A stretch of DNA of 64,000 nucleotides from an uncultured beta proteobacterium (GCA_963781285.1 CAWAFI010000025.1:36296-100295), one strand, 5' to 3'; counted from the stretch's first letter, positions 1 to 64,000 are shown. Notes: generated by a model not told the origin, from the sequence alone. Translations and numbers: made by a program.

Positions 1-299
1 ACCAGGGGGCGACCGGCTGGAATGCGCCGCCGACCGCAGCGTGGCTCGCGAAGGCCCTGGACGAGGCGTCGCGCGCGTTCTACGACAAGCCGGCCGCCGC
101 GATGGGCGAGGGTGGCACCATCCCGTTCATGGCGATGCTGGGCAAGCATTTCCCTGACGCGCAGTTTCTGATCACCGGCGTGCTCGGTCCCAAGTCCAAC
201 GCGCACGGGCCCAACGAGTTCCTGCACATTCCCTATGCAAAGAAATTGACCGCGTGCGTGGCACACGTGTTGGCGGCGCACGGCGCGCGCACCGGGTGA
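1..299 (+). CDS. M20-family (ArgE/DapE/dipeptidase-like) peptidase, 3' fragment; the gene begins upstream of the window
   Basis: Frame 3 is open from base 3 to the TGA at 297-299. The tail ...GATGWNAPP...GEGGTIPFMAMLGKHFPDAQFLITGVLGPKSNAHGPNEFLHIPY resembles M20 dipeptidase C-termini (recalled similarity, not searched). Confidence 0.6.
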   Translation, partial: QGATGWNAPPTAAWLAKALDEASRAFYDKPAAAMGEGGTIPFMAMLGKHFPDAQFLITGVLGPKSNAHGPNEFLHIPYAKKLTACVAHVLAAHGARTG

Positions 300-324
300 A
301 TCGATCGGCCAACCCCGGCCGCAA

Positions 325-1734
325 TCAGGACAGCGCCAGTACCTGATGCCGCCCGCGTGCTAGCGTGCGGATCAGCAGGCGCGTAATGTCGGGATCGAAC
401 TCGGGTCGGGGTGGCGCTTCGATCAGACGGCCTAGCTCGCCTTCATCCGTCGCGGTACCGAGCCAGCACCAGTCGTGGATGACATGGAGGTCGGTGCGCT
501 CGCCGATCTCGGCGCGCTCGCGGATCGCGGCGAGGCCAGCGTACGGCCACGGCGGTACCGCGAATGGCGCCAGCGCCTCGGCGAGCCGCGCATGGTGCGC
601 GTGCACCGACTCTTCGCCGATGCAGGCGCCGGCGCACCGCCGCACCTGCCGCGCGAAACAGGGACCGATGCGTTTCTCGAGCCCCAGCATCTTCCAGCAT
701 AGCGCGTGCTCTGCGGCGAGGTGGCGCAGTGTCTCGCGCGCGGCCCGCTTCGACGTGAAGGGACCGTAGCGGCCCGCCAGTTCGCCGGCTTCGACGCCGG
801 CCGCGGGAACGTAGCGCGGCGGGCCAGGATCTTCCGTCAATTCGAGCACGCCCGCTTCGGCCTTGCGCCGCAGCGCATGGTTGTGCGTCGGAAGCATTGC
901 CTTGACGAGCGTGGATTCGCGCAGAAGCGCCCCGATCTCGCCTGCCGTCTCCTCGAATTCGATGCGGCGGATTTCCGTGGACAGCCGTGCGTCGGTCGGC
1001 GAACGGTAGTCGGACGAGAAATGCGCGCCGACGCGCTCGCGCAGGTTGCGGCTCTTGCCGATGTACAGCGGCAACGCGTTCAGGCCATAGAAGAGGTAGA
1101 CGCCCGGTGCTTCCGGCAGGACATCGAGCGCATCGGGCGCGAGTTGGGGCGGCAGGCTCGGCGTCTTCAAGACGCGCTTGGCCGCCGCCGCGATCGCGTC
1201 GGGCGCAAGTTCGCGGTAGAGCGTCTGCACGAACGCCCACAGCACGCGGGCGTCGCCGAGCGCGCGATGGCGGCCCTCGATCGGCAGCGCGTGCCGCACG
1301 ATCACGCTGTCGAGGTTGTGCCGTTCAGCGTCGGGAAAAAGCCGGCGCGAGAGCTTGACCGTGCACAGCGTCCGTGCGGTGAACGGCCGTCCCTCGCGCG
1401 CGAACGCGTGCTTGAGGAAGCCGTAATCGAAGCGCGCGTTGTGCGCGACGAACACGGCGCCCGCGGTCCGCGCCGCGACCTCGTCGGCGATCGCCCGAAA
1501 CGGCGGCGCATCGCGGACCATCGCGTCGGTGATGCCGGTCAGCGCCTGGATCGCCGGCGGGATCGGGACGCCCGGATTCACGAGCGTGCTCCACTCGGTG
1601 ACCGCCGGCGGTAGGAGGCCCGTCGGGTTGGCGTCGACGCGGACGATGGCGACCTCGGTGATCGCATCGGCCGCAGCGGCAGTCCCCGTCGTTTCGAGAT
1701 CGACGAAGGCGAGGGCGGGCGCGAACAGATTCAT
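325..1734 (-). CDS. Fusion protein: DnaQ-like DEDDh 3'-5' exonuclease domain plus GIY-YIG (UvrC N-terminal / Cho-like) nuclease domain
   Basis: Exo motifs FVDLETTG, VAHNARFDYGFL and HRALGDARVL. GIY-YIG motifs PGVYLFYG...LYIGKSRNLRERV...EIGALLRESTLVKAMLPTHN. Start set at MNLFAPALAFVDLETTG (ATG 1734); the longer ORF extension is Arg/Pro-rich junk. Confidence 0.85.
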   Translation of the reverse strand: MNLFAPALAFVDLETTGTAAAADAITEVAIVRVDANPTGLLPPAVTEWSTLVNPGVPIPPAIQALTGITDAMVRDAPPFRAIADEVAARTAGAVFVAHNARFDYGFLKHAFAREGRPFTARTLCTVKLSRRLFPDAERHNLDSVIVRHALPIEGRHRALGDARVLWAFVQTLYRELAPDAIAAAAKRVLKTPSLPPQLAPDALDVLPEAPGVYLFYGLNALPLYIGKSRNLRERVGAHFSSDYRSPTDARLSTEIRRIEFEETAGEIGALLRESTLVKAMLPTHNHALRRKAEAGVLELTEDPGPPRYVPAAGVEAGELAGRYGPFTSKRAARETLRHLAAEHALCWKMLGLEKRIGPCFARQVRRCAGACIGEESVHAHHARLAEALAPFAVPPWPYAGLAAIRERAEIGERTDLHVIHDWCWLGTATDEGELGRLIEAPPRPEFDPDITRLLIRTLARGRHQVLALS

Positions 1735-1794
1735 GTCCAGCGCAAGGTTCAGCGGGTGGCGCGACGGATCCGGCGGGGCGAACTCGGCAGGGGG

Positions 1795-1823
1795 TTGACT
1801 TCCGAACGCTCGTTCGCTATCGT
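1795..1823 (+). promoter_or_regulatory. Sigma70-type promoter candidate TTGACT-17 nt-TATCGT for the lexA-like gene
   Basis: TTGACT at 1795-1800 and TATCGT at 1818-1823 with an exact 17-nt spacer, 7 nt upstream of the ATG at 1830. Read directly from the sequence. Confidence 0.5.
1803..1816. promoter_or_regulatory. Palindromic operator candidate CGAACGCTCGTTCG (GAAC-N4-GTTC)
   Basis: Perfect 14-bp palindrome lying inside the -35/-10 spacer, in the 95-bp divergent region between the nuclease and the LexA-like gene. Confidence 0.55.
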
Positions 1824-1829
1824 AGCACC

Positions 1830-2405
1830 ATGTCGAACGATCGTTCTTATCTGTCGCTGCTGCAGGATTACTATGCACAGCACCGGGCGCTCCCATCCTA
1901 CGCGTCGATCGGCCATTTACTGGGGTTGAAGTCCAAATCGTCGGTGGCGGCCATGGTGGCACGGCTGAAGCTCGCCGGGTATCTCGACGCCACACCCGAC
2001 AAGCGCCTTGCGCCGACGCGCCGGTTCTTCGCGCGGCCGCTCGCCGAGTCGCCGGTGCACGCCGGCCTCCCCAATCCCGTGGAGGATGCGACGCCCGATG
2101 CGCTGACGATCGACGACTACCTGATCGAGCGCCCGTCGCAGACGGTGCTGATTCGCGTCAAGGGCGATTCGATGATGGACGCCGGCATACTCGACGGCGA
2201 CCTCGTCGTCGTCGAGAAGACGGCGGCGGCCAAGCGCGGCGACATCGTGATCGCCATCGTCGACGGACAGTTCACGCTGAAAACGCTCGACCTCGAGCGG
2301 GGCCGCTTCGTCCTCAAGCCCGAGAACAAAGCTTATCCCGTCATCCGTCCGGAAGGCGAGCTCGAGATCTTCGGCGTGATGGTCGGGCTCGTGCGCAAAG
2401 TGTAA
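1830..2405 (+). CDS. lexA: LexA-family repressor (winged-HTH N-domain plus S24 self-cleaving peptidase domain)
   Basis: N-terminal LSLLQDYY...PSYASIGHLLGLKSKSSVAAMVARLKLAGYLD aligns by eye with the LexA DNA-binding domain. Candidate Ala-Gly cleavage site in VHAGLP. Catalytic Ser in VKGDSMMDAGI and Lys in FTLKTL. Confidence 0.85.
   Translation: MSNDRSYLSLLQDYYAQHRALPSYASIGHLLGLKSKSSVAAMVARLKLAGYLDATPDKRLAPTRRFFARPLAESPVHAGLPNPVEDATPDALTIDDYLIERPSQTVLIRVKGDSMMDAGILDGDLVVVEKTAAAKRGDIVIAIVDGQFTLKTLDLERGRFVLKPENKAYPVIRPEGELEIFGVMVGLVRKV
1834..1846. promoter_or_regulatory. Second GAAC-N4-GTTC palindrome, CGAACGATCGTTC, starting 2 nt after the lexA-like start codon (codons 2-6)
   Basis: Near-identical to the 1803-1816 box, with centres about 31 bp apart. 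It lies in the first codons (ATG TCG AAC GAT CGT TCT). Confidence 0.45.
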
Positions 2406-2652
2406 ACGGCCGCGCTGGTCCGACGGGCAACGGATTCCAGTCAGCGTCACGCAGTATGATCGGCGAATTGCCCGCCGTCCGAAGCTCGCGATCGTGCTGT
2501 CCGGCGGCGGCGCCGCACTGCTCTCCTATCTGTTGTTCGCGCCGGGCTTCTGCAGGGCGGCGATCGATCCGGGCATTCGGGGCGCGCAGAGCAAACGCGC
2601 CGAGGTCGAGGCGCTCCTCGCGGATGAACGCTGACGCGGTGGCGCTGTCGAC

Positions 2653-4728
2653 CTAGACTCTTTCCACCTCGACCAGGCAGTCGTAGAATGTCGCGGCGCG
2701 TCCGAGATCGGTCAGCGCCTGGCTCGTCACCGCGTTGGCATTGGCGCGGTCGGGTGCGAGCTTCTTCCACCAGATCGACGGCGACACGACGATACCCGGC
2801 CGCGCGCGATCGGTGACGTGCGCGATGGCGGTGAAGCTGCCGCGATCGTTGACGATGCGCACGAGGTCGCCGCTCGCGATCCCGCGTCGTGTAGCATCCG
2901 CAGCATTGAGGTCGAGTTTCGGTGTCTTCTCCTCGGCGACGAATGCAGGCAGGTTCGCGAACGACGAGTTGAGGAAGTTGCGCGCGGGCGGCGACAGGAA
3001 CGCCAGCGGATAGCGCCGTGCGAGCGTCGGATTGGCGGCCGCGGATTCGCGTGGAGGAACGAACACCGGCAGTGGGTCGTGGCCCTGCGCCTCGAGCGTT
3101 GCGGAGAAGAATTCGCACTTGCCCGACGGCGTCGGGAAATTTCCGTGGGCGAAGGGCGCGTAGTCCACCGGCAGCGCCAGGCGCTGGAATCCGGTGCGCT
3201 TCATGGTGTCCCAGTCGATGCCGGATGCTCGCGGGTCGGAAGCCCGGAACGCCTGCCGCGCAAGATCGTCGTCCGTCTCGCGAAAGCACGGTTCGGCGAA
3301 CCCCAGGCGGGCGGCCAGCAGCCGAAACACTTCGGTGTTGGGCTTTGCTTCGCCCAATGGCGCGATGGCGGCGTTGTTCGCGAGCGCGTAGAGGTGCCCG
3401 TACGAGCTGTGGATGTCGGTCTGCTCGAGTTGTGTGGTCGCCGGCAGCAGGATGTCGGCGTAGTCGGCGGTATCGGTCTGGAAGATCTCGTGCACGACGC
3501 AGAAGAGATCGTCGCGCGCAAAGCCCGCGGCGACCTTCGACGACTCCGGCGCGACCGCGACCGGGTTCGAGTTGTAGACGTAGATCGCGCGGATCGGCGG
3601 GTCGCGGGCTTCGAGGAGCGCGTTGCCGATCGTGCTCATGTTGATCGTGCGCGGTGTTCCGCGCATAAGATCGGGCCGCTCGAGCGCTGCGGTGTCGACG
3701 GGATAGGTGCCCGACGACGACAGCAGCGCGCCGCCCGCGCGATCGCGCCACGCGCCGACGAGCGCGGGCAGGCACGCGACCGCGCGTACGGCGTTGCCTC
3801 CGCCCGCGTGCCGCTGCATCCCGTAGTTGAGGCGAATCGCCGCCGGCTTGATCGTGCCGTAGTCGCGCGCGAGGCTTTCGACCTGTGCGGCGGCAATCCC
3901 GCAGATCCCGGCCACGCGCTCCGGCGGAAATGCTGCCGCCCGCTCCTCGAGCCCCGCAAAGCCGACCGTGTACCGGTCGATGTAATCGCGATCGATCAGG
4001 TCCTCGCCGATCAGCACATGCATCAATCCGAGCGCCAGCGCGGCATCGGTTCCGGGCAGCAGCGCGATGTGCTCGTGGCATTTTTCGGCGGTGGCGGTGC
4101 GATACGGATCGATCGCGACGAGCTTCGCCCCGCGCCGCTTGGCTTCCTGCGCGCGAGTCCAGAAATGCAGGTTCGACACAATCGCGTTGCTGCCCCAGAT
4201 CAGGATCAGCCTGCTGTTCTCGAATTGCTCGACATCGGTGCCGACGGCCGCACCGACCGTCGCCACCCACCCGGCCTTGCCCGCAGTGGCGCATATCGTG
4301 CGGTCGAGCAGCGAGGCGCCCAGCCGGTGGAAAAAGCGCCGATCCATCGAGCCGTACTGCAAGAGGCCCATCGTGCCGGCGTACGAGTAGGGCACGATTG
4401 CCTGCGGTCCGTCGGGCGAATCGCCAATGGCCGTGAACCGCTCCGCGATCGTGTCGAGCGCCTCGTCCCACGAGATGCGCGCGAATTGGCCTTGCCCCTT
4501 TTCCCCGATTCGCTTCATCGGGTGCAGAACGCGTTGCTCCGAATACGTGCGCTCGAGATAGCGCGCGACTTTCGTGCACAGTGCGCCGCCGGTCGGCGGA
4601 TGATCGGGCGCGCCGCGAATCGCGATCGCGCGGCCGCTTTCGACCGTCACCAGCATCGCGCACGTATCGGGACAATCGTGCGGGCACGCGGCGCGGACGA
4701 CGGAGCGTTGTGGCGTTTCGATCGACAT
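2653..4728 (-). CDS. Molybdopterin (bis-MGD) oxidoreductase family protein, cytoplasmic type, substrate unknown
   Basis: N-terminal 4Fe-4S motif CPHDCPDTC...C. MopB-like body and a C-terminal beta-barrel-like tail (GDLVRIVNDRGSF). No twin-arginine signal. Start at MSIETPQRSVV (ATG 4728). Confidence 0.8.
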   Translation of the reverse strand: MSIETPQRSVVRAACPHDCPDTCAMLVTVESGRAIAIRGAPDHPPTGGALCTKVARYLERTYSEQRVLHPMKRIGEKGQGQFARISWDEALDTIAERFTAIGDSPDGPQAIVPYSYAGTMGLLQYGSMDRRFFHRLGASLLDRTICATAGKAGWVATVGAAVGTDVEQFENSRLILIWGSNAIVSNLHFWTRAQEAKRRGAKLVAIDPYRTATAEKCHEHIALLPGTDAALALGLMHVLIGEDLIDRDYIDRYTVGFAGLEERAAAFPPERVAGICGIAAAQVESLARDYGTIKPAAIRLNYGMQRHAGGGNAVRAVACLPALVGAWRDRAGGALLSSSGTYPVDTAALERPDLMRGTPRTINMSTIGNALLEARDPPIRAIYVYNSNPVAVAPESSKVAAGFARDDLFCVVHEIFQTDTADYADILLPATTQLEQTDIHSSYGHLYALANNAAIAPLGEAKPNTEVFRLLAARLGFAEPCFRETDDDLARQAFRASDPRASGIDWDTMKRTGFQRLALPVDYAPFAHGNFPTPSGKCEFFSATLEAQGHDPLPVFVPPRESAAANPTLARRYPLAFLSPPARNFLNSSFANLPAFVAEEKTPKLDLNAADATRRGIASGDLVRIVNDRGSFTAIAHVTDRARPGIVVSPSIWWKKLAPDRANANAVTSQALTDLGRAATFYDCLVEVERV

Positions 4729-4852
4729 GGAGTGGCGTGATCCCCGAGGCGCAGCCGGGCGGAGCCGGCGGCGGCTCCCGCCCGCGGCTGGCCTCAGAGC
4801 GCATTCTACGTCGGCGCGGCGAGGGATCTTCGCCTGCGCTATCCTCGCAAGC

Positions 4853-5710
4853 ATGACAACAACCCACGCGCACCCGCTTCGCGCCGTCGCGTTTCCGGAC
4901 GGCGGCGCCGTCCCCGCGCTTGGCCTCGGCACCTGGACGATGGGAGAGCGGCGCGCGCGGGCCGCGCGGGAAGCAGCCGCGCTTGCGCTCGGCCTCGACC
5001 TCGGAATGACGTTGATCGACACCGCCGAAATGTACGGCGACGGTGGCGCGGAAGAAGTGGTGGCACAGGCGATCGTCGGTCGACGTGAGAAAGTCTTTGT
5101 AGTCAGCAAGGTGTACCCGCACAACGCCAGCCGAAAATCCGCCATCTCTGCCTGCGAGCGCAGCCTGGCGCGCCTGCGCACCGATCGGCTCGACCTCTAC
5201 CTGCTTCACTGGCGCGGCAGAGTGCCACTCGCGGAAACCGTCGACGCGTTCGAGCGCCTGCGCTCCGCCGGCAAGATCGTCCGCTGGGGCGTATCAAATT
5301 TCGACACGGCCGACCTGCGCGAGCTCTTTGCATTTTCCGAAGGCCGGCATTGCGCCACGAACCAGGTGCTCTATCACCTGGGCGAGCGCGGGATCGAGTG
5401 GCAGCTCTTGCCGTGGATGCGCGAGCGGCGAATGCCGGTGATGGCCTATTCGCCGCTGGGGAAGGGCGCGCTCGTGCGCAACCGCAAGCTCGCCGCAATT
5501 GCCAAAGGCGCCGGTGTGGCGAGCGCGCAGGTCGCGCTTGCTTGGCTGTTGCGCTCGCGCGACGTGATCGCGATTCCCGAGTCCGCCGATACCGCACACG
5601 TGCGTGTCAATCGGGCCGCCGCCGATCTCGCATTGAGCGACACGACCGTGCATGCACTCGAAGACGCGTTTCCGCCACCATCCGGACCTGCGCCGCTCGC
5701 AATGCTGTGA
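4853..5710 (+). CDS. Aldo/keto reductase
   Basis: LGLGTWTMGE, IDTAEMYGDG, LDLYLLHW, VSNF and MAYSPLGKG are typical AKR motifs. Start at MTTTHAHPL (ATG 4853). Confidence 0.85.
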   Translation: MTTTHAHPLRAVAFPDGGAVPALGLGTWTMGERRARAAREAAALALGLDLGMTLIDTAEMYGDGGAEEVVAQAIVGRREKVFVVSKVYPHNASRKSAISACERSLARLRTDRLDLYLLHWRGRVPLAETVDAFERLRSAGKIVRWGVSNFDTADLRELFAFSEGRHCATNQVLYHLGERGIEWQLLPWMRERRMPVMAYSPLGKGALVRNRKLAAIAKGAGVASAQVALAWLLRSRDVIAIPESADTAHVRVNRAAADLALSDTTVHALEDAFPPPSGPAPLAML

Positions 5711-5846
5711 GATAGACAGAAGTCCCCCTGGCCCGAGCGGCGCATCCACTGTCGTATACACACGGTTGGATACGCATCGGTGCTTCTCGCACAAGGCTCG
5801 CAATAACAGCGCATTAGCCTGCGCAAGGCGCGTCATCACCTTCAGT

Positions 5847-5862
5847 TGGCACGGTTGGTGCT
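5847..5862 (+). promoter_or_regulatory. Sigma54 (RpoN) -24/-12 promoter candidate TGGCACGGTTGGTGCT
   Basis: Matches the consensus TGGCAC-N5-TTGCW at all but one position (GTGC instead of TTGC), with correct spacing. It lies 58 nt upstream of the ATG at 5920. Confidence 0.45.
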
Positions 5863-5919
5863 TTACGCTCGGTGACCCAGCGCGAAATGGCGCGGACGCA
5901 AACCGAGGAGACAGCCGTG

Positions 5920-6252
5920 ATGTATACGTACTACGACTATCTTGATCTGGCACCGGGCGCGAGCACAGCGCGAATCGATGCTGCGTACGCGCAAATCATC
6001 GAGCGTTTCGGATGCGGAACCACCGACGGGGGCCAGGACCTTTCCGGTCTCGTGCGGATGATCCACGCGGCCTACGAAGTGCTGTCGAATCCCGACGCGC
6101 GCCGTCGTTACGATGCCCAACTGGACCAGGAAGCGGCGATGGCCGACGCCGAACTCAAGGCGTCGCTCGACCAGCAGTCAAGCCGGCAACCGCGCCGAGT
6201 TCAGGACGTGCCGGTCCCGCTGCTCAACGTGCTGCGCGCACTCGCAGCCTAA
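5920..6252 (+). CDS. Small J-domain (DnaJ N-terminal domain) protein
   Basis: YYDYLDLAPGASTARIDAAYAQIIERF...AAYEVLSNPDARRRYD resembles a J-domain. A classical HPD tripeptide is not evident. GAGGAG lies 9 nt before the ATG at 5920; an alternative upstream start is at 5872/5887. Confidence 0.7.
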   Translation: MYTYYDYLDLAPGASTARIDAAYAQIIERFGCGTTDGGQDLSGLVRMIHAAYEVLSNPDARRRYDAQLDQEAAMADAELKASLDQQSSRQPRRVQDVPVPLLNVLRALAA

Positions 6253-6271
6253 TCCGCCCAGCGACAGGTTT

Positions 6272-6328
6272 GACGGTCGCCGGGATTTTCATACTGCAAA
6301 CAGCGATGCGGTCGGCGGCCGTCTTTTT
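6272..6328 (+). terminator. Candidate intrinsic terminator after the J-domain gene
   Basis: GACGGTCGCCG (6272-6282) pairs with CGGCGGCCGTC (6313-6323), with one G-U pair, and is followed by TTTTT (6324-6328). The loop is long (about 30 nt). Confidence 0.4.
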
Positions 6329-6670
6329 CTCGAAACGTCACGCGATGCGTGCGGACTCGGCCCGGTGTCGCACTGACGCGAAGTGGCGCCGTACGTCGCT
6401 CCCCGCTCCGCGTTCGACGCGGCGCGCAGCCGACACGACCGAGCGCAGGGCAGCACCGCCGGCCCGTACTCGTGCCGCACCGGCACACCGGCCGCGCTTG
6501 CGTCCGCGTCCGATGCTGCTCGTCCCACGCGGTTTCGTGCCGTTGCGCATTCATTGATCGCGCGCGATCGGGCGACGCAATATCCCGGGCAACAGGGGCG
6601 CGATGGATCGTGCCTCCGCACGCATGCACGATTCCGTGTTGTGCAACCCGCGAACTGGAGCTGCTCGCGC

Positions 6671-6686
6671 TGGCAAAGATCTTGCT
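6671..6686 (+). promoter_or_regulatory. Sigma54 (RpoN) -24/-12 promoter candidate TGGCAAAGATCTTGCT
   Basis: TGGCA-N6-TTGCT with canonical GG/GC spacing, 71 nt upstream of the GTG at 6757. Confidence 0.45.
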
Positions 6687-6756
6687 GTAGCTGTGAGCGA
6701 GGACCATCGACAACGCGCCGCACGACGGACGGAACGGCAAACGCGGAGGATTCGAC

Positions 6757-7161
6757 GTGGAAAAATGCATGAGCTGCCAGTACTACGACCGCAAGCACGC
6801 GAAGGCGACATCGGACGGCGCGCCCCAGTGGGGCCAATGCCGCCGGTCGGCGCCCATGCTGAATCCGGTGAACGCGAAGTCCTACATGATCGAAGGCATC
6901 TGGCCGACTGTTCGCGACGACGACTGGTGCGGCGAGTGGAAGCTCCTCGCGCGGCGCGTCGATTCCCGCGTTGCCGAAGCGCTCAACGCGCCGGTGATTG
7001 CAGCCCAATCGCTGCCCACCCCATCGCCGCGTGCCGGACCGCTGACGACAATAGCGCCCAACGTCGGCAACGGCGCCGCAGGCGGGAGTCGGGTGTTCGC
7101 AAGCATGGCGCCGGCAGCCGCACCCGCCGCGGCTGGCATGGCCCGACCGGGCAGCGACTGA
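6757..7161 (+). CDS. Hypothetical protein: Cys-containing N-terminal domain (about 60 aa) with a low-complexity Ala/Pro tail
   Basis: GGAGGA lies 6 nt before the GTG at 6757. The N-domain MSCQYYDRK...QWGQCRRSAPMLNP...IWPTVRDDDWCGEWK has protein-like composition with a CxxC plus 2 Cys. I cannot name the family. Confidence 0.6.
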   Translation: MEKCMSCQYYDRKHAKATSDGAPQWGQCRRSAPMLNPVNAKSYMIEGIWPTVRDDDWCGEWKLLARRVDSRVAEALNAPVIAAQSLPTPSPRAGPLTTIAPNVGNGAAGGSRVFASMAPAAAPAAAGMARPGSD

Positions 7162-7162
7162 T

Positions 7163-7450
7163 TCAGGCGCCGTCGACGGCGACCATGTTCATCCGGGCGG
7201 CGCCGGCGCGCTTCGTGCGCGCGGCGCTGTATTCCGGCGACGCATAGAAACGCCGGATTGCGTCGCCGTCGGGAAATTCGAGCACGACGATCCGGTGCGG
7301 CCGCCAATCGCCTTCCAGCACCGTGGTGACACCTCCCCGCGCGAGATAGCGGCCGCCGTAACGCTCGACGGCCGGCTTCGCGAGCGCCTTGTACTCCTCG
7401 TAACGCGCGGGATCGGTGACCTCGCAATCGACCAGGATGTAGGCGGGCAT
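7163..7450 (-). CDS. DUF1330 domain protein
   Basis: MPAYILVDCEVTDPARYEEYKALAKPAVERYGGRYLARGG...RIVVLEFPDGDAIRRFYASPEY is typical of the DUF1330 family. Confidence 0.8.
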   Translation of the reverse strand: MPAYILVDCEVTDPARYEEYKALAKPAVERYGGRYLARGGVTTVLEGDWRPHRIVVLEFPDGDAIRRFYASPEYSAARTKRAGAARMNMVAVDGA

Positions 7451-7568
7451 CTAGCGTCCTCCGTTTGAGTGCGCGGGTCACTGCGGCGGCTGTCCCGCAA
7501 GGCGAAAGCTGTTAGTCTTGCGATCTGCAGGGCCTTTTCGGCGCCAGGTTCCACTATCGTCGCGGTTC

Positions 7569-10307
7569 ATGCAAGCCGCGCGTCCTCCGCATCGCCCGAT
7601 GCCATCATCCGCTGGCCCGTTCGAAGACGCGTTCGTTTCGGGCGCGACCGTCGTCACTCCGAACCGCCGCCTCGCGCGAGCGCTCGTGGCGCGCCACGAC
7701 GAAGCGCAGCGCGCGGCAGGACTCGCGGTCTGGCCGGCGGCGAGGGCGCTGCCGTGGGACGCCTGGCTCACGACGCTGTGGCAGCAGGCGCTCGAGGCGG
7801 ACATCGTCCCGGACGGCGCGAGGTTGCGGACGCCAGTCCAGGCCGCGCACGCATGGAATCGGATCGTCGCCGCGAATGCGGCTCCACTGATCGATGCGCG
7901 CGGGGCGGCCGTGCTTGCTGCCGACGCATGGTCGATCGTCCACGCCTGGGGCGCAAGCGGCGAGAGTTGGCGGGCATGGGCGGGTAGCGGCGATGTCGAC
8001 GACGATGCGTCGGCATTCGCGCGCTGGGCCGCGCGCTACGCCGCCGCGCTCGCCGCCAGCAGCAGCATCGATCCGGCGCAGCTTCCCGACCGGCTAGCCG
8101 CGTGGGCGACGCGTATTGCTGCTTTGCGCGGAGCGAGATTCGTGCTCGCCGGATTCATCGAGTTTTCGCCCCAGCAGGAGCGCCTGATCGCGGCCCTCGT
8201 TGCGGCGGGTGCGCACATCGCACGGGAAGACACGCTGCCTGCGAAACCAGGGCTAGCGCGCCTCGCATGCGGGGCGACACCGAGGGACGAGCTCGCGCTT
8301 GCACTGGCTTGGGCGCGCGATCGCGCCCTTGCGCGGCCGAGCGCGACGATCGGCATCGTCGTCGAGGACCTCGCGGGGCGCCGGGACGAAGTGCAGGCGC
8401 TCGCGGACGACATCGTGTGTCCGGCGCTGCAATGGCCAGCCGAGCTGGAGACGGCGCGCCCGTACAACCTGTCGCTCGGCACGGCATTGTCCGATGTTCC
8501 ACTGGTTGCGGCGGCGCTCGATCTCATCGGCTGGGCCGACGCACCGCTGCCAGTCGGGCGTGCCGCCGCGCTGCTGCGCTCGCCTTACGTGGCAGTCGGA
8601 CCCGATGCATGGATGCTGCGCGCACGACTCGAAGCCGATTGGCTGAAGCAGGGCCGCCGCAGCATTTCGATGCGCGGCGCGCTGGCCGCCCTGCGCGATG
8701 CCGATCAGCCGCTCGCGCAGCGATGGGCCGACGCGCGCGACCGCCACCGCGTGCCTGCGCACGGAACGCCGCGCGCGTTCGCCGAAGCATGGCGCGAATG
8801 GCTCGCGGCGCTGGGCTGGCCTGGCAGCCGCGTGCCGGGAAGCGCCGAGTATCAGGCGCGCGCCGTTTGGGACGACGCGCTGGCGACGTTCGCGACGTTG
8901 GGTTCGGTCGAGGCCGAGCTCGCGCGCGTCGACGCGCTTGCCGCGCTGCGCGCACAACTGACTGCGGCCATCTTCCAGCCGGAATCTCCGCCGGCGCCAA
9001 TCCAGATTCTCGGCGTGCTGGAGGCGGCAGGACTTCCGTTCGATGCGTTGTGGGTCGCCGGGCTTGCGGCGGAACGCTGGCCGGCGGCGCCGCAGCCCAA
9101 CCCCTTGCTCCCCATCGTTTGGCAACGTGAACGCAACGTGCCGCGCGCGTCGGCGGCGCGGGAGCTCGCGTACGCGCAGGCGCTGACCGCGCAGTTCGCG
9201 CGCGCGGCGCCGCAGGTCGTGTTCTCGTATGCACGCAGCGCGGACGATCATTCGCGTTCACCATCGTGGCTGCTGCCAGCGGCGCCGCCGCTCGCGAGCG
9301 ACGAAGTCGCGATTCCCGTCTCGACAGCGCGTGTGCAATTCGCGCTCGCAGCGTCGCGCGAGAGGATGGTCGACGACCGTGCGCCGCAGCTGCCGGCCGG
9401 AAGTCCCATGCGAGGCGGCGCGAGCCTGATCGAGGCGCAGGGCGATTGTCCGTTCAAGGCCGCCGCGACCTACCGACTCGCGGCCGAGACATGGCCGGTC
9501 CCGGTCGACGGCCTGTCGGCGCAGGAGCGCGGGACGCTCGCGCACGCCGCGCTGACGGCATTCTGGTGCGACGTGCGAACCCAGGCCGCGCTGGTAGAGC
9601 TCGCGCCCGCGACACTCGCGGCGAAAATCGCCGCCGCGGTCGAGGCGGCCATCGTCGCAATTCCTGCCGCGCGCTGGCGCAACCTGCTCCCGGTGGTAGC
9701 GGCCGGCGAGTCGGCCCGGTTGGCAACGCTCGTCGGGTCGTGGCTTCAGGCGCAGGAGCGCGACCGGCCGCCGTTCTCAGTGCTGGGTACCGAAATGACG
9801 CTGCCGCTGACGCTAGGCGGATTGTCGCTGCAATTACGGCTGGATCGCCTCGACGCGCTCGCGGACGGAGGCACCGCGATCATCGATTACAAGACCGGGC
9901 GAACGAAACCGCCGGAGGCCTGGTTCGAGCCGCGGCCGCAGGCGCCGCAGCTCGGCCTCTACGCGCTCGCGCGGCGCGCGGCGGCGCCGGCGGAGCATCT
10001 TCGCGCCGTGGCCTACGCCCAGATTCGTCCGGGCGAGTTCAAGGTGCACGGGATTGCAGCGGACAACAACGCCTGGCCCGCGCTGAAGCTTCCGTCCAGT
10101 CTCAGGAAGGTGGCGCTCGCCGATTGGTCCGCCGTCGAGGCGCGCTGGGCGGCCTCGCTCGGCGCGCTAGCCGCCGACATTGCCGCGGGGGCCGCTGCCG
10201 TGGCGCCGCGGGATGCGCGGAAGACCTGCGCGCACTGTGGCCTGCAGCCATTCTGCCGCATCGGCGCGCTCGCGATCGCGGACCGCGAACGGAACGAGGA
10301 TGAGTGA
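7569..10307 (+). CDS. addB: AddB-type PD-(D/E)XK nuclease subunit of an AddAB helicase-nuclease
   Basis: About 900 aa immediately upstream of, and overlapping, a UvrD-like helicase-nuclease. C-terminal nuclease motif IIDYKTGR. Cys cluster C...CAHCGLQPFC (Fe-S staple pattern). The N-terminus VVTPNRRLARAL lacks a Walker A. The start is uncertain (7569 or 7599). Confidence 0.75.
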   Translation: MQAARPPHRPMPSSAGPFEDAFVSGATVVTPNRRLARALVARHDEAQRAAGLAVWPAARALPWDAWLTTLWQQALEADIVPDGARLRTPVQAAHAWNRIVAANAAPLIDARGAAVLAADAWSIVHAWGASGESWRAWAGSGDVDDDASAFARWAARYAAALAASSSIDPAQLPDRLAAWATRIAALRGARFVLAGFIEFSPQQERLIAALVAAGAHIAREDTLPAKPGLARLACGATPRDELALALAWARDRALARPSATIGIVVEDLAGRRDEVQALADDIVCPALQWPAELETARPYNLSLGTALSDVPLVAAALDLIGWADAPLPVGRAAALLRSPYVAVGPDAWMLRARLEADWLKQGRRSISMRGALAALRDADQPLAQRWADARDRHRVPAHGTPRAFAEAWREWLAALGWPGSRVPGSAEYQARAVWDDALATFATLGSVEAELARVDALAALRAQLTAAIFQPESPPAPIQILGVLEAAGLPFDALWVAGLAAERWPAAPQPNPLLPIVWQRERNVPRASAARELAYAQALTAQFARAAPQVVFSYARSADDHSRSPSWLLPAAPPLASDEVAIPVSTARVQFALAASRERMVDDRAPQLPAGSPMRGGASLIEAQGDCPFKAAATYRLAAETWPVPVDGLSAQERGTLAHAALTAFWCDVRTQAALVELAPATLAAKIAAAVEAAIVAIPAARWRNLLPVVAAGESARLATLVGSWLQAQERDRPPFSVLGTEMTLPLTLGGLSLQLRLDRLDALADGGTAIIDYKTGRTKPPEAWFEPRPQAPQLGLYALARRAAAPAEHLRAVAYAQIRPGEFKVHGIAADNNAWPALKLPSSLRKVALADWSAVEARWAASLGALAADIAAGAAAVAPRDARKTCAHCGLQPFCRIGALAIADRERNEDE

Positions 10308-13300
10308 CGGACCGATGGAGTCAGCCGTGCGCGCGGCCGATGCCGCGGCGCGCGAGTGCGCTCTCGACGTCGAGCGTTCGTTCCTCGTCCAGGCACCAGC
10401 AGGATCCGGCAAGACCGAGCTCCTGATCCGGCGCTTCCTCGCGCTGCTCGCGCGCGTCGACCGGCCCGAGCGTATCGTCGCGATGACGTTCACGCGCAAG
10501 GCGGCGGGGGAGATGCGCGAGCGGATCGTCCGCGCGCTGCGCGAAGCCGAAGCGGCAAAGCCCGTGACGTCGCCACACGAAGGGCGGGTACGCGATCTGG
10601 CGTGCGCCGCGCTCGCCCAGGACAAGCGGCACGGTTGGAACCTGATCGCCCATCCGGCGCGGCTCGCCGTGCAGACGATCGATGCGTTGAGCGCAGGGCT
10701 CGCGCGGCAGGCGCCGCTGGCCACGAGGTTGGGCGCCGCGCCGCGCTTCGAGGAGCGGGCGCAAGCGCTCTATGTCGATGCGGTGCGCGACACACTGGCC
10801 GGCGCCTCCGCGGCCGATCCGGGATGGCGGACCCTGCTCGCCCATTGGGCCAACGACGCCGGCGCGACCGTGACGCTCCTGGCCGGGATGCTCGGCAAGC
10901 GGGACCAATGGCTGCGCGCGCTTTCCCACGATGACCGCGCCCGATTTCGCGCGACGCTGGAGGCGACGCTTGCCGAGGAGGTCCGCAGCGGGCTCGAGGC
11001 AATAGCCGCGGCAATCCCGCCGTCGTTCGCGGCGGCGCTGGCACCGCTGGAACGCCATGCCGCCCTGCATCTCGATGGCAGCACGCGCGCTTCGCATCTC
11101 GCGTCCGAACTTCTCGCGTGTGCCGATGCGGGCGGGCGGCCGCCGGCAACGGTTGCGGCGCTGAATCAATGGCGCGCACTGGCGTCGTGGCTGCTCGTCG
11201 CGAACCATGCGCGATTCCGCGCGAAGGTCGACAAGAATGACGGCTTTCCGTCGAAAGGCACGGGGAAGGAAGCGGTCAAGCGGCAGCGAATGAATACGGA
11301 CATGAAGGAGCTGCTGGGCACTCTCGAAGCCGTGCCAGGGCTCGCGGAAGCGCTCGACGCGGCACGCCGTCTGCCGACAGCGCAGTATATGGACGAGACG
11401 TGGGCGATCGTGTCCGCGCTGCTCGATGTGCTGCCGCGGCTCGCCGCGCAGCTGATGCTCACGTTCGGTGGCGCCGGCGCAATCGACTTCACGCAGGGGA
11501 CGATGGCCGCATTGTCTGCGCTCGGCAGCGAGGACGCGCCGACCGATCTGCTGCTGAGGCTCGATCTGTGGATCGAGCATCTGCTGATCGACGAATTCCA
11601 GGACACGTCGTTCGTCCAGCTCGCCCTGATCCGGCGCCTGACGGCCGGCTGGCAACCGGGCGACGGCCGTACGTTGTTCGCCGTCGGCGATCCGATGCAG
11701 TCGATCTACCGCTTCCGCGATGCCGAAGTGCGGATCTTCGTCGAAGCGCAGGCCAAGCGGCAAGTCGGCGACGTGCCGGTCGAGAACCTCGTCCTCGCGC
11801 GCAATTTCCGTTCGCACGCCGGGCTCGTGAATTGGGTGAACGGCCTGTTTCCAGGTGTCCTTGGCAGCCACAGCGACCCGTGGCGCGGCGTGGTCGCGTT
11901 CTCGCCGGCGATCGCAGACGCGCCGGCGCTTCCGGGACGCGCGGTGACGATCGACCTGCTGCCGGACGATGCAACGGAGGCAGAATGTGTCGTCGACCAC
12001 GTCAGGTCCGCGCTGGAGCACGAAGCGCAGAGCATTGCCGTGCTCGTGCGTGCGCGCACGCACCTCGATTGCCTGCTGCCGGCGTTGCGCACGGCCGGGA
12101 TCGATTACGCCGCGGTCGAGCTCGATGCGCTCGCCGAGCGTCAGGCAGTGCTCGATCTCGTTTCGTTGACGCACGCGCTCACCCAGCCAGCCGACCGGCT
12201 CGCGTGGCTCGCGGTGCTGCGTGCGCCGTGGTGTGGACTCGCCTTGCCCGACCTTTTCGCCGTCGCGGCGGCTGCCGATGCGCATCCCTTGAGGTCGATC
12301 GCCGCCACCGTGGAAGAGGACGACGCCATTGCGGGCCTGTCCGAGGATGGCCGGGCGCGTCTTGAGCGAATCGCGCGGTACCTGCGTCCGGCGCTTGCCG
12401 CGCGCGGGCGCGCATCGCTCGCGCGCCGGGTGCGCGGCGCGTGGCTCGCATTGGGCGGCGCGGCGACGCTGGACGAGGCGCTCGACATCGATGCGGCCGA
12501 GCGCTATTTCGCGTTGTTGGCCGAGCACGAAGTCGCCGGCGACATTCCGGATTGGGCGGTCTTTGTTGCTGCCCTCGACGAACTCCGCGCCGAACCCGGT
12601 GCCGCAATCGCCGCGCGCGTGCAGGTGATGACGTTGCATCGCGCGAAAGGGCTCGAGTTCGATACGGTGATCATGCCGGGGCTCGCGCGCGCGTCGCGCC
12701 GCGGCGAACCCGAAGCGCTGCGCTGGCGGCTTCGCCCGCAGGGCCTGCTGCTGGCACCCGCGCGGGCCCGAGGCGGTGATGTCGATCCCGTCCACGCGTA
12801 TCTCGGGTACCTCGCCGACGGCGAGGAGCGCGCCGAGCTCGCGCGCCTGCTCTACGTTGGCTGCACGCGCGCCAAGTCGCGCCTGCATCTGACGGCGAAG
12901 CTCGCGAGCGAGGCTATCGCTAACGGCCCGCTCGCGTGGAAGCGGCCGGCCCCGGGATCGTCGCTGGCACGCCTCTGGGATTCGCTCGGCAATTCAGTCG
13001 CGTCGCCAGTGGCGGTCGCAGCGGCGTCGCCGGCGGTGCCGGCATCATCACGCCTGCTGGCGCGATTTCCCACCCGTTGGATGACTCCCCTTCCCGAGGC
13101 GGGGGTCCCGGTCGCGTCGCTTCCGGAAGCGCGACAGGATACGCCGCCGTTCGACTGGGCGCGCGAGACCGCAAGGCACATCGGCGTCGTCGTCCACCGC
13201 CTGTTCGCGCAGATTGCGCGCGAGGGCCCTGCCCATTGGAACGCAACGCGGCTTGCCACAACCGGCCAGCGCATCCGCATGGAGCTTGCGGGTGAGGGCG

Positions 13301-13692
13301 TCGACGCCGCGGATCTCGACGCCGCGGTGGTGCAGGTGGAGGCGGCAGTGCGCAACGTGCTGGGCGATGCGCGCGGCCGCTGGGTTTGCGCGACGGAGCA
13401 CGCGGAAGCAGCGAGCGAATGGGCGCTGGCGGGCGTCGACGGCGCAGCGATCGTGCACGTGGTCCTCGACCGCACGTTCGTCGCCGACGGCGTGCGCTGG
13501 ATCATCGACTTCAAGACTGGCAGTCACGAAGGCGCCGACGTCGAGGCTTTCCTCGCTCGCGAGGTCGAGCGCTACCGGGGCCAGCTCGAGCGCTATGGAC
13601 GGCTCGTCGCCGCTCTCGACGCGCGGCCGATCCGGCTCGCCCTCTACTACCCGCTGTTGCGTGCGTGGCGCGAATGGCCCTTTCAGGGTTGA
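10300..13692 (+). CDS. addA: AddA-type UvrD/Rep-family helicase with C-terminal PD-(D/E)XK nuclease
   Basis: Walker A APAGSGKTE. Helicase motifs IDEFQDTS, FAVGDPMQSIYRFR and VMTLHRAKGLEFD. C-terminal nuclease motif WIIDFKTG. The ATG at 10300 overlaps the addB stop (ATGAGTGA). Confidence 0.85.
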   Translation: MSDGPMESAVRAADAAARECALDVERSFLVQAPAGSGKTELLIRRFLALLARVDRPERIVAMTFTRKAAGEMRERIVRALREAEAAKPVTSPHEGRVRDLACAALAQDKRHGWNLIAHPARLAVQTIDALSAGLARQAPLATRLGAAPRFEERAQALYVDAVRDTLAGASAADPGWRTLLAHWANDAGATVTLLAGMLGKRDQWLRALSHDDRARFRATLEATLAEEVRSGLEAIAAAIPPSFAAALAPLERHAALHLDGSTRASHLASELLACADAGGRPPATVAALNQWRALASWLLVANHARFRAKVDKNDGFPSKGTGKEAVKRQRMNTDMKELLGTLEAVPGLAEALDAARRLPTAQYMDETWAIVSALLDVLPRLAAQLMLTFGGAGAIDFTQGTMAALSALGSEDAPTDLLLRLDLWIEHLLIDEFQDTSFVQLALIRRLTAGWQPGDGRTLFAVGDPMQSIYRFRDAEVRIFVEAQAKRQVGDVPVENLVLARNFRSHAGLVNWVNGLFPGVLGSHSDPWRGVVAFSPAIADAPALPGRAVTIDLLPDDATEAECVVDHVRSALEHEAQSIAVLVRARTHLDCLLPALRTAGIDYAAVELDALAERQAVLDLVSLTHALTQPADRLAWLAVLRAPWCGLALPDLFAVAAAADAHPLRSIAATVEEDDAIAGLSEDGRARLERIARYLRPALAARGRASLARRVRGAWLALGGAATLDEALDIDAAERYFALLAEHEVAGDIPDWAVFVAALDELRAEPGAAIAARVQVMTLHRAKGLEFDTVIMPGLARASRRGEPEALRWRLRPQGLLLAPARARGGDVDPVHAYLGYLADGEERAELARLLYVGCTRAKSRLHLTAKLASEAIANGPLAWKRPAPGSSLARLWDSLGNSVASPVAVAAASPAVPASSRLLARFPTRWMTPLPEAGVPVASLPEARQDTPPFDWARETARHIGVVVHRLFAQIAREGPAHWNATRLATTGQRIRMELAGEGVDAADLDAAVVQVEAAVRNVLGDARGRWVCATEHAEAASEWALAGVDGAAIVHVVLDRTFVADGVRWIIDFKTGSHEGADVEAFLAREVERYRGQLERYGRLVAALDARPIRLALYYPLLRAWREWPFQG

Positions 13693-13770
13693 CCGAGCCG
13701 TCCCCGCTTGCGGGGCACGGCGGTCCGAAATCGGCTAAAATTCATAGTTTTGTTGCGCTGAGGCAATTCC

Positions 13771-14727
13771 GTGCGGATTTTTCGCAGGCTGCCGGCGTCG
13801 GCCGACGATGGCATCGCGCTGACGATCGGCAATTTCGACGGCGTCCACCGCGGGCATCAGGCGATGCTCTCCCGGCTCACCGAAGCCGCGGAGGATCTGG
13901 CACTGCCGTCGGCCGTGTTGACGTTCGATCCGCATCCGCGCGAGTTCTTTGCCCACGAATCGGCGCCGCCGCGACTCTCGACGCTCCGCGCCAAGCTCGA
14001 GCGCTTCGCCAGCATTGGCGTCGACCGCGTGTATGTCGCGCGCTTCGACAGCCGCCTCGCGTCGCTGACGCCCGAGGCGTTCATCGACGACGTGCTGGTG
14101 CGCAGGCTCGGCACACGCTGGGTTCTGGTCGGCGAGGACTTCCGTTTTGGCAAGGGACGCAGCGGCGATATCGGGACGCTGCGCACCGCGGCGCGTACGT
14201 TCAGCGTCGAGGCAATGCGTACGGTGGCCGTCGAAGGCGAGCGCGCATCGTCAAGCGCAGTGCGTCATGCACTGGCGGCGGGCAACCTCGGGCACGCCGC
14301 GGCGATGCTCGGACGGCCGTTCGCGATCGGGGGTCGCGTCGCGCACGGAGCAAAGCTGGGCCGCAACCTGGGTTTTCCGACCGCTAACCTCCGGCTTCCG
14401 CGCAAGCCGCCGGTCAGCGGCGTATTCGCCGTACGCGTGCACGGACTAGACGCAGCGCCGCATTCGGGCGTGGCGAGCGTGGGCGTTCGCCCCACGGTCG
14501 AAGCAACCGGCGAGCCGTTGCTCGAAGTGTTCATCCTCGATTTCGACGACGTGATCTACGGTCGTCGCGTCGTCGTCGAGTTCCTGCACAAGCTGCGCGA
14601 CGAGGCACGCTACCCCGATCTCGATGCGCTGGCGCACCAGATCCGCGCCGACGTCGCGCAGGCGCGCGGCTATTTCAGCGGGCTCCGCGCGCCAACGACT
14701 CCGGAGTCGAGCCTCGCCCAACGCTAA
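13771..14727 (+). CDS. ribF: Bifunctional riboflavin kinase / FMN adenylyltransferase
   Basis: [17 protein letters not shown] and the C-terminal kinase part GFPTANL...[11 protein letters not shown] start. Conserved position upstream of ileS. Confidence 0.9.
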
Positions 14728-14770
14728 GGCGCGACCCGCCCGACGACGGCGCGCAACCTTTGACCTCCCT

Positions 14771-17630
14771 ATGCCCGACGACCCGAAAACCGATTACAAA
14801 TCGACGTTGAACTTGCCCGACACGCCGTTTCCGATGCGCGGAGACTTGGCGAAGCGCGAGCCCGGCTGGGTCAAGGATTGGCAGGAGCGCAAGATCTACG
14901 AAGCGATCCGCAAGGCGTCGGCTGGACGCCCGCGGTTCGTGCTGCACGACGGCCCGCCGTACGCGAACGCCGACATCCACATCGGCCACGCGCTCAACAA
15001 GATTCTCAAGGACCTCGTGGTCAAGAGCCGCACGATGGCGGGCTTCGACGCACCGTACGTTCCCGGCTGGGATTGCCACGGGATGCCGATCGAGGTGCAG
15101 ATCGAGAAGACTCACGGCAAGCACCTGCCGACTGCCGAGACGCAGCGGCTCGCCCGCGCCTACGCGACCACGCAGATCGCGCGGCAGAAGGTGCAGTTCC
15201 AGCGGCTCGGCGTCCTGGGCGACTGGGACCATCCGTACACAACGATGGCCTACAAGAGCGAAGCCGACGAGATCCGCACGCTGGGCCGGATCCTCGAAAA
15301 GGGCTATCTGTATCGCGGGCTGAAGCCGGTCAACTGGTGCTTCGACTGCGGCAGCGCGCTCGCCGAGGCCGAGGTCGAGTACGAGGACCGCCAGGACATC
15401 GCAATCGACGTCGGCTTTCCGCTGACCGATGCGGGCGAGCGAGAAAGACTCGCGCGCGCGTTCGGGCTTCCGAAGGCGCCCGAAGGTGCGATCGACACGG
15501 TGATCTGGACGACGACGCCCTGGACGATCCCGTCGAACCAGGCGCTGAACGTGCACCCGGAATTCATCTATGCGCTGGTCGAGACCCCGCGCGGGCATCT
15601 GGTACTGGCGGAGGACCTCGTCTTGCCGTCGCTCAAGCGCTTCAGGCTCGAAGGACGTGTCGTCGCGACGGCAAAGGGCGTGGCACTCGAGCACATCGCG
15701 TTCCGGCACCCCTTTTACGACCGGGCGGCGCCGGTCTATCTCGGCGAGTACGTGACGCTGGAACAGGGCACCGGCATCGTCCATAGCTCGCCCGCGTACG
15801 GTATCGACGACTTCGTCTCGTGCCGGCGCTACGGGATGAAGGACGAGGACATGCTGAATCCGGTGCAGGGCGACGGCACGTTCGCCGCGAACCTGCCGTA
15901 CTTCGGCGGCCAGAAGATCTGGGACGCGAACCCCAGGATCGTCGAGAAGATCCGCGAGGCGGGCAACCTTCTGCACGCCGAGAAGTTCTCGCACAGCTAC
16001 ATGCATTGCTGGCGGCACAAGACGCCGATCATCTATCGCGCGACGACGCAGTGGTTCGCCGGCATGGACGACGTGCCGGGGTATCGCGGCGTGAAGCCGG
16101 TCGAGACGTTGCGCACGACAGCGTTGCGCGGCATCGAGAACACCCGCTTCTATCCGAGCTGGGGCCAATCGCGGCTCTACGCGATGATCGCCAATCGTCC
16201 CGATTGGACGCTGTCGCGCCAGCGGACATGGGGCGTGCCGTTGACGCTGTTCGTCGATCGACAAACCGAGGAACTTCATCCCGATACGCCGGCGCTGCTC
16301 GAACTCGCCGCGAGCATGGTGGAGCGAGGCGGCATCGAGAAGTGGTTCGAGGCCACCCACGAGGACTTCGGCGTCGATCCCGCGAAGTACCGCAAGCTTA
16401 CCGACACGCTCGATGTCTGGTTCGACTCCGGCTCGACGCATCAAACGGTATTGGGAGGGCCCCGAGGGGGCGAAGACGCGCGCCGGATCGCACGCGCAGG
16501 ACACGGGCTTCCCGGCGGATCTCTACCTCGAAGGCTCCGACCAGCACCGCGGCTGGTTTCACTCGTCGCTGCTCGTCTCGTGCATGCGCAACGGCGTGCC
16601 GCCGTACAAGGCGCTCTTGACGCACGGCTTCACCGTCGACGGCGAGGGCCGCAAGATGTCGAAGTCGAAGGGCAACGTCGTCGCGCCGCAGAAGGTGTCC
16701 GACACGCTGGGCGCGGAGATCCTGCGGCTGTGGGTCGCCGCGACGGACTATTCCGGCGACCTGTCGATCTCCGACGAGATCCTGAAGCGCGTCGTCGAGA
16801 GCTACCGCCGCATCCGCAACACGCTGCGTTTCCTGCTCGCGAACACGAGCGACTTCGACCGGGCAGCGGACGCAGTCCCCGTCGCGAAGATGGTGGAGCT
16901 CGACCGCTACGCGCTTGCCAACGTGCGGGCGCTCGTCGAGGCGTGCCGCGCCGATTACGACCGCTACGAGTTCCATCTGGTTGCGCAACGCCTGCAGACG
17001 TACTGCTCGGAGGATCTCGGCGGCTTCTATCTCGACGTGCTCAAGGATCGGCTGTACACGACGGCGAAGGCCAGCCCTGCGCGGCGGTCGGCGCAAACTG
17101 CGCTCTTTCACATCCGCGACGCGCTGCTCGGCCTGATGGCGCCGATCCTCTCCTTCACCGCCGAGGAGGCGTGGCGGATCGTGCATCCCGAGGAGGCGAC
17201 GATTTTCGTGCGCACCTTTGGTGACGCGTTGCCCGACGTGCCGGATGCCGCTGCGCTCCTGGCCAAATGGCCGCGGATCCTCACGGTGCGGAGTGCCGTG
17301 CTGAAGGAGTTGGAAACGCTGCGGCAGGACGGCCGCATCGGCTCTTCACTGCAGGCGGAAGCGACGATCTCGGCGCCGGACGACGACTACGCCGCGCTCG
17401 CCACACTGGGCGATGATCTCCGGTTCGTACTGATTACGTCCGGTGCGTGGATCGAGCGCGCAGAAAGTGGCGGCGCGCTGGCCATCGCCGTCAATCCGAG
17501 CGCGCATGCCAAGTGCGAGCGCTGCTGGCACTACCGCGCCGACGTGGGCGCTGATGCCGCCCATCCGGCATTGTGCGGCCGCTGCGTGACAAACCTCTTC
17601 GGCGCCGGCGAACCGCGGCGATACGCATGA
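14771..17630 (+). pseudogene. ileS: Isoleucine--tRNA ligase; reading frame interrupted by a +1 frame change as sequenced (may be a sequencing error)
   Basis: The N-terminal 560 aa or so (HIGH-type motif [11 protein letters not shown]...[14 protein letters not shown]) read in one frame from the ATG at 14771. The rest ([25 protein letters not shown]...KMSKSKGN...C-terminal CxxC zinc motifs) reads in the next frame to the TGA at 17630. The switch must lie within 16454-16484. Confidence 0.85.
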
Positions 17631-17846
17631 GCGAGCGGGGCGAAGCCCAGGACGGCTGCGCGAGCAGGGCGGAGCCAAGGCCCGAAGGGCGCGTCTGCGA
17701 GCGCGGGTGGCGGCCGACCCCATGGTGCAACGTGGAACTGGCAACACCCCGGAGGCCGCACCGAAGGGCGCGTCCGCGAGCGATTGCGGGAGGCCGACAA
17801 TGCGGCGAATCGAAGGTCGCGGGCAGTGCGGAGGCCGAGGCATGAG
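17625..17846. repeat. REP/BIME-like intergenic repeat cluster, same family as 44561-44761 (opposite orientation)
   Basis: It begins CGCATGAGCGAGCGGGGCGAAGCC, which includes the ileS TGA. It contains two copies of CCGAAGGGCGCGTCYGCGAGCG...GGCCGAC about 80 bp apart. The reverse complement of 44711-44761 matches it (24/24 nt, then 25/26 nt after a 29-nt insertion). Confidence 0.8.
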
Positions 17847-17897
17847 TCCAATCTGGTGCCGCGCCCAATTGTCGGCGCCCCCGAACGGAAGTTCGCG

Positions 17898-18416
17898 TTG
17901 AATTCGATTGCAAAGGACCGTTGGTTGCGCTGGCTCTTCGTCAGCGTGGCCGTGATCGTGACCGACGCGGCGACGAAGGCCGCGATGATGGCGGCATTCC
18001 AGCCCGGCGAGGAGCGGCCCTTCACGAGCTTCTTCAGTCTGGTGCTGACGTTCAACACGGGCGCCGCGTTCAGTTTCCTCGCCGGCGCCGACGGGTGGCA
18101 GCGCTGGTTGTTCGCGGCGATCGCCGTCGCTGCGTCGGTGCTCATCGTCTGGCTGCTGCGGCGTGGCGGCGACGCACTGTACTGCCTCGGTCTCGCGCTG
18201 ATCCTCGGCGGCGCGCTCGGCAATCTCTGGGACCGGCTGACAATCGGCAAAGTCGTCGACTTTCTGCTGTTCCACTACGACCGCTGGGCCTATCCGGCCT
18301 TCAACGTGGCCGACAGCGCGATCACGGTCGGTGCTGGCCTCATCATCGTCGACAGCTTCCGCGCGCGCCGCAGCAGTCGGGCGCACGAACGTACCGACGC
18401 GTCGAAGGGAGCCTGA
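17898..18416 (+). CDS. lspA: Lipoprotein signal peptidase (signal peptidase II)
   Basis: [10 protein letters not shown]...[17 protein letters not shown]...LGNLWDRL...VVDFL...FNVADSAI are conserved LspA motifs. The start is uncertain (TTG 17898 or GTG 17856); no ATG is available. Confidence 0.85.
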
Positions 18417-18418
18417 CG

Positions 18419-19381
18419 ATGGACGTGCTGCTCGCCAATCCGCGCGGCTTCTGCGCCGGCGTCGACCGGGCGATCGCGATCGTCGAACAGGCGCTCGCCC
18501 AGTTCGGCGCGCCGATCTACGTGCGCCACGAGGTCGTCCACAACAAGTTCGTCGTCGACGACCTGAAGGCCAAGGGCGCCGTGTTCGTCGACGAACTCGA
18601 CGAGATCCCGCCCGGCAGCACCGTCGTGTTCTCTGCGCACGGTGTCGCGAAAGCGGTGCGCGCGGCGGCCGCCGCACGCGGACTCACTGTGTTCGACGCG
18701 ACCTGCCCGCTGGTCACGAAAGTGCACGTCGAGGTCGCCCGGATGCACGAGCACGGGCGAGAGATCGTGATGATCGGCCACCGCGGGCATCCGGAAGTCG
18801 AGGGCACGATGGGCCAGACGGATGGCGGCATCCACCTCGTCGAGTCGGTAGCCGACGTTGCAAGTCTCGCGGTGGCCAACCCGAACAACCTTGCGTACGT
18901 CACGCAGACGACGCTGTCGGTGGACGACGCGGCGGGGATCGTCGAAGCGCTGAAGCAGCGGTTCCCCGGAATCGCCGGACCGAGGAAGGACGACATCTGC
19001 TACGCGACTCAGAACCGACAGGATGCGGTCAAGTTCCTCGCGCCGCAGGTCGACGTCGTGATCGTTGTCGGCAGTCCGAACAGCTCCAATTCGAACCGCT
19101 TGCGCGAAGTCGCGGCGAAGCGTGGCATCCCGGCGTACATGGTCGACCGCGCGGATCAGCTGCGCGCGGAATGGGTTGCGGGCAAGGCGTGCGTCGGCGT
19201 CACCGCCGGTGCGTCGGCACCCGAGGTGCTGGTCGCCGAGGTCCTGGCGAGGTTGAAGAGCCTCGGGGCGAGTGGCGTGCGCGAGCTTCCCGGCGCGCCG
19301 GAGCACGTCGTGTTTCCGATGCCCAAGGGGCTGCACGCGCCGCATGGCGTCGCGGCGACGTTGCCGGTTCCCGATGCCTGA
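18419..19381 (+). CDS. ispH: 4-hydroxy-3-methylbut-2-enyl diphosphate reductase
   Basis: [19 protein letters not shown]...VRHEVVHN...CPLVTKVH...[12 protein letters not shown]. The ATG at 18419 lies 2 nt after the lspA stop. Confidence 0.95.
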
Positions 19382-19388
19382 ACAGGCC

Positions 19389-20936
19389 TTAGGTTACCGG
19401 CGCGAAGTCGTAAAGCTCGAAGCCGGGCCCCTGCTCGACGAGTTTCAGCAGGACGGCAAACCCGGTTTCGCTGCCGCGGCGAAGCGACACGCCCTGTTCG
19501 ATCTGGAAGGATCCAGCCGGCACGAGTAGTTGCGGCGGCGGGGCTTCGGGGCCCGGCGCGTTCCGATCCTCGGGCAGCACGACGACCGGTGTCAGGTTGC
19601 CATCCGGTGCATCCTCGGCCGCAGCGGCCGCCGCTTCGGGACTGTCGGAGAGCAGCTCGCAGCCGAATTCGAGTCCACTGCCCTTCAACGTGTTGCGGAA
19701 CCAGCGCACCATCGCGACCTGCAGCCCGCTGCGTCCTTCGACGCGCAGTGCGATCAGGTCGCCGATCCGCAGCGCCGTCGGGTTGGCGTCGATCTGCCGC
19801 AGCGCGTAGCCCGCCGGTGTGTGGTTGATGACCTGGCACGCGGTCATCGCGGGCAGGCCGGCCGGCGCCTGCGCGACGCCGGCGTGGGTGCCGCGACTGT
19901 ACTGCCATACACCCGAGAGGCCCGCGCACATGACGACGCGGGCACGCGAAGGCAGCCGGTTGAATTGCCTTGCCGGTGGGATGGCCCACTGGCGAAGCAA
20001 CCGCTTCAGCAGCGCCACGTACTGAAGCCGCGCTGCCGGGTTCCTCCCGATGCCGGCCGGCACGTCCGCGCCCGATTCGAGCCCGCGCAATTGTTCCTGG
20101 ATCTGAAACGCGAGATCGAAGGTGAGGAGGAAGATCTTGCTGCCGTCGATCGAGCCGCCCTTGTTCGCAGAGAACGGCGGAAAATCGTGGCCGACCGGGA
20201 TGATCGCAACCGCCTTCGCCATCCGGTGGACCGGCGGGACGTCGGTGAGCTTTGCCCAGTGGCAGAACTCCTGCAGATAACGGATCACCGTGTCGAGTTG
20301 CCCGGGCAGGAACCCGTACGGATTGGCGAGTGCCAGGAGCAGCGCCTGCAGGTAGACGCGTTCGGGCGTCATCTCCGGCTGGTCGTGCGCGATCGCGTGC
20401 TGGTGCAGCGAGCGTTCGCGCGAGAACGCGTAGATCGCATGGGCGTCCAGCCACGTCTTCGCCGGCAGCGGCGAATAGGACAGGTAGCTGTTGATCAGAA
20501 TGCGGGCCGTGCACTGCAGCGTACGGTGGATCAGGGCGACCAGCAGGCGGTTGCCGGTGAGCAGGATCCGCCGGTCTGCCTCGCGTGCGAGCAGGTGCTT
20601 GTAGGCGACCGACAACTCGTAGGCGAGCCCCAGCGCCGCCTTCGCGGCTTCCAGCGCCTCGCCCGTCAACGGGTGCGACGCCCGAGCAAACTGTTTTTCG
20701 AGCAGCGGCCAGAGCGTACCGGCGGTCGTCCAATAGCGTTCGGCCAGCTCGAGCCGGCGCGAATCACTGAGGACGACGCGGTTGATCGCGGCGAGCGAGT
20801 CACCGATCACCCGGGCCGCTTCCACGGGGTCGCGTGCCAGGAGGTCGTCGAGCCAGGGGAAGACCTTGGCCGGGCGTGTCTCGGGGGGGTTTGCCGGTCG
20901 CGGGTCGAGCGGCGGCAGGCTTAGCTTCAGCGGCAT
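19389..20936 (-). CDS. Conserved hypothetical protein with a putative C-terminal PilZ (c-di-GMP-binding) domain
   Basis: 515-aa ORF with protein-like composition. RQFNR (RxxxR) is followed 42 aa later by NHTPAG (D/N-x-S/T-x-x-G), then beta-rich segments. The N-terminal 330 aa or so belong to no family I recognise. Confidence 0.6.
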   Translation of the reverse strand: MPLKLSLPPLDPRPANPPETRPAKVFPWLDDLLARDPVEAARVIGDSLAAINRVVLSDSRRLELAERYWTTAGTLWPLLEKQFARASHPLTGEALEAAKAALGLAYELSVAYKHLLAREADRRILLTGNRLLVALIHRTLQCTARILINSYLSYSPLPAKTWLDAHAIYAFSRERSLHQHAIAHDQPEMTPERVYLQALLLALANPYGFLPGQLDTVIRYLQEFCHWAKLTDVPPVHRMAKAVAIIPVGHDFPPFSANKGGSIDGSKIFLLTFDLAFQIQEQLRGLESGADVPAGIGRNPAARLQYVALLKRLLRQWAIPPARQFNRLPSRARVVMCAGLSGVWQYSRGTHAGVAQAPAGLPAMTACQVINHTPAGYALRQIDANPTALRIGDLIALRVEGRSGLQVAMVRWFRNTLKGSGLEFGCELLSDSPEAAAAAAEDAPDGNLTPVVVLPEDRNAPGPEAPPPQLLVPAGSFQIEQGVSLRRGSETGFAVLLKLVEQGPGFELYDFAPVT

Positions 20937-21049
20937 TTCTGTCGTTCGGTAATAGCGACGGCGATTGTAAGCGATGGAAGAGCCACGTTGTGCCGAAACC
21001 AGGCTTCACTAGAAGCAAGATTCTCGCCACCATCGCCCCGCGCCGCGCG

Positions 21050-21901
21050 CTAAATGCGCAGGAACGCAACAACGGGGTCGATCTGGTCGCGGGACAGCAG
21101 CGGGGGTGCGTGGCCAACGCCCGCGAATTCAACGAGCGCAGGCTTGGGTCCGCGCGCCCCCATCTGCGCCGCGGTAGCCGCGGAAAGCAGGTCCGACTCG
21201 GCGCCGCGCAGTACGAGCGTGGGGCAGCGGATCGCGTCCCAGAGCCCCCACAGGTCAGGCGGCGCCGCGGACGCGCGGAACGGGACGGCGATGCCCGGAT
21301 CGTAAGCGAGTCCCCAGCGACCGTCGGTACGCTGACGAACGTTGGTGCGCGTCAGATGCTCCCACTGTGCGTCGGTGAGCGGGCCGAAGGGTGCCGAGAC
21401 CGTGCGGATGTACTGCGCAATCTCGTCGTAGGTCGCGAAGGTCGGATCGAGACCGAAGTAGCCACGGATCCGCTCCAGGGCGGCGGGCTCGATCGTCGGC
21501 CCGACATCGTTGACGACCAGGCGCGTGATCGGCGTGTGGGGCAGCGCTGCGATCGTGATGCCAAGAAGTCCGCCCATCGAGGTGCCGACCCAGTCGACGC
21601 AATCCGCACCGCTGCGGGCGATCAGCGCGGTGAGCGTCGTGAGGTAAGTGGGAAAAACATAGTCGTTCGGATCTGCGAGCCAATCACTTTCGCCGCGGCC
21701 GGGCATGTCGACCGCCAGCACGCGATGCGTAGGCGACAGCGCTTCGGCCAGCGCGTCGAAGTCGCGGCCGTTGCGGCCGACCCCGTGGACGCAGATCGCG
21801 ACGCGTGGGTTGCCCGGCTCGCCCCACTCGTAATAGACGACGCGATGAAACCCGTGGGGAGAGAGGCCGTGCAATGTAGAGGTGCGAGGGGGAAACGACA
21901 T
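21050..21901 (-). CDS. Alpha/beta-fold hydrolase
   Basis: HGVGRNGRDFD, nucleophile elbow GTSMGG, and a C-terminal GHAP histidine motif. Start at MSFPPRTSTLHG (ATG 21901). Confidence 0.8.
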   Translation of the reverse strand: MSFPPRTSTLHGLSPHGFHRVVYYEWGEPGNPRVAICVHGVGRNGRDFDALAEALSPTHRVLAVDMPGRGESDWLADPNDYVFPTYLTTLTALIARSGADCVDWVGTSMGGLLGITIAALPHTPITRLVVNDVGPTIEPAALERIRGYFGLDPTFATYDEIAQYIRTVSAPFGPLTDAQWEHLTRTNVRQRTDGRWGLAYDPGIAVPFRASAAPPDLWGLWDAIRCPTLVLRGAESDLLSAATAAQMGARGPKPALVEFAGVGHAPPLLSRDQIDPVVAFLRI

Positions 21902-22056
21902 GTGGTTTTCGCTGCGCTCGGGTAACGGTAGCGCATCGTCGGGGAATTGTCGGATCGCGTCAACGCAGATCGCGGCGGAGAGAACACCGCCGCTTCCCGG
22001 CGCGGCCGAATTCGCGCGAGAATACCTGCTTTGCTTGTCGCGAAGGAAAGGTATCC

Positions 22057-22461
22057 ATGCCTCGCCGCAGCCCAATCATCCCGCTGGTCGCCGTGGCCGC
22101 CTTGGCCGGCACGTTCACAGGCTGCGCGCCGGACGCGTATACGAACATCAAGGCCACCGGTTACAACGCGTTCCTCAATCAGATTGCCGTCTCCTGCAAG
22201 CCGCTGCTGATCGGAGCGCGCGATATGGGTTACGCGATCCAGCACGAAAGCAGCGGCGGCGATGACAAATACAGCTATTTCATCGACCTCACGTCGCAGC
22301 TGTATTACGGCCGTACTTCGCCGGAGGCGTATCGCAGCGGAATCTCGGGCTTTCTCGGCGGCGGGGCCGACACGAACCGGTCGCTCGACTGCATCATGTC
22401 GAACCTAGCCTCGGCGCGCGCCAGCACGGGCGGGGCACCGCCACCCCCGCCGCGGATCTAG
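22057..22461 (+). CDS. Putative lipoprotein, function unknown
   Basis: Signal peptide plus lipobox LAGTFTG|C. GGAAAGG precedes the ATG. Its TAG stop (22459-22461) lies inside the left inverted repeat of the element at 22458-22734. Confidence 0.65.
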   Translation: MPRRSPIIPLVAVAALAGTFTGCAPDAYTNIKATGYNAFLNQIAVSCKPLLIGARDMGYAIQHESSGGDDKYSYFIDLTSQLYYGRTSPEAYRSGISGFLGGGADTNRSLDCIMSNLASARASTGGAPPPPPRI

Positions 22462-22734
22462 GAGCCTGTCGGACTTACTTTCGCGCATGCGTTGCGGGTC
22501 AAAAAGCGATGGATGCAAGGCGCGAGGCGCAGCGAATATCGGGAATATTCGCCAGCCGAGCAACGCAGCAGACACGCTTTTTGACCCGCAACCCGGAGGG
22601 ACGGGGCGCTTTGGCGGCATTTCTTCGTTGTTCGCCCTTGCCATAGTCCCGCTATGGCTTCAGGCTCACGCCTCGAACTGCCGCCAAATCGCCTCCCCGT
22701 CGCATACGTGAAAGTAAGTCCGACAGGCTCCTAG
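22458..22734. mobile_element. MITE-like non-autonomous element (277 bp) with perfect 25-bp terminal inverted repeats and no ORF
   Basis: CTAGGAGCCTGTCGGACTTACTTTC at 22458-22482 is the exact reverse complement of 22710-22734. There is an internal 18-bp perfect stem (22491-22508 with 22575-22592) and a nested 8-bp hairpin (22532-22539 with 22545-22552). Confidence 0.65.
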
Positions 22735-22756
22735 GGCCTGCTCTGAGGATTGGCTC

Positions 22757-23386
22757 TTACCGGACAGCGCGCAACGTCCGGTCGAGTATCAGCAGCATCG
22801 CGGCCGTGGCCCCCCAGATATAGCGGTCGCCGTAGGGAATCGCCCAGAAATCGCGGCGCAGCGCGCCCAACATTCGGAAATGACGCTGCTGGTGCGCGGG
22901 GTCGAGCAGGAACGCCAGCGGCACCTCGAACACGTCGGCGACCTCGACTGGATCCGGTGTCAGCTCGAACGGCGGCTCGACCCAGCCGACGACAGGCGTG
23001 ACGCGATACCCGGTCACCGTCTCGTAATCGGCGAGGTGTCCGAGCACCGATACTTGCGCGGGCGGCAGCCCCACTTCCTCCGCGGCTTCACGCAACGCCG
23101 CGGCCGCCGCCGAGGCATCGTCCGGCTCGACGCGTCCGCCCGGAAAGCTGATCTGGCCCGGATGGTCGGGTAGTTCGGCGCTGCGCTGGGTCAGCAAGAC
23201 TTGCAGGCCTTCGGGCCGGTTGACGAGCGGCACGAGGACCGCGGCCGGCGTTGGCGTGCCTTCGCGGCCCGGCAGCCGGAAGCCGTCGGATAGATTTTTC
23301 GCCGTCGGCGGGGCAGGGCGCGCAAGCGCCTCGACGAGCCAGTCGCGCTGCTCGGACGGGGGAAGCTTGAACAGGGAAAGCGGCAT
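22757..23386 (-). CDS. NUDIX hydrolase, CoA pyrophosphatase-like
   Basis: Nudix box GQISFPGGRVEPDDASAAAAALREAAEEVGL, with an upstream LLTQRS segment typical of the NudL/CoA pyrophosphatase subgroup. Confidence 0.8.
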   Translation of the reverse strand: MPLSLFKLPPSEQRDWLVEALARPAPPTAKNLSDGFRLPGREGTPTPAAVLVPLVNRPEGLQVLLTQRSAELPDHPGQISFPGGRVEPDDASAAAAALREAAEEVGLPPAQVSVLGHLADYETVTGYRVTPVVGWVEPPFELTPDPVEVADVFEVPLAFLLDPAHQQRHFRMLGALRRDFWAIPYGDRYIWGATAAMLLILDRTLRAVR

Positions 23387-23504
23387 CGGGCGCCGATCTG
23401 GCTGGGGCAGGACGGCACGCCAAACCCGCCCTCCCGTGCCCGCAATCCAGTCCGTGCGGGCACCAGACTTATTTTACCGCGCCAGGCATCACCGACGCGC
23501 GGTA

Positions 23505-24500
23505 TCACGCGTCGTCGAAGCGGCGCAGCCGGGTCGGGCGCAGGTGCGCGACGGCGCCACGCTGTAACGCCAGTGCGCGCGCCGCCTCACGGGGGAGCTC
23601 AACGTTCACCGTCCGCGCGTCGCATTCGAGCGCGAACTCGAGGCGCGCGACTGGCCCGATCGTCGCGCTGTGGACCAGCCGTGCCGGCAAGGCGTCCGCG
23701 GCAGCCTGCGGCAGAACGGCGATTTCGTACGGACGCACGAAGGCATCGATGCCGGCATCGTCGGGGATCGGCAGCCGGTTGACGTGACCGAGAAACTCGA
23801 CGACGAACGGCGTGGCAGGGTGATCGTAGACCTCGTCCGGCGTCCCGATCTGCTCGACGCGGCCGTGGTTCATCACGACGATCCTGTCCGCGACCTCGAG
23901 CGCCTCTTCCTGATCGTGCGTGACGAAGACACTGGTCACGTGGACTTCGTCGTGCAGCCGCCGTAGCCACCGCCGTAATTCCTGGCGCACGCGCGCGTCG
24001 AGCGCACCGAACGGCTCGTCCAGCAGCAATACGCGCGGCTCGACGGCCAGCGCACGAGCGAGTGCGATCCGTTGTCGCTGGCCACCAGAAAGCTGATGCG
24101 GGTACCGATCAGCGAGCCAGTCGAGCTGCACGAGTTCCAGCAGCGTGTCTACTTTCCGCCGTATATCCGTTTCGGGAAGACGCTGCGATCGCGGCCGCAC
24201 GCGCAGGCCGAACGCGACGTTCTCGAAGATGGTCATGTGACCGAACAGCGCGTAGTGCTGGAACACGAAGCCGACCTGCCGCTCGCGCGCATGGATGTCG
24301 GTCGCGTCCTCGCCGTAGAACGCCACCGTACCGGCGTCCGGCGCTTCGAGTCCCGCGATGATCCGCAGCAGCGTCGTCTTGCCCGACCCGGAGGGCCCGA
24401 GCAATGCGAGCAGCTCCCCGGTCTGAACCTCGAGATCGACGTCATCGACGGCGACAAAGGCGCCAAAGCGTTTGGCGATCCCCGTCAGCTGGATGCTCAT
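23505..24500 (-). CDS. cysA: Sulfate/thiosulfate ABC transporter ATP-binding protein
   Basis: Walker [10 protein letters not shown], signature LSGGQRQR, Walker B LLLDEPF. The ATG at 24500 overlaps the cysW stop (ATGA). Confidence 0.9.
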
Positions 24501-25366
24501 TCCGGTCGTTCTCCTGCGAATCGGGTGTTCTGGTAGGTGCGCCGTCCGACAAAGAACTTCAGCGCAAGCGTGACCAGTGCCAGCAGGGCCAGCAGCGACG
24601 CGACGGCGAATGCCGCCGCGAACTGGTATTCGTTGTACAGGATCTCGACGTGCAGCGGCAGCGTGTTCGTGGCACCGCGGATGTGTCCCGACACCACCGA
24701 TACGGCGCCGAACTCGCCCATCGCCCGTGCATTGCACAGGATCACGCCGTAGAGGAGGCCCCATTTGACGTTCGGCAGCGTCACGCGGAGGAACGTCTGC
24801 CACCCCGAGGCGCCGAGCACGGTCGCCGCTTCCTCCTGCTCGGTCCCTTGCGCCTGCATCAGCGGAATCAGCTCGCGCGCGACGAACGGAAAGGTGACGA
24901 ATATCGTCGCCAGCACGATGCCGGGCACCGCGAAAATGATCTTCAGGTCATGTTCGTGCAGCCACGCCCCGAACCACCCCTGCAGGCCGAAGATCAGCAC
25001 ATAGATGAGACCGGAGACGACCGGCGATACCGAGAACGGGAGGTCGATCAACGTCGTCAGGACGTCCTTGCCGGGAAATGAGAACTTGGCGATCGTCCAG
25101 GCTGCCGCGATCCCGAATACGAGATTGAGCGGCACGGCGATCGCGGCCGTCAGCAGCGTGAGCTTGATCGCGGCGATCGCGTCCGGCTCGGTGATCGCGG
25201 CCAGGTACACACCGAAACCCTTCTTCAACGCTTCGACGAGTATGAAGGCCAGCGGTACAAGCACGAACAGCCCGAGGAACACCAGCGCGGTGACGACGAG
25301 CGCGTAGCGCAATGCTGCCGGTTCGGAGGCATCAGCGGACGCCAAGGCGAGGGAAGCATCCGCCAT
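24497..25366 (-). CDS. cysW: Sulfate ABC transporter permease
   Basis: Multi-pass permease with an EAA-like loop ([21 protein letters not shown]). It sits between cysT and cysA. Confidence 0.9.
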
Positions 25367-25376
25367 TCGGGATCCG

Positions 25377-26309
25377 TCAGTCGAGCGCGCCCTGGCGCCG
25401 CCGCGTCCAGGCTTGCAGCGCGTTGATCGAGAGCAGCAGCGCGAACGAAACCACCAGCATCACCACCGCGACAGCCGTCGCGCCTGTGTAGTCATACTGC
25501 TCGAGCTTGGTGATGATGATGAGCGGCGTGATCTCCGACACCATCGGCATGTTGCCGGCGATGAAGATCACGGATCCGTATTCGCCGATCGCGCGCGCGA
25601 ACGCCAGCGCGAAGCCCGTAAGCAGCGCGGGCGTGACGATGGGAAAGACGACGCGGCGGAAGCTCTGCCACCGCGAGGCGCCCAGGGTCGCCGCCGCTTC
25701 TTCCAGCTCCCGCGGCAGCTCCTCCAGTACCGGCTGCACGGTGCGCACGACGAACGGCAGGCCGATGAACGTCAGTGCGACGATGATGCCCAGCGGCGTG
25801 AAGGCGACCTTGATGCCGAGCGGGACGAGGAGCGCACCGAACCAGCCATTGGGTGCGAACAGCCCCGTCAGTGCGATACCGGCGACGGCGGTTGGGAGCG
25901 CGAATGGTAGGTCGACCAATGCATCGACAAGACGCAGCGCCGGAAAGCGATAACGAACGAGGACCCACGCGACCAGCAGACCGAAAACCGCATTGATCCC
26001 CGCAGCGCAAAGAGACGCGCCGAACGTCAGTTGGTAACTGGCGACGACGCGCGGCGCAGTGACGATCTCGACGAATGCCGGCCATGTGAGTTGCGCTGTT
26101 TTAACGAAGGCCGCCGCCAGCGGGATCAGCACGACCAGTCCGAGATACAGCAGCGTGTAGCCGAGACCGAGACCGAAGCCGGGCAGCACGCGGTGAGCCT
26201 GAGGTTGCGGGCGCACCAGCACGCTCGCGGCGTTGGCAGCGATGGCACGGGCCACCCGGAAATGTGGATTGGTGCCCAAGACGGCCTGGTTTCCGAGCGG
26301 CCCGGTCAT
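25377..26309 (-). CDS. cysT: Sulfate ABC transporter permease
   Basis: Permease with [22 protein letters not shown]. The start at MTGPLGNQ (26309) is tentative; the longer ORF extension is junk. Confidence 0.85.
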
Positions 26310-26349
26310 CTTTTTGCGCGCGTCCGGTATCGCCTGCCGCCCGCGTACA

Positions 26350-26988
26350 TCAGCTCGCGTAACACGGGGTCCCGGCGCCCTGTTCGCGCTCGGCCGCGGC
26401 ATCGAGTTGCCGGAGCAACCGCAATCCGTCCGGCCAGGGCCCGAAGCCGGACTCGGCGTCAACGTGTCCGGCACTACGGTAGGCGACCAGGCGGCTGCCC
26501 CACGTGGTGGCGAGACTGCCGGCCATGACGAGCTTGATCCCGGGATCGTCGGTGCTGCCCACGACGATGCTAGCAAAGGGGAGCTTCGAGCGCGGTACAA
26601 GCTCGTCGACGCCGAAGCGCTCAGGGTCGGCGGGCGCGACGAGCAGCGCGGCCCGGATCGGCGCCCGATGCACGATCGCAGCGCGGACCGTGGCGAGACA
26701 TCCAAAGCTGTGCGCTGCGATCAGCGGAGGCGCACCAGCGGAGCGGAATGCGGACGCCAGGGTCTCGGCCCAGGCCTCGAGGTCGGGCGAGCCCCACGCA
26801 CGCTGGATGACGCGCATGAATTCGGGTCGCGCTTCCTGCCACAGGGTCTGCCAATGGCCCGGCCCGCTGTCATTGAGGCCAGGCACGATGTGGACCGGCG
26901 CCGATCCGATCGGACCGGCGTAGGGATCCGTCGGCGCGCACCGAAGCCGCTGCCGGGCGATGCTCGTAAGGCGCACGTTTGCGCTCAT
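26350..26988 (-). CDS. Serine hydrolase of the YdeN/RBBP9 (Ser_hydrolase) alpha/beta family
   Basis: [16 protein letters not shown], nucleophile AHSFGC, acidic STDDP, and His in SAGHV. Start at MSANVRL (ATG 26988). Confidence 0.7.
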
Positions 26989-26995
26989 CGCGGCC

Positions 26996-28018
26996 TCACC
27001 ACCTTGAACCGGGCTTGTAGATCTGGTCGAACGTCCCACCATCGGCGAAATGCGCCTTCTGCGCCTTCTGCCAGTCGCCGAAGTACTCTTTGAGCAGGAA
27101 CAGACTGACTTTTGCGAACTGCTGGTCGTACTTCCTGGCGACCGCGTCGAGCGTGGGGCGGTAGTAGTTCTTCGCGGCGATTTCCTGCCCTTCCGGGGTG
27201 TAGAGATATTCGAGATAAGCTTGCGCGACCTTGCGCGTGCCTCGCTTGTCGACCACCCTGTCGACCAGCGCGACCGGCGGTTCGGCGAGGATGGAATACG
27301 ACGGCACGACGATCTCGACCCTGTCGGCACCGAGTTCCTTCACCGCGAGATGGGCCTCGTTCTCCCATGCGAGCAGCACATCGCCGATGCCACGCTCGAC
27401 GAACGTCGTCGTCGCGCCCCGCGCCCCGGAATCGAGCACCGGCACGTTCGCGTAGAGTTTGCGCACGAATTCCTTCGCCTGGGACTCGCCACCATATTTC
27501 CTTTGCGCAAAGCCCCACGCCGCCAGGTAGTTCCAGCGCGCGCCGCCCGAGGTCTTCGGATTCGGCGTAATCACCGCGATCCCGGGCTTGACGAGATCGT
27601 CCCAGTCCTTGATCCCTTTTGGATTTCCCTTGCGGACGAGGAATACGATCGTCGACGTGTACGGCGAGCTGTTGTGCGGAAGCCGTCCCTGCCAATCGGT
27701 GGGCAGCAGCTTCGCGATCTGCGCAATTTCGTCGATGTCGTAGGCGAGTGCCAGCGTCACCACGTCGGCCTCGAGGCCGTCGATGACGCCGCGCGCCTGC
27801 TTGCCCGAGCCGCCATGCGATTGCTTGATCGTCACTTTCTCGCCTGCCTTTGCCTGCCAGTACCTGGCGAACGCGGCATTGAAGGTCTGATACAGCTCGC
27901 GGGTGGGATCGTAGGAGACGTTGAGCAGCGTCGTGTCCGCCTGCGCGGCCGGCACGATCGTCAAGCTGACTAGCAATATCGTCGCGGTGAAGAATGAGCG
28001 CGTATTCATAATTAACAT
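26996..28018 (-). CDS. sbp: Periplasmic sulfate-binding protein
   Basis: Signal peptide, then [13 protein letters not shown]...[10 protein letters not shown]...[16 protein letters not shown], which are classical Sbp/CysP motifs. An alternative start is at 28009. Confidence 0.9.
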
Positions 28019-28069
28019 TTCCTGGCTATATTGATGAGTGATTTAGTAAGTGCCTGGTTATATATGGCG

Positions 28070-28094
28070 CCAAAGAAAAGCCGCGTCGCGGCTT
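28070..28094 (-). terminator. Intrinsic terminator candidate downstream of cysN
   Basis: On the minus strand: AAGCCGC-GAC-GCGGCTT followed by TTCTTTGG. It lies between the cysN stop and the AT-rich sbp promoter region. Confidence 0.6.
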
Positions 28095-28166
28095 CTCGGT
28101 GGCTTCCTCGGCGTCACATTCGCCGACATCGATGCCAGGTGCTCGCCGGTGCCGGATTCACTGCGC

Positions 28167-29429
28167 TCATCGCACCATCCCCGCGGCAACGGTGTTGTTC
28201 GTAGTCTCGTCGATCAGGATGAAGCTGCCGGTTGCCCGGTTGTCGGCATAACGATCCGTGAAGACGGGCTGGGCGAGCGTCAACGTAACGCGCCCGATAT
28301 CGTTCCGCGAAAGCGACGCGGGCGCGGGCTCCTGCGCCTGGGTGGCGACGTTCCACAAATGGTCGATCCGATCGATGCGCGCGCGGACCTCGCGCGTCGT
28401 ATGGCGTAGCAGATACTTGCGCTGCGGATCGAGCGCCGTGTCGCCGAGCCAGCAAAGCGTCGCATCGAGAGCTCGAGCGACCGCCGGCGGTTCGTCGGCC
28501 TGCACCAGCATGTCGCCACGCGAAATGTCGAACTCGTCATCGAGGACCAGCGCTACGGCCGCGTGCAGCCCGGCCCGCGGCTCGGAGCCGTCGAACGTGC
28601 GGATCTCCCGCACGCGTGTCGTGAGGCCCGACGGTAGCGCGGTCACGCGATCACCCACCGCGATCGCACCCGACTCGATCCGCCCCATGTAACCGCGCCC
28701 CAGACTCGCGGTAGGACGTGCCACGTACTGTACGGGGAACCGGAACGGGGCGCTGGCAAGGGTTTGCGTCACTTCGACGGTTTCCAGGATCTGCAGCAAC
28801 GTCGGGCCGTCGTACCAGGAGAGGCGATCGCCACGGTCGACAACCATGTCGCCGGCCAGCGCCGACATCGGCACGAAGCGCACGTCGTCGATACCCGAAC
28901 GGCCGGCGAACGCGCGGAAGTCCGCGACAATGGCCTCGAACACCTCCTTGCGCCAGTCGACGAGGTCCATCTTGTTGATGGCGACGACGAGGTGCGGGAT
29001 ACCGACCAGATGGGCAAGAGTCGCGTGTCGTCGCGTCTGCGTGACCACGCCATGGCGCGCATCGACGAGCAGGATCGCAAGTTGCGCTGTCGAGGCCGCC
29101 GTGACCATGTTGCGGGTGTATTGCTCGTGGCCGGGGGCGTCGGCGATGATGAACTTGCGCAGCGCCGTGGCGAAATAGCGGTATGCGACGTCGATCGTGA
29201 TGCCCTGCTCGCGCTCGGCGACGAGGCCATCGGTGAGCAGCGACAGGTCGAGGGCCTGGCCCCGACGCTGCGACGTGCGTTCGATCGCTGCGAGCTGGTC
29301 GGCGAGGATCGCCCGGGTGTCGTAGAGGAGGCGGCCGATCAGCGTGCTCTTGCCGTCGTCCACGCTGCCCGCGGTCAGGAACCGCAGCACGCCGTGGTCG
29401 AGCACCTCCGGCCGTTCGATCGCTGACAT
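28167..29429 (-). CDS. cysN: Sulfate adenylyltransferase subunit 1 (GTPase), without a fused APS-kinase domain
   Basis: GSVDDGKSTLIGRLL, DAPGHEQY, NKMD. It is 420 aa, so no CysC domain. The ATG at 29429 shares one base with the cysD stop. Confidence 0.92.
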   Translation of the reverse strand: MSAIERPEVLDHGVLRFLTAGSVDDGKSTLIGRLLYDTRAILADQLAAIERTSQRRGQALDLSLLTDGLVAEREQGITIDVAYRYFATALRKFIIADAPGHEQYTRNMVTAASTAQLAILLVDARHGVVTQTRRHATLAHLVGIPHLVVAINKMDLVDWRKEVFEAIVADFRAFAGRSGIDDVRFVPMSALAGDMVVDRGDRLSWYDGPTLLQILETVEVTQTLASAPFRFPVQYVARPTASLGRGYMGRIESGAIAVGDRVTALPSGLTTRVREIRTFDGSEPRAGLHAAVALVLDDEFDISRGDMLVQADEPPAVARALDATLCWLGDTALDPQRKYLLRHTTREVRARIDRIDHLWNVATQAQEPAPASLSRNDIGRVTLTLAQPVFTDRYADNRATGSFILIDETTNNTVAAGMVR

Positions 29430-30388
29430 CAGAAGTAGCCCTCGCGCTTGCGCAGCTCCATCGACGCGTCGTGAGTCTGGTCGTCGAGGCGGGTCGCGCC
29501 GCGTTCGGTGATCGTGGTGGCCGCCGTCTCGGCGATGATCGCGGCAATCGTCATAGCGTCCGAGGCGACCGGCGCCGTGCATGTGATGTCGCCGACCGTG
29601 CGGAAGCGCACTGAAACCCGTTCGACGATTTCGCCGTCGCGCGGCGGCGTCAGTTCCGTCACCGGGACGAGCGCCGTGCCGCGGCGGATCACCTGGCGCG
29701 TGTGCGCGAGGTAGATCGACGGGACCTCCAGCCGTTCGCGCTCGATGTACTGCCACACATCGAGTTCGGTCCAGTTGCTGATCGGAAACACGCGCACATT
29801 CTCGCCCGGATGCGTGCGCGCGTTGTAGAGATTCCACAGCTCGGGCCGCTGGTTCTTCGGGTCCCATTGGCCGAACGCGTCGCGGAACGAGAAGATCCGC
29901 TCCTTGGCACGCGATTTTTCCTCGTCGCGGCGCGCCCCGCCGATGCAGGCGTCGAAGCCGAACTCGGCGATCGCATCGAGCAGGGTCACCGACTGGTGCG
30001 GGTTGCGGCTCTCGTGGCGATGCTTCAACACCACGCGCCCCGACGCGATGGAGTCCTCGACCGAGCGCACGATCAGCCGTTCGCCAAGTTCGGCCGCGCG
30101 ATGGTCGCGAAATGCGATGACTTCGGGAAAATTGTGGCCGGTATCGATGTGCAGAAGCGGGAACGGGAAGCCACCCGGACGGAACGCCTTTTCGGCGAGC
30201 CGTAGCAGCACCAGCGAATCCTTGCCGCCCGAGAAGAGGAGGGCGGGATTGCGGCACTGGCCCGCGACCTCGCGCAGGATATGGATCGCTTCGGACTCCA
30301 GCCAGCCGAGGTGGTCGGCATCGGCTGGGGCCACCGCATCGGTTGCGATTGCCACGCGGGTCCGGCCGACGATGACGGTCGCCGTCAT
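29429..30388 (-). CDS. cysD: Sulfate adenylyltransferase subunit 2
   Basis: LLFSGGKDSLVLLRLA...LLHIDTGHNFPE...RVFPISNWTELDVWQYI. The ATG at 30388 overlaps the upstream stop (ATGA). Confidence 0.92.
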   Translation of the reverse strand: MTATVIVGRTRVAIATDAVAPADADHLGWLESEAIHILREVAGQCRNPALLFSGGKDSLVLLRLAEKAFRPGGFPFPLLHIDTGHNFPEVIAFRDHRAAELGERLIVRSVEDSIASGRVVLKHRHESRNPHQSVTLLDAIAEFGFDACIGGARRDEEKSRAKERIFSFRDAFGQWDPKNQRPELWNLYNARTHPGENVRVFPISNWTELDVWQYIERERLEVPSIYLAHTRQVIRRGTALVPVTELTPPRDGEIVERVSVRFRTVGDITCTAPVASDAMTIAAIIAETAATTITERGATRLDDQTHDASMELRKREGYF

Positions 30389-31635
30389 GAGGTCACGGTC
30401 TCCGGGGGCCGCGACACGACGTGTGCCACCGCAATCGTCGAGTGGGGATGAAGCCCGCATTCCTTGTGCTCCGCCCGTTCCCACCACCAGCGGCCGGCGC
30501 GGACGTCCTCGCCCGGTTGCACTGCACGGGTGCATGGCGCGCAGCCGATCGACGGATAGCCGCGATCGTGCAACGCGTTGTACGGAACGTCGTGCGCGCG
30601 GAGGTAGTTCCAGACGTCGTCGTGGCTCCAGTCCGCGAGCGGGTTGAATTTCGGCAGCCCGTGCGCCGCGTCGAATTCCTCGACCGCGATCGCCTCCCGC
30701 GTCACCGACTGCGACCTGCGCAGCCCGGTGATCCAGGCGCCTTTGGCGACGAGTGCGCGCTGCAACGGCTCGGTCTTGCGGACTGCGCAGCAACCCTTGC
30801 GCAATTCGACGCTGTCGTAGAACGCGTTGACGCCGTGCTCGCGGATGAAGGTCTGCAAGAGCCGCGTGTCCGGCGTGTAGACGTCGACTGGAAGTCCGTA
30901 GTGCTTGCGGGTGCGATCGATCAGCACGTGGGTTTCGTCGGGCAGCCGCCCCGTGTCGAGCGTGAAGATCCGGATGGGCAGCGCATGCTTCGCGATCAGG
31001 TCGATCACGACCATGTCCTCGGCGCCGAAGCTCGACGCAAAGACCGCCGGCGCATGGCGTGCAGCAATCGCGCGCAGCAGTCCGACGGCCTCTGCGACCC
31101 GGCGGTCGAGCGCGCTGCCAGCCGACGCGGTGCTTGCCGGTTCGGCGCGGCGCCGGAACCACGGCTGTGGCGTGCGCGAGGTCGCGGCATAGACGCCCGA
31201 AAAGTCGTCGAGTCCGTCGAGCGCTTCGTTTGCGTCGCGATCGGCGCGGATCGCGAACGCGTTGAAGCCGCATTGGGCGAGCGCGAACAACTGGTCGCGC
31301 AACACATCGCCGATCGCGCGCAGCTCGCCCTTGAAGCCGTGACGGTCACGCAGCAGTCGCGCGATCGAGTAACCGCGGCCGTCGGTGAACTGCGGGAAAT
31401 CCACGGCCACGAGCGGCAGCGTCGGGAGATCAGCGGCGAGCTCCGCCGGGTCGTCCGCCGGAGCGAGCCAGACACCGGCCTCACCGCGGGCGAGGAGGGC
31501 GGCACGCTCGGCACGCCACAGCGGCAGCGAAACGATGACCGGCGCGCCGGCGGGCACGTCGGCGAGCGTGGCTACGTCGCGCAGCAGCGTCCAGCGATCG
31601 GCGACAACCGCACGGTCCCTAATGAGTTGCGGCAT
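30385..31635 (-). CDS. cysH: In-frame fusion of a DUF934 domain (N-terminal) with APS/PAPS reductase CysH (C-terminal)
   Basis: MPQLIRDRAVV...VDFPQFTDGRGYSIARLLR...GDVLRDQLFALAQCGFNAF is DUF934. A roughly 25-aa linker follows, then SSFGAEDMVVIDL...GCCAVRKTEPL...GCAPCT...KECGLH is CysH. There is no stop codon between the two parts. Confidence 0.8.
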   Translation of the reverse strand: MPQLIRDRAVVADRWTLLRDVATLADVPAGAPVIVSLPLWRAERAALLARGEAGVWLAPADDPAELAADLPTLPLVAVDFPQFTDGRGYSIARLLRDRHGFKGELRAIGDVLRDQLFALAQCGFNAFAIRADRDANEALDGLDDFSGVYAATSRTPQPWFRRRAEPASTASAGSALDRRVAEAVGLLRAIAARHAPAVFASSFGAEDMVVIDLIAKHALPIRIFTLDTGRLPDETHVLIDRTRKHYGLPVDVYTPDTRLLQTFIREHGVNAFYDSVELRKGCCAVRKTEPLQRALVAKGAWITGLRRSQSVTREAIAVEEFDAAHGLPKFNPLADWSHDDVWNYLRAHDVPYNALHDRGYPSIGCAPCTRAVQPGEDVRAGRWWWERAEHKECGLHPHSTIAVAHVVSRPPETVTS

Positions 31636-33277
31636 AGACGCGTTCCTTGAAGGGTTCGAGACCGATCCGACGCACGGTATCGATGAAGCGTTCGTCCTGT
31701 TCCCGTCGTTCGACGTAGACATCGACGAGCCGCACGATCACGTCGGGCACTTCGGCCGCTGCGAACGACGGCCCGATGACCTTGCCGAGCGACGCATCGT
31801 TGCCCTGCGCGCCGCCGAGCGAAACCTGGTACCACTCGTCGCCGTTCTTGTCGACGCCGAGAATGCCGATGTGACCGACATGGTGATGGCCGCACGCGTT
31901 CATGCAGCCGGACATGTTGAGCTCGAGGTCGCCCAGGTCGTACAGGTAATCGAGATCGTCGAACCGACGCTGGATCGCCTCCGCGATCGGGATCGATTTC
32001 GCGTTGGCCAGCGAACAGAAATCGCCGCCGGGACAGCAGACGATGTCGGTCAGCAGGCCGATGTTCGGTGTTGCGAGCCCGAGCGCCTTCAGCTTCGTCC
32101 ACAGCGCGTGGAGGTCGGACTGGAGCACGTCGGAGAAGACCAGGTTCTGCTCGTGCGTGACCCGGATTTCGCCGAAGCTGTAGCGATCGGCCAGCGTGGC
32201 GATCGCGTCCATCTCGCTCGCCGTCACGTCGCCGGGAGGCGTACCGGTGCGCTTGAGCGACAGCGTGACAATCGCGTAGCCGCGACGCTTGTGCGCGCGG
32301 ACATTGCGGTCCGCCCAGCGGGAAAACGGGCGGCTGTCGGCGCGCGCGGCCCGGTAGGCCACGTTATCGCGCGCGAACTCGCGGTAGGGCGGATCGGCAA
32401 AATGCCCGGCGAGCCGCGTGATTTCCTCGCGTGGCACGGTGCCGGGCCCGCCGCGCAGGCGCTCCCATTCGGCTTCGACCTGGCGCGTGAATTCGGCCGG
32501 CGTCAACTCCTTGACGAGGATCTTGATCCGCGCCTTGTACTTGTTGTCGCGGCGGCCGTAGCGGTTGTAGACGCGCAGGATGGCGTCGAAGTAGTTGAGG
32601 AGCTCGGGCGCGGGGAGGAAGGCGCGGATCACGTGGCCGATCATCGGCGTGCGTCCCTGACCGCCGCCGACAACCACCCGGAAACCGGATTTGCCGGCTT
32701 CGTTCCGCACCGCCTGGGCACCGATGTCGTGGACCAGGATCGCGGCGCGATCCGTCGTCGCCCCGGTCACGGCGATCTTGAACTTGCGCGGCAGGAACGC
32801 GAATTCCGGGTGCAGCGTCGACCACTGCCGAATCAGCTCGGACCACGGGCGCGGGTCGATGATTTCATCGGCCGCGACCCCGGCCAATGGGTCGCAGGTG
32901 ATATTGCGCACGCAGTTGCCGGACGTCTGGATTGCGTGCATGCCGACCTGCGCGAGTTCGGCCAGGATCTCCGGTGTGTCCTCGAGCCGCGGCCAGTTGA
33001 GCTGGAGGTTCTGGCGGGTCGTGAAGTGCCCGTAACCTCGGTCATACTTGCGGGCGATGTGCGCAAGCGTGCGGAGCTGGGTCGTAGAGATGAGGCCGTA
33101 GGGTATTGCGATGCGCAGCATCGGCGCGTACTTCTGCATGTACAAGCCGTTTTGCAGGCGCAGCGGCCGGAATTCGTCCTCGGACAGCTCCCCCGCGAGA
33201 AAGCGCCGCGTCTGGTCGCGGAATTGCACCACGCGCTGGGCGACCACGTTACTGTCAAAATCGTCGTACCTGTACAT
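31619..33277 (-). CDS. cysI: Sulfite reductase hemoprotein (nitrite/sulfite reductase 4Fe-4S/siroheme family)
   Basis: Duplicated NIR_SIR ferredoxin-like halves and the siroheme/Fe-S Cys cluster (TSGNCVRN...; CPGGDFC...SGCMNACG). Confidence 0.9.
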   Translation of the reverse strand: MYRYDDFDSNVVAQRVVQFRDQTRRFLAGELSEDEFRPLRLQNGLYMQKYAPMLRIAIPYGLISTTQLRTLAHIARKYDRGYGHFTTRQNLQLNWPRLEDTPEILAELAQVGMHAIQTSGNCVRNITCDPLAGVAADEIIDPRPWSELIRQWSTLHPEFAFLPRKFKIAVTGATTDRAAILVHDIGAQAVRNEAGKSGFRVVVGGGQGRTPMIGHVIRAFLPAPELLNYFDAILRVYNRYGRRDNKYKARIKILVKELTPAEFTRQVEAEWERLRGGPGTVPREEITRLAGHFADPPYREFARDNVAYRAARADSRPFSRWADRNVRAHKRRGYAIVTLSLKRTGTPPGDVTASEMDAIATLADRYSFGEIRVTHEQNLVFSDVLQSDLHALWTKLKALGLATPNIGLLTDIVCCPGGDFCSLANAKSIPIAEAIQRRFDDLDYLYDLGDLELNMSGCMNACGHHHVGHIGILGVDKNGDEWYQVSLGGAQGNDASLGKVIGPSFAAAEVPDVIVRLVDVYVERREQDERFIDTVRRIGLEPFKERVYAATH

Positions 33278-33318
33278 GCGTCGGCATCTCGCTTATGCTC
33301 AAAGCGCGAGACTACTGA

Positions 33319-33335
33319 CCAATTTCTATAATTGG
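33319..33335. promoter_or_regulatory. AT-rich dyad CCAATT-N5-AATTGG in the cysI/cbiX divergent control region
   Basis: Perfect 6-bp arms overlapping a TTCT-N10-AGAA dyad, in the only AT-rich stretch between cysI (start 33277) and cbiX (start 33421). A candidate LysR/CysB-type site (inference). Confidence 0.3.
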
Positions 33336-33420
33336 AAAGAATATCCAGTCATTATCTAGGTTCGGGCGGCTATATCCGGACCGTCAGGGAACGCGCTAAG
33401 CCCATGATCAGACCGCTCCC

Positions 33421-33801
33421 TTGAAGCGCGGCATCATCCTGATCGCTCATGGCGCCCGCGACCCGCGCTGGGCGGAACCGTTCGAGCGTTTGGCCGCTCG
33501 CGTCGGCGCACGGGCGCCGGGCACGGAAGTGCGTCTGGCGTTCCTCGAACTGATGGCGCCGGACCTGGTTTCAGCCGCGGCCGAGCTTGCTGCGGGAGGT
33601 GTCGGGGCGATCCGAATCGTGCCGCTGTTCTTCGGGCAGGGCGGGCATGTGCGCAACGATTTGCCGGTGCTGGTGGATCGCCTGCGGCAACGTCACCCCG
33701 AGGTCGCATTCAGTTGCGCCGTCGCGATCGGCGAAGACGACACGGTGCTGGATGCCTTGGCCGAGTTCTGCGTACGCCAACTCGACCGGCCCGAGACTTG
33801 A
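33421..33801 (+). CDS. cbiX: Sirohydrochlorin chelatase, CbiX (small) type
   Basis: GIILIAHGARDPRW...IVPLFFGQGGHVRNDLP. 126 aa with a TTG start, divergent from the siroheme-dependent cysI. Confidence 0.8.
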   Translation: MKRGIILIAHGARDPRWAEPFERLAARVGARAPGTEVRLAFLELMAPDLVSAAAELAAGGVGAIRIVPLFFGQGGHVRNDLPVLVDRLRQRHPEVAFSCAVAIGEDDTVLDALAEFCVRQLDRPET

Positions 33802-33802
33802 G

Positions 33803-33844
33803 AAGGGGCCACGCGGCGGTTGCGGCGCACCGCGCTGGCCCCTT
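33803..33844. terminator. Strong GC hairpin between convergent cbiX and the ACL-like large subunit (possible bidirectional terminator)
   Basis: AAGGGGCCA (33803-33811) pairs with TGGCCCCTT (33836-33844), plus about 5 further inner pairs (CGCG/CGCG arms plus one G-C pair). The U-tract is weak. Confidence 0.45.
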
Positions 33845-36550
33845 TCAGCACACGTACTGGCACTGCGAAGCCGGGGTGCGCGTGTCCATGTTGCGGCCGC
33901 GGTTCATGTGGTCGTCGATCTCGGCCGCGCAGCCGAGCATGCGCGGGTAGAGGAAGATCGTGAACGCGGCGGTTTCCAGCGCCTCGCTGGTGAAGGCACC
34001 GCTGCGATACGGCCGCCACAGCATCTTGAGCAGCAGCGCGGCGATTACCGCGTCTATGTTCACGCAGTAGACGGTACGCGAGATACCGGTGTCGAACAGC
34101 GCCTGCACCAGCGCAAGGTAGAAGGCGTGAAAGACATTGTATTCATTGCGCTTCTGGAACACTTCGCGCACGTAAACCTCGCGCGGATCGAAATTCACCG
34201 GCTTGTCCTTGAACACCGGATGGTTGACACCTGGAATCTTCTGGATGTCGACGCTGCCGACGAGTTTCCGGTCCGATTTGTAGCGGGCGTAGCGCTCGCA
34301 GTAACGCAACGCCAGCGCCTTCAGATCGATGCCGTGCGCCGGATCGGCCGGATCCGCGAGCCCGCTCTCGCGGAACTGGTCGATGAGAAATGCGATGCCC
34401 TCGTAACCGTTGCCACCGTGCGTGTAGCCCGAATGGGTGAGGAAGCCGGTGAGCGCCTTGTTGAGCTGGACGCGTTCCGGGCTTTCGGGGCCGTCGGCGG
34501 ACACGGCGCCTTTGGCCCCCTGCGCGGATATGGCCCCCGGTCCGTTGGTCAGCAGCAGGCCGACGAGCGACTGGAACGCGAAGAGGTTCGCAGGCTCCGG
34601 CTCGTCCCCGAAGAGCGCGACGTAGGCGACCTCGGTCAGCGAGCGCTGGCCGAGGATTTGCTTGGTCGGCAGACCGCAAAAGCGATCCTTTTCGTGCCGC
34701 GCGGCCGCCACCGACGCGCCGATCAGCGTGCCGAAGAGAAGCATCCACCAGGGCCCGCTCTCCGCCGTCAGCCGCGAGATGCGTTTGCGCATCAGGGGGC
34801 CCCAGGCGAGCGTGGTCGCGATCGCCGCCTGCACCGCGTCGGCCGTCGGATGACCGTCGAGGCTCGCAAGATAACGAACGAACACCGATTTCGCGCCGCG
34901 CGCCCGCAGCGCATCGAGCATTGCCTCGGCCGCAGGGTCGCGGGCGCTGCCGACGAAGAGGGCGCGCGCCGTGGCGTCGGTTGCAATCGAACGCACGTCG
35001 AACGATTCGTCGAGCGCGCTCGCAAGGCCCGCTGCGGCAAAGCGGTCGATCAGCGTCCGCGCAGCAAGCCGGGCGTGCTCCGCGCGCCGTGGTCCGACGA
35101 TACTCGCCGCGGCGGCAAGCACGCTGTTCGGAGCATTCCCCGCGGCGCGCGCCGCCTCGGCCGCCGCAAGCGCCGGATCGCCGTGGAGGTTGAGGGCGGC
35201 GCCGATCGCGACGTTGATCAATTTGCGGTCGTTCTCGCCGCCCAGCTCATGGAAGAGCGCGAGATTGACGTTGGCCTCCAGCGGTTGCTGCGCCGCCTCG
35301 AGCATCGACACGCCATACAGGCTCGACACCTGGGTCTTCGCGTCCATCTGTGAGGCGCCGGAGGCGTCCTTCATCGGCTGGCGCGGGAACTGGGCGCCGA
35401 TCTGGCGCGCGAGCTGCGCGATCTGTTCGTTGTACGGCGCCAAGGCTTCGACCACGGGCACATCGATCTCGGGTGGTACCGCGAACCCCATGTTGGCGCC
35501 GAACCACGGCTTGAGTTCCATCGTGCCCTCGGGCGCGAAGTCGGGCCGGCTCGCGTTCTCGCGCATGACGGCCGTCAGCGCAAGTGGGATGTGCGCGATG
35601 TTGGTGACGACCGCGCCCTTGGCCGAGAAGATCGGCCGCTCCGGCGTGAAGAGGCCATCGACACCAAACTTCTCCATGAACCAGCGCTCCTTCGCCTGGG
35701 CGTCGTCGTTGCCGCCCGCCATCGCACCGGCGTGGCCGACAGCACGGGTCAACTTGGACTTCCAGCGGCCGACCACGCAGGCAACGACCGGCTTGGTGAA
35801 GTGGGCGTCGAGCTCGTAATAGCCGCCGGGCTCCGCGTAGAGGACCGCCGCCTTGCTGCGCGCATCGTTCGCCAGCGCGAAGGCAAACTCGGGTGCGGCG
35901 TAGTGGATGTAGACGTCCTTGCCGCTGGAGATCAGTGTCGTCGTCCCCCATCCGGCCATGCGCAGGTAGGTCGCGATGGTCGTCGTGAAGTTGCCGGAGT
36001 TGGAGAAGATTGCAATCGAGCCCTTCTTCAGCGCCTCGGCCGGTGCGTCGCCGCCGAGCGCACCGCCGATGCGGACCTGGTTCCAGGCATCCGCGACGCC
36101 CAGGCAGTTCGCGCCGAAGATGTCGATGCCGTTGGCCTGGCCCATCGCGCGGATCTCGCGCGCGTCGTGCACGGCAATCTTTTCGGTGACGATGAAGATC
36201 TTGCGCAGGTCGGAGTTGAGGCGGATCAGTTCGGCGACGCCGTCGCGCGCGCCGGAGGGGGGCAGGTAGACCACGCCGCAGTTGAAGCGGTGGCCATTTG
36301 CGAGGCCTTCGCGCACGTTGTTGAAAACGGGGATGTCGCCGATCGTGGTCTCGAGGACCTGCCCCCGGCGGCCGGGTGACGTTCCGAACACGACGTTGCC
36401 GCCGGAGTACGCGTGTCCGGTCGGCGTGACTTCGCTCGATTCACCGCCCAGGATGTTGAGCACACACACGCGGTCCTCGCGCGTCGCGATCTGCGACAGC
36501 GAGCTCACGCCCACGTAATACTTGAATTCGCCTACGCCTTGCTTGTGCAT
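33845..36550 (-). CDS. ATP-citrate lyase-like large subunit: succinyl-CoA-synthetase-alpha-like CoA-ligase domain, about 260-aa Ala-rich insert, and citrate-synthase-like (citryl-CoA lyase) domain
   Basis: CoA-binding N-terminus, phosphohistidine loop AVGHAGAMAGG (His at about residue 273), and a C-terminal citrate-synthase-type segment (HSGYTHGGNG...IPGVNHPVFKD...AAEIDDH). 901 aa. Confidence 0.75.
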   Translation of the reverse strand: MHKQGVGEFKYYVGVSSLSQIATREDRVCVLNILGGESSEVTPTGHAYSGGNVVFGTSPGRRGQVLETTIGDIPVFNNVREGLANGHRFNCGVVYLPPSGARDGVAELIRLNSDLRKIFIVTEKIAVHDAREIRAMGQANGIDIFGANCLGVADAWNQVRIGGALGGDAPAEALKKGSIAIFSNSGNFTTTIATYLRMAGWGTTTLISSGKDVYIHYAAPEFAFALANDARSKAAVLYAEPGGYYELDAHFTKPVVACVVGRWKSKLTRAVGHAGAMAGGNDDAQAKERWFMEKFGVDGLFTPERPIFSAKGAVVTNIAHIPLALTAVMRENASRPDFAPEGTMELKPWFGANMGFAVPPEIDVPVVEALAPYNEQIAQLARQIGAQFPRQPMKDASGASQMDAKTQVSSLYGVSMLEAAQQPLEANVNLALFHELGGENDRKLINVAIGAALNLHGDPALAAAEAARAAGNAPNSVLAAAASIVGPRRAEHARLAARTLIDRFAAAGLASALDESFDVRSIATDATARALFVGSARDPAAEAMLDALRARGAKSVFVRYLASLDGHPTADAVQAAIATTLAWGPLMRKRISRLTAESGPWWMLLFGTLIGASVAAARHEKDRFCGLPTKQILGQRSLTEVAYVALFGDEPEPANLFAFQSLVGLLLTNGPGAISAQGAKGAVSADGPESPERVQLNKALTGFLTHSGYTHGGNGYEGIAFLIDQFRESGLADPADPAHGIDLKALALRYCERYARYKSDRKLVGSVDIQKIPGVNHPVFKDKPVNFDPREVYVREVFQKRNEYNVFHAFYLALVQALFDTGISRTVYCVNIDAVIAALLLKMLWRPYRSGAFTSEALETAAFTIFLYPRMLGCAAEIDDHMNRGRNMDTRTPASQCQYVC

Positions 36551-36603
36551 CCTGGCCCTCGCTTCTTTCCAAGTAGGTGCGGTAACGGGCGACCCGTTGC
36601 CCG

Positions 36604-37890
36604 TTACGCCGCCCTCGGCATTCCCGCGTCCAGCTTGCTTGCGAGCGCTTCGCGTCCAGCGGCCTTCATCCAGGTGTTCACCCGCTTCGCATAGTTGACG
36701 ACCTCGCTCATGTCCGAGTCGAAACCGAAGATGCGGTACGGCACGCCCAGCGCTTCACAGGTGTCGCGCATCACACCCATGCCGCGAATCAGGTTCGGTC
36801 CCCCGCGACCGACCACGACGTAGAGCGGACTCTTCCCGTGCTGACTGAAGTGTTCGCGCAGCGCGTCGGCCATCGCCCGGAAGGTCTCGAAGATGTCGGT
36901 ATTGTTCGACTTGCCGCCAATGATGAACAGCACATTCGCCTGCTTCAGCCAGTGCTTGAAACAGATGCGCGCAACGTCCTTCATCTTCGCGTAGGGCGGG
37001 TTGCCGCCGAAGTCCGACGAGATGATGGCGTCGTCGCCCAGCATCTCCGTGACCAGAGAGTTGGCCCCACCGCCGAACGTGGGCGCGAGGATCGTGCCCG
37101 TGGCATTGATCACGTACACGTCGCTCTGGCCCTGATAGGTACGCAGCTGGTTGATCTCCTGCTCGAAGTCGGAGTAGTCGACGGCGAAGATCTCGGCCGG
37201 CAGATCGAGCCGTCGCCAGCGCGGATCGTCGCGGTCGAAACCGCATTTGAAGTCGCAGGCAACCGGGGTGAGCCGACCCTTTGCATCCGGCGCCATGCGA
37301 ATCGGATTGAGCTCGAGGGTAGTCATCCCGAAATCGTGAAAGAGCTCCCACAGCTTGGGCAGATTCTGCACCAGCGGCGAGATGATCTCTTTCGGCGCGT
37401 CGAGCTCGGACAGCGCGTTCGCGACCACGAAGGCCTTGAGTCCCGTCAGCGCCTCGAAGGGGACCTGGGCCACGAGTCGCTTGTCGAGCTCCTCGATGTC
37501 CACCCCGCCGTGGTGCGTGAGCGTCATCGTTGGCGCCCGGTAGTGCGTGGAGTCGGAGATCGAGAAGTAAACCTCGTGCCGCGCCGGCACCGCGCCCTCG
37601 AACGTCACGCCGTTCGCTTTCGCGGCGGTGTTGCCGACGCGGTGCTCGGCGAAGTAGAGCCGCTCCTTCTCCCTGAGCGCGCTTTTCAGGTCGGCCGCGC
37701 GGCCGAGCAGCCCGGCCTTGCCTTTCTTCCCGACGCCACCCTTGAACAGGGGCTTGACGAACACCGAGCCGTGGCGGTCGATGAGCGCCTTGATCTGCTC
37801 CTCGCTCGCATCCGGGCCCAGTATCTCGGACGTCGGAAAGTCGACGAACTTGAGCATCTTGGCGCCATACAGCATTCCGGTGACTTGCAT
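36604..37890 (-). CDS. ATP-citrate lyase-like small subunit (succinyl-CoA-synthetase-beta-like ATP-grasp)
   Basis: ATP-grasp-like N-half (VFVKPLFKGGVGKKGKAGLLG), LELNPI, and a ligase-CoA-like C-half (APTFGGGANSLV...GGNPP). Start at MQVTGMLYGAK (ATG 37890). Confidence 0.75.
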   Translation of the reverse strand: MQVTGMLYGAKMLKFVDFPTSEILGPDASEEQIKALIDRHGSVFVKPLFKGGVGKKGKAGLLGRAADLKSALREKERLYFAEHRVGNTAAKANGVTFEGAVPARHEVYFSISDSTHYRAPTMTLTHHGGVDIEELDKRLVAQVPFEALTGLKAFVVANALSELDAPKEIISPLVQNLPKLWELFHDFGMTTLELNPIRMAPDAKGRLTPVACDFKCGFDRDDPRWRRLDLPAEIFAVDYSDFEQEINQLRTYQGQSDVYVINATGTILAPTFGGGANSLVTEMLGDDAIISSDFGGNPPYAKMKDVARICFKHWLKQANVLFIIGGKSNNTDIFETFRAMADALREHFSQHGKSPLYVVVGRGGPNLIRGMGVMRDTCEALGVPYRIFGFDSDMSEVVNYAKRVNTWMKAAGREALASKLDAGMPRAA

Positions 37891-38536
37891 GGTGGATTCC
37901 CGGTTATTGAAGCTCGCGTGGCTCCCTGGCACCGGCCACGCTCGTTCCCGCACCAGCGGGAATTCGGCTTCGCCGGCCCGGAAGCGTTTGGGTCCACGCC
38001 TTGGCGAGGACAACGACTTGACGTGCTTCTTCCATTCGAGGCCGAGTGGGTCGGGATGCGCGCCGGCGCCGCGGGCGGGAAGGCCAGCCCTTCTTCCGCC
38101 GGGCGCGCGGTAGAGGCGGGGCCCGGTTACCCTGAGCACCGCGAGGACCCGCAACGCAATCAACCTGTCACTCGGACGAACAGTATGCCCAACTCGCCGT
38201 CGGAGATCGAGAGAGCGCCACAAAGGTCCTGGCTCTTCGCGCTGCGCGCGATGAAGCGGCTGCCGAGGTGCGACGTCAACATGCGGTGCGGCTCTTGCGC
38301 GGCGCATGACCGGTGCCGTCGATCCCGAGCAGTGCCGGGCAGGGCAGGCTTTCACCCGCCGGGCCCTAACGGACGGAATTTGACATAATACAAATTATGC
38401 GACACACGGATGTGACGCGATGCAGGGTTATCCTGGCTCGCGCAGGATAACTTTGCTCGCTAGATCGCCTTGGCCTCAACGGTCATCGTGCGACGCGGAC
38501 AAAGCGACCCCGCGCCAACCCGGTACGGACCGGCGC

Positions 38537-39892
<1,356 letters not shown>

Positions 39893-39912
39893 GTACAGCC
39901 CGCGCCGGAGCC

Positions 39913-40866
39913 CTACTGCAGCTCGTCGGGGGTGACGACCGCAGTGCCAAGCTTGCCGACGACGACACCGGCCGCCTGATTGGCGATGCGCACCGCGACC
40001 GGAATGTCCGCGCCGGCGCCCATCAGCACACCGAGCGTGGCAATCACCGTGTCGCCGGCGCCGGACACGTCGTAGACTTCGCGCGTCTGCGCCGCGATGT
40101 GGTCGGCGCCCTGTGTCGTGTAGAGGCTCATCCCCTCCTCCGAGCGCGTGACGAGAAGCGCGTCGAGATCGAGGTCGGCGCGCAGCGTCTGGGCCTTGAC
40201 GGCCATCTCGTATTCGTCGCGCCAGCGGCCCGCGACCTCGCGGAACTCGCTGCGGTTGGGGGTGACGAGCGTCGCGCCACGGTACTTGGTCCAATCCTCG
40301 CCTTTGGGATCCACGAGGACGCGCTTGCCGGCACCGCGCGCGCGCTCGATCATCGTGGCGATGTGCGCGAGTCCGCCCTTGCCGTAGTCGGAGAGGACGA
40401 CCACATCGGCATCCGGGAGCAGCCGATCGTATTCGGCGAGTTGGCCGGCCAGCACCTCGTGCGACGGCGCGGTCTCGAAATCGATGCGCAGGAGCTGCTG
40501 CCGGCGCCCGATCACGCGGAGCTTCACCGTCGTCGACACCGTCGGGTCGCGGTGGAACGAGGTGCGCACGCGTTCGGTGGCGAGCAGCCGTTCGAGCGCG
40601 GCGCCGGGTTCGTCGGCGCCGGTGACGGACAAGAGCGTTACCTGGGCGCCCAACGCCGTGGCGTTACGTGCGACGTTGGCGGCGCCCCCCGGGCGCTCCT
40701 CGCTGCGAGCAATCTTCACGACCGGAACCGGGGCTTCGGGCGAAATGCGCTCGACGTCACCGAACCAGTAGCGGTCGAGCATCACGTCGCCGACGACGAG
40801 CACGCGCGTGCGCGCGACGCGTTCCGCCCACGTCGAAAAATGCACGCTGCCATCCTTCATGTTCAT
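39913..40866 (-). CDS. hldA: D-glycero-beta-D-manno-heptose-7-phosphate kinase (RfaE domain I only)
   Basis: PfkB-family sugar kinase: VLVVGDVMLDRYW...PGGAANVA...DVSGAGDTV. 317 aa, with no adenylyltransferase domain. Confidence 0.85.
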   Translation of the reverse strand: MNMKDGSVHFSTWAERVARTRVLVVGDVMLDRYWFGDVERISPEAPVPVVKIARSEERPGGAANVARNATALGAQVTLLSVTGADEPGAALERLLATERVRTSFHRDPTVSTTVKLRVIGRRQQLLRIDFETAPSHEVLAGQLAEYDRLLPDADVVVLSDYGKGGLAHIATMIERARGAGKRVLVDPKGEDWTKYRGATLVTPNRSEFREVAGRWRDEYEMAVKAQTLRADLDLDALLVTRSEEGMSLYTTQGADHIAAQTREVYDVSGAGDTVIATLGVLMGAGADIPVAVRIANQAAGVVVGKLGTAVVTPDELQ

Positions 40867-40921
40867 GAAATCCCTGGCAAAGCGAGGAATGCGCCGCGCA
40901 GCAGCCGTCCGCCGTCGCCCA

Positions 40922-42244
40922 TCAGCGGCGCCCGATGGCGAAGTACTCCAGACCGGCCGCGCGGACACGCGCCGGATCGTACAGGTTGCGCCCGTCGAAC
41001 ACGAGCGGCAGCGCCAGGGCGCCGCGGATCGCGTCGAAGTCGGGGCTGCGGAACTCCTTCCACTCGGTAACGACGACGAGCGCGTCGGCGCCGGTGAGCG
41101 CGGCCATCGGCGAGCTCGCATAGGTGAGCGCGCCGATGCCGCCGAACGCACGCTTCGCCTCGGCGATCGCCACTGGATCATAGGCGACGACCTTGGCCCC
41201 GCGCGCGGTGAGCGCCGCGACGATGGCACGCGACGGCGCCTCGCGCATGTCGTCGGTGTTGGGCTTGAACGCGAGGCCCCATAGCGCGAAGGTCCGCCCG
41301 GCCAGGCTGTCGCCGAGCCGGGCGACGATCTTCTCGACCAGTCGCAGCTTCTGCGCGTCGTTGGCGGCTTCGACGGCCGCCAGGACCTTGAGCGGGCGGC
41401 CCCGCTGCGTCGCCGTGTGTTGCAGCGCCTTGACGTCTTTGGGAAAGCAGCTTCCGCCGTAGCCGACGCCCGGATAGAGGAAGTGATAGCCGATTCGTGG
41501 ATCGGAGCCGATGCCCTCGCGCACCTGCTCGATGTCGGCGTCGAGGTCGTCGGCCAGGTTCGCGAGCTCGTTCATGAACGAGATCCGGGTGGCGAGCATT
41601 GCGTTGGCCGCGTACTTGGTGAGCTCCGCTGACCTTACGTCCATGACCAGAAGTCGCTCGTGATTGCGCATGAACGGCGCGAAGACCGCGCGCAGCGCGC
41701 TGATCGCCCGCTCATCGTCGGTACCGATCACGACGCGGTCCGGCTTCATGAAATCATCGACCGCGGCGCCTTCCTTCAGGAATTCGGGATTCGACACCAC
41801 GGCGAACGAGAGGGACGCCCCGCGGGCCGCGAGTTCTTCGTCGATCACCCCGCGCACGTGGTCGGCCGTGCCGACCGGCACGGTCGACTTGTCGACGACG
41901 ATCTTGAATTCCGACATTCGCCGCCCGATGTTGCGCGCGGCGGCCAGCACGTATTGCATGTCCGCCGATCCATCCTCCTCGGGCGGCGTGCCGACGGCAA
42001 TGAACTGCAACGTGCCGTGGGCGACCGCGGCGTCGATGTCGGTCGTGAACTGCAGGCGCCCGGCCTCGACATTGCGCCGGATCATCGGTTCGAGGCCCGG
42101 CTCGTGAATCGGCACGCCACCGGCGTTCAGCGTGTGGATCTTCGCGGCGTCCACGTCGAGGCACAGAACGTCGTTGCCGACCTCGGCGAAACAGGTTCCG
42201 GTGACGAGGCCGACATAGCCCGTACCGATCATCGTGATCTTCAC
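40922..42244 (-). CDS. ugd: UDP-glucose 6-dehydrogenase
   Basis: [16 protein letters not shown] Rossmann fold, catalytic GGSCFPKD, and a C-terminal UDP-binding domain. Confidence 0.9.
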
Positions 42245-42957
42245 GCAGGATCTCCCAGCGACGCATTGATGGCCGCAAGTGCCGCAACCGGGTCGGCTGC
42301 CTGCGTGATCGGCCGGCCGATCACCAGATAATCGGCGCCGTTCGCAATCGCCGCCTCGGGCGTCATGATTCGCGCCTGGTCATCGGCGGCGCTTCCGGCC
42401 GGGCGAATGCCGGGCGTGACGAGCTTGAATGCGGAAGGCAGCGCCGCACGCAGCGCCGGCACTTCGGCCGCCGAGCAGACGACGCCGTCGAGCCTGCGCT
42501 CGGAGGTCAGACGTGCGAGCTTCAGTGCGTGCTGTGCCGCGTTGTCGGCAATGCCGATCGCTCGAAGGTCGCCGTCGTCGAGGCTCGTCAGCACCGTGAC
42601 GGCGATCAACAGCGGGCGCGCCCTGCCCTCCGCTATGGCCACCTTGGCGACCGCGTCGCGCGCCGCATCGAGCATTGCCGGTCCGCCCGCCGCATGGACA
42701 TTGAGCATCCACACGCCGAGCCGGGCCGCCGCTGCGCAAGCTTGCGCCACGGTGTTCGGAATGTCGTGGAACTTGAGGTCGAGAAAGACGCGAAAGCCGC
42801 GCCCGACCATCCAACGCACGGGCTCGGGGCCGGCGATGACAAACAACTCCTTGCCTACCTTCAGCGCGCACGCAGCCGGATCGAGGCGATCGGCCAGCGC
42901 CAGCGCTCGCAAAGGGTCGGCGAAATCGAGCGCGACAATGATCCGTGGGTCGGGCAT
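42241..42957 (-). CDS. pyrF: Orotidine 5'-phosphate decarboxylase
   Basis: IIVALDF...[13 protein letters not shown]...[10 protein letters not shown]. Start at [12 protein letters not shown] (ATG 42957). Confidence 0.9.
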
Positions 42958-42967
42958 GGGCTTGGCT

Positions 42968-44146
42968 TCAGGCGTAACCGTCGGGCGTTTCCGTCCGCCG
43001 CGGAGAATAGGTTTCCCACTTGCCGCAACCCGGGCAGCGCCAGTAATACTGCTTGGCGCGAAATCCGCACTGATCGCACTTGTACATCCCGAGCCGCTTG
43101 ATGTGCGCGCCGACCAGTTGCTTGACGAGTTCGAGGTCGTGCCGGCGCTCGGCGGGTGCGGCGAGGAGTTGCGCCTCGAGCAACCGATCGAGGCCGAGCA
43201 GCGTCGGGTTGCGCGCAAGCTCATCCTTGATCAGCTCGCCGGCTGCCACCGGCCCCTCTTCCGAGAGCGTCAACGAGAACACGATGTTGAGCAGATCGAG
43301 CGACGGATACTGCTGGTGGTACGCACGCAGCACGCGCAGGCCCTGCGCTGCGTTGCCGGTCTTCCGATAGGCATCGGCAAGGCGCTCGGCGACCAGCGAC
43401 AGGAATCCGGGATTTTGCGACTCGATCCTCTGCCATGCTCCGATCGCTGCCGGCAGGTCGCCCTGTTGCGCGTCGGCGTCGCCCAGCAGCATCGTCGCGC
43501 GGGTGCACGCCCGGTACTCCGCGAGCGCCTCGTCGACGTGCTTGCGCGTGGCAGCGAAATCCGAGCTGAGAAGCGCCGCCTGCGCGAGCTCGCAGCAGTA
43601 GTGCGCGATCTCCTTGAAGTACGGCTGCTTCGCGATCGCCTCCATCCGCCGCGTGACGGCAATCGCCTTCGGCCAGTCCTTTTCCTGCTCGTAGATCGAC
43701 AGCAGGAAACCGAGCGACGGGTGCTCGAATGGTGTGCCTTCGAGCCGTGCGAACAGCTCCTCGGCGCGGTCGAGCAGGCCGGCGCGGTGAAAGTCCTGGG
43801 CCAATTCGAAGATGGTTGCCTGCCGCTTGTCGGCGGCCAGATCGGGACGATCGAGCAGGTTCTGGTGCATCCGGATCGCACGGTCGATCTCACCCTGTCG
43901 CCGGAACAGGCTTCCCAGCGCGAAGTGCAGATCGATGGTCTGGGGATCGACTTTGACCACTTCGATGAACGATTCGATCGCCTTGTCCGGCTGCTCGTTC
44001 AGCAGGAAATTGAGGCCACGAAAATAGGAGAGCGGCAGGGCCCGCGATTCGGAAAGCAGGTGCTTGATGTCGATGCGTGCAGCGATCCAGCCCAGCGCGA
44101 AAAAGACCACCGGGATCGGTAATAGCCACCACAGCTCGAAATCCAT
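42968..44146 (-). CDS. lapB: Lipopolysaccharide assembly protein LapB (YciM)
   Basis: N-terminal TM segment, TPR repeats, and a C-terminal rubredoxin-like CDQCGF...WRCPGCGKW. Confidence 0.9.
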
Positions 44147-44194
44147 GGATACGTGGAGTCGTCGTCGCGGCGATGGGCGAAGGGCACCGGTGCG

Positions 44195-44494
44195 TCAGGG
44201 ATTTTCGTACGGGCGGCCGCCCTTGGCGAAGGGCGCCGGCGTGGCATCGCGCGCACGCTCTCCGCGCTCCAGCCGGCTCAACTGCCGCTTCAGCCGGGCG
44301 ATGCGCATGGCACCGGCGGCAAGCCCCGCCGCGACGCCAACCGCAAACGCGATCAGCACGACGAAGACGAGCGGCGCCTGCCAGCTCCACCAGTGGTAGA
44401 ACTTGAGGGTCACCAGCTCCGAGTTCTGCAGCGACAGGAACAGGAGCGCCAGGAACAGCGCGACACCGACGACCCAGCGCACGACGTGCATCAT
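44195..44494 (-). CDS. lapA: Lipopolysaccharide assembly protein LapA (YciS)
   Basis: Two TM segments and a basic C-tail, immediately upstream of lapB. The start is ambiguous (44494, 44491 or GTG 44506). Confidence 0.8.
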   Translation of the reverse strand: MMHVVRWVVGVALFLALLFLSLQNSELVTLKFYHWWSWQAPLVFVVLIAFAVGVAAGLAAGAMRIARLKRQLSRLERGERARDATPAPFAKGGRPYENP

Positions 44495-44560
44495 CGACTC
44501 CGCCACGAAGGGAACCAGACAGCGTCACCACGGGCGGAGGATCGCCTCCACCATTGGCTG

Positions 44561-44761
44561 TCGCCCTCCTCGCTCACGCGACCTCCGCGCCGTCCGTGTT
44601 CTGCGCTGCGCAGCTGCGGCGGCCACGCGCAATCGCCTGGGGACGCTCGCTCATGCGGCCTCCGCCCCGTCCGTGTTCTTCGCTGCGCAGCTGCGTCGGC
44701 CGCGCGCAATTGCTCGCGGACGCGCCCTTCGGGCCTTGGCTTCGCCCCGCTCGCTCATGCG
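44561..44761. repeat. REP/BIME-like repeat cluster: two tandem units of about 77 bp plus a terminal partial unit; same family as 17625-17846
   Basis: CGCTCACGCG at 44571 and CGCTCATGCG at 44648 mark a 77-bp period. Each unit carries the palindrome GCTGCGCAGC. The last 24 nt, in reverse complement, read CGCATGAGCGAGCGGGGCGAAGCC and include the ihfB TGA. Confidence 0.8.
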
Positions 44762-45045
44762 CTGTTCTTGAAATCGACCCGCTCGCGCAATTCCTTGCCG
44801 GCCTTGAAGTGCGGGACGTGCTTTTCCGGTACCTGCACCTTGTCGCCGGACTTCGGATTGCGCCCGGTTCGCGGCGGCCGGTAATTAAGGCCGAAGCTGC
44901 CGAACCCGCGGATCTCGATGCGCTCCCCTTTCGCCAGGCTCTCGGCCATGGCGTCGAGGATCATCTTGACCGCGAGCTCGGCGTCTTTCGCGACCAGTTG
45001 CGGGAACTGCGCCGCAAGGCGGTCGATCAGCTCCGATTTGGTCAT
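44755..45045 (-). CDS. ihfB: Integration host factor subunit beta
   Basis: [11 protein letters not shown]...[28 protein letters not shown] is the classical IHF-beta/HU fold. Confidence 0.95.
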
Positions 45046-45057
45046 CGCACAGCCCGC

Positions 45058-46779
45058 TTATTCGTTGGTCTTGTTGTCCATCTTGGCGCGGAGCAGCGCC
45101 CCGAGGTTGGTGGTCCCGGTGGTAGCGCCCGCGGCATCCGCCTTGATGCTCTGGATTGCCTCCGTCTCCTCGGCGTGATCCTTGGCCTTGATCGAGAGGT
45201 TGATCGAGCGGTTCTTGCGGTCGATGTTGATGATCATCGCGGTGACCGGGTCGCCCTCCTTCAGGTGCGTCCGGATGTCCTCGACGCGGTCGCGCGCGAC
45301 TTCGGAGGCGCGCAAATAGCCTTCGACATCGCCGTCGAGCGCGATGACCGCGCCCTTGCCGTCGAGCGAGCGCACCGTGCCCTTCACCACGTTGCCCTTG
45401 TCGTGCGTCGCAACGTAATTGGTGAACGGATCGCCGTCGATCTGCTTGATGCCGAGCGAGATGCGCTCACGCTCGACGTCGATCGCGAGCACCACTGCTT
45501 CGACTTCGGCGCCCTTCTTGTAGTCGCGCACTGCGGCTTCGCCGGGAAGCGTCCACGACAAGTCCGACAGGTGGACGAGTCCGTCGATTCCGCCGGGCAG
45601 ACCGACGAATACGCCGAAGTCGGTAATCGACTTGATCTGCCCCTTCACGCGATCGCCCTTCTTGTGGTTGGCCGCGAACTCATCCCACGGGTTCGGCATG
45701 CACTGCTTCATCCCGAGCGAGATCCGGCGCCGGTCCTCGTCGATCTCGAGAATCATCACCTCGACCTCGTCGCCCAGCTGCACGACCTTGGTCGGGTGAA
45801 TGTTCTTGTTGGTCCAGTCCATCTCGGAGACATGGACGAGCCCTTCGATTCCCGACTCGATCTCGACGAACGCGCCGTAGTCGGTGATGTTGGTGACCTT
45901 GCCGAAAAGGCGCGTGCCCGTCGGGTAGCGGCGCGAAAGGCCGACCCACGGATCTTCGCCCAACTGCTTCATGCCGAGCGAGACGCGGTTCTTCTCCTGG
46001 TCGAACTTCAGGATCTTCGCCGTCACCTCGTCGCCGACAGCCAGCACTTCCGACGGGTGCTTGACACGACGCCATGCGAGATCGGTGATGTGGAGCAGGC
46101 CGTCGATGCCACCCAGATCCACGAACGCGCCGTAATCGGTGATGTTCTTGACGATGCCCTTGACTGTCGCCCCCTCGGTGAGCGTCGACAGCAGCTTTTC
46201 GCGCTCCTCGCCCAGGCTCGCTTCGAGCACCGCGCGGCGCGAGACGACCACGTTGTTGCGCTTGCGGTCGAGCTTGATCACCTTGAATTCGAGGGCCTTG
46301 TTCTCGTAGGGCGAGGTGTCCTTGACCGGCCGGATGTCCACGAGCGACCCGGGCAGGAACGCGCGGATCCCGTTGACCATCACGGTGAGTCCGCCCTTGA
46401 CCTTGCCGGTCACTTGGCCGGTGACGACGGTCCCCTGCTCCATTGCCGCTTCGAGGTCGTGCCAGGCCTTGAGGCGCTTGGCCTTGTCGCGTGACAGCTT
46501 GGTTTCCCCGTAGCCGTCTTCGAGACTCTCGATGGCGACGGTGACGAAATCGCCGGGCTTGACCTCGACCTCGCCCTTGTCGTTCTTGAATTCCTCGATC
46601 GGAATGAAGCTTTCGGACTTGAGGCCGGCGTTGACGACGACGATGTTGTAGTCGACGCGGACGACTTCGGCGGTGATCAGTTCACCCTGGCGCATTTCCT
46701 GCCGGGTGAGGGACTCTTCGAACAGTGCGGCGAAGTTTTCGGAGGGAGACGTGGACATGCTTTGGGTGGCGATAGCCAT
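45058..46779 (-). CDS. rpsA: 30S ribosomal protein S1
   Basis: Six S1 repeats (e.g. [40 protein letters not shown]). An alternative start is at 46758. Confidence 0.95.
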
Positions 46780-46977
46780 TGGGGTTGGTTCCTTCTTTCG
46801 GTGTCAAACCGCCAGCTTGCGAGAACCCGATGTCTCGCGCCGACGGGCTGGTTGTTGAATTTCGTCCGGAGGCGCCGGCCAAAGCGCCCTCGAACGACCA
46901 CTCGCACTTGCGTCCTGCACTTGGTCCGGTGTCGCCAGCGCTTCCGCTTTCCAGAGGCGCTCTGGCTGCCGGGCCGT

Positions 46978-47667
46978 CTAACCTGCGCCGGATACCGCGC
47001 GCTCGTGATATTGCTCGAGCACGAAGCCGATCGCAGCGTCGATCGTCATGTTCGTCGTATCCAGGATGACGGCGTCGGCTGCTGGCCTGAGCGGAGCCGC
47101 CGCCCGGCCGGCATCGCGAAGGTCGCGCTCCCGGATGTCGCGCAAAAGACTATCCATTGTAATCGAGATTCCTTTTTCGATCAACTGCTTATGACGGCGG
47201 CGTGCCCGCTCTTCGGCGCTGGCCGTCACGAATACCTTGAGCAGGGCATCCGGAAAGACCACGGTGCCCATGTCGCGGCCGTCGGCAACGAGCCCCGGCG
47301 GTTGGCGGAACGACCGCTGCCGGCCGAGCAGTGCCGTCCGGACGGCCGGGTGAACGGCAACCTGTGACGCGGCGGCGCTCACCGTCTCCTCGCGAATGGC
47401 GTGGGTAACTTCGTGCCCTTCGAGGACGATCGCTCCGTCGTGGAAAACCGCATCGAGTCGCGCTGCCACCAGCGCCAATTCGGCGGCGGCGGTCGGGTCG
47501 ATGCCGGCCTGGAGCGCCTTGAACGCCACCAGCCTGTACAGCGAGCCGCTATCGAGCAGGTGGAATCCCAGCGTCCGGGCCACGCCGGTCGCGACCGTAC
47601 CCTTTCCCGACGCCGCCGGACCGTCGACGGCGATCACCGGAATCGACGACGCGGCAGGCAGCCTCAC
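46978..47667 (-). CDS. cmk: Cytidylate kinase
   Basis: [16 protein letters not shown]-loop and a [12 protein letters not shown] segment. The GTG start overlaps the aroA stop. Confidence 0.9.
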
Positions 47668-48989
47668 GCCGGCTCCGGGGTCCGGGCAATCGCCCGGAAC
47701 GCGGCGAAATACTCCGGGTATGTCTTGCGCACGCAGTCGGGGTCGTTAATGCGTATCGCGATGCCACCGAGCGCCGCCAGCGCAAGACACATCGCCATCC
47801 GGTGGTCGTCGTAGGTGTCGATCGTTGCCGGCCGGAGCCGCGACGGCGGAACAACGGTGAGGCGATCGGCGCCCGCCTCGACCCCCGCGCCAAGCTTTCG
47901 GAGCTCAGCCGCCATCGCGGCAATGCGATCGGTCTCCTTCACGCGCCAACTGGCAATGCCGGTCAGCGTCGTCGGGCCCTGCGCGAAAAGCGCGACGACC
48001 GCAAGCGTCATTGCCGCATCGGGAATCGCCACGCAATCGACCGTGATACCTCGAATCGCGCGGCCGGCGCGCGTTTCGATCCACTCGTCGCCGTACCGGA
48101 CGTCGACGCCCATCCGGGCGAGGACATCGGCAAACGCGACGTCGCCTTGGATCGAATTGCGGCCGACACCGGTCACGCGCACAGGACCGCCGCCGAGCGC
48201 GCCAGCGGCGAGAAAGTACGATGCTGCTGATGCGTCGCCTTCGACTTGGATGGTCCCGGGGCTCCTATATTGCGCCATGGCCGGCACGTGGAAGGCGCCG
48301 GAGCCGTCCTCATCCACCGTCACGCCGAAGCGGTGCATCAGGTTCGTCGTGATCGCGACGTAGGGTTTCGAGATCAGCTCGCCCGCGACGTCGACGGTTA
48401 CCGCGCGCGCCGTGCGCTCGGTGAGGAGCGGCAGCGCCATCAGCAAGGCGGACAGGAACTGGCTCGACACATCGCCGCGCACCGTGACCCGCTCGGGCGC
48501 ATCGGCTTCGCCCACGCGGCCCGGCCCGATTGCGAGCGGCGGGAAACCCTCGCTACCGAGATAGCGGATGTCCGCGTGGAGGCTACGCAGGACGTCGACC
48601 AGATCGCCGATCGGCCGCTCGTGCATCCGCGGCACTCCGCCGAGCTCGTAGCGTCCGCCCGCAAGTGCCAGCACCGCGGTCAGCGGCCGCAACGCCGTGC
48701 CCGCGTTGCCGAGGAAGAGCCGTGCGGCCTTTTGCGCGAAGTGGCCCCCGGCGCCGTGCACGACGATATCGCGCGGCACTTCGGTGCGTTCGATTCGTAC
48801 CCCGAGGGTGGCGAGCGCTTCGTGCATCCGGTCCACGTCATCGGCGTCGAGCAAGCCGCACACCCGCGTGTCGCCCGTCGCTAGCGCTGCCAGCAGCAAC
48901 GTACGGTTGGAAATGCTTTTCGACCCGGGCAGTGCCACCGTGCCTTCCGCGCGCGCGACCGGGGCCAGGTCGAGGAAGCGGCCGGTCAT
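47664..48989 (-). CDS. aroA: 3-phosphoshikimate 1-carboxyvinyltransferase (EPSP synthase)
   Basis: [37 protein letters not shown]. The start is ATG 48989, or alternatively GTG 49016. Confidence 0.92.
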
Positions 48990-49005
48990 GCTCGAGCGCG
49001 CTCGC

Positions 49006-49983
49006 TCACGGCTCACGCGATCCGTTCATGGGAGCCGTCTTGCCGGCGGCATTGCGCTGCGCCTCCCAGGCGCGACGCGCGGCGCGCGCGTTCGCGAACA
49101 CCGCCTCCAGCGACGCCCCGTCGCCGGCGGCGATCATCGCAGTGACGCGGTCGAGCTGCGCCCGGAACGCCGCGACCTCCGACAAGAGCGCCTCGCGGTT
49201 CGCGAGCGCGATGTCGCGCCACATTTCCGGCGCGCTCGCCGCGATGCGGCTGAAATCGCGAAAGCCGCTTGCCGCAAATCGGAACAGGTCCTCGGCGTTC
49301 GGCCGCGCCGCCAATTCGTCGACCAGCGCGAAGGCCAGTACGTGCGGCAGATGTGACACTGCCGCAAAGATCCGGTCGTGCGTGGCGCCCTCCAGCGTGC
49401 GTATGCGAGCGCCGCAGGTCTGCCACGCCGCGGCCACTGTCGCGATGGCCAGCGGATCAGTTTCCGGCAGCGGCGTCAGCACCACGTTGCAATCAACGTA
49501 GAGTGTCGAGAACGCCGCCGCGGCGCCGGACTGTTCGGTGCCGGCGATCGGATGCCCCGGAACGAAACGTGGCAACGCGCCGCCGAGCGCCGCGCGCGCA
49601 GCGGCGATCACGTCCTGCTTGGTGCTGCCGGCATCGGTGACGATCGTATGCGGCCCGAGATGCGGTGCCATCGCGGCGAGCAGCGCCGGATATTGGGCGA
49701 CGGGTGCTGCGAGGAGCACGAGGTCGGCGGCGGCCAGTTCCGCCGTCCATGCATCGTCGAGCGCGACGAAGCGATCGATGACACCGAGATTGACTGCCTC
49801 TTCGAGATTGATGCGACCGCGGCCCACACCGACGACGGCGCCCGCGCAACCGGCAGACTTCTGCGCGAGCGCGAACGAACCGCCGACGAGGCCGACGCCG
49901 ACGACGACGAGCTTGTCGATCCGGTGTGCGGTGCTATTCACGGGCAGGGTAAAGGCGCGCGCGGCGTCAGCCGCCAACCGCAC
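49006..49983 (-). CDS. tyrA: Prephenate dehydrogenase
   Basis: Rossmann [11 protein letters not shown] plus HPIAG and SHLPH motifs. The start is uncertain (GTG 49983 or GTG 49941). Confidence 0.85.
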
Positions 49984-51097
49984 CCCGGAGCGCCTCGAGG
50001 AAGCGGCGGTTTTCGTCCGGAAGCCCGATCGTCACGCGCAGCCATTCGGGCAGCGCATAGTTGGCGACCGGTCGCACGATGACACCCTGCTCCAGAAGCC
50101 GCTGATAGATCCGACCCGCGTCTCCGACCTTCACCAGCACGAAGTTGGCATGCGACGGGAGCCAGACGAGCCCCAGGCCGCGGAAGCCGTCCTCCAATGC
50201 GCGCATGCCTTCGCGATTAAGCCGCCGGCTCTCGTCGACATACGCCGTGTCGGAGAGGGCCGCCACGGCGGCGGCTTGCGCCAGCGCGTTGACGTTGAAC
50301 GGTTGCCGGACGCGGTTCAGCATGTCGGCGACCTTTGGATGCATGATTCCGTAGCCGACGCGCAGCGCGGCAAGCCCGTAGGCTTTCGAGAACGTTCGCG
50401 TCACGATGAGGTTGGCGTGGCGGGAGACCCATGAGGCGCTGGGCGCGCATTGTGCGGGCTCGAGGTATTCGGCGTAGGCCTCGTCCAGCACCACGAGCAC
50501 GTCGTCGCCGACCGCCGCGATGAACGCCTCCACCGCCGCCGGCGTGAGCCAGGTGCCGGTCGGATTGTTGGGATTCGCGATGAAGACGACACGGGTCGCT
50601 GGTGTGATCGCGGCGCGCATTGCCGGCAGGTCATGCCCGTATTTCCGAGCCGCGACCTCAATGCCGATCGCGCCCCGGGCCTGGGTCGCGAGCGGGTAGA
50701 CGGCGAAGGCATGGCGCGCGTAGACCGCATGGTCACCGGGACGCAAGAACGCTTGCGTGACGAGCTCGAGTACGTCGTTCGATCCGTTGCCCAACACGAT
50801 CTGCTCGGCGGCGACGCCGTGCCGCGCCGCGAGGGCGTTCTTGAGCTCGAAACCGTTGCCGTCCGGATAACGCGAAAGATCGTCGGTGGCAGCAGCAAGC
50901 GCGGCGCGCACCGCAGGACTTGGCCCGCGCGGATTCTCGTTCGACGCGAGCTTGACGATGTCCCGTTCGTTGAGGCCGAACTCGCGCGCGAGTTCACCAA
51001 TCGGTTTGCCGGGTATATAGGGCGCAATCTTCCGGACGTACTCCGGCGCCTGCATCGACGGGTCGCGGTGATGCACCACGTGCACGGGGGCGTTCAT
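49967..51097 (-). CDS. hisC: Histidinol-phosphate aminotransferase
   Basis: LASNENPRGPSP, NPNNPTG, and SKAYGLAALRVGY (PLP lysine). AGGAG lies 4 nt before the ATG at 51097. Confidence 0.9.
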   Translation of the reverse strand: MNAPVHVVHHRDPSMQAPEYVRKIAPYIPGKPIGELAREFGLNERDIVKLASNENPRGPSPAVRAALAAATDDLSRYPDGNGFELKNALAARHGVAAEQIVLGNGSNDVLELVTQAFLRPGDHAVYARHAFAVYPLATQARGAIGIEVAARKYGHDLPAMRAAITPATRVVFIANPNNPTGTWLTPAAVEAFIAAVGDDVLVVLDEAYAEYLEPAQCAPSASWVSRHANLIVTRTFSKAYGLAALRVGYGIMHPKVADMLNRVRQPFNVNALAQAAAVAALSDTAYVDESRRLNREGMRALEDGFRGLGLVWLPSHANFVLVKVGDAGRIYQRLLEQGVIVRPVANYALPEWLRVTIGLPDENRRFLEALRGAVGG

Positions 51098-51104
51098 CAC
51101 ACTC

Positions 51105-52202
51105 CTAATAAACCGCTGCAGGATACGATCCTAAGATCTTGAGAAATGGCGCTTTTTCCCGCAACTCGGCCAACGCTGCCGCTACGGCAGGTTCGCTCTG
51201 GTGGCCCACCAGATCGACGAAGAACAGGTACTCCCAGAGACCGGTGCGCGCCGGTCGCGACTCGAGCCGCGACATGCTGACCCCGTGCTTCGCGATCGGT
51301 TCCAGCAGCCCGTAAACGGCACCCGGGCGGTTGGGCGCGGACATCACCAGCGAGGTTTCGTCGCGGCCGGACGGTGGGACGTCCTGTGCGCCCAGCACCC
51401 AGAATCGCGTCGTGTTGTTCGGCTCGTCCTCGATGTGCGGCACGAGCACGGCGAGCCCGTAGATCGCGGCCGCGATCTCGCCGGCGATGGCCGCTGCACC
51501 CGGTTCCGCCGCCGCAAGGCGCGCGGCCTCGGCGTTGCTCGCCACCGCAACGCGCGCAGCGCCCGGAAGGTGGCGGGCCAGCCACTGCACGCATTGCGCG
51601 AGCGACTGCGCGTGCGAGTAGACACGCTTCACGTCGGCGATCGTCGCGACGTTCGCGAGCAGGTTCTGGCGGATCCGCAACCGGATCTCGCCGCAGATCG
51701 AAAGCGGCGTCTGGCACATGAGGTCCAGCGTGCGGCCGACCGCGCCCTCGGTTGAGTTTTCGACCGGAACGACCGCGCAGTCGGTCTGCCCGGCCTCGGC
51801 GGCGCGAAAGACCTCGTCGATTGTCGCGCACGGCTCGGTGAGCACGAACCGCCCAAAGTGCTTGGCGACAGCGGCGTGTGAAAACGTGCCTGCCGGGCCG
51901 AGGTAGGCGATGCGCAGCGGCTGCTCCAGCGCAAGGCACGCCGACATCACTTGGCGGAAGATGCCGGCGACGGCTTCCGCGGACAACGGCCCGCGGTTCT
52001 CGGCCTGCAGCCGCGAGAGAATCTGCGCCTCGCGCTCGGGGCGATAGGCCGCACCGCCGACCTTCAATGCGCCGATCGCCTTCGCGTATGCCGCGCGCGC
52101 GTTGAGCGCGACGAGCAGTTCGCGATCGATCCTGTCGATGGCGGCACGGTGCCGGGCAAGCTCCTGCTCGGCGTCGCCGGCGGGTGGCGTGGATGCGGGC
52201 AT
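51105..52202 (-). CDS. pheA: Bifunctional chorismate mutase / prephenate dehydratase
   Basis: N-terminal CM_2 helix (LARHRAAIDRIDRELLVALNARA), the PDT domain (ENSTEGAV, TRF), and a C-terminal ACT domain. Confidence 0.92.
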   Translation of the reverse strand: MPASTPPAGDAEQELARHRAAIDRIDRELLVALNARAAYAKAIGALKVGGAAYRPEREAQILSRLQAENRGPLSAEAVAGIFRQVMSACLALEQPLRIAYLGPAGTFSHAAVAKHFGRFVLTEPCATIDEVFRAAEAGQTDCAVVPVENSTEGAVGRTLDLMCQTPLSICGEIRLRIRQNLLANVATIADVKRVYSHAQSLAQCVQWLARHLPGAARVAVASNAEAARLAAAEPGAAAIAGEIAAAIYGLAVLVPHIEDEPNNTTRFWVLGAQDVPPSGRDETSLVMSAPNRPGAVYGLLEPIAKHGVSMSRLESRPARTGLWEYLFFVDLVGHQSEPAVAAALAELREKAPFLKILGSYPAAVY

Positions 52203-52267
52203 TCAACGGTCGACGGTCGGGTCGCGCCGGGTCCCTCGGACAATCGCGGCGCAATGCGAACGCCGCC

Positions 52268-54820
<2,553 letters not shown>

Positions 54821-55066
54821 GGGCGGGATATCTTCGCTGATTGTCGTTACTTGACCATCGTCCGGGGTTCTTCGGCCTTGCCGCGACGAAACCGCGCAGG
54901 ATCCGCTATCGCTCTATGCGGCTGCCCGGCGCGACCGGAGCCGCCTTTGAAGTGGACGGCAATGCGCGCAGCGGGCACCGGAGGGCCTTGAAAATACAAA
55001 ATTTTATCACGGCGTTGCATTGCCGCGACAGTCGCGGGCTCGCTGTTGCCGAAACCCCACTTTCTT

Positions 55067-55096
55067 TTGCACCCCTTAAGACCCCTGTGCTATAGT
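55067..55096 (+). promoter_or_regulatory. Sigma70-type promoter candidate TTGCAC-18 nt-TATAGT for the OmpA-family gene
   Basis: It lies in the AT-rich gyrA/ompA divergent region and would give a leader of about 110 nt before the ATG at 55214. Confidence 0.45.
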
Positions 55097-55213
55097 TTTT
55101 GTCGAAACAAGGGATTCGGCGCGTCGGCCGCCTCCGCGGCGCCATGCGTGACGCGGGAATTTGCAGGGTTTGCAGAAAAACTTGTTCAATACCAAAGCCA
55201 AAGGGGTGAAACA

Positions 55214-55927
55214 ATGACTCGTCGTCTCGTTACAGGTGCCCTCGTCGGTGCGCTGGCCGCGATTTTCTCCGGCGGCGCAGCCGCGCAGGCGGATCCGACT
55301 AACAGCGGTTATGTGCTGTCGGCCACCGGCACGCCCACGAACAACGTCGTCCGGAACGCCAATTTCGGCGACCCCAAGATCGGCAACCTGTGTTATCGCA
55401 CCGGTTACTGGGCACCGAGCATGGCGATCGTCGAATGTGACCCCGACCTCGTGCCGAAGCCTGCGCCGCTACCGGTCGTAGCGCCGCCGCCGCCGCCGCC
55501 CCCGCCGCCGCCGCCGCCGCCCCCGCCGCCGCCACAGGTGCAAAAGATCACGCTGGCGTCGAAGGCACTGTTTGATTTCGACAAGGCCGTGCTGAAGCCC
55601 GAAGGCAAGGCGGCGATCGACAGCGAGATCATCTCCAAGCTGAAAGACGTCCAGAAGCTGGAGCTGGTACTCGTCACCGGTCACACCGACCCGATCGGTT
55701 CGCAGGCGTATAACCAAAAGCTGTCGGAGCGCCGTGCCGATGCCGTCCGCGACTATCTCGTATCGAAGGGGGTAGCCAAGGACAGGATCGAGACCCTTGG
55801 CATGGGCAAGACGCAGCCGGTTCCGGGCCTGGTGTGCAAACAGAAGAACATGAAGGAACTGATCGCCTGCTACGCACCGGATCGCCGCGTCGAGGTCGAA
55901 GTGAAGGGCGAAGCGGTCAAGAAGTAG
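55214..55927 (+). CDS. OmpA-family protein (N-terminal domain, poly-proline hinge, OmpA_C peptidoglycan-binding domain)
   Basis: Signal peptide ...GGAAAQA, a 17-Pro hinge, and LFDFDKAVLKPEGKAAID...TGHTDPIGSQAYNQKLSERRADAV. AAGGGG precedes the ATG. Confidence 0.9.
   Translation: MTRRLVTGALVGALAAIFSGGAAAQADPTNSGYVLSATGTPTNNVVRNANFGDPKIGNLCYRTGYWAPSMAIVECDPDLVPKPAPLPVVAPPPPPPPPPPPPPPPPPQVQKITLASKALFDFDKAVLKPEGKAAIDSEIISKLKDVQKLELVLVTGHTDPIGSQAYNQKLSERRADAVRDYLVSKGVAKDRIETLGMGKTQPVPGLVCKQKNMKELIACYAPDRRVEVEVKGEAVKK
55484..55534 (+). repeat. (CCG)n-rich trinucleotide tract encoding 17 consecutive prolines
   Basis: Codons CCGx5 CCC CCGx6 CCC CCGx3 CCA, read directly, in frame within the OmpA-family gene. 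Confidence 0.9.
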
Positions 55928-55943
55928 CGCGCGCCGTCTGACG

Positions 55944-55976
55944 AAAAAGCCCCGCCGTCGCGCGGGGCTTTTTTTC
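55944..55976. terminator. Intrinsic (potentially bidirectional) terminator after the OmpA-family gene
   Basis: GAAAAA-AGCCCCGC-loop-GCGGGGCT-TTTTTT: an 8-bp GC stem flanked by an A-run and a T-run. Confidence 0.8.
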
Positions 55977-56018
55977 GTCCGAGCATGACGCCTAACGCGC
56001 AGTCGCGTGCCAACCGCA

Positions 56019-57326
56019 ATGCAATCCGTCGACCTCCGTCTCGATGCCGGCTGGATCATTCCAGTCGAACCTGCGGGCGCGCTTGCCCGTCACGCACTGA
56101 TCGTCGACGGCGGCCGCATCGTCGCGATTCCCCCCCAGGCCGACGCAGCGCTGGCTTTCGCTCCCCGCACACACGTCGCGTTGCCCGGCCACGTGCTGCT
56201 GCCGGGTCTCGTCAACGCGCACACGCATGCGGCAATGAGCCTGTTTCGCGGCATCGCCGACGACGTGCCGCTCGCGATTTGGCTTGAGCACCACATCTGG
56301 CCGCGCGAGGCGCAATTCGTGGCGCCGGATTTCGTCTACGACGGCGCGCGCCTCGCCGCGGCCGAGATGCTGCGCGGTGGGGTCACCTGCTGCAACGACA
56401 TGTATTTCTACGCCGAAACGAGTGCGCGGGCCTTTGTCGAGACGGGCATCCGGGCAATGCTCGGGATTCCGATCCTCGACTTCCCGACGCCCTACGCTGC
56501 CGACCCCGACGGCTATCTGCAGCGAGGACTCGCGATGCGCGACGCGCTGAAGCACGAGCCGCGGCTCGCGTTTGCGCTGGCGCCACATGCGCCCTACACC
56601 GTCGGCGATTCGACCTGGGAGAAAATTGTCGTCTACGCGCGGCAGCTCGACCTGCCGATCCAGACACATCTCGCCGAAACGGCGCTCGAGGTCGCACAAA
56701 GCCGCGACCGCCACGGCGCCACTCCGCTCGCGCGGCTGCATTCTCTAGGCGCGACCGGGCCGGGCTTCATCGCGATCCATGGTGTACACCTGACGCCGGA
56801 GGACATCGACCTGATGGCGACGCACGGCGGCCATGTTGTCCACTGTCCGGCTTCCAACATGAAGCTCGGCAGCGGCATTGCCCCGGTCTGCACACTGCTT
56901 GCCCGTGGCATCAACGTCGCGCTCGGCACCGACGGCGCGGCATCGAACAACCGGCTCGACATGTTCGGCGAGATGCGTCTGGCAACCCTCCTCGCCAAGG
57001 TCACGACGGGCGATGCGTCGGCGCTGCCGGCGGCGCAGGCGTTGTACGCGGCGACGCTGGGTGGTGCGCGGGCGCTCGGCCTCGAACGCGAGATCGGCTC
57101 GCTTGCCGCGGGCAAGGCGGCAGACATCGTCGCAGTGGATCTCACCGGAATAGATGCGGTGCCCTGTTACGATCCGGTCTCGCATCTGGTCCACGCGGTC
57201 GGCCGCGACGCGGTGACCGATGTCTGGATCGGTGGTGAACGGGTGGTCGCCGACCGCTTTTTGACGACCGCCGACGAAGCGGCTATCGTGGCCCGCGCCC
57301 ACTTCTGGCAGGAACGTCTGCAATGA
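56019..57326 (+). CDS. TRZ/ATZ-family amidohydrolase (MtaD-like 5-methylthioadenosine/S-adenosylhomocysteine deaminase)
   Basis: [14 protein letters not shown] metal-binding Hx[14 protein letters not shown]. An alternative GTG start is at 56007. Confidence 0.8.
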
Positions 57327-58066
57327 ACGTCCCGGTCGTCCCCGCACCTGCGAATGCCGCCAACGTCGATGCAGCCGAGCTCGCCAAGTTCGGATCGCTC
57401 GCCCACCACTGGTGGGATCCGGACAGCGCGATGTTCGGTCCGCTGCACCGGATCAATCCACTGCGGCTAGATTGGGTCGATCGCGTCGGCGGTGGCCTCG
57501 CGGGCAAGCGCGTCGTCGATGTCGGGTGCGGTGGCGGCATCCTGTCCGAGTCGATGGCCGAGCGCGGCGCTTCGGTGCTCGGGATCGACCTCGGCGAGAA
57601 AGCGCTCGGCGTCGCGAAACTGCACAAGCTCGAATCCGGCGCGACTGTCGAGTACCGGCTCGTCGCTGCGGAGGCACTCGCCATCGAAGCGCCTGGTGCG
57701 TTCGATCTGGTCACGTGCATGGAGCTGCTCGAACACGTGCCCGACCCCGCGTCGATCGTCGCTGCCTGCGCGGCGCTGGTGAAGCCGGGCGGCGTAGTCG
57801 CCATAGCGACAATCAATCGCAATCCGAAAGCCTATGCGCTCGCGATCCTCGGCGCCGAATACGTTCTGGGACTGCTGCCGCGGGGCACGCACGACTATGC
57901 GAAGTTCCGCAAGCCCTCCGAGGTCGCGCAGTTCGCGCGCCGCGCGGGCTTGACGCCGCTCGACCTCACGGGCCTCACCTACAATCCGCTGACCAAGCAG
58001 TTCCGGCTCGGACCGGATACCGCAGTCAATTACCTGATGGCATTTCGCCGTCCCGCCGATGCGTGA
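57323..58066 (+). CDS. ubiG: Bifunctional 3-demethylubiquinol 3-O-methyltransferase / 2-polyprenyl-6-hydroxyphenol methylase
   Basis: F...WWDP...[11 protein letters not shown], the SAM motif [13 protein letters not shown], and [10 protein letters not shown]. The ATG overlaps the upstream stop (ATGA). Confidence 0.9.
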
Positions 58067-58769
58067 GGCGCGTGCGCCGCGCCCGCGCCGCCCGCAGGCG
58101 CTGCCGATCGACGCCGTACTCTTCGATCTCGACGGCACGCTGGTCGACACGGCGCCCGACCTCGCGGCCGCGCTGAACCGGGTCCGTGCCGGGCGCGGGC
58201 TCGCACCGGTGCCGCTTGACCGGCTGCGCCCGTTCGCCTCCCACGGCGCCCGTGGGCTGATCGGTGCCGGGATGGGCGTGGCGCCCGACGAACCGGCGTA
58301 CGAGGCACTGCGCGAAGCTTTTCTCGCCCAATATGCGTCCGCCGTGTGCGTGGAGTCCGCGCTTTTCGCGACCGCAGGTGCATTGCTCGACGCGATCGAA
58401 GCGCGGGCTCTCGCATGGGGAATCGTCACCAATAAGGCCACGCGTTACACGCTGCCGCTTCTCGACGCTTTGCGCCTGACGCCGCGAGCCCGCGCTGTCA
58501 TCTGCGGCGACACGATGCCGTTCGCGAAACCGCACCCGGCGCCATTGCGCGCGGCAGCCGAGCGTCTCGGCGTCGTGCCGGATCGTTGCGTGTACGTCGG
58601 CGACGCCGAGCGCGATGTCAGTGCGGGCGTTGCCGCAGGGATGCGCACGATCGTCGCGCGGTACGGATACATCGAGCCCGGCGCGACGCCGGACGCATGG
58701 CCGGCGGACGGCTACATCGACGAACCGGCGGGCCTTCTCCCCTGGCTGCCGCTGCGGGCACGCGCATGA
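58059..58769 (+). CDS. gph: HAD-family phosphoglycolate phosphatase
   Basis: [24 protein letters not shown]. Conserved ubiG-gph linkage. Confidence 0.8.
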
Positions 58770-58787
58770 TTCCGAGCGCCGCGGGGT

Positions 58788-59684
58788 TCAGCCGGGGCAG
58801 GCGCCGGCGTTGACGAACAGCCACTCGGCGCGCTTGCCGTCGCGCGTGCCGGCCAATCGCACGGGTTGGCTCGCGAGGAGCGGCCTGACGACCGCGGTGA
58901 GTACGTCGTCGACGCCGGAAAGCGCGATGCCGTTCGCTTCCTCCACGTGGTCACCGACCTTCATCCCGAGCAACGCGGCAAAGCCACTTGCGTCGCGGAC
59001 GGCGAGGCCACGGCCACTTGGGGCGAGCAGCGCCTTCCAGCTATCGGGTTGCGACGCAATGCCCGTCAGGAGCTCCGCGTTGAGGCGATACACCGGTCCC
59101 GTATAGCCGGCGGGGGCCGCGCACGCGGCGCGCACGGTCGCTTGCCGGGATCGGTCTGCCGGCGGTGGAGTCGAGTTCGCCGGGGCCGGTGCGGCGCGCA
59201 ACACGAGATCGCGCGTTTCGCCATGATCACGAATACGTACGCCATCGTTGCGTACGCTTTCGAGTGTCACGTCCTTCGCGATTTCCTGTCCCGCGCCCAC
59301 GAACACCGGACCGCGGTCGGGCAGCCGGAACAGCGCATATCCGCCGCCCCCCTGCTCGGCAACTACGCCCAACAGGCGCGCATCCCCGCGCAGCGTCGCG
59401 GGCGCCGGCGGCAAGCCGGACGGCCCGGCCGCCGGGCTCGCGCCGGGTCGCCCGAACACCGGCGCCGCAATGATGGCCGTCGTCCAGCGCTCCGGCGTCT
59501 CAGGCAGTGGCGGGGAAGCCGGCGTCGGACCGAAGGCGCGCCATCCCCAATGGGCGAGCACGATCGCAAGGAGGATGGCACCCCCCAGCGTCGCCAGCGC
59601 CGATGCGGCGCGCCATGGCCAGGGTGGCTTGGCGGGGCGCGCAGCATCCGAGGTCGTGCGCTCGCCAGCGGGCATTACGCTCAT
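58788..59684 (-). CDS. Membrane-anchored GspC-like / PDZ-domain protein
   Basis: One TM segment (ALATLGGAILLAIVLA), a Pro-rich linker, a GspC-like central segment (LLGVVAEQGGGGYALF), and a C-terminal PDZ-like segment (LGMKVGDHVEEANG). The family call is tentative and the start is ambiguous. Confidence 0.5.
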   Translation of the reverse strand: MSVMPAGERTTSDAARPAKPPWPWRAASALATLGGAILLAIVLAHWGWRAFGPTPASPPLPETPERWTTAIIAAPVFGRPGASPAAGPSGLPPAPATLRGDARLLGVVAEQGGGGYALFRLPDRGPVFVGAGQEIAKDVTLESVRNDGVRIRDHGETRDLVLRAAPAPANSTPPPADRSRQATVRAACAAPAGYTGPVYRLNAELLTGIASQPDSWKALLAPSGRGLAVRDASGFAALLGMKVGDHVEEANGIALSGVDDVLTAVVRPLLASQPVRLAGTRDGKRAEWLFVNAGACPG

Positions 59685-59818
59685 CGGGACGCCCCGCGTC
59701 GTGGCGTACGAGACGCGCATGGCGCTCCGCTATAATCGCCGGGCACCGACGTGCAATTCCCACCGGTGGGCGCGCCGCTGGCTCGTCCGTGCCTCGCCCT
59801 GTGGCCGCGCTGCCCCAC

Positions 59819-61012
59819 GTGAATCCTCGCCTCTCCCGCCTGCAGCCGTATCCGTTCGAGCGGCTGCGACTACTGTTCGCTGGTGTGACGCCCGATCCGG
59901 GGCCCGCCCCGATCAACTTGTCGATCGGCGAGCCGAAGCATCCGACGCCGCGGCTCGTCCTCGACGCGATGACGGCCGCCGCCGCCGGGGTGGCGAATTA
60001 TCCCACGACGATCGGCACGGCCGCCTTGCGCGAGGCGATCGCCACGTGGCTCGCGCATCGGCACGGCCTCGCCGCACTCGATCCCGCCACGCAAGTCCTG
60101 CCGGTCTTGGGCAGTCGCGAGGCACTCTTCGCCTTCGCGCAGACCGTGATCGATGGCAGCCGGCCCGGCGCGACCGTCGTCATGCCGAACCCGTTCTATC
60201 AGATCTACGAAGGCGCGGCGGTGCTCGCGGGTGCCACGCCATATTGCGTCAACACCGTCGCGGCGAAAGGGCACGCCCCGGCTTGGCACGATGTCCCGGA
60301 CGCCGTCTGGGCGCGTACCCAGCTGGTTTACGTCTGCTCGCCCGACAACCCGACCGGCCGCGTGACGACCGCCGATGAATGGCGACTCCTGTTCGAGCTG
60401 TCCGATCGGCACGGTTTCGCCATCGCCGCCGACGAGTGCTATTCCGAGATCTACTTCGACGAGGAGAAACCACCCCTGGGCGCGCTCGCGGTCGCCCACG
60501 CGCTCGGCCGCGACACGTTTCCGCGCCTTGTGTCGTTCGGCAGCCTGTCCAAGCGTTCGAATGCTCCGGGCCTGCGCTCGGGCTACGCCGCCGGCGATGC
60601 GGCCCTCATGCATGCATTCTTGCTCTACCGCACCTACCACGGCTCGGCGATGTCGCCGGCGGTCGCTGCCGCCAGCATCGCCGCGTGGAATGACGAAGTC
60701 CACGTCCGCGCGAATCGCGCCGAATACGCCGCGAAATTCCGTGCGCTGCAACCGCTGCTCGCCGCGGCGCTGCCCTGCGTGATGCCCGACGCTGCGTTCT
60801 ATCTGTGGGCGCAAACGCCGATCGACGACGTGGAATTCACGAAGCGCCTGCGGGCCGAGCAGGCGGTCACCGTGCTTCCCGGGAGCTACCTCGCCCGGGA
60901 AGCGCATGGGACGAACCCGGGCCGCGGCCGGATCCGGATCGCGCTGGTGGCGCGGCAGACCGAGTGCGCCGAGGCGGTGGCGCGAATCGCCGCCTTTGCC
61001 CGCGCGTTGTAA
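59819..61012 (+). CDS. dapC: Succinyldiaminopimelate transaminase
   Basis: NPRLSRLQPYPFERL..., SIGEPKHPTP, CSPDNPTG, and SKRSNAPGLRSGY (PLP lysine). GTG start at 59819; the upstream part of the ORF is junk. Confidence 0.85.
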   Translation: MNPRLSRLQPYPFERLRLLFAGVTPDPGPAPINLSIGEPKHPTPRLVLDAMTAAAAGVANYPTTIGTAALREAIATWLAHRHGLAALDPATQVLPVLGSREALFAFAQTVIDGSRPGATVVMPNPFYQIYEGAAVLAGATPYCVNTVAAKGHAPAWHDVPDAVWARTQLVYVCSPDNPTGRVTTADEWRLLFELSDRHGFAIAADECYSEIYFDEEKPPLGALAVAHALGRDTFPRLVSFGSLSKRSNAPGLRSGYAAGDAALMHAFLLYRTYHGSAMSPAVAAASIAAWNDEVHVRANRAEYAAKFRALQPLLAAALPCVMPDAAFYLWAQTPIDDVEFTKRLRAEQAVTVLPGSYLAREAHGTNPGRGRIRIALVARQTECAEAVARIAAFARAL

Positions 61013-61096
61013 CCCGTTGGCAGCGCCCTGTCGGCGCCCGGGGCGTTTCGTCGCGGCAACGAGGAAAGACCCGGCGCACGACCTAGAATCACGGGC

Positions 61097-62191
61097 ATGA
61101 ATACATCGCCCACTGTCACCATCCGGCCGGGCTGGCTCGCCGCCGCAGCTGCCGGCTTTCGCGCGTCATGGCTCACGATCCTGTTGATCGTCGCGATCAA
61201 CACCGGCGTCGCCGCAATCCTGTCCCTCGACGATGCGCGACCGTTCTGGCATCCGTTCATCTCGGCGCAGTCCTTCGGTCTGTCGATCGCCTACGCCGTC
61301 AATGCGGCCAGCCCCTGGGACAAGCCGCGTCCGGTCTGGCGGCTGATCATCGCCGTAGCGATCGGGACGGCGATCGGCGTTGCGCTGTTGATTGCGATCA
61401 AGGGCTACGTCATCGCGGAGCAAAACTACCGCCTCGAAAGCGTGCGTCTGCGCGTCGGTCAGTTCGCCTGGACCTCGCTCGGGGGCTTCGTCATGGGCTT
61501 GTGCGTGAGCGTGTTCTTCCTGCTCAAGTACCGGGATGGGCGCATGCGCGCCGCGATGCTCAAGGCCGAAGCGGATCGCAATCTGCTGGCCAAGCAGGCG
61601 GTCGAATCCGAGCTGAAGCTGATGCAGGCGCAGGTCGAGCCCCATTTCCTGTTCAACACGCTGGCATCCGTGCAATACCTCACCGAGACCGATCCGCCGC
61701 AGGCGTCGAAGCTGCTCGGACATCTGCTCGCCTACCTGCGTGCCGCCCTGCCGCAGTTGCGCAGCGCAAGTGCGACGCTGGGGCAGGAAATCGAGTTGGT
61801 CGAGGCCTACCTCAACATCTTGCGCATGCGGATGGGCCAGCGCCTCGCTTTCACCATCGACGTTCCCACAGCGTTGCGGACTCACGCGTTCCCGCCCGTG
61901 CTGCTGATCTCCATCGTCGAGAATGCCGTCACCCACGGGCTCGAGCCGCAGGCCGAGGGTGGTACGATCCGGATCGACGCCCGCCGTGATGGCGATCGCC
62001 TCGTCGTCAGCGTGACCGACACGGGCCGGGGTATCGCCGGCGGGGCAGCGCGCCCGGGCCAAGGTGTCGGACTCGCCAATGTCCGAGACCGGCTCGCCGC
62101 ATTGTTCGGGCCGGCGGGACGATTCTCGCTCGCGGACGTCGCACCGCACGGAGCGCGCGCTACGATTGAAGTTCCATACGTCGATGCCTGA
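61097..62191 (+). CDS. LytS/YehU-family sensor histidine kinase
   Basis: Multi-TM N-half, His_kinase motif QVEPHFLFNTL, and an HATPase region (ENAVTHGL...DTGRGI...GVGLANVRDRL). Confidence 0.85.
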   Translation: MNTSPTVTIRPGWLAAAAAGFRASWLTILLIVAINTGVAAILSLDDARPFWHPFISAQSFGLSIAYAVNAASPWDKPRPVWRLIIAVAIGTAIGVALLIAIKGYVIAEQNYRLESVRLRVGQFAWTSLGGFVMGLCVSVFFLLKYRDGRMRAAMLKAEADRNLLAKQAVESELKLMQAQVEPHFLFNTLASVQYLTETDPPQASKLLGHLLAYLRAALPQLRSASATLGQEIELVEAYLNILRMRMGQRLAFTIDVPTALRTHAFPPVLLISIVENAVTHGLEPQAEGGTIRIDARRDGDRLVVSVTDTGRGIAGGAARPGQGVGLANVRDRLAALFGPAGRFSLADVAPHGARATIEVPYVDA

Positions 62192-62194
62192 AGG

Positions 62195-62938
62195 ATGCCC
62201 ACCGCGCTGATCGCCGAGGACGAACCGCTTCTGCGCGCGCAGCTCAAGGCGCGGCTCGCCGAGGCATGGCCGGAACTCAAGGTCGTCGCGGAGGCCGCGA
62301 ACGGTGACGAAGCGCTGGCGCTCGCGGGCGAGCACCGCCCGGACATCGCGTTTCTTGACATCCGGATGCCGGTCCGTTCGGGCCTCGACGTCGCACGCGA
62401 ACTCGACGGCGCCTGCCATATCGTGTTCGTGACTGCCTACGACGAGTACGCGATCGCGGCGTTCGACGAAGGGGCGGTCGACTATGTGCTGAAGCCGCCC
62501 GCGGCCGAGCGCATCGCCAAGGTCGTCGCACGGTTGAAGGCGCGGCTGGCGACAGCGCCCCTTGATCTCACTGCGCTGCTCGAACGATTGAGCGCGCGCG
62601 ACGGCGGCCCGGGCCCGCTCAAGTGGATCCGCGCCTCGCTCGGCGCGTCGATGCGGATGATCGCCGTCGACGACGTCCTCTACTTCCAGGCCGAGGACAA
62701 GTACACGCGGGTCGTCACCCGGGACGGCGAGGCGCTGATCAGAAAGCCGATCAAGGACCTGCACGACGAGCTCGACCCGGATGCCTTCTGGCAGATCCAC
62801 CGCGGCACGATCGTCAATCTGCGCGCCGTCGCCCGCGTCGACCGCGACTGGCGGGGCGAGCCGCTGATCGTGCTGCGCGACCGCGACGAGAAGCTCGCCG
62901 TCAGCCGCACCTTCGCGCACCGATTCAAGTCGATGTAG
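62195..62938 (+). CDS. LytR/AlgR-family response regulator (receiver plus LytTR DNA-binding domain)
   Basis: The receiver has DIAFLDIRMP and VFVTAY. The LytTR part has VLYFQAEDKYTRVVT...FWQIHRGTIVNL. It starts 3 nt after the kinase stop. Confidence 0.88.
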   Translation: MPTALIAEDEPLLRAQLKARLAEAWPELKVVAEAANGDEALALAGEHRPDIAFLDIRMPVRSGLDVARELDGACHIVFVTAYDEYAIAAFDEGAVDYVLKPPAAERIAKVVARLKARLATAPLDLTALLERLSARDGGPGPLKWIRASLGASMRMIAVDDVLYFQAEDKYTRVVTRDGEALIRKPIKDLHDELDPDAFWQIHRGTIVNLRAVARVDRDWRGEPLIVLRDRDEKLAVSRTFAHRFKSM

Positions 62939-63026
62939 CCCCGTCGATTGTGCTGCGGGTCGCGGAAAAACCCGGAAGCCACGGTAAAATGACCGTTTTG
63001 CCCGGCATTTCCCAGGACCCACATCA

Positions 63027-63866
63027 ATGACCGACGTGCAACAGACTGTCGACGCCGCATGGGAGACGCGCGCGACGCTGTCGCCACTCTCGGCGTCCAA
63101 TGCCATCCGTGACGCGGTGATGCACGTGATCGGCGAGCTCGACGCGGGCCGGCTGCGCGTGGCCGAAAAGATCGGTGGCCATTGGACCGTTCGCCAGTGG
63201 GTGAAGAAGGCCGTGCTGCTGTCGTTCCGACTCGCCGATAACGCGGCGATGCGCTTTGCGCAACGGCCCGGGAGCGCGGAGCCGTTCGCGTTCTTCGACA
63301 AGGTGCCCACGAAATTCACCGGGTTGTCCGATGCGCAGCTCGCCGCCGCCGGCGTGCGCGTCGTTCCGCCTGCCGTCGCGCGCCGGGGCGCCTTCATCGC
63401 CGCGAACGTCGTGCTGATGCCGTCGTTCGTCAACATCGGCGCCTACGTCGACGAGGGCACGATGGTGGACACTTGGGCCACCGTCGGTTCGTGCGCGCAG
63501 ATCGGCAAGAACGTGCACCTTTCGGGCGGCGTCGGCATCGGCGGCGTGCTGGAGCCGCTGCAGGCCGGCCCGACGATCATCGAGGACAACTGCTTCATCG
63601 GCGCCCGCTCGGAAGTTGTCGAAGGCGTCATCATCGAGGAGAACTCCGTGCTCGGCATGGGGGTCTTCATCGGGCAGAGCACGAAGATCTATGATCGTGC
63701 GACCGGCGCGGTGAGGTATGGGCGCGTGCCGGCGGGATCCGTCGTCGTTGCCGGCAGCCTGCCGTCGGGGACGGGAAACTGTCACCTCTACTGCGCGGTC
63801 ATCGTAAAGCAGGTCGACGCAAAGACGCGCGCCAAGACCAGCATCAACGAGTTGCTGCGCGCGTGA
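63027..63866 (+). CDS. dapD: 2,3,4,5-tetrahydropyridine-2,6-dicarboxylate N-succinyltransferase
   Basis: The N-terminal helical domain, then hexapeptide repeats ([41 protein letters not shown]). Confidence 0.92.
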
Positions 63867-63918
63867 GAAGAGCGCTCGATCGGCCCGACCCGTGCGCCCC
63901 GACGCCCGACACACAACC

Positions 63919-64000
63919 ATGACGTCGGTCACCATCAAATCCGAAGCAGACATCGAGAAGATGCGCGTTGCCGGGCGCCTCGCCGCGGAGTTGCTCGACT
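63919..64000 (+). CDS. map: Type I methionine aminopeptidase, 5' fragment (runs off the window)
   Basis: My own translation from the ATG at 63919: MTSVTIKSEADIEKMRVAGRLAAELLD. This closely resembles the E. coli Map N-terminus (IKTPEDIEKMRVAGRLAAEVLE, from memory). Confidence 0.7.
   Translation, partial: MTSVTIKSEADIEKMRVAGRLAAELLD

Follow-up and report, generated by a model that had tools for sequence, protein, structure and literature searches.

LexA proteins of Beta- and Gammaproteobacteria recognise CTGT-N8-ACAG as their standard box, and the Cheo box of the Firmicutes and Actinobacteria proteins is GAAC-N4-GTTC. A noncanonical betaproteobacterial LexA, reportedly described by Sanchez-Alberola et al. 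in 2015, is said to bind GAACGaaCGTTC and to occur in Sideroxydans lithotrophicus, Gallionella, Nitrosomonadales and Methylophilales. A two-LexA arrangement is reportedly found in Pseudomonas putida, where, in the account of Abella et al. from 2007, LexA1 keeps recA and a second LexA with the operator GTAC-N4-GTGC heads an imuA-imuB-dnaE2 cassette. Among nucleases of the relevant type, cho is SOS-regulated in E. coli. For the SOS networks of Bacteroidetes, regulation of a GIY-YIG/epsilon-like exonuclease (COG0847) has been predicted (PMC8565304), and in Acinetobacter, a genus that lacks LexA, umuDC-type polymerases are, according to the same article, under the control of UmuDAb.

We analysed a window of 64,000 nt (the whole stretch of DNA presented here) from the metagenome-assembled genome (MAG) of a soil betaproteobacterium of the Casimicrobiaceae (4.93-Mb assembly, 95.6% complete), in which a LexA-like repressor gene, lexA2, and a nuclease gene are transcribed divergently and separated by 95 bp (intergenic 1735–1829). 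LexA2 matches the noncanonical protein reported by Sanchez-Alberola et al. in its palindrome (GAACG-aa-CGTTC), its host group, its predicted autoregulation and the presence of a box at recA. Like that protein, it is not related to the standard LexA of Betaproteobacteria (LexA2 and LexA1, the canonical-lineage LexA of this genome, are 34% identical). It differs from that protein in occurring alongside a canonical-lineage LexA instead of taking its place, in the predicted leaderless lexA2 mRNA with a second operator in codons 2–5, and in the recruitment of a DnaQ-Cho gene as divergent partner. A Bacillus-like box for a betaproteobacterial LexA, of the GAACG-WW-CGTTC type, is already published and SOS control of cho is classical, so that the basic finding is ordinary; what is added here is the lineage-specific wiring.

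The arrangement resembles that of P. putida in that two LexA proteins with different palindromes would govern separate regulons, one of them reduced to the repressor and a dnaE2 function. However, the roles appear inverted, as dnaE2 stays with the canonical-lineage LexA1 and recA and repair genes would be held by the second LexA. Unlike the cassette-type LexA2 of Pseudomonas and Xanthomonas, lexA2 lies outside any imuA-imuB-dnaE2 cassette and its operator is GAAC-N4-GTTC instead of GTAC-N4-GTGC. The core palindrome is shared with LexA of Firmicutes and Actinobacteria, but the LexA2 box has a fixed inner G/C and an A/T centre (GAACG-WW-CGTTC), and the protein belongs to a different lineage, scoring under the LexA equivalog cut-off and carrying a UmuD-like S24 domain. 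LexA2 also differs from UmuDAb in its LexA-type winged helix, its box and its predicted recA and repair targets. Overall, we consider it probable that LexA2 is a RecA-responsive SOS repressor of the noncanonical betaproteobacterial LexA family that binds GAACG-WW-CGTTC as a dimer and silences lexA2 and the nuclease gene from shared operators.

Putative operators of the divergent locus

The features of the locus, numbered from the first base of the window, are as follows.

325–1734, minus strand: nuclease gene, whose 469-aa product joins a DnaQ-type 3'-5' exonuclease to a GIY-YIG nuclease of the Cho/UvrC-N type (stop codon at 325–327)
1734–1732, minus strand: ATG of the nuclease gene (direct reading)
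1795–1800, plus strand: TTGACT, the lexA2 -35 hexamer (direct reading, promoter scan)
1803–1816: operator 1, CGAACGCTCGTTCG, core 1804–1815, filling the -35/-10 spacer (direct reading)
1818–1823, plus strand: -10 hexamer TATCGT of the lexA2 promoter (direct reading, promoter scan)
1819–1824, minus strand: candidate -10 TACGAT of a putative nuclease promoter, preceded by TGc
1830, plus strand: ATG of lexA2 (direct reading)
1830–2405, plus strand: lexA2, encoding a 191-aa repressor in which a winged helix of the LexA type at the N-terminus is followed by a UmuD-like S24 autopeptidase (domain matches)
1834–1846: operator 2, CGAACGATCGTTC, core 1835–1846, within lexA2 codons 2–6 and encoding S-N-D-R-S (direct reading)

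All coordinates given in the sequence-only reading were reproduced by direct reading, and the centres of the two operators, estimated there at about 31 bp apart, are 31 bp apart as measured. Two copies of the pattern GAACGNNCGTTC are present in the window, where shuffles give an expectation of 0.25, and the whole 4.93-Mb genome has just 10. Scanning for it with one mismatch returned 288 matches genome-wide and was too noisy, and a position weight matrix was used instead.

Both boxes are found at fixed positions in essentially all of 80 related Casimicrobiaceae loci, with operator 1 placed at -25 to -27 relative to the ATG in every one of them (80/80). Promoters of the LexA2 family carry GAACG-WW-CGTTC, and the placement of operator 1 recurs in many other families; GAACGWWCGTTC occupies the -35/-10 spacer not only here but also in the 80 relatives and in over 20 further families, which bears out the expectation that the palindromes are conserved upstream of orthologues. 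Several LexA2 promoters of other families have a second box 21–24 bp downstream, and a counterpart of operator 2 was found in three loci of families in which lexA2 has no nuclease neighbour (L094, L097 and L110).

The codons under operator 2 are nearly invariant among the 77 unique loci, with TCG in 77, AAC in 77, GAT in 76 and CGT in 77, while position 3 of codon 6, which falls immediately beyond the operator core, is variable (C in 55, T in 16, A in 3 and G in 2) and codons 7–16 vary synonymously. Codons 2–5 are frozen at synonymous positions, and this codon usage shows selection on the DNA itself, over and above that on the protein sequence. Operator 2 would be a compact dual-use sequence, at once coding and regulatory.

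Promoters and the nuclease partner

The -35 and -10 hexamers of lexA2 are separated by a spacer of 17 nt and form the sole promoter-like site picked up between 1650 and 1950 by a strict consensus scan. The TTGAC of the -35 element is kept in the Casimicrobiaceae loci and in other families. The -10 element lies at -12 to -7 relative to the A of the ATG. Across the 77 unique loci, conservation reaches 90% or more at each of four of its positions (T, A and T from -12 to -10, and T at -7), and a Shine-Dalgarno sequence is absent. Given this distance between the -10 element and the ATG, a leaderless lexA2 mRNA is predicted. The start codon itself was fixed by the cross-family conservation of the N-terminal M..D..YL..LQDYY.

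The nuclease matches Pfam RNase_T (DEDDh) at residues 10–165 with 102 bits and Pfam GIY-YIG at residues 211–278. Its residues 201–468 align with positions 26–286 of the 289-position NCBIfam excinuclease Cho profile, with a score of 221.5 bits that is under the cut-off of 367, as the protein is a fusion and not a stand-alone Cho. It also matches DEDD-exonuclease PRK07883 models and scores 79.5 bits against TIGR00573, above the cut-off of 71.5. The Exo motifs FVDLETTG, VAHNARFDYGFL and HRALGDARV (DxE, NxxFD and Hx4D) align with the exonuclease domains of DinG, PolC and epsilon, the GIY-YIG domain aligns with the UvrC N-terminal structure 1yd6, and the protein ends at residue 469, lacking the C-terminal endonuclease and HhH domains of UvrC. 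The partner was thus correctly recognised from the sequence alone as a fusion of an epsilon-type exonuclease and a Cho/UvrC-type GIY-YIG domain. It resembles E. coli Cho (ydjQ) in its near-full coverage of the Cho profile and in its LexA control, which is predicted here, and it shares the N-terminal DEDDh exonuclease fusion with the DnaQ-Cho proteins of Actinobacteria (PRK07883 / Rv2191 type). In contrast to these systems, its scores fall below every equivalog cut-off and it would be regulated through a divergent promoter region in common with the repressor gene. Protein identity among the nucleases of the 80 loci goes down to about 62%, and the boxes are nonetheless kept.

On the minus strand, the strict consensus scan of 1650–1950 missed the putative nuclease promoter, for which no recognisable -35 element was seen. 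The intergenic length ranges from 35 to 289 bp across related loci, and in 14 loci the two ATGs are only 35–50 bp apart, leaving no room for a separate nuclease promoter. In view of this lack of space in many relatives, the nuclease gene is most likely transcribed from the overlapping opposite-strand promoter TGcTACGAT. Three of the four conserved positions of this candidate -10 element are common to the plus-strand -10 element, and the other, the A at -6 in lexA2 ATG numbering, is superfluous to the plus-strand promoter and conserved in at least 90% of the loci.

An alternative, which we regard as unlikely, is that the boxes control lexA2 alone, the nuclease having a constitutive promoter that lies within the lexA2 coding sequence or at some other place and its adjacency being mere synteny. 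Consistent with this idea are the unrecognised minus-strand consensus promoter, the box 2 counterparts in the three loci mentioned above, and the nuclease orthologues outside this clade, at which no SOS box of either type was found (most betaproteobacterial orthologues being boxless). On the other hand, where the start codons are 35–50 bp apart any transcript of the nuclease gene has to begin inside the operators or on their far side and to run through box 1, the divergent arrangement is retained in 79 of the 80 loci despite the variation in intergenic length, the A at -6 is conserved, and SOS regulation is established for E. coli cho.

Under the preferred reading, in which both genes are silenced from the shared operators, a LexA2 dimer would bind the palindrome GAACG-WW-CGTTC at two operators flanking the -10 element and start codon of lexA2. 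Box 1, in the -35/-10 spacer, would exclude RNA polymerase, and box 2 would lie at +5 to +16 of the lexA2 transcript; for the putative nuclease promoter, box 2 would cover the -35 region and box 1 the transcription start, so that bound LexA2 would silence both genes. Upon DNA damage, RecA-ssDNA filaments would promote self-cleavage of LexA2 at A78-G79 via the S114/K151 dyad, and the cleavage would derepress all box-carrying genes, namely lexA2, the nuclease gene, recA and the UvrD/PcrA-like helicase genes, together with uvrB and uvrA/ssb, which likewise carry boxes in sister genomes.

Predicted targets of LexA2 and LexA1

The top five sites of the position weight matrix in the genome were lexA2 box 2, two sites upstream of UvrD/PcrA-like helicase genes, one in the recA promoter (G000:C1:109045) and one inside fabH. 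The last is a perfect box that encodes W-N-D-R-S and was taken as a probable coding coincidence. Low-scoring matches near atpD, an ADP-heptose epimerase-like gene, a ClC channel gene and an ArsR/rhodanese gene were set aside as unlike SOS targets. The recA promoter box was found in all of 8 LexA2-bearing Casimicrobiaceae genomes and in neither of the 2 without LexA2, and in the LexA2-bearing relatives recA has a perfect LexA2 box and no LexA1-type box. Further boxes precede uvrB, uvrA/ssb, a helicase gene and mraZ in relatives; uvrB was not found by tblastn in the present assembly (95.6% complete). Each LexA2-bearing genome contains 2–7 exact boxes, compared with 0–1 for the reversed control pattern, and counts exceeded this control only in LexA2-bearing genomes. 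No box was found within 260 nt of recA in G018, G033 and G057, which belong to other families and have LexA2 as their only LexA, so control of recA is not universal in the LexA2 family.

The second, canonical lexA whose presence the sequence-only reading had proposed to check was found at G000:C26:171823-172419, with a score of 227.9 bits against TIGR00498. Exact scanning for CTGT-N8-ACAG gave 5 matches in the genome, none of them at lexA1, recA or dnaE2, and the search was therefore turned to a derived LexA1 box. This box, TACCG-N10-CGGTA, was found at lexA1 and dnaE2 only, dnaE2 being on a different contig from lexA2. The LexA1 operator is altered by one base per half-site, and the recognition helix of LexA1 reads SSAEDHL in place of NAAEEHL, making the helix and operator pair a candidate specificity switch from CTGT to CCGT. 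LexA1 appears to control only itself and dnaE2. The coexistence of two LexA proteins as an artefact of MAG binning was rejected, since another genome (G381) carries the two lexA genes together with dnaE2 on a single 1.55-Mb contig.

The proposal that lexA2 and the nuclease gene form a module stood as far as the operator region common to both genes is concerned, while the pairing proved to be confined to part of one family, the Casimicrobiaceae; no nuclease neighbour was found beside LexA2 orthologues of other families. That the module is self-contained did not hold, given the boxes at recA and at the two helicase genes. We regard as improbable a damage-inducible pair in which LexA2 controls just itself and DnaQ-Cho, with the SOS regulon proper left to the canonical LexA. 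The strict joint conservation of the gene pair and both boxes in 79 of the 80 loci, the presence of a canonical LexA and the very small number of boxes in the genome would suit such a pair, but the perfect recA box in 8 of 8 LexA2-bearing relatives, where recA has no LexA1-type box, the boxes at helicase, uvrB and uvrA/ssb genes, the restriction of LexA1-type boxes to lexA1 and dnaE2, and the 69 genomes of the order in which the LexA2 family is the sole LexA all argue against it. Because its predicted sites lie at lexA2, the nuclease gene, recA and other repair genes, LexA2 seems to be a genuine SOS regulator, not the switch of a private two-gene module.

For the Casimicrobiaceae genera holding LexA2, we lean, with some reserve, towards two orthogonal LexA circuits operating without the standard CTGT-N8-ACAG box. 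An acquired UmuD-like LexA2 would have taken over recA, excision-repair and helicase genes and captured DnaQ-Cho via the back-to-back promoter with an operator in codons 2–5 of the leaderless lexA2, and LexA1 would have changed together with its operator and been reduced to itself and dnaE2, the inverse of P. putida. If so, the locus would be a clean natural case of the rewiring of an SOS network upon arrival of a second LexA, with recA and repair genes passing to the newcomer and the resident LexA keeping the mutagenic polymerase while shifting its operator and recognition helix. The nuclease gene, unregulated in sister lineages, would have become damage-inducible merely by its back-to-back position with a repressor gene.

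Identity and distribution of LexA2

LexA2 matches Peptidase_S24 (PF00717) with 94 bits and, at residues 7–58, LexA_DNA_bind (PF01726) with 24.6 bits, which is marginal against the cut-off of 23.7; its N-terminal 75 residues are conserved across the family and match the LexA winged helix. The score against the LexA equivalog TIGR00498 is about 107–108.6 bits, below the cut-off of 110.95 and on par with that against the UmuD model NF007621 (108.8 bits, cut-off 110). The closest solved structure is UmuD (E 5e-24), followed by solved LexA structures at about 1e-15. The predicted cleavage bond A78-G79 (2061–2066) aligns with C24-G25 of UmuD, and the predicted catalytic residues S114 in GDSM (2169–2171) and K151 in FTLK (2280–2282) align with S60 and K97 of UmuD; bond and residues alike also align with the solved LexA structures. 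The domain matches and these alignments agree with the LexA hallmarks first read from the sequence (winged helix-turn-helix, Ala-Gly site, Ser in GDSM and Lys). The same reading had taken the protein for a LexA paralogue with a non-CTGT operator, in line with the GAACG-WW-CGTTC boxes and the low identity to LexA1. Some database records label LexA2 orthologues as 'polymerase V autoproteolytic subunit' or 'prophage repressor'.

It is very unlikely that a different factor, either LexA1 or some unrelated regulator, binds the palindromes and that the 191-aa protein is an S24 protein of UmuD-like or prophage type that takes no part in SOS transcription, an idea that would fit the UmuD-like S24 domain, the marginal LexA_DNA_bind match and the names of some orthologue records, but that is opposed by the way in which boxes follow LexA2, both at recA and in genome counts, by the box in LexA2's own promoter across more than 20 families, by the different conserved box of LexA1, by the conserved N-terminal winged-helix region, and by the neighbourhood of lexA2, which comprises a peptidase gene and a downstream convergent molybdopterin oxidoreductase gene, with no umuC or phage genes beside it. 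An origin of lexA2 from a prophage or other mobile element was likewise rejected in view of this conserved chromosomal context with metabolic neighbours.

Full-length LexA2 orthologues, separated by a clear gap from S24-only matches, were found in 97 of the 401 sampled GTDB Burkholderiales genomes. Canonical LexA is absent from 69 of the 97, where the LexA2 family is the only LexA, and is kept in the present genome and 27 others. Named orthologues come from Sulfuricella, Sulfurirhabdus, Sulfuritortus, Methylobacillus, Chitinimonas, Sulfuricystis, Leeia and a 'Nitrosomonadales bacterium', those of the first four genera and of the last being 48–70% identical over the full length. In the Methylobacillus-type orthologues (L105, L112 and L196), the box is a GTAC-N4-GTAC variant.

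The lexA2 locus and its predicted operators

All coordinates in the sequence-only reading were correct on direct reading of the window, and the LexA-like repressor (LexA2), its divergent nuclease partner and the palindromes are real. The region between the two genes is arranged as follows.

1734, minus strand: start of the nuclease gene, leaving a 95-bp intergenic gap to lexA2
1795-1800, plus strand: -35 hexamer TTGACT, 17 nt from the -10
1803-1816: box 1, CGAACGCTCGTTCG, occupying the whole -35/-10 spacer
1818-1823, plus strand: -10 hexamer TATCGT
1830, plus strand: lexA2 ATG
1834-1846: box 2, CGAACGATCGTTC, within lexA2 codons 2-6

TTGACT-17-TATCGT was the sole promoter-like site in a scan of 1650-1950. 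The sequence GAACGNNCGTTC was found twice in the window (0.25 expected) and just 10 times across the 4.93-Mb genome, the G+C content of which is 65.7%. Related loci were found in Casimicrobiaceae and in MAGs named 'uncultured beta proteobacterium'. Among 80 Casimicrobiaceae loci compared (LexA2 identity 80-93%), the palindromes proposed as operators were conserved, with box 1 at -25 to -27 from the ATG in 80/80 and box 2 at +4 or +5 in 79/80. In the 77 unique sequences, lexA2 codons 2-5 were fixed as TCG (77), AAC (77), GAT (76) and CGT (77), while the third base of codon 6, immediately outside the box 2 palindrome, varied (C 55, T 16, A 3 and G 2) and synonymous variation was present in codons 7-16, a pattern that shows selection on box 2 at the DNA level. 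GAT and CGT are less favoured codons at such high G+C. The -10 hexamer spans -12 to -7, counted from the A of the start codon, there is no Shine-Dalgarno sequence ahead of it, and a leaderless lexA2 mRNA is predicted. In other families, orthologues were either leaderless (box at -26) or had a leader (box at about -48).

LexA2 (191 aa) matched Peptidase_S24 with 94 bits and LexA_DNA_bind marginally (24.6 bits, cut-off 23.7); its score was 108.6 bits for the LexA equivalog (below the 110.95 cut-off) and 108.8 bits for the UmuD model. The nearest solved structure to its C-terminal domain was UmuD (E 5e-24; LexA structures ~1e-15), and this alignment placed the predicted cleavage bond A78-G79 on UmuD C24-G25, with S114 and K151 as the predicted catalytic residues. 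The partner (469 aa) combines a DEDDh exonuclease domain (residues 10-165), in which motifs Exo I-III are all intact, with a GIY-YIG domain at residues 211-278; residues 201-468 cover nearly the full excinuclease Cho profile, and the fusion has the same architecture as the PRK07883 models.

The divergent nuclease gene was present in all 79 Casimicrobiaceae loci having upstream sequence, with protein identity dropping to about 62%. The start-to-start distance between the two genes was 35-289 bp; because it was 35-50 bp in 14 loci, and in one locus (L033) the nuclease ATG directly adjoined the lexA2 -35 hexamer, the nuclease transcript would have to start within or right of the operators. The lexA2 plus-strand motif TATNNTA reads as TANNATA on the opposite strand, the A at -6, dispensable for the plus-strand promoter, was kept in at least 90% of loci, and the minus strand of the window contains an extended -10, TGcTACGAT. 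A strict scan of 1650-1950 returned no minus-strand promoter. We infer a nuclease promoter on the minus strand that uses TGcTACGAT and overlaps the lexA2 promoter, with its -35 region under box 2 and its transcription start under box 1, in which case occupancy of either operator would block both promoters.

Distribution of LexA2 and of its nuclease partner

Of 401 genomes sampled from across the order, 97 encoded a full-length LexA2 orthologue (44-100% identity, E <=1e-46, with a clear gap before S24-domain-only matches). Canonical LexA was absent from 69 of the 97 and present alongside LexA2 in 28, eight of which were Casimicrobiaceae. Other hosts included Sulfuricella denitrificans, Sulfurirhabdus, Sulfuritortus, Methylobacillus, Chitinimonas, Sulfuricystis, Leeia, Thiobacter and a 'Nitrosomonadales bacterium'. 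The lexA2 promoters of these families share the plan TTGAC-n-GAACG(A/T)(A/T)CGTTC followed by the -10, with a second box 21-24 bp downstream in several of them. In Methylobacillus-type orthologues (L105, L112 and L196), GAAC-N4-GTTC in the spacer is replaced by GTAC-N4-GTAC, e.g. GTACGTTCGTAC, which resembles the LexA2 box reported for P. putida. LexA2 and its box are members of an already described family: they match the LexA that Sanchez-Alberola et al. 2015 reportedly described in Sideroxydans, Gallionella, Nitrosomonadales and Methylophilales, a protein with GAACGaaCGTTC as its binding site, no relation to the LexA standard in Betaproteobacteria, and a history of lateral spread.

The nuclease was widespread (208/401 genomes), and no nuclease gene was found within 1.5 kb of LexA2 orthologues outside Casimicrobiaceae. 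Neither a GAAC nor a CTGT box was found within 220 nt upstream of the nuclease in 23 orthologue loci outside the clade, nor at the nuclease loci of two LexA2-less Casimicrobiaceae. The lexA2/nuclease pairing is lineage-specific, and the wiring particular to this lineage consists of coexistence with canonical LexA, a captured nuclease and an operator inside coding sequence.

Two predicted LexA circuits in Casimicrobiaceae

A passage of PMC6595937, citing Sanchez-Alberola et al. 2015, gives CTGT-N8-ACAG as the box of most Betaproteobacteria. The sequence-only reading was right in proposing a LexA paralogue with a divergent operator: a second, canonical lexA was found in the window's own genome, G000 (contig C26, 171823-172419, 227.9 bits), its product, LexA1, is 34% identical to LexA2, and the LexA2 family box is GAACG-WW-CGTTC. 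Coexistence as a binning artefact was rejected since one genome (G381) has both genes on a single 1.55-Mb contig. G000 also encodes a third S24 protein (~120 aa; C7:2727-3089, L003) that lacks a DNA-binding domain and matches LexA and UmuD only weakly.

In genera g1 and g3, both of which bear LexA2, a derived LexA1 box, TACCG-N10-CGGTA, directly follows TATAAT in the lexA1 promoter and replaces the standard TACTG-N10-CAGTA, whereas the LexA1-only genus retained CTGT-N8-ACAG at lexA1. The lexA1 promoter of g4 (G145) had no clear box. High-scoring derived boxes were found at two places only in G000.

C26:172497-172516: lexA1 promoter
C26:160187-160206: 46 nt upstream of dnaE2 (locus L216)

The dnaE2 gene had the derived box in all eight LexA2-bearing Casimicrobiaceae genomes; in G309, for instance, it reads ATACCGTATATATATACGGTA, differing from the E. 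coli consensus by one transition per half-site. The LexA1 recognition helix was SSAEDHL in LexA2-bearing genomes and NAAEEHL, as in E. coli LexA, in the LexA1-only genus. With a derived LexA1 box and a GAAC-type LexA2 box, both circuits therefore depart from the standard box. The predicted division of labour between the two LexAs is the inverse of the one that Abella et al. 2007 reportedly found in P. putida.

Predicted LexA2 regulon

All regulatory assignments here are based on sequence and comparative genomics. When G000 was scanned with a matrix built from the family operators, five sites scored at least 22.

lexA2: box 2
C21:139348: UvrD/PcrA-like helicase gene
C7:89943: UvrD/PcrA-like helicase gene
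C1:109045: recA, inside a TTGCGT...TGcCATGAT promoter
Within fabH: encoding W-N-D-R-S

A frameshift close to residue 190 interrupts the C7 helicase gene (89943-92117), through either pseudogenization or an error in the MAG assembly. The recA box was present in 8/8 LexA2-bearing Casimicrobiaceae and 0/2 LexA2-less family members. In each LexA2-bearing genome exact GAACGWWCGTTC occurred 2-7 times and the reversed control 0-1 times; the two LexA2-less genomes had 2 and 0 exact sites and 1 and 2 control sites. Extra sites precede a helicase gene in G098 and G230 and uvrB in G145, and another lies at the uvrA/ssb divergent pair in G230. Genes with LexA2 boxes form a predicted SOS-type regulon, and the boxes at recA, helicase genes, uvrB and uvrA/ssb contradict the earlier notion of a self-contained module.

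In G230 and G309, GAACGWWCGTTC was also found in the A+T-rich stretch preceding mraZ-rsmH, which heads the dcw cell-division cluster (positions 1501-1512 of loci L179 and L180); the G000 counterpart (C21:32994-33009) has one mismatch. This box may link LexA2 to cell-division control. Three LexA2-only genomes of other families had no box near recA; the predicted regulon therefore varies between families. In family f48, lexA2 lies directly upstream of recA (~100 bp, same strand; G312:C1:4273076-4274739, L161, and G048:C1:1330564-1332213, L162), which suggests a lexA2-recA operon in genomes also retaining canonical LexA.

Upstream of uvrA in G000 (C2, about 21657-21676) we observed a palindrome, TCTTAAGACGTTCGTCTTAG, with another CTAAGACG repeat close by. 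It shares the ACGTTCGT centre with the LexA2 box but has AGAC/GTCT arms instead, and may represent either a degenerate LexA2 site or a target of some other regulator. At C5:16664 and C21:32994, weaker LexA2-like sites are flanked by similar CTAAGA/TCTTAG motifs.

Follow-up and report, generated by a model that had tools for sequence, protein, structure and literature searches.

A probable type II ATP-citrate lyase with a degenerate second lyase module in an uncultured beta proteobacterium

We analysed a 64-kb stretch of DNA from an uncultured beta proteobacterium (64,000 nucleotides, hereafter the window), in which two neighbouring genes encode proteins resembling the subunits of citrate-activating and citrate-cleaving enzymes. 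As described in the initial annotation, which was made from the sequence alone, a 428-aa gene and a 901-aa gene stand in this order, 53 bp apart. Both genes lie on the minus strand, which that annotation did not state. The product of the first gene, translated from the ATG at 37890, begins with MQVTGMLYG, and the GC3 of both genes (0.82-0.86) is the same as that of the neighbouring genes. Of 81 sequences (the window and 80 loci), 75 had the small gene next to the large one, and the gap between the two had a median of 12 bp over 65 related loci, which is consistent with an operon. The features are as follows.

36604-37890, minus strand: small-subunit gene, 428 aa, starting at an internal ATG at 37890 in ORF 36604..38355
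36551-36603, minus strand: intercistronic spacer, 53 bp, with the Shine-Dalgarno sequence GAGGG preceding the large-subunit ATG (read from the sequence)
33845-36550, minus strand: large-subunit gene, 901 aa (ORF call)
36604..37890, minus strand: CcsA/AclB-like small subunit, one half of which is a nucleotide-binding ATP-grasp, the other citrate-binding (Pfam and PDB profile matches)
35639..36550, minus strand: large subunit aa 1-304, CcsB/SucD-like CoA-binding and CoA-ligase domain (PDB profiles, Foldseek)
35369..35638, minus strand: large subunit aa 305-394, linker of about 90 aa, mostly non-helical (pLDDT 60-70, little secondary structure)
34709..35368, minus strand: large subunit aa 395-614, putative degenerate duplicate of the citryl-CoA-lyase module, psi-CCL (hhalign, AF2, fold search)
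33848..34708, minus strand: large subunit aa 615-901, predicted catalytic citryl-CoA-lyase (CCL) or citrate-synthase-like module (CCL profile match, invariant residues)

Profile searches of the kind proposed in the initial annotation found ATP-grasp_2 and CoA_binding, while Citrate_synt stayed below threshold. In the small subunit, Pfam matched ATP-grasp_2 (3.9e-11) and Citrate_bind (1.8e-17), the latter at 63.9 bits against a cut-off of 26.8, indicating a citrate-binding domain, and the top PDB match was the large subunit of citryl-CoA synthetase (CCS; 6hxq_B, 1.9e-28). The citrate-binding residues Asn346, Thr348 and Arg379 of ACLY align with the small-subunit motifs GGKSNNTD and GRGGPN. In the large subunit, CoA_binding and Succ_CoA_lig were found at aa 50-281 and a sub-threshold Citrate_synt at aa 762-884. 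Its top PDB match was the CCS small subunit (6hxq_A, 1.2e-32, or 1.3e-48 using a family profile), with a Foldseek TMt of 0.76 for the CoA-ligase domain. The phospho-histidine loop GHAGA contains His273 (codon 35732-35734) and the EPGG motif the catalytic Glu240, both invariant in 43 family sequences. All three motifs quoted in the initial annotation indeed occur in the large-subunit translation, namely AVGHAGAMAGG (aa 270-280, including His273), IPGVNHPVFKD (aa 772-782) and AAEIDDH (aa 875-881).

The C-terminal module of the large subunit is very divergent, with 18.6 bits for Pfam Citrate_synt (cut-off 27), an E-value of about 1e-4 for CCL, and weak matches at aa 614-892 to NCBIfam models for citryl-CoA lyase, which reached 20-25 bits where cut-offs require 193-261. 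The only significant PDB relative of its profile was the CCL structure 6hxp (6hxp_A, 1.1e-4), whose AHGG, GH..DPR and NVD motifs pair with the lyase residues of the window, His711, His777 and Asp833 standing against AHGG, GH and NVD. The key residues of the module are His711 (HGGNG), His777 (NHPVF), Arg790, Asp833 (NID), Arg870 and Arg891, while Asn669 occupies the place of the His in the 'DH' motif, a substrate-site motif of CCL and ACLY. E240, H273, N669, H711, H777, R790, D833, R870 and R891 were all invariant in the 43 sequences, which share 40-83% identity. A C-terminus devoid of the citrate-synthase His and Asp had been named as evidence against a lyase; on the contrary, the His/His/Asp set is present and invariant.

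Upstream of this module, the initial annotation had placed an Ala-rich helical insert of about 260 aa. The region is Ala-rich (23.6% Ala in aa 395-614) and helical, with pLDDT above 90 across approximately aa 400-660, but the part without known domains extends over about 310-330 aa, and it is composed not of a spacer but of a linker and a degenerate lyase module. The linker carries the conserved motifs PDFxPxG..LKPWF, PYxEQI and RQxMxxxSGAS, its conserved columns include D337, F338, G342, K347, W349 and P372, and the same linker is present in P0207, a relative with a single CCL module. An hhalign comparison of the insert with the C-terminus gave a probability of 97.7 and E=1.9e-12 over 198 columns, compared with E-values of 0.25-0.84 for eight controls, and the only PDB match of the insert profile was again CCL 6hxp_A (2.8e-4). 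The structure prediction that had been suggested for the insert yielded an AF2 model of the insert only (pLDDT 88.9) with the fold of a CCL/ACL lyase module, since its best 38 PDB fold matches were all CCL or ACL (ATP-citrate lyase) lyase modules (TM about 0.5). The catalytic His, His and Arg are missing from this psi-CCL. The extra length of the large subunit stems, as judged from the profile comparison and the model, from a predicted second copy of the lyase domain that is catalytically dead, and these additional 220 aa probably serve as a structural partner, as does the second protomer in citrate synthase and ACLY.

We established the homology of the pair to type II ACL through a primer-matched contig rather than through the Magnetococcus sequences Mmc1_3638/3639. 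The type II ACL primers acl2F1 and acl2R1, taken from PMC3522073, both match metagenome contig L084 exactly, inside a 905-aa ORF. The contig encodes a 423-aa ORF, then the 905-aa ORF, and then monomeric IDH, aconitase, PntAB and MDH, which is the arrangement described for the tubeworm-symbiont cluster (10.1101/363564). Over their full length, the window proteins are 70% (small) and 57% (large, over 905 aa) identical to those of L084 and collinear with them, including the linker and psi-CCL, and all catalytic residues are identical. The gene order and the sizes (423 + 905 vs 428 + 901 aa) are likewise those of type II ACL in tubeworm endosymbionts, Thioflavicoccus and Magnetococcus (Mmc1_3638/3639). 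The clade of the window is distinct and tightly clustered, with the symbiont sequence as its sister. Of the three possibilities raised initially, a type II ACL, a CCS/CCL fusion and a related lyase, the first two describe the same thing, and both gained support from the CCS/CCL structural relatives and the collinearity with the primer-bearing pair. By sequence, then, the pair is assigned to an already known kind of enzyme, the type II ACL family, which goes back to a postulate of Hugler & Sievert 2011 (cited in PMC3522073, PMC6783814 and 10.1101/363564) and is still uncharacterised; our literature search found neither a published enzyme assay of any purified type II ACL nor a biochemical or structural characterisation of it. 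Public databases label these proteins 'CoA-binding protein' or 'succinyl-CoA synthetase alpha subunit', and no NCBIfam model reaches its own cut-off for them.

For each of the three functional parts, the nearest relative of solved structure belongs to CcsAB or Ccl of Hydrogenobacter thermophilus (6hxq, 6hxp), with the same two-step chemistry as proposed below for the window pair. The latter differs in its CcsB-lyase fusion, in having two lyase modules, one of them degenerate, and in the Asn in place of the 'DH' His. A system in which ccl is a gene of its own and CcsB has about 350 aa was rejected, as the window pair has its lyase in one chain with the CcsB-like part and scores low with the NCBIfam lyase models. 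Type I ACL (Chlorobium AclBA, 6hxj; human ACLY, 6hxh/6qfb) follows the same logic of an ATP-grasp and citrate-binding part, a phospho-His CoA-ligase and a C-terminal CCL, and shares the citrate-binding Asn/Thr/Arg with the small subunit of the window. It is, however, much more distant in sequence, with 1.9e-8 for Chlorobium AclA (6hxj_B) against 1e-32 for CCS, and type I AclA has about 600 aa and a single lyase module, whereas the large subunit here has 901 aa and two CCL-like modules; a type I AclAB was rejected on these grounds and on the sub-threshold Citrate_synt score. In addition, the type II enzyme has a His (His711, HGGNG) at the position of citrate-synthase His274, where ACLY presumably has none.

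We propose the following mechanism by homology to CCS, SCS and ACLY. The ATP-grasp half of the small subunit would transfer phosphate from ATP to His273, which sits on a mobile loop in the large subunit, and the loop would then swing to a site between the citrate-binding half of the small subunit and the CoA-binding domain of the large subunit, where citryl-phosphate and then (3S)-citryl-CoA would be formed. Retro-Claisen cleavage of citryl-CoA would follow in the C-terminal module by Asp833, His777 and His711, with the oxaloacetate moiety held by Arg790, Arg870 and Arg891. The pair would thereby cleave citrate.

The clade of the window (72-83% identical) was found in no fewer than 438 species. 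Most of these are aerobic heterotrophs, among them Paraburkholderia, Caballeronia, Variovorax, Thauera and Methylobacterium, and the type II version is common in ordinary soil bacteria. Among 57 loci having at least 3 kb on both flanks, 37 contain a tricarboxylate-type transporter within 4 kb. In 32 loci, the transporter is the immediate downstream gene, on the same strand and at most 181 bp away, and belongs to one of four mutually unrelated families: MFS TcuC/CitA (20), 2HCT (5), CitMHS (4) and DASS (3). Such citrate-type transporters directly downstream point to citrate catabolism and not CO2 fixation. Substrate and direction, initially given as unknown, can therefore be narrowed in part, the citrate-binding residues and the transporters of the relatives pointing to cleavage of imported citrate; TcuC-type and TctC-type transporters carry other tricarboxylates too.

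At the window's own locus, the pair is flanked, as first annotated, by CbiX (PF01903, 1.7e-24) and a RadA-type protein, a placement shared by none of 80 related loci. The noted absence of nearby TCA genes also holds: neither tblastn searches with IDH, aconitase, MDH, PEP carboxylase and fumarate reductase as probes nor Pfam scans of part of the ORFs detected a TCA or reductive TCA (rTCA) partner in the 64-kb window. Since this locus has no transporter or TCA neighbour, the role of the pair in this organism rests on relatives. In a distant clade, the Geobacter metallireducens pair, modelled as ACL (PMC3998878), has PEP carboxylase on one side and a fumarate-reductase-like operon on the other.

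Taken together, we consider it likely that the pair is a type II ACL with a dead lyase duplicate, converting citrate to acetyl-CoA and oxaloacetate, and that in this clade it most likely feeds on imported citrate. The same chemistry on another substrate, such as 2-methylcitrate, isocitrate, citramalate, malate, hydroxycitrate or a TcuC-imported tricarboxylate, is unlikely, although the commonest neighbour matches the NCBIfam tricarballylate/proton symporter TcuC model, a substrate-binding His of the highly divergent lyase module is replaced by Asn669, and our literature search found no assay. Citrate is the sole substrate shared by the four unrelated transporter families, the citrate-binding Asn/Thr/Arg of ACLY are retained, the citrate-synthase triad and the Arg residues that bind oxaloacetate do not vary, and the closest characterised context, that of tubeworm symbionts, is a citrate-cleaving rTCA cluster. 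An ordinary SucCD paralogue with a fused non-catalytic domain, as the database names and the SCS alpha chains among the good PDB matches might suggest, is scarcely credible. Both subunits fall far below the NCBIfam SucCD equivalog cut-offs (SucD, 116.3 vs 336 bits; SucC, 49.7 vs 370 bits), against the ordinary succinyl-CoA synthetase that the initial annotation had set against its own reading; moreover, CCS ranks above SCS in the PDB matches of both subunits, the small subunit has the Citrate_bind domain of ACL, and the lyase catalytic residues are invariant over 40-83% identity.

The ACL reaction is close to equilibrium, and ATP-yielding citrate synthesis was reportedly described in the older literature for acetate-oxidising Desulfobacter. 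Desulfobacter and Desulfosarcina genomes indeed carry clade-2 members of the family, so that the pair could act in vivo in reverse (acetyl-CoA + oxaloacetate + ADP + Pi to citrate + ATP + CoA). We regard this as very unlikely here, because the window's clade lives largely in aerobes, for which one substrate-level ATP is a small gain, and the operon linkage to citrate importers argues for citrate consumption. A citrate-cleaving step of the rTCA cycle for CO2 fixation, as in Magnetococcus, Nitrospina and tubeworm symbionts, would suit a family defined in rTCA autotrophs and a nearest named relative within an rTCA cluster. It is most improbable in this organism, given the probe results for the window and the 80 clade-1 loci, which gave only one weak aconitase-family match with the same probes, hosts such as Paraburkholderia, Caballeronia, Variovorax and Methylobacterium, and neighbours consisting of importers, malic enzyme and regulators. 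Unlike the type II ACL of tubeworm endosymbionts, Thioflavicoccus and Magnetococcus, that of the window's clade occurs in aerobic heterotrophs, and its genes are tied to citrate importers and not to those for aconitase, IDH, MDH, oxoglutarate:ferredoxin oxidoreductase (OGOR) or fumarate reductase.

On our preferred reading of a citrate-cleaving type II ACL, and judging from relatives, the enzyme would most likely supply acetyl-CoA and C4 pools from imported citrate in mostly aerobic heterotrophs and is unlikely to drive an rTCA cycle. Its niche in this clade, cleavage of imported citrate beside a citrate carrier, is likely that of CitDEF, the ATP-independent fermentative citrate lyase; CitDEF, however, is unrelated in proteins and mechanism (acyl-carrier-protein-bound acetyl exchange), yields acetate and oxaloacetate, and uses neither ATP nor CoA. 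With citrate synthase active at the same time, an ACL would close a futile cycle if left unregulated.

Type II ACL is cited as the key enzyme by which Magnetococcus, Nitrospina-type nitrite oxidisers and tubeworm symbionts would run the rTCA cycle. The gene pair alone is no sign of CO2 fixation, which is relevant to metagenome surveys using ACL as an rTCA marker. Since close homologues (57-83% identity) are abundant in tractable, easily grown aerobes (Paraburkholderia, Caballeronia, Cupriavidus and Variovorax), the family is directly testable. We tentatively propose that the heterotroph clade may represent a dedicated catabolic enzyme of aerobic Proteobacteria, splitting imported citrate directly into acetyl-CoA and oxaloacetate by a non-textbook route, with a lyase part in which a dead and a live citrate-synthase-like module pair within one chain as a pseudo-dimer. 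Such a half-dead duplicated lyase module would add a new step to the account of the relationships among citrate synthase, CCL and ACL.

The gene pair comprises two co-directional open reading frames (ORFs) separated by a spacer of 53 bp, with GAGGG ahead of the large-subunit ATG:

36604–38355, minus strand, small-subunit ORF; an internal ATG at 37890 gives a 428-aa protein beginning MQVTGMLYG
33845–36550, minus strand, large-subunit ORF, 901 aa

The ORF listing thus confirmed both genes and their spacing as initially annotated, the motifs quoted there are all present in the translations, and the flanking cbiX and radA were recovered as genes for CbiX and a RadA-type protein. The length of the small subunit agrees with the median of ~430 aa for the small-subunit cluster of the related loci. 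The pair has the base composition of its surroundings and is set in a housekeeping stretch (cysNDHI, cbiX, radA, hldE, ugd, then rpsA, aroA, pheA, gyrA), where none of the 80 related loci has its pair, and the window's own copy is an exception in having no carrier gene nearby. The radA/small-subunit intergenic region (37891–38536, 646 bp) is unusually long and G+C-rich, with an AT-rich patch near 38380–38420, and its sequence resembles nothing in the 80 related loci. Scanning 33–39 kb of the window with Rfam and for promoters and terminators gave nothing above chance. At 36583–36606 (minus strand), TAACGGGC ... GCCCGTTA form a candidate stem of ~8 bp that closes an 8-nt loop and overlaps the stop codon of the small subunit; no T-run follows, and the stem may act in the mRNA between the two cistrons or be due to chance. 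Elsewhere in the window, a 445-aa ORF (30385–31722, minus strand) carries DUF934 (aa 83–189) and PAPS-reductase/CysH (aa 226–400), and looks like a DUF934-CysH fusion within the cysI-cysH-cysD-cysN cluster, while an 842-aa molybdopterin oxidoreductase (2653–5181, minus strand) has Fe4S4, Molybdopterin and Molydop_binding domains and may be, for example, an assimilatory nitrate reductase or a formate dehydrogenase.

We then compared both subunits with known families. Pfam profile searches, as proposed in the initial annotation, detected ATP-grasp_2 and the ATP-citrate lyase (ACL)-specific Citrate_bind in the small subunit, and CoA_binding and Succ_CoA_lig (aa 50–281) in the large subunit, with Citrate_synt (aa 762–884) below threshold and about 310–330 unmatched residues between these domains. 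Placement relative to citryl-CoA synthetase (CCS), type I ACL and succinyl-CoA synthetase (SCS) rests on the score rankings of PDB and NCBIfam. The closest solved structure is Hydrogenobacter CCS for the large (6hxq_A, 1.2e-32) as well as the small subunit (6hxq_B, 1.9e-28); CCS chains outrank SCS for both, and Chlorobium and human ACL score far lower. Furthermore, both subunits missed the NCBIfam SucD/SucC equivalog cut-offs three- to sevenfold, so that membership among ordinary SCS, the alternative raised initially, was not borne out.

The C-terminal sub-profile (A2) of our 42-sequence family alignment (A1) had citryl-CoA lyase (CCL) 6hxp as its sole PDB match. In this comparison, AHGG of CCL pairs with His711 (HGGNG), GH...DPR with His777...Arg790 (NHPVF...DPRE), and NVD with Asp833 (NID), while Asn669 stands where the CCL 'DH' motif has His. 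We take His711, His777, Arg790 and Asp833 to be His274, His320, Arg329 and Asp375 in pig citrate synthase numbering, and Arg870 and Arg891 to occupy the places of Arg401 and Arg421. The catalytic His and Asp residues in question at the C-terminus (His711, His777, Asp833) are therefore present and, like the other aligned lyase residues, Glu240 and the phospho-histidine His273, invariant in 43 sequences of 40–83% identity. The small-subunit motifs GGKSNNTD and GRGGPN align with Asn346, Thr348 and Arg379 of human ACLY, which we take to be its citrate-binding residues.

The term 'type II ACL' was, according to the passages citing Hugler & Sievert 2011 in PMC3522073, PMC6783814 and 10.1101/363564, coined for the Riftia/Tevnia symbiont and Magnetococcus (Mmc1_3638/3639). 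We took from PMC3522073 the primers designed on the symbiont type II ACL gene, and both matched exactly a single metagenome contig, L084 (Ga0256843_1000118), at sites inside a 905-aa ORF preceded by a 423-aa ORF. The primer matches and ORFs gave the following cluster:

L084 570–13501, all in one direction, aclB-aclA-idh(monomeric)-acn-pntAB-mdh

This is the gene order reported for tubeworm symbionts (10.1101/363564). Between L084 and the window, identity is 57% for the large subunit, compared end to end, and 70% for the small one. In view of the primer matches, this gene cluster and these identities, the window pair very probably belongs to the type II ACL family; the initial reading as a type II ACL or CCS-CCL fusion is supported by this homology and by CCS as the closest relative. 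The primer-encoded motif NGFEAIA had raised the idea that the symbiont enzyme falls in the Geobacter-type clade (clade 2), which was ruled out by the full-length comparison, where the symbiont sequence is sister to clade 1, the clade of the window pair.

We next investigated the stretch between the two large-subunit domains, initially described as an Ala-rich helical insert of about 260 aa whose structure should be predicted. The AlphaFold2 model on A1 had a mean pLDDT of 83, and aa ~400–660 were helical with pLDDT >90 and include a short β-hairpin (aa 400–411) that resembles the start of citrate-synthase-like domains. The helical character was thus upheld, but the Pfam-unmatched stretch is longer than described and contains a second lyase module. 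Indeed, profile-profile comparison of aa 300–614 with aa 615–901 gave a probability of 97.7% and E=1.9e-12 over 198 columns, whereas the controls (N-terminal domain, five column-shuffled C-termini, reversed C-terminus) gave E 0.25–0.84. Since clade 1 sequences are too similar, the test on clade 1 alone was not significant (E=0.0093), and it is clade 2 (6e-11) and the combined profile (1.9e-12) that carry the signal. An insert-only profile matched only CCL (6hxp_A, 2.8e-4) in the whole PDB. The fold search with the full-length model was dominated by the N-terminal SCS-like domain and uninformative on the insert, which was therefore modelled alone (pLDDT 88.9). The top 38 structural matches of this model were CCL itself and the ACL lyase modules from Chlorobium, Methanothrix and human (probability 1.0, TM ~0.5), ranking ahead of citrate synthases and 2-methylcitrate synthases. 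These three lines, internal repeat, sequence search and fold search, identify the insert as a second lyase module (psi-CCL), and therefore define the large-subunit layout:

aa 1–304, CcsB-like domain
aa 305–394, conserved linker
aa 395–614, psi-CCL
aa 615–901, catalytic CCL

The psi-CCL module is without equivalents of His711 and Asn669, the whole His777–Arg790 segment is deleted, and it diverges faster between clades (21–26% identity) than the catalytic module (37–42%). We infer that psi-CCL would take the place of the partner protomer in a citrate-synthase-type dimer. A 547-aa Planctomycetota protein (P0207), which scores above the Pfam Citrate_synt threshold (48 bits), has a truncated CoA-ligase part and the family's linker, after which comes only one lyase module. 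This module aligns to both psi-CCL and catalytic CCL of the window protein, which fits a duplication within the family; P0207 may represent the state before the duplication, or else a fragmentary gene.

The first database search returned >3000 proteins, more distant relatives included, and clustering of the insert-plus-lyase region at 50% identity left very few full-length clusters. Clade 1 is very tight (72–83% identity) and occurs in at least 438 GTDB species, and most of the named hosts are heterotrophs, either aerobic or denitrifying: Paraburkholderia, Caballeronia, Cupriavidus, Variovorax, Polaromonas, Thauera, Azoarcus, Aromatoleum, Methylobacterium, Skermanella and Rhodoplanes, together with Casimicrobiaceae and Usitatibacteraceae MAGs. 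Clade 2, 40–46% identical and of the same ~905-aa architecture, includes Geobacter metallireducens, Desulfosarcina, Desulfobacter, Nitrospinota, KSB1, Spirochaetia and Melioribacteraceae. For N. gracilis, no ACL other than a very divergent one has been reported (PMC3578206), and the model of G. metallireducens includes an ACL (PMC3998878). In G. metallireducens, PEP carboxylase and a fumarate-reductase-like operon flank the pair:

L081 3355–14893, G. metallireducens-type locus; divergent PEP carboxylase on one side of the pair, and on the other a CBS-domain protein and a three-gene fumarate-reductase/thiol:fumarate-reductase-like set (FAD_binding_2, Fer2_3, CCG)

Finally, gene context was analyzed in 80 clade 1 loci plus the window (81 sequences), 75 of which have the small and large genes adjacent. 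In 32 loci, the next gene downstream, on the same strand and at most 181 bp away, encodes a carrier, and the carriers belong to four unrelated families:

MFS, TcuC/CitA type, 20
2HCT citrate:cation symporter, 5
CitMHS, 4
DASS, 3

Flanks of at least 3 kb on either side were available for 57 loci, of which 37 have such a carrier or a TctC receptor within 4 kb. Recurrent nearby genes encode DctA, LysR regulators, a sensor kinase and the NADP-malic enzyme MaeB; pyruvate dehydrogenase genes are near in two Caballeronia sordidicola loci, and Caballeronia udeis has the same cluster order. Genes for aconitase, IDH, MDH, PEP carboxylase and fumarate reductase, which occur in the symbiont or Geobacter loci, were absent from the clade 1 loci, one weak aconitase-family match excepted. 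In the Thauera/Azoarcus loci L038, L040, L041 and L051, a 136-aa hotdog-fold acyl-CoA thioesterase (4HBT) replaces the transporter downstream of the large subunit, directly in three (82–180 bp) and within 4 kb in the fourth, and could hydrolyse acetyl-CoA or citryl-CoA.

Type II ACL is a known but biochemically uncharacterised kind of enzyme, and the window enzyme is best described as one. No published description of the heterotroph clade was found in the searchable literature, by which the wide distribution of the family in aerobic heterotrophs, its operon-level link to citrate carriers and the degenerate second lyase module within the long subunit appear to be new. The enzyme probably cleaves citrate. 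Swapping of carrier families at the same operon position is a classical sign that their shared substrate, citrate, is also that of the enzyme, and suggests a catabolic role, to which we give an even chance in clade 1.
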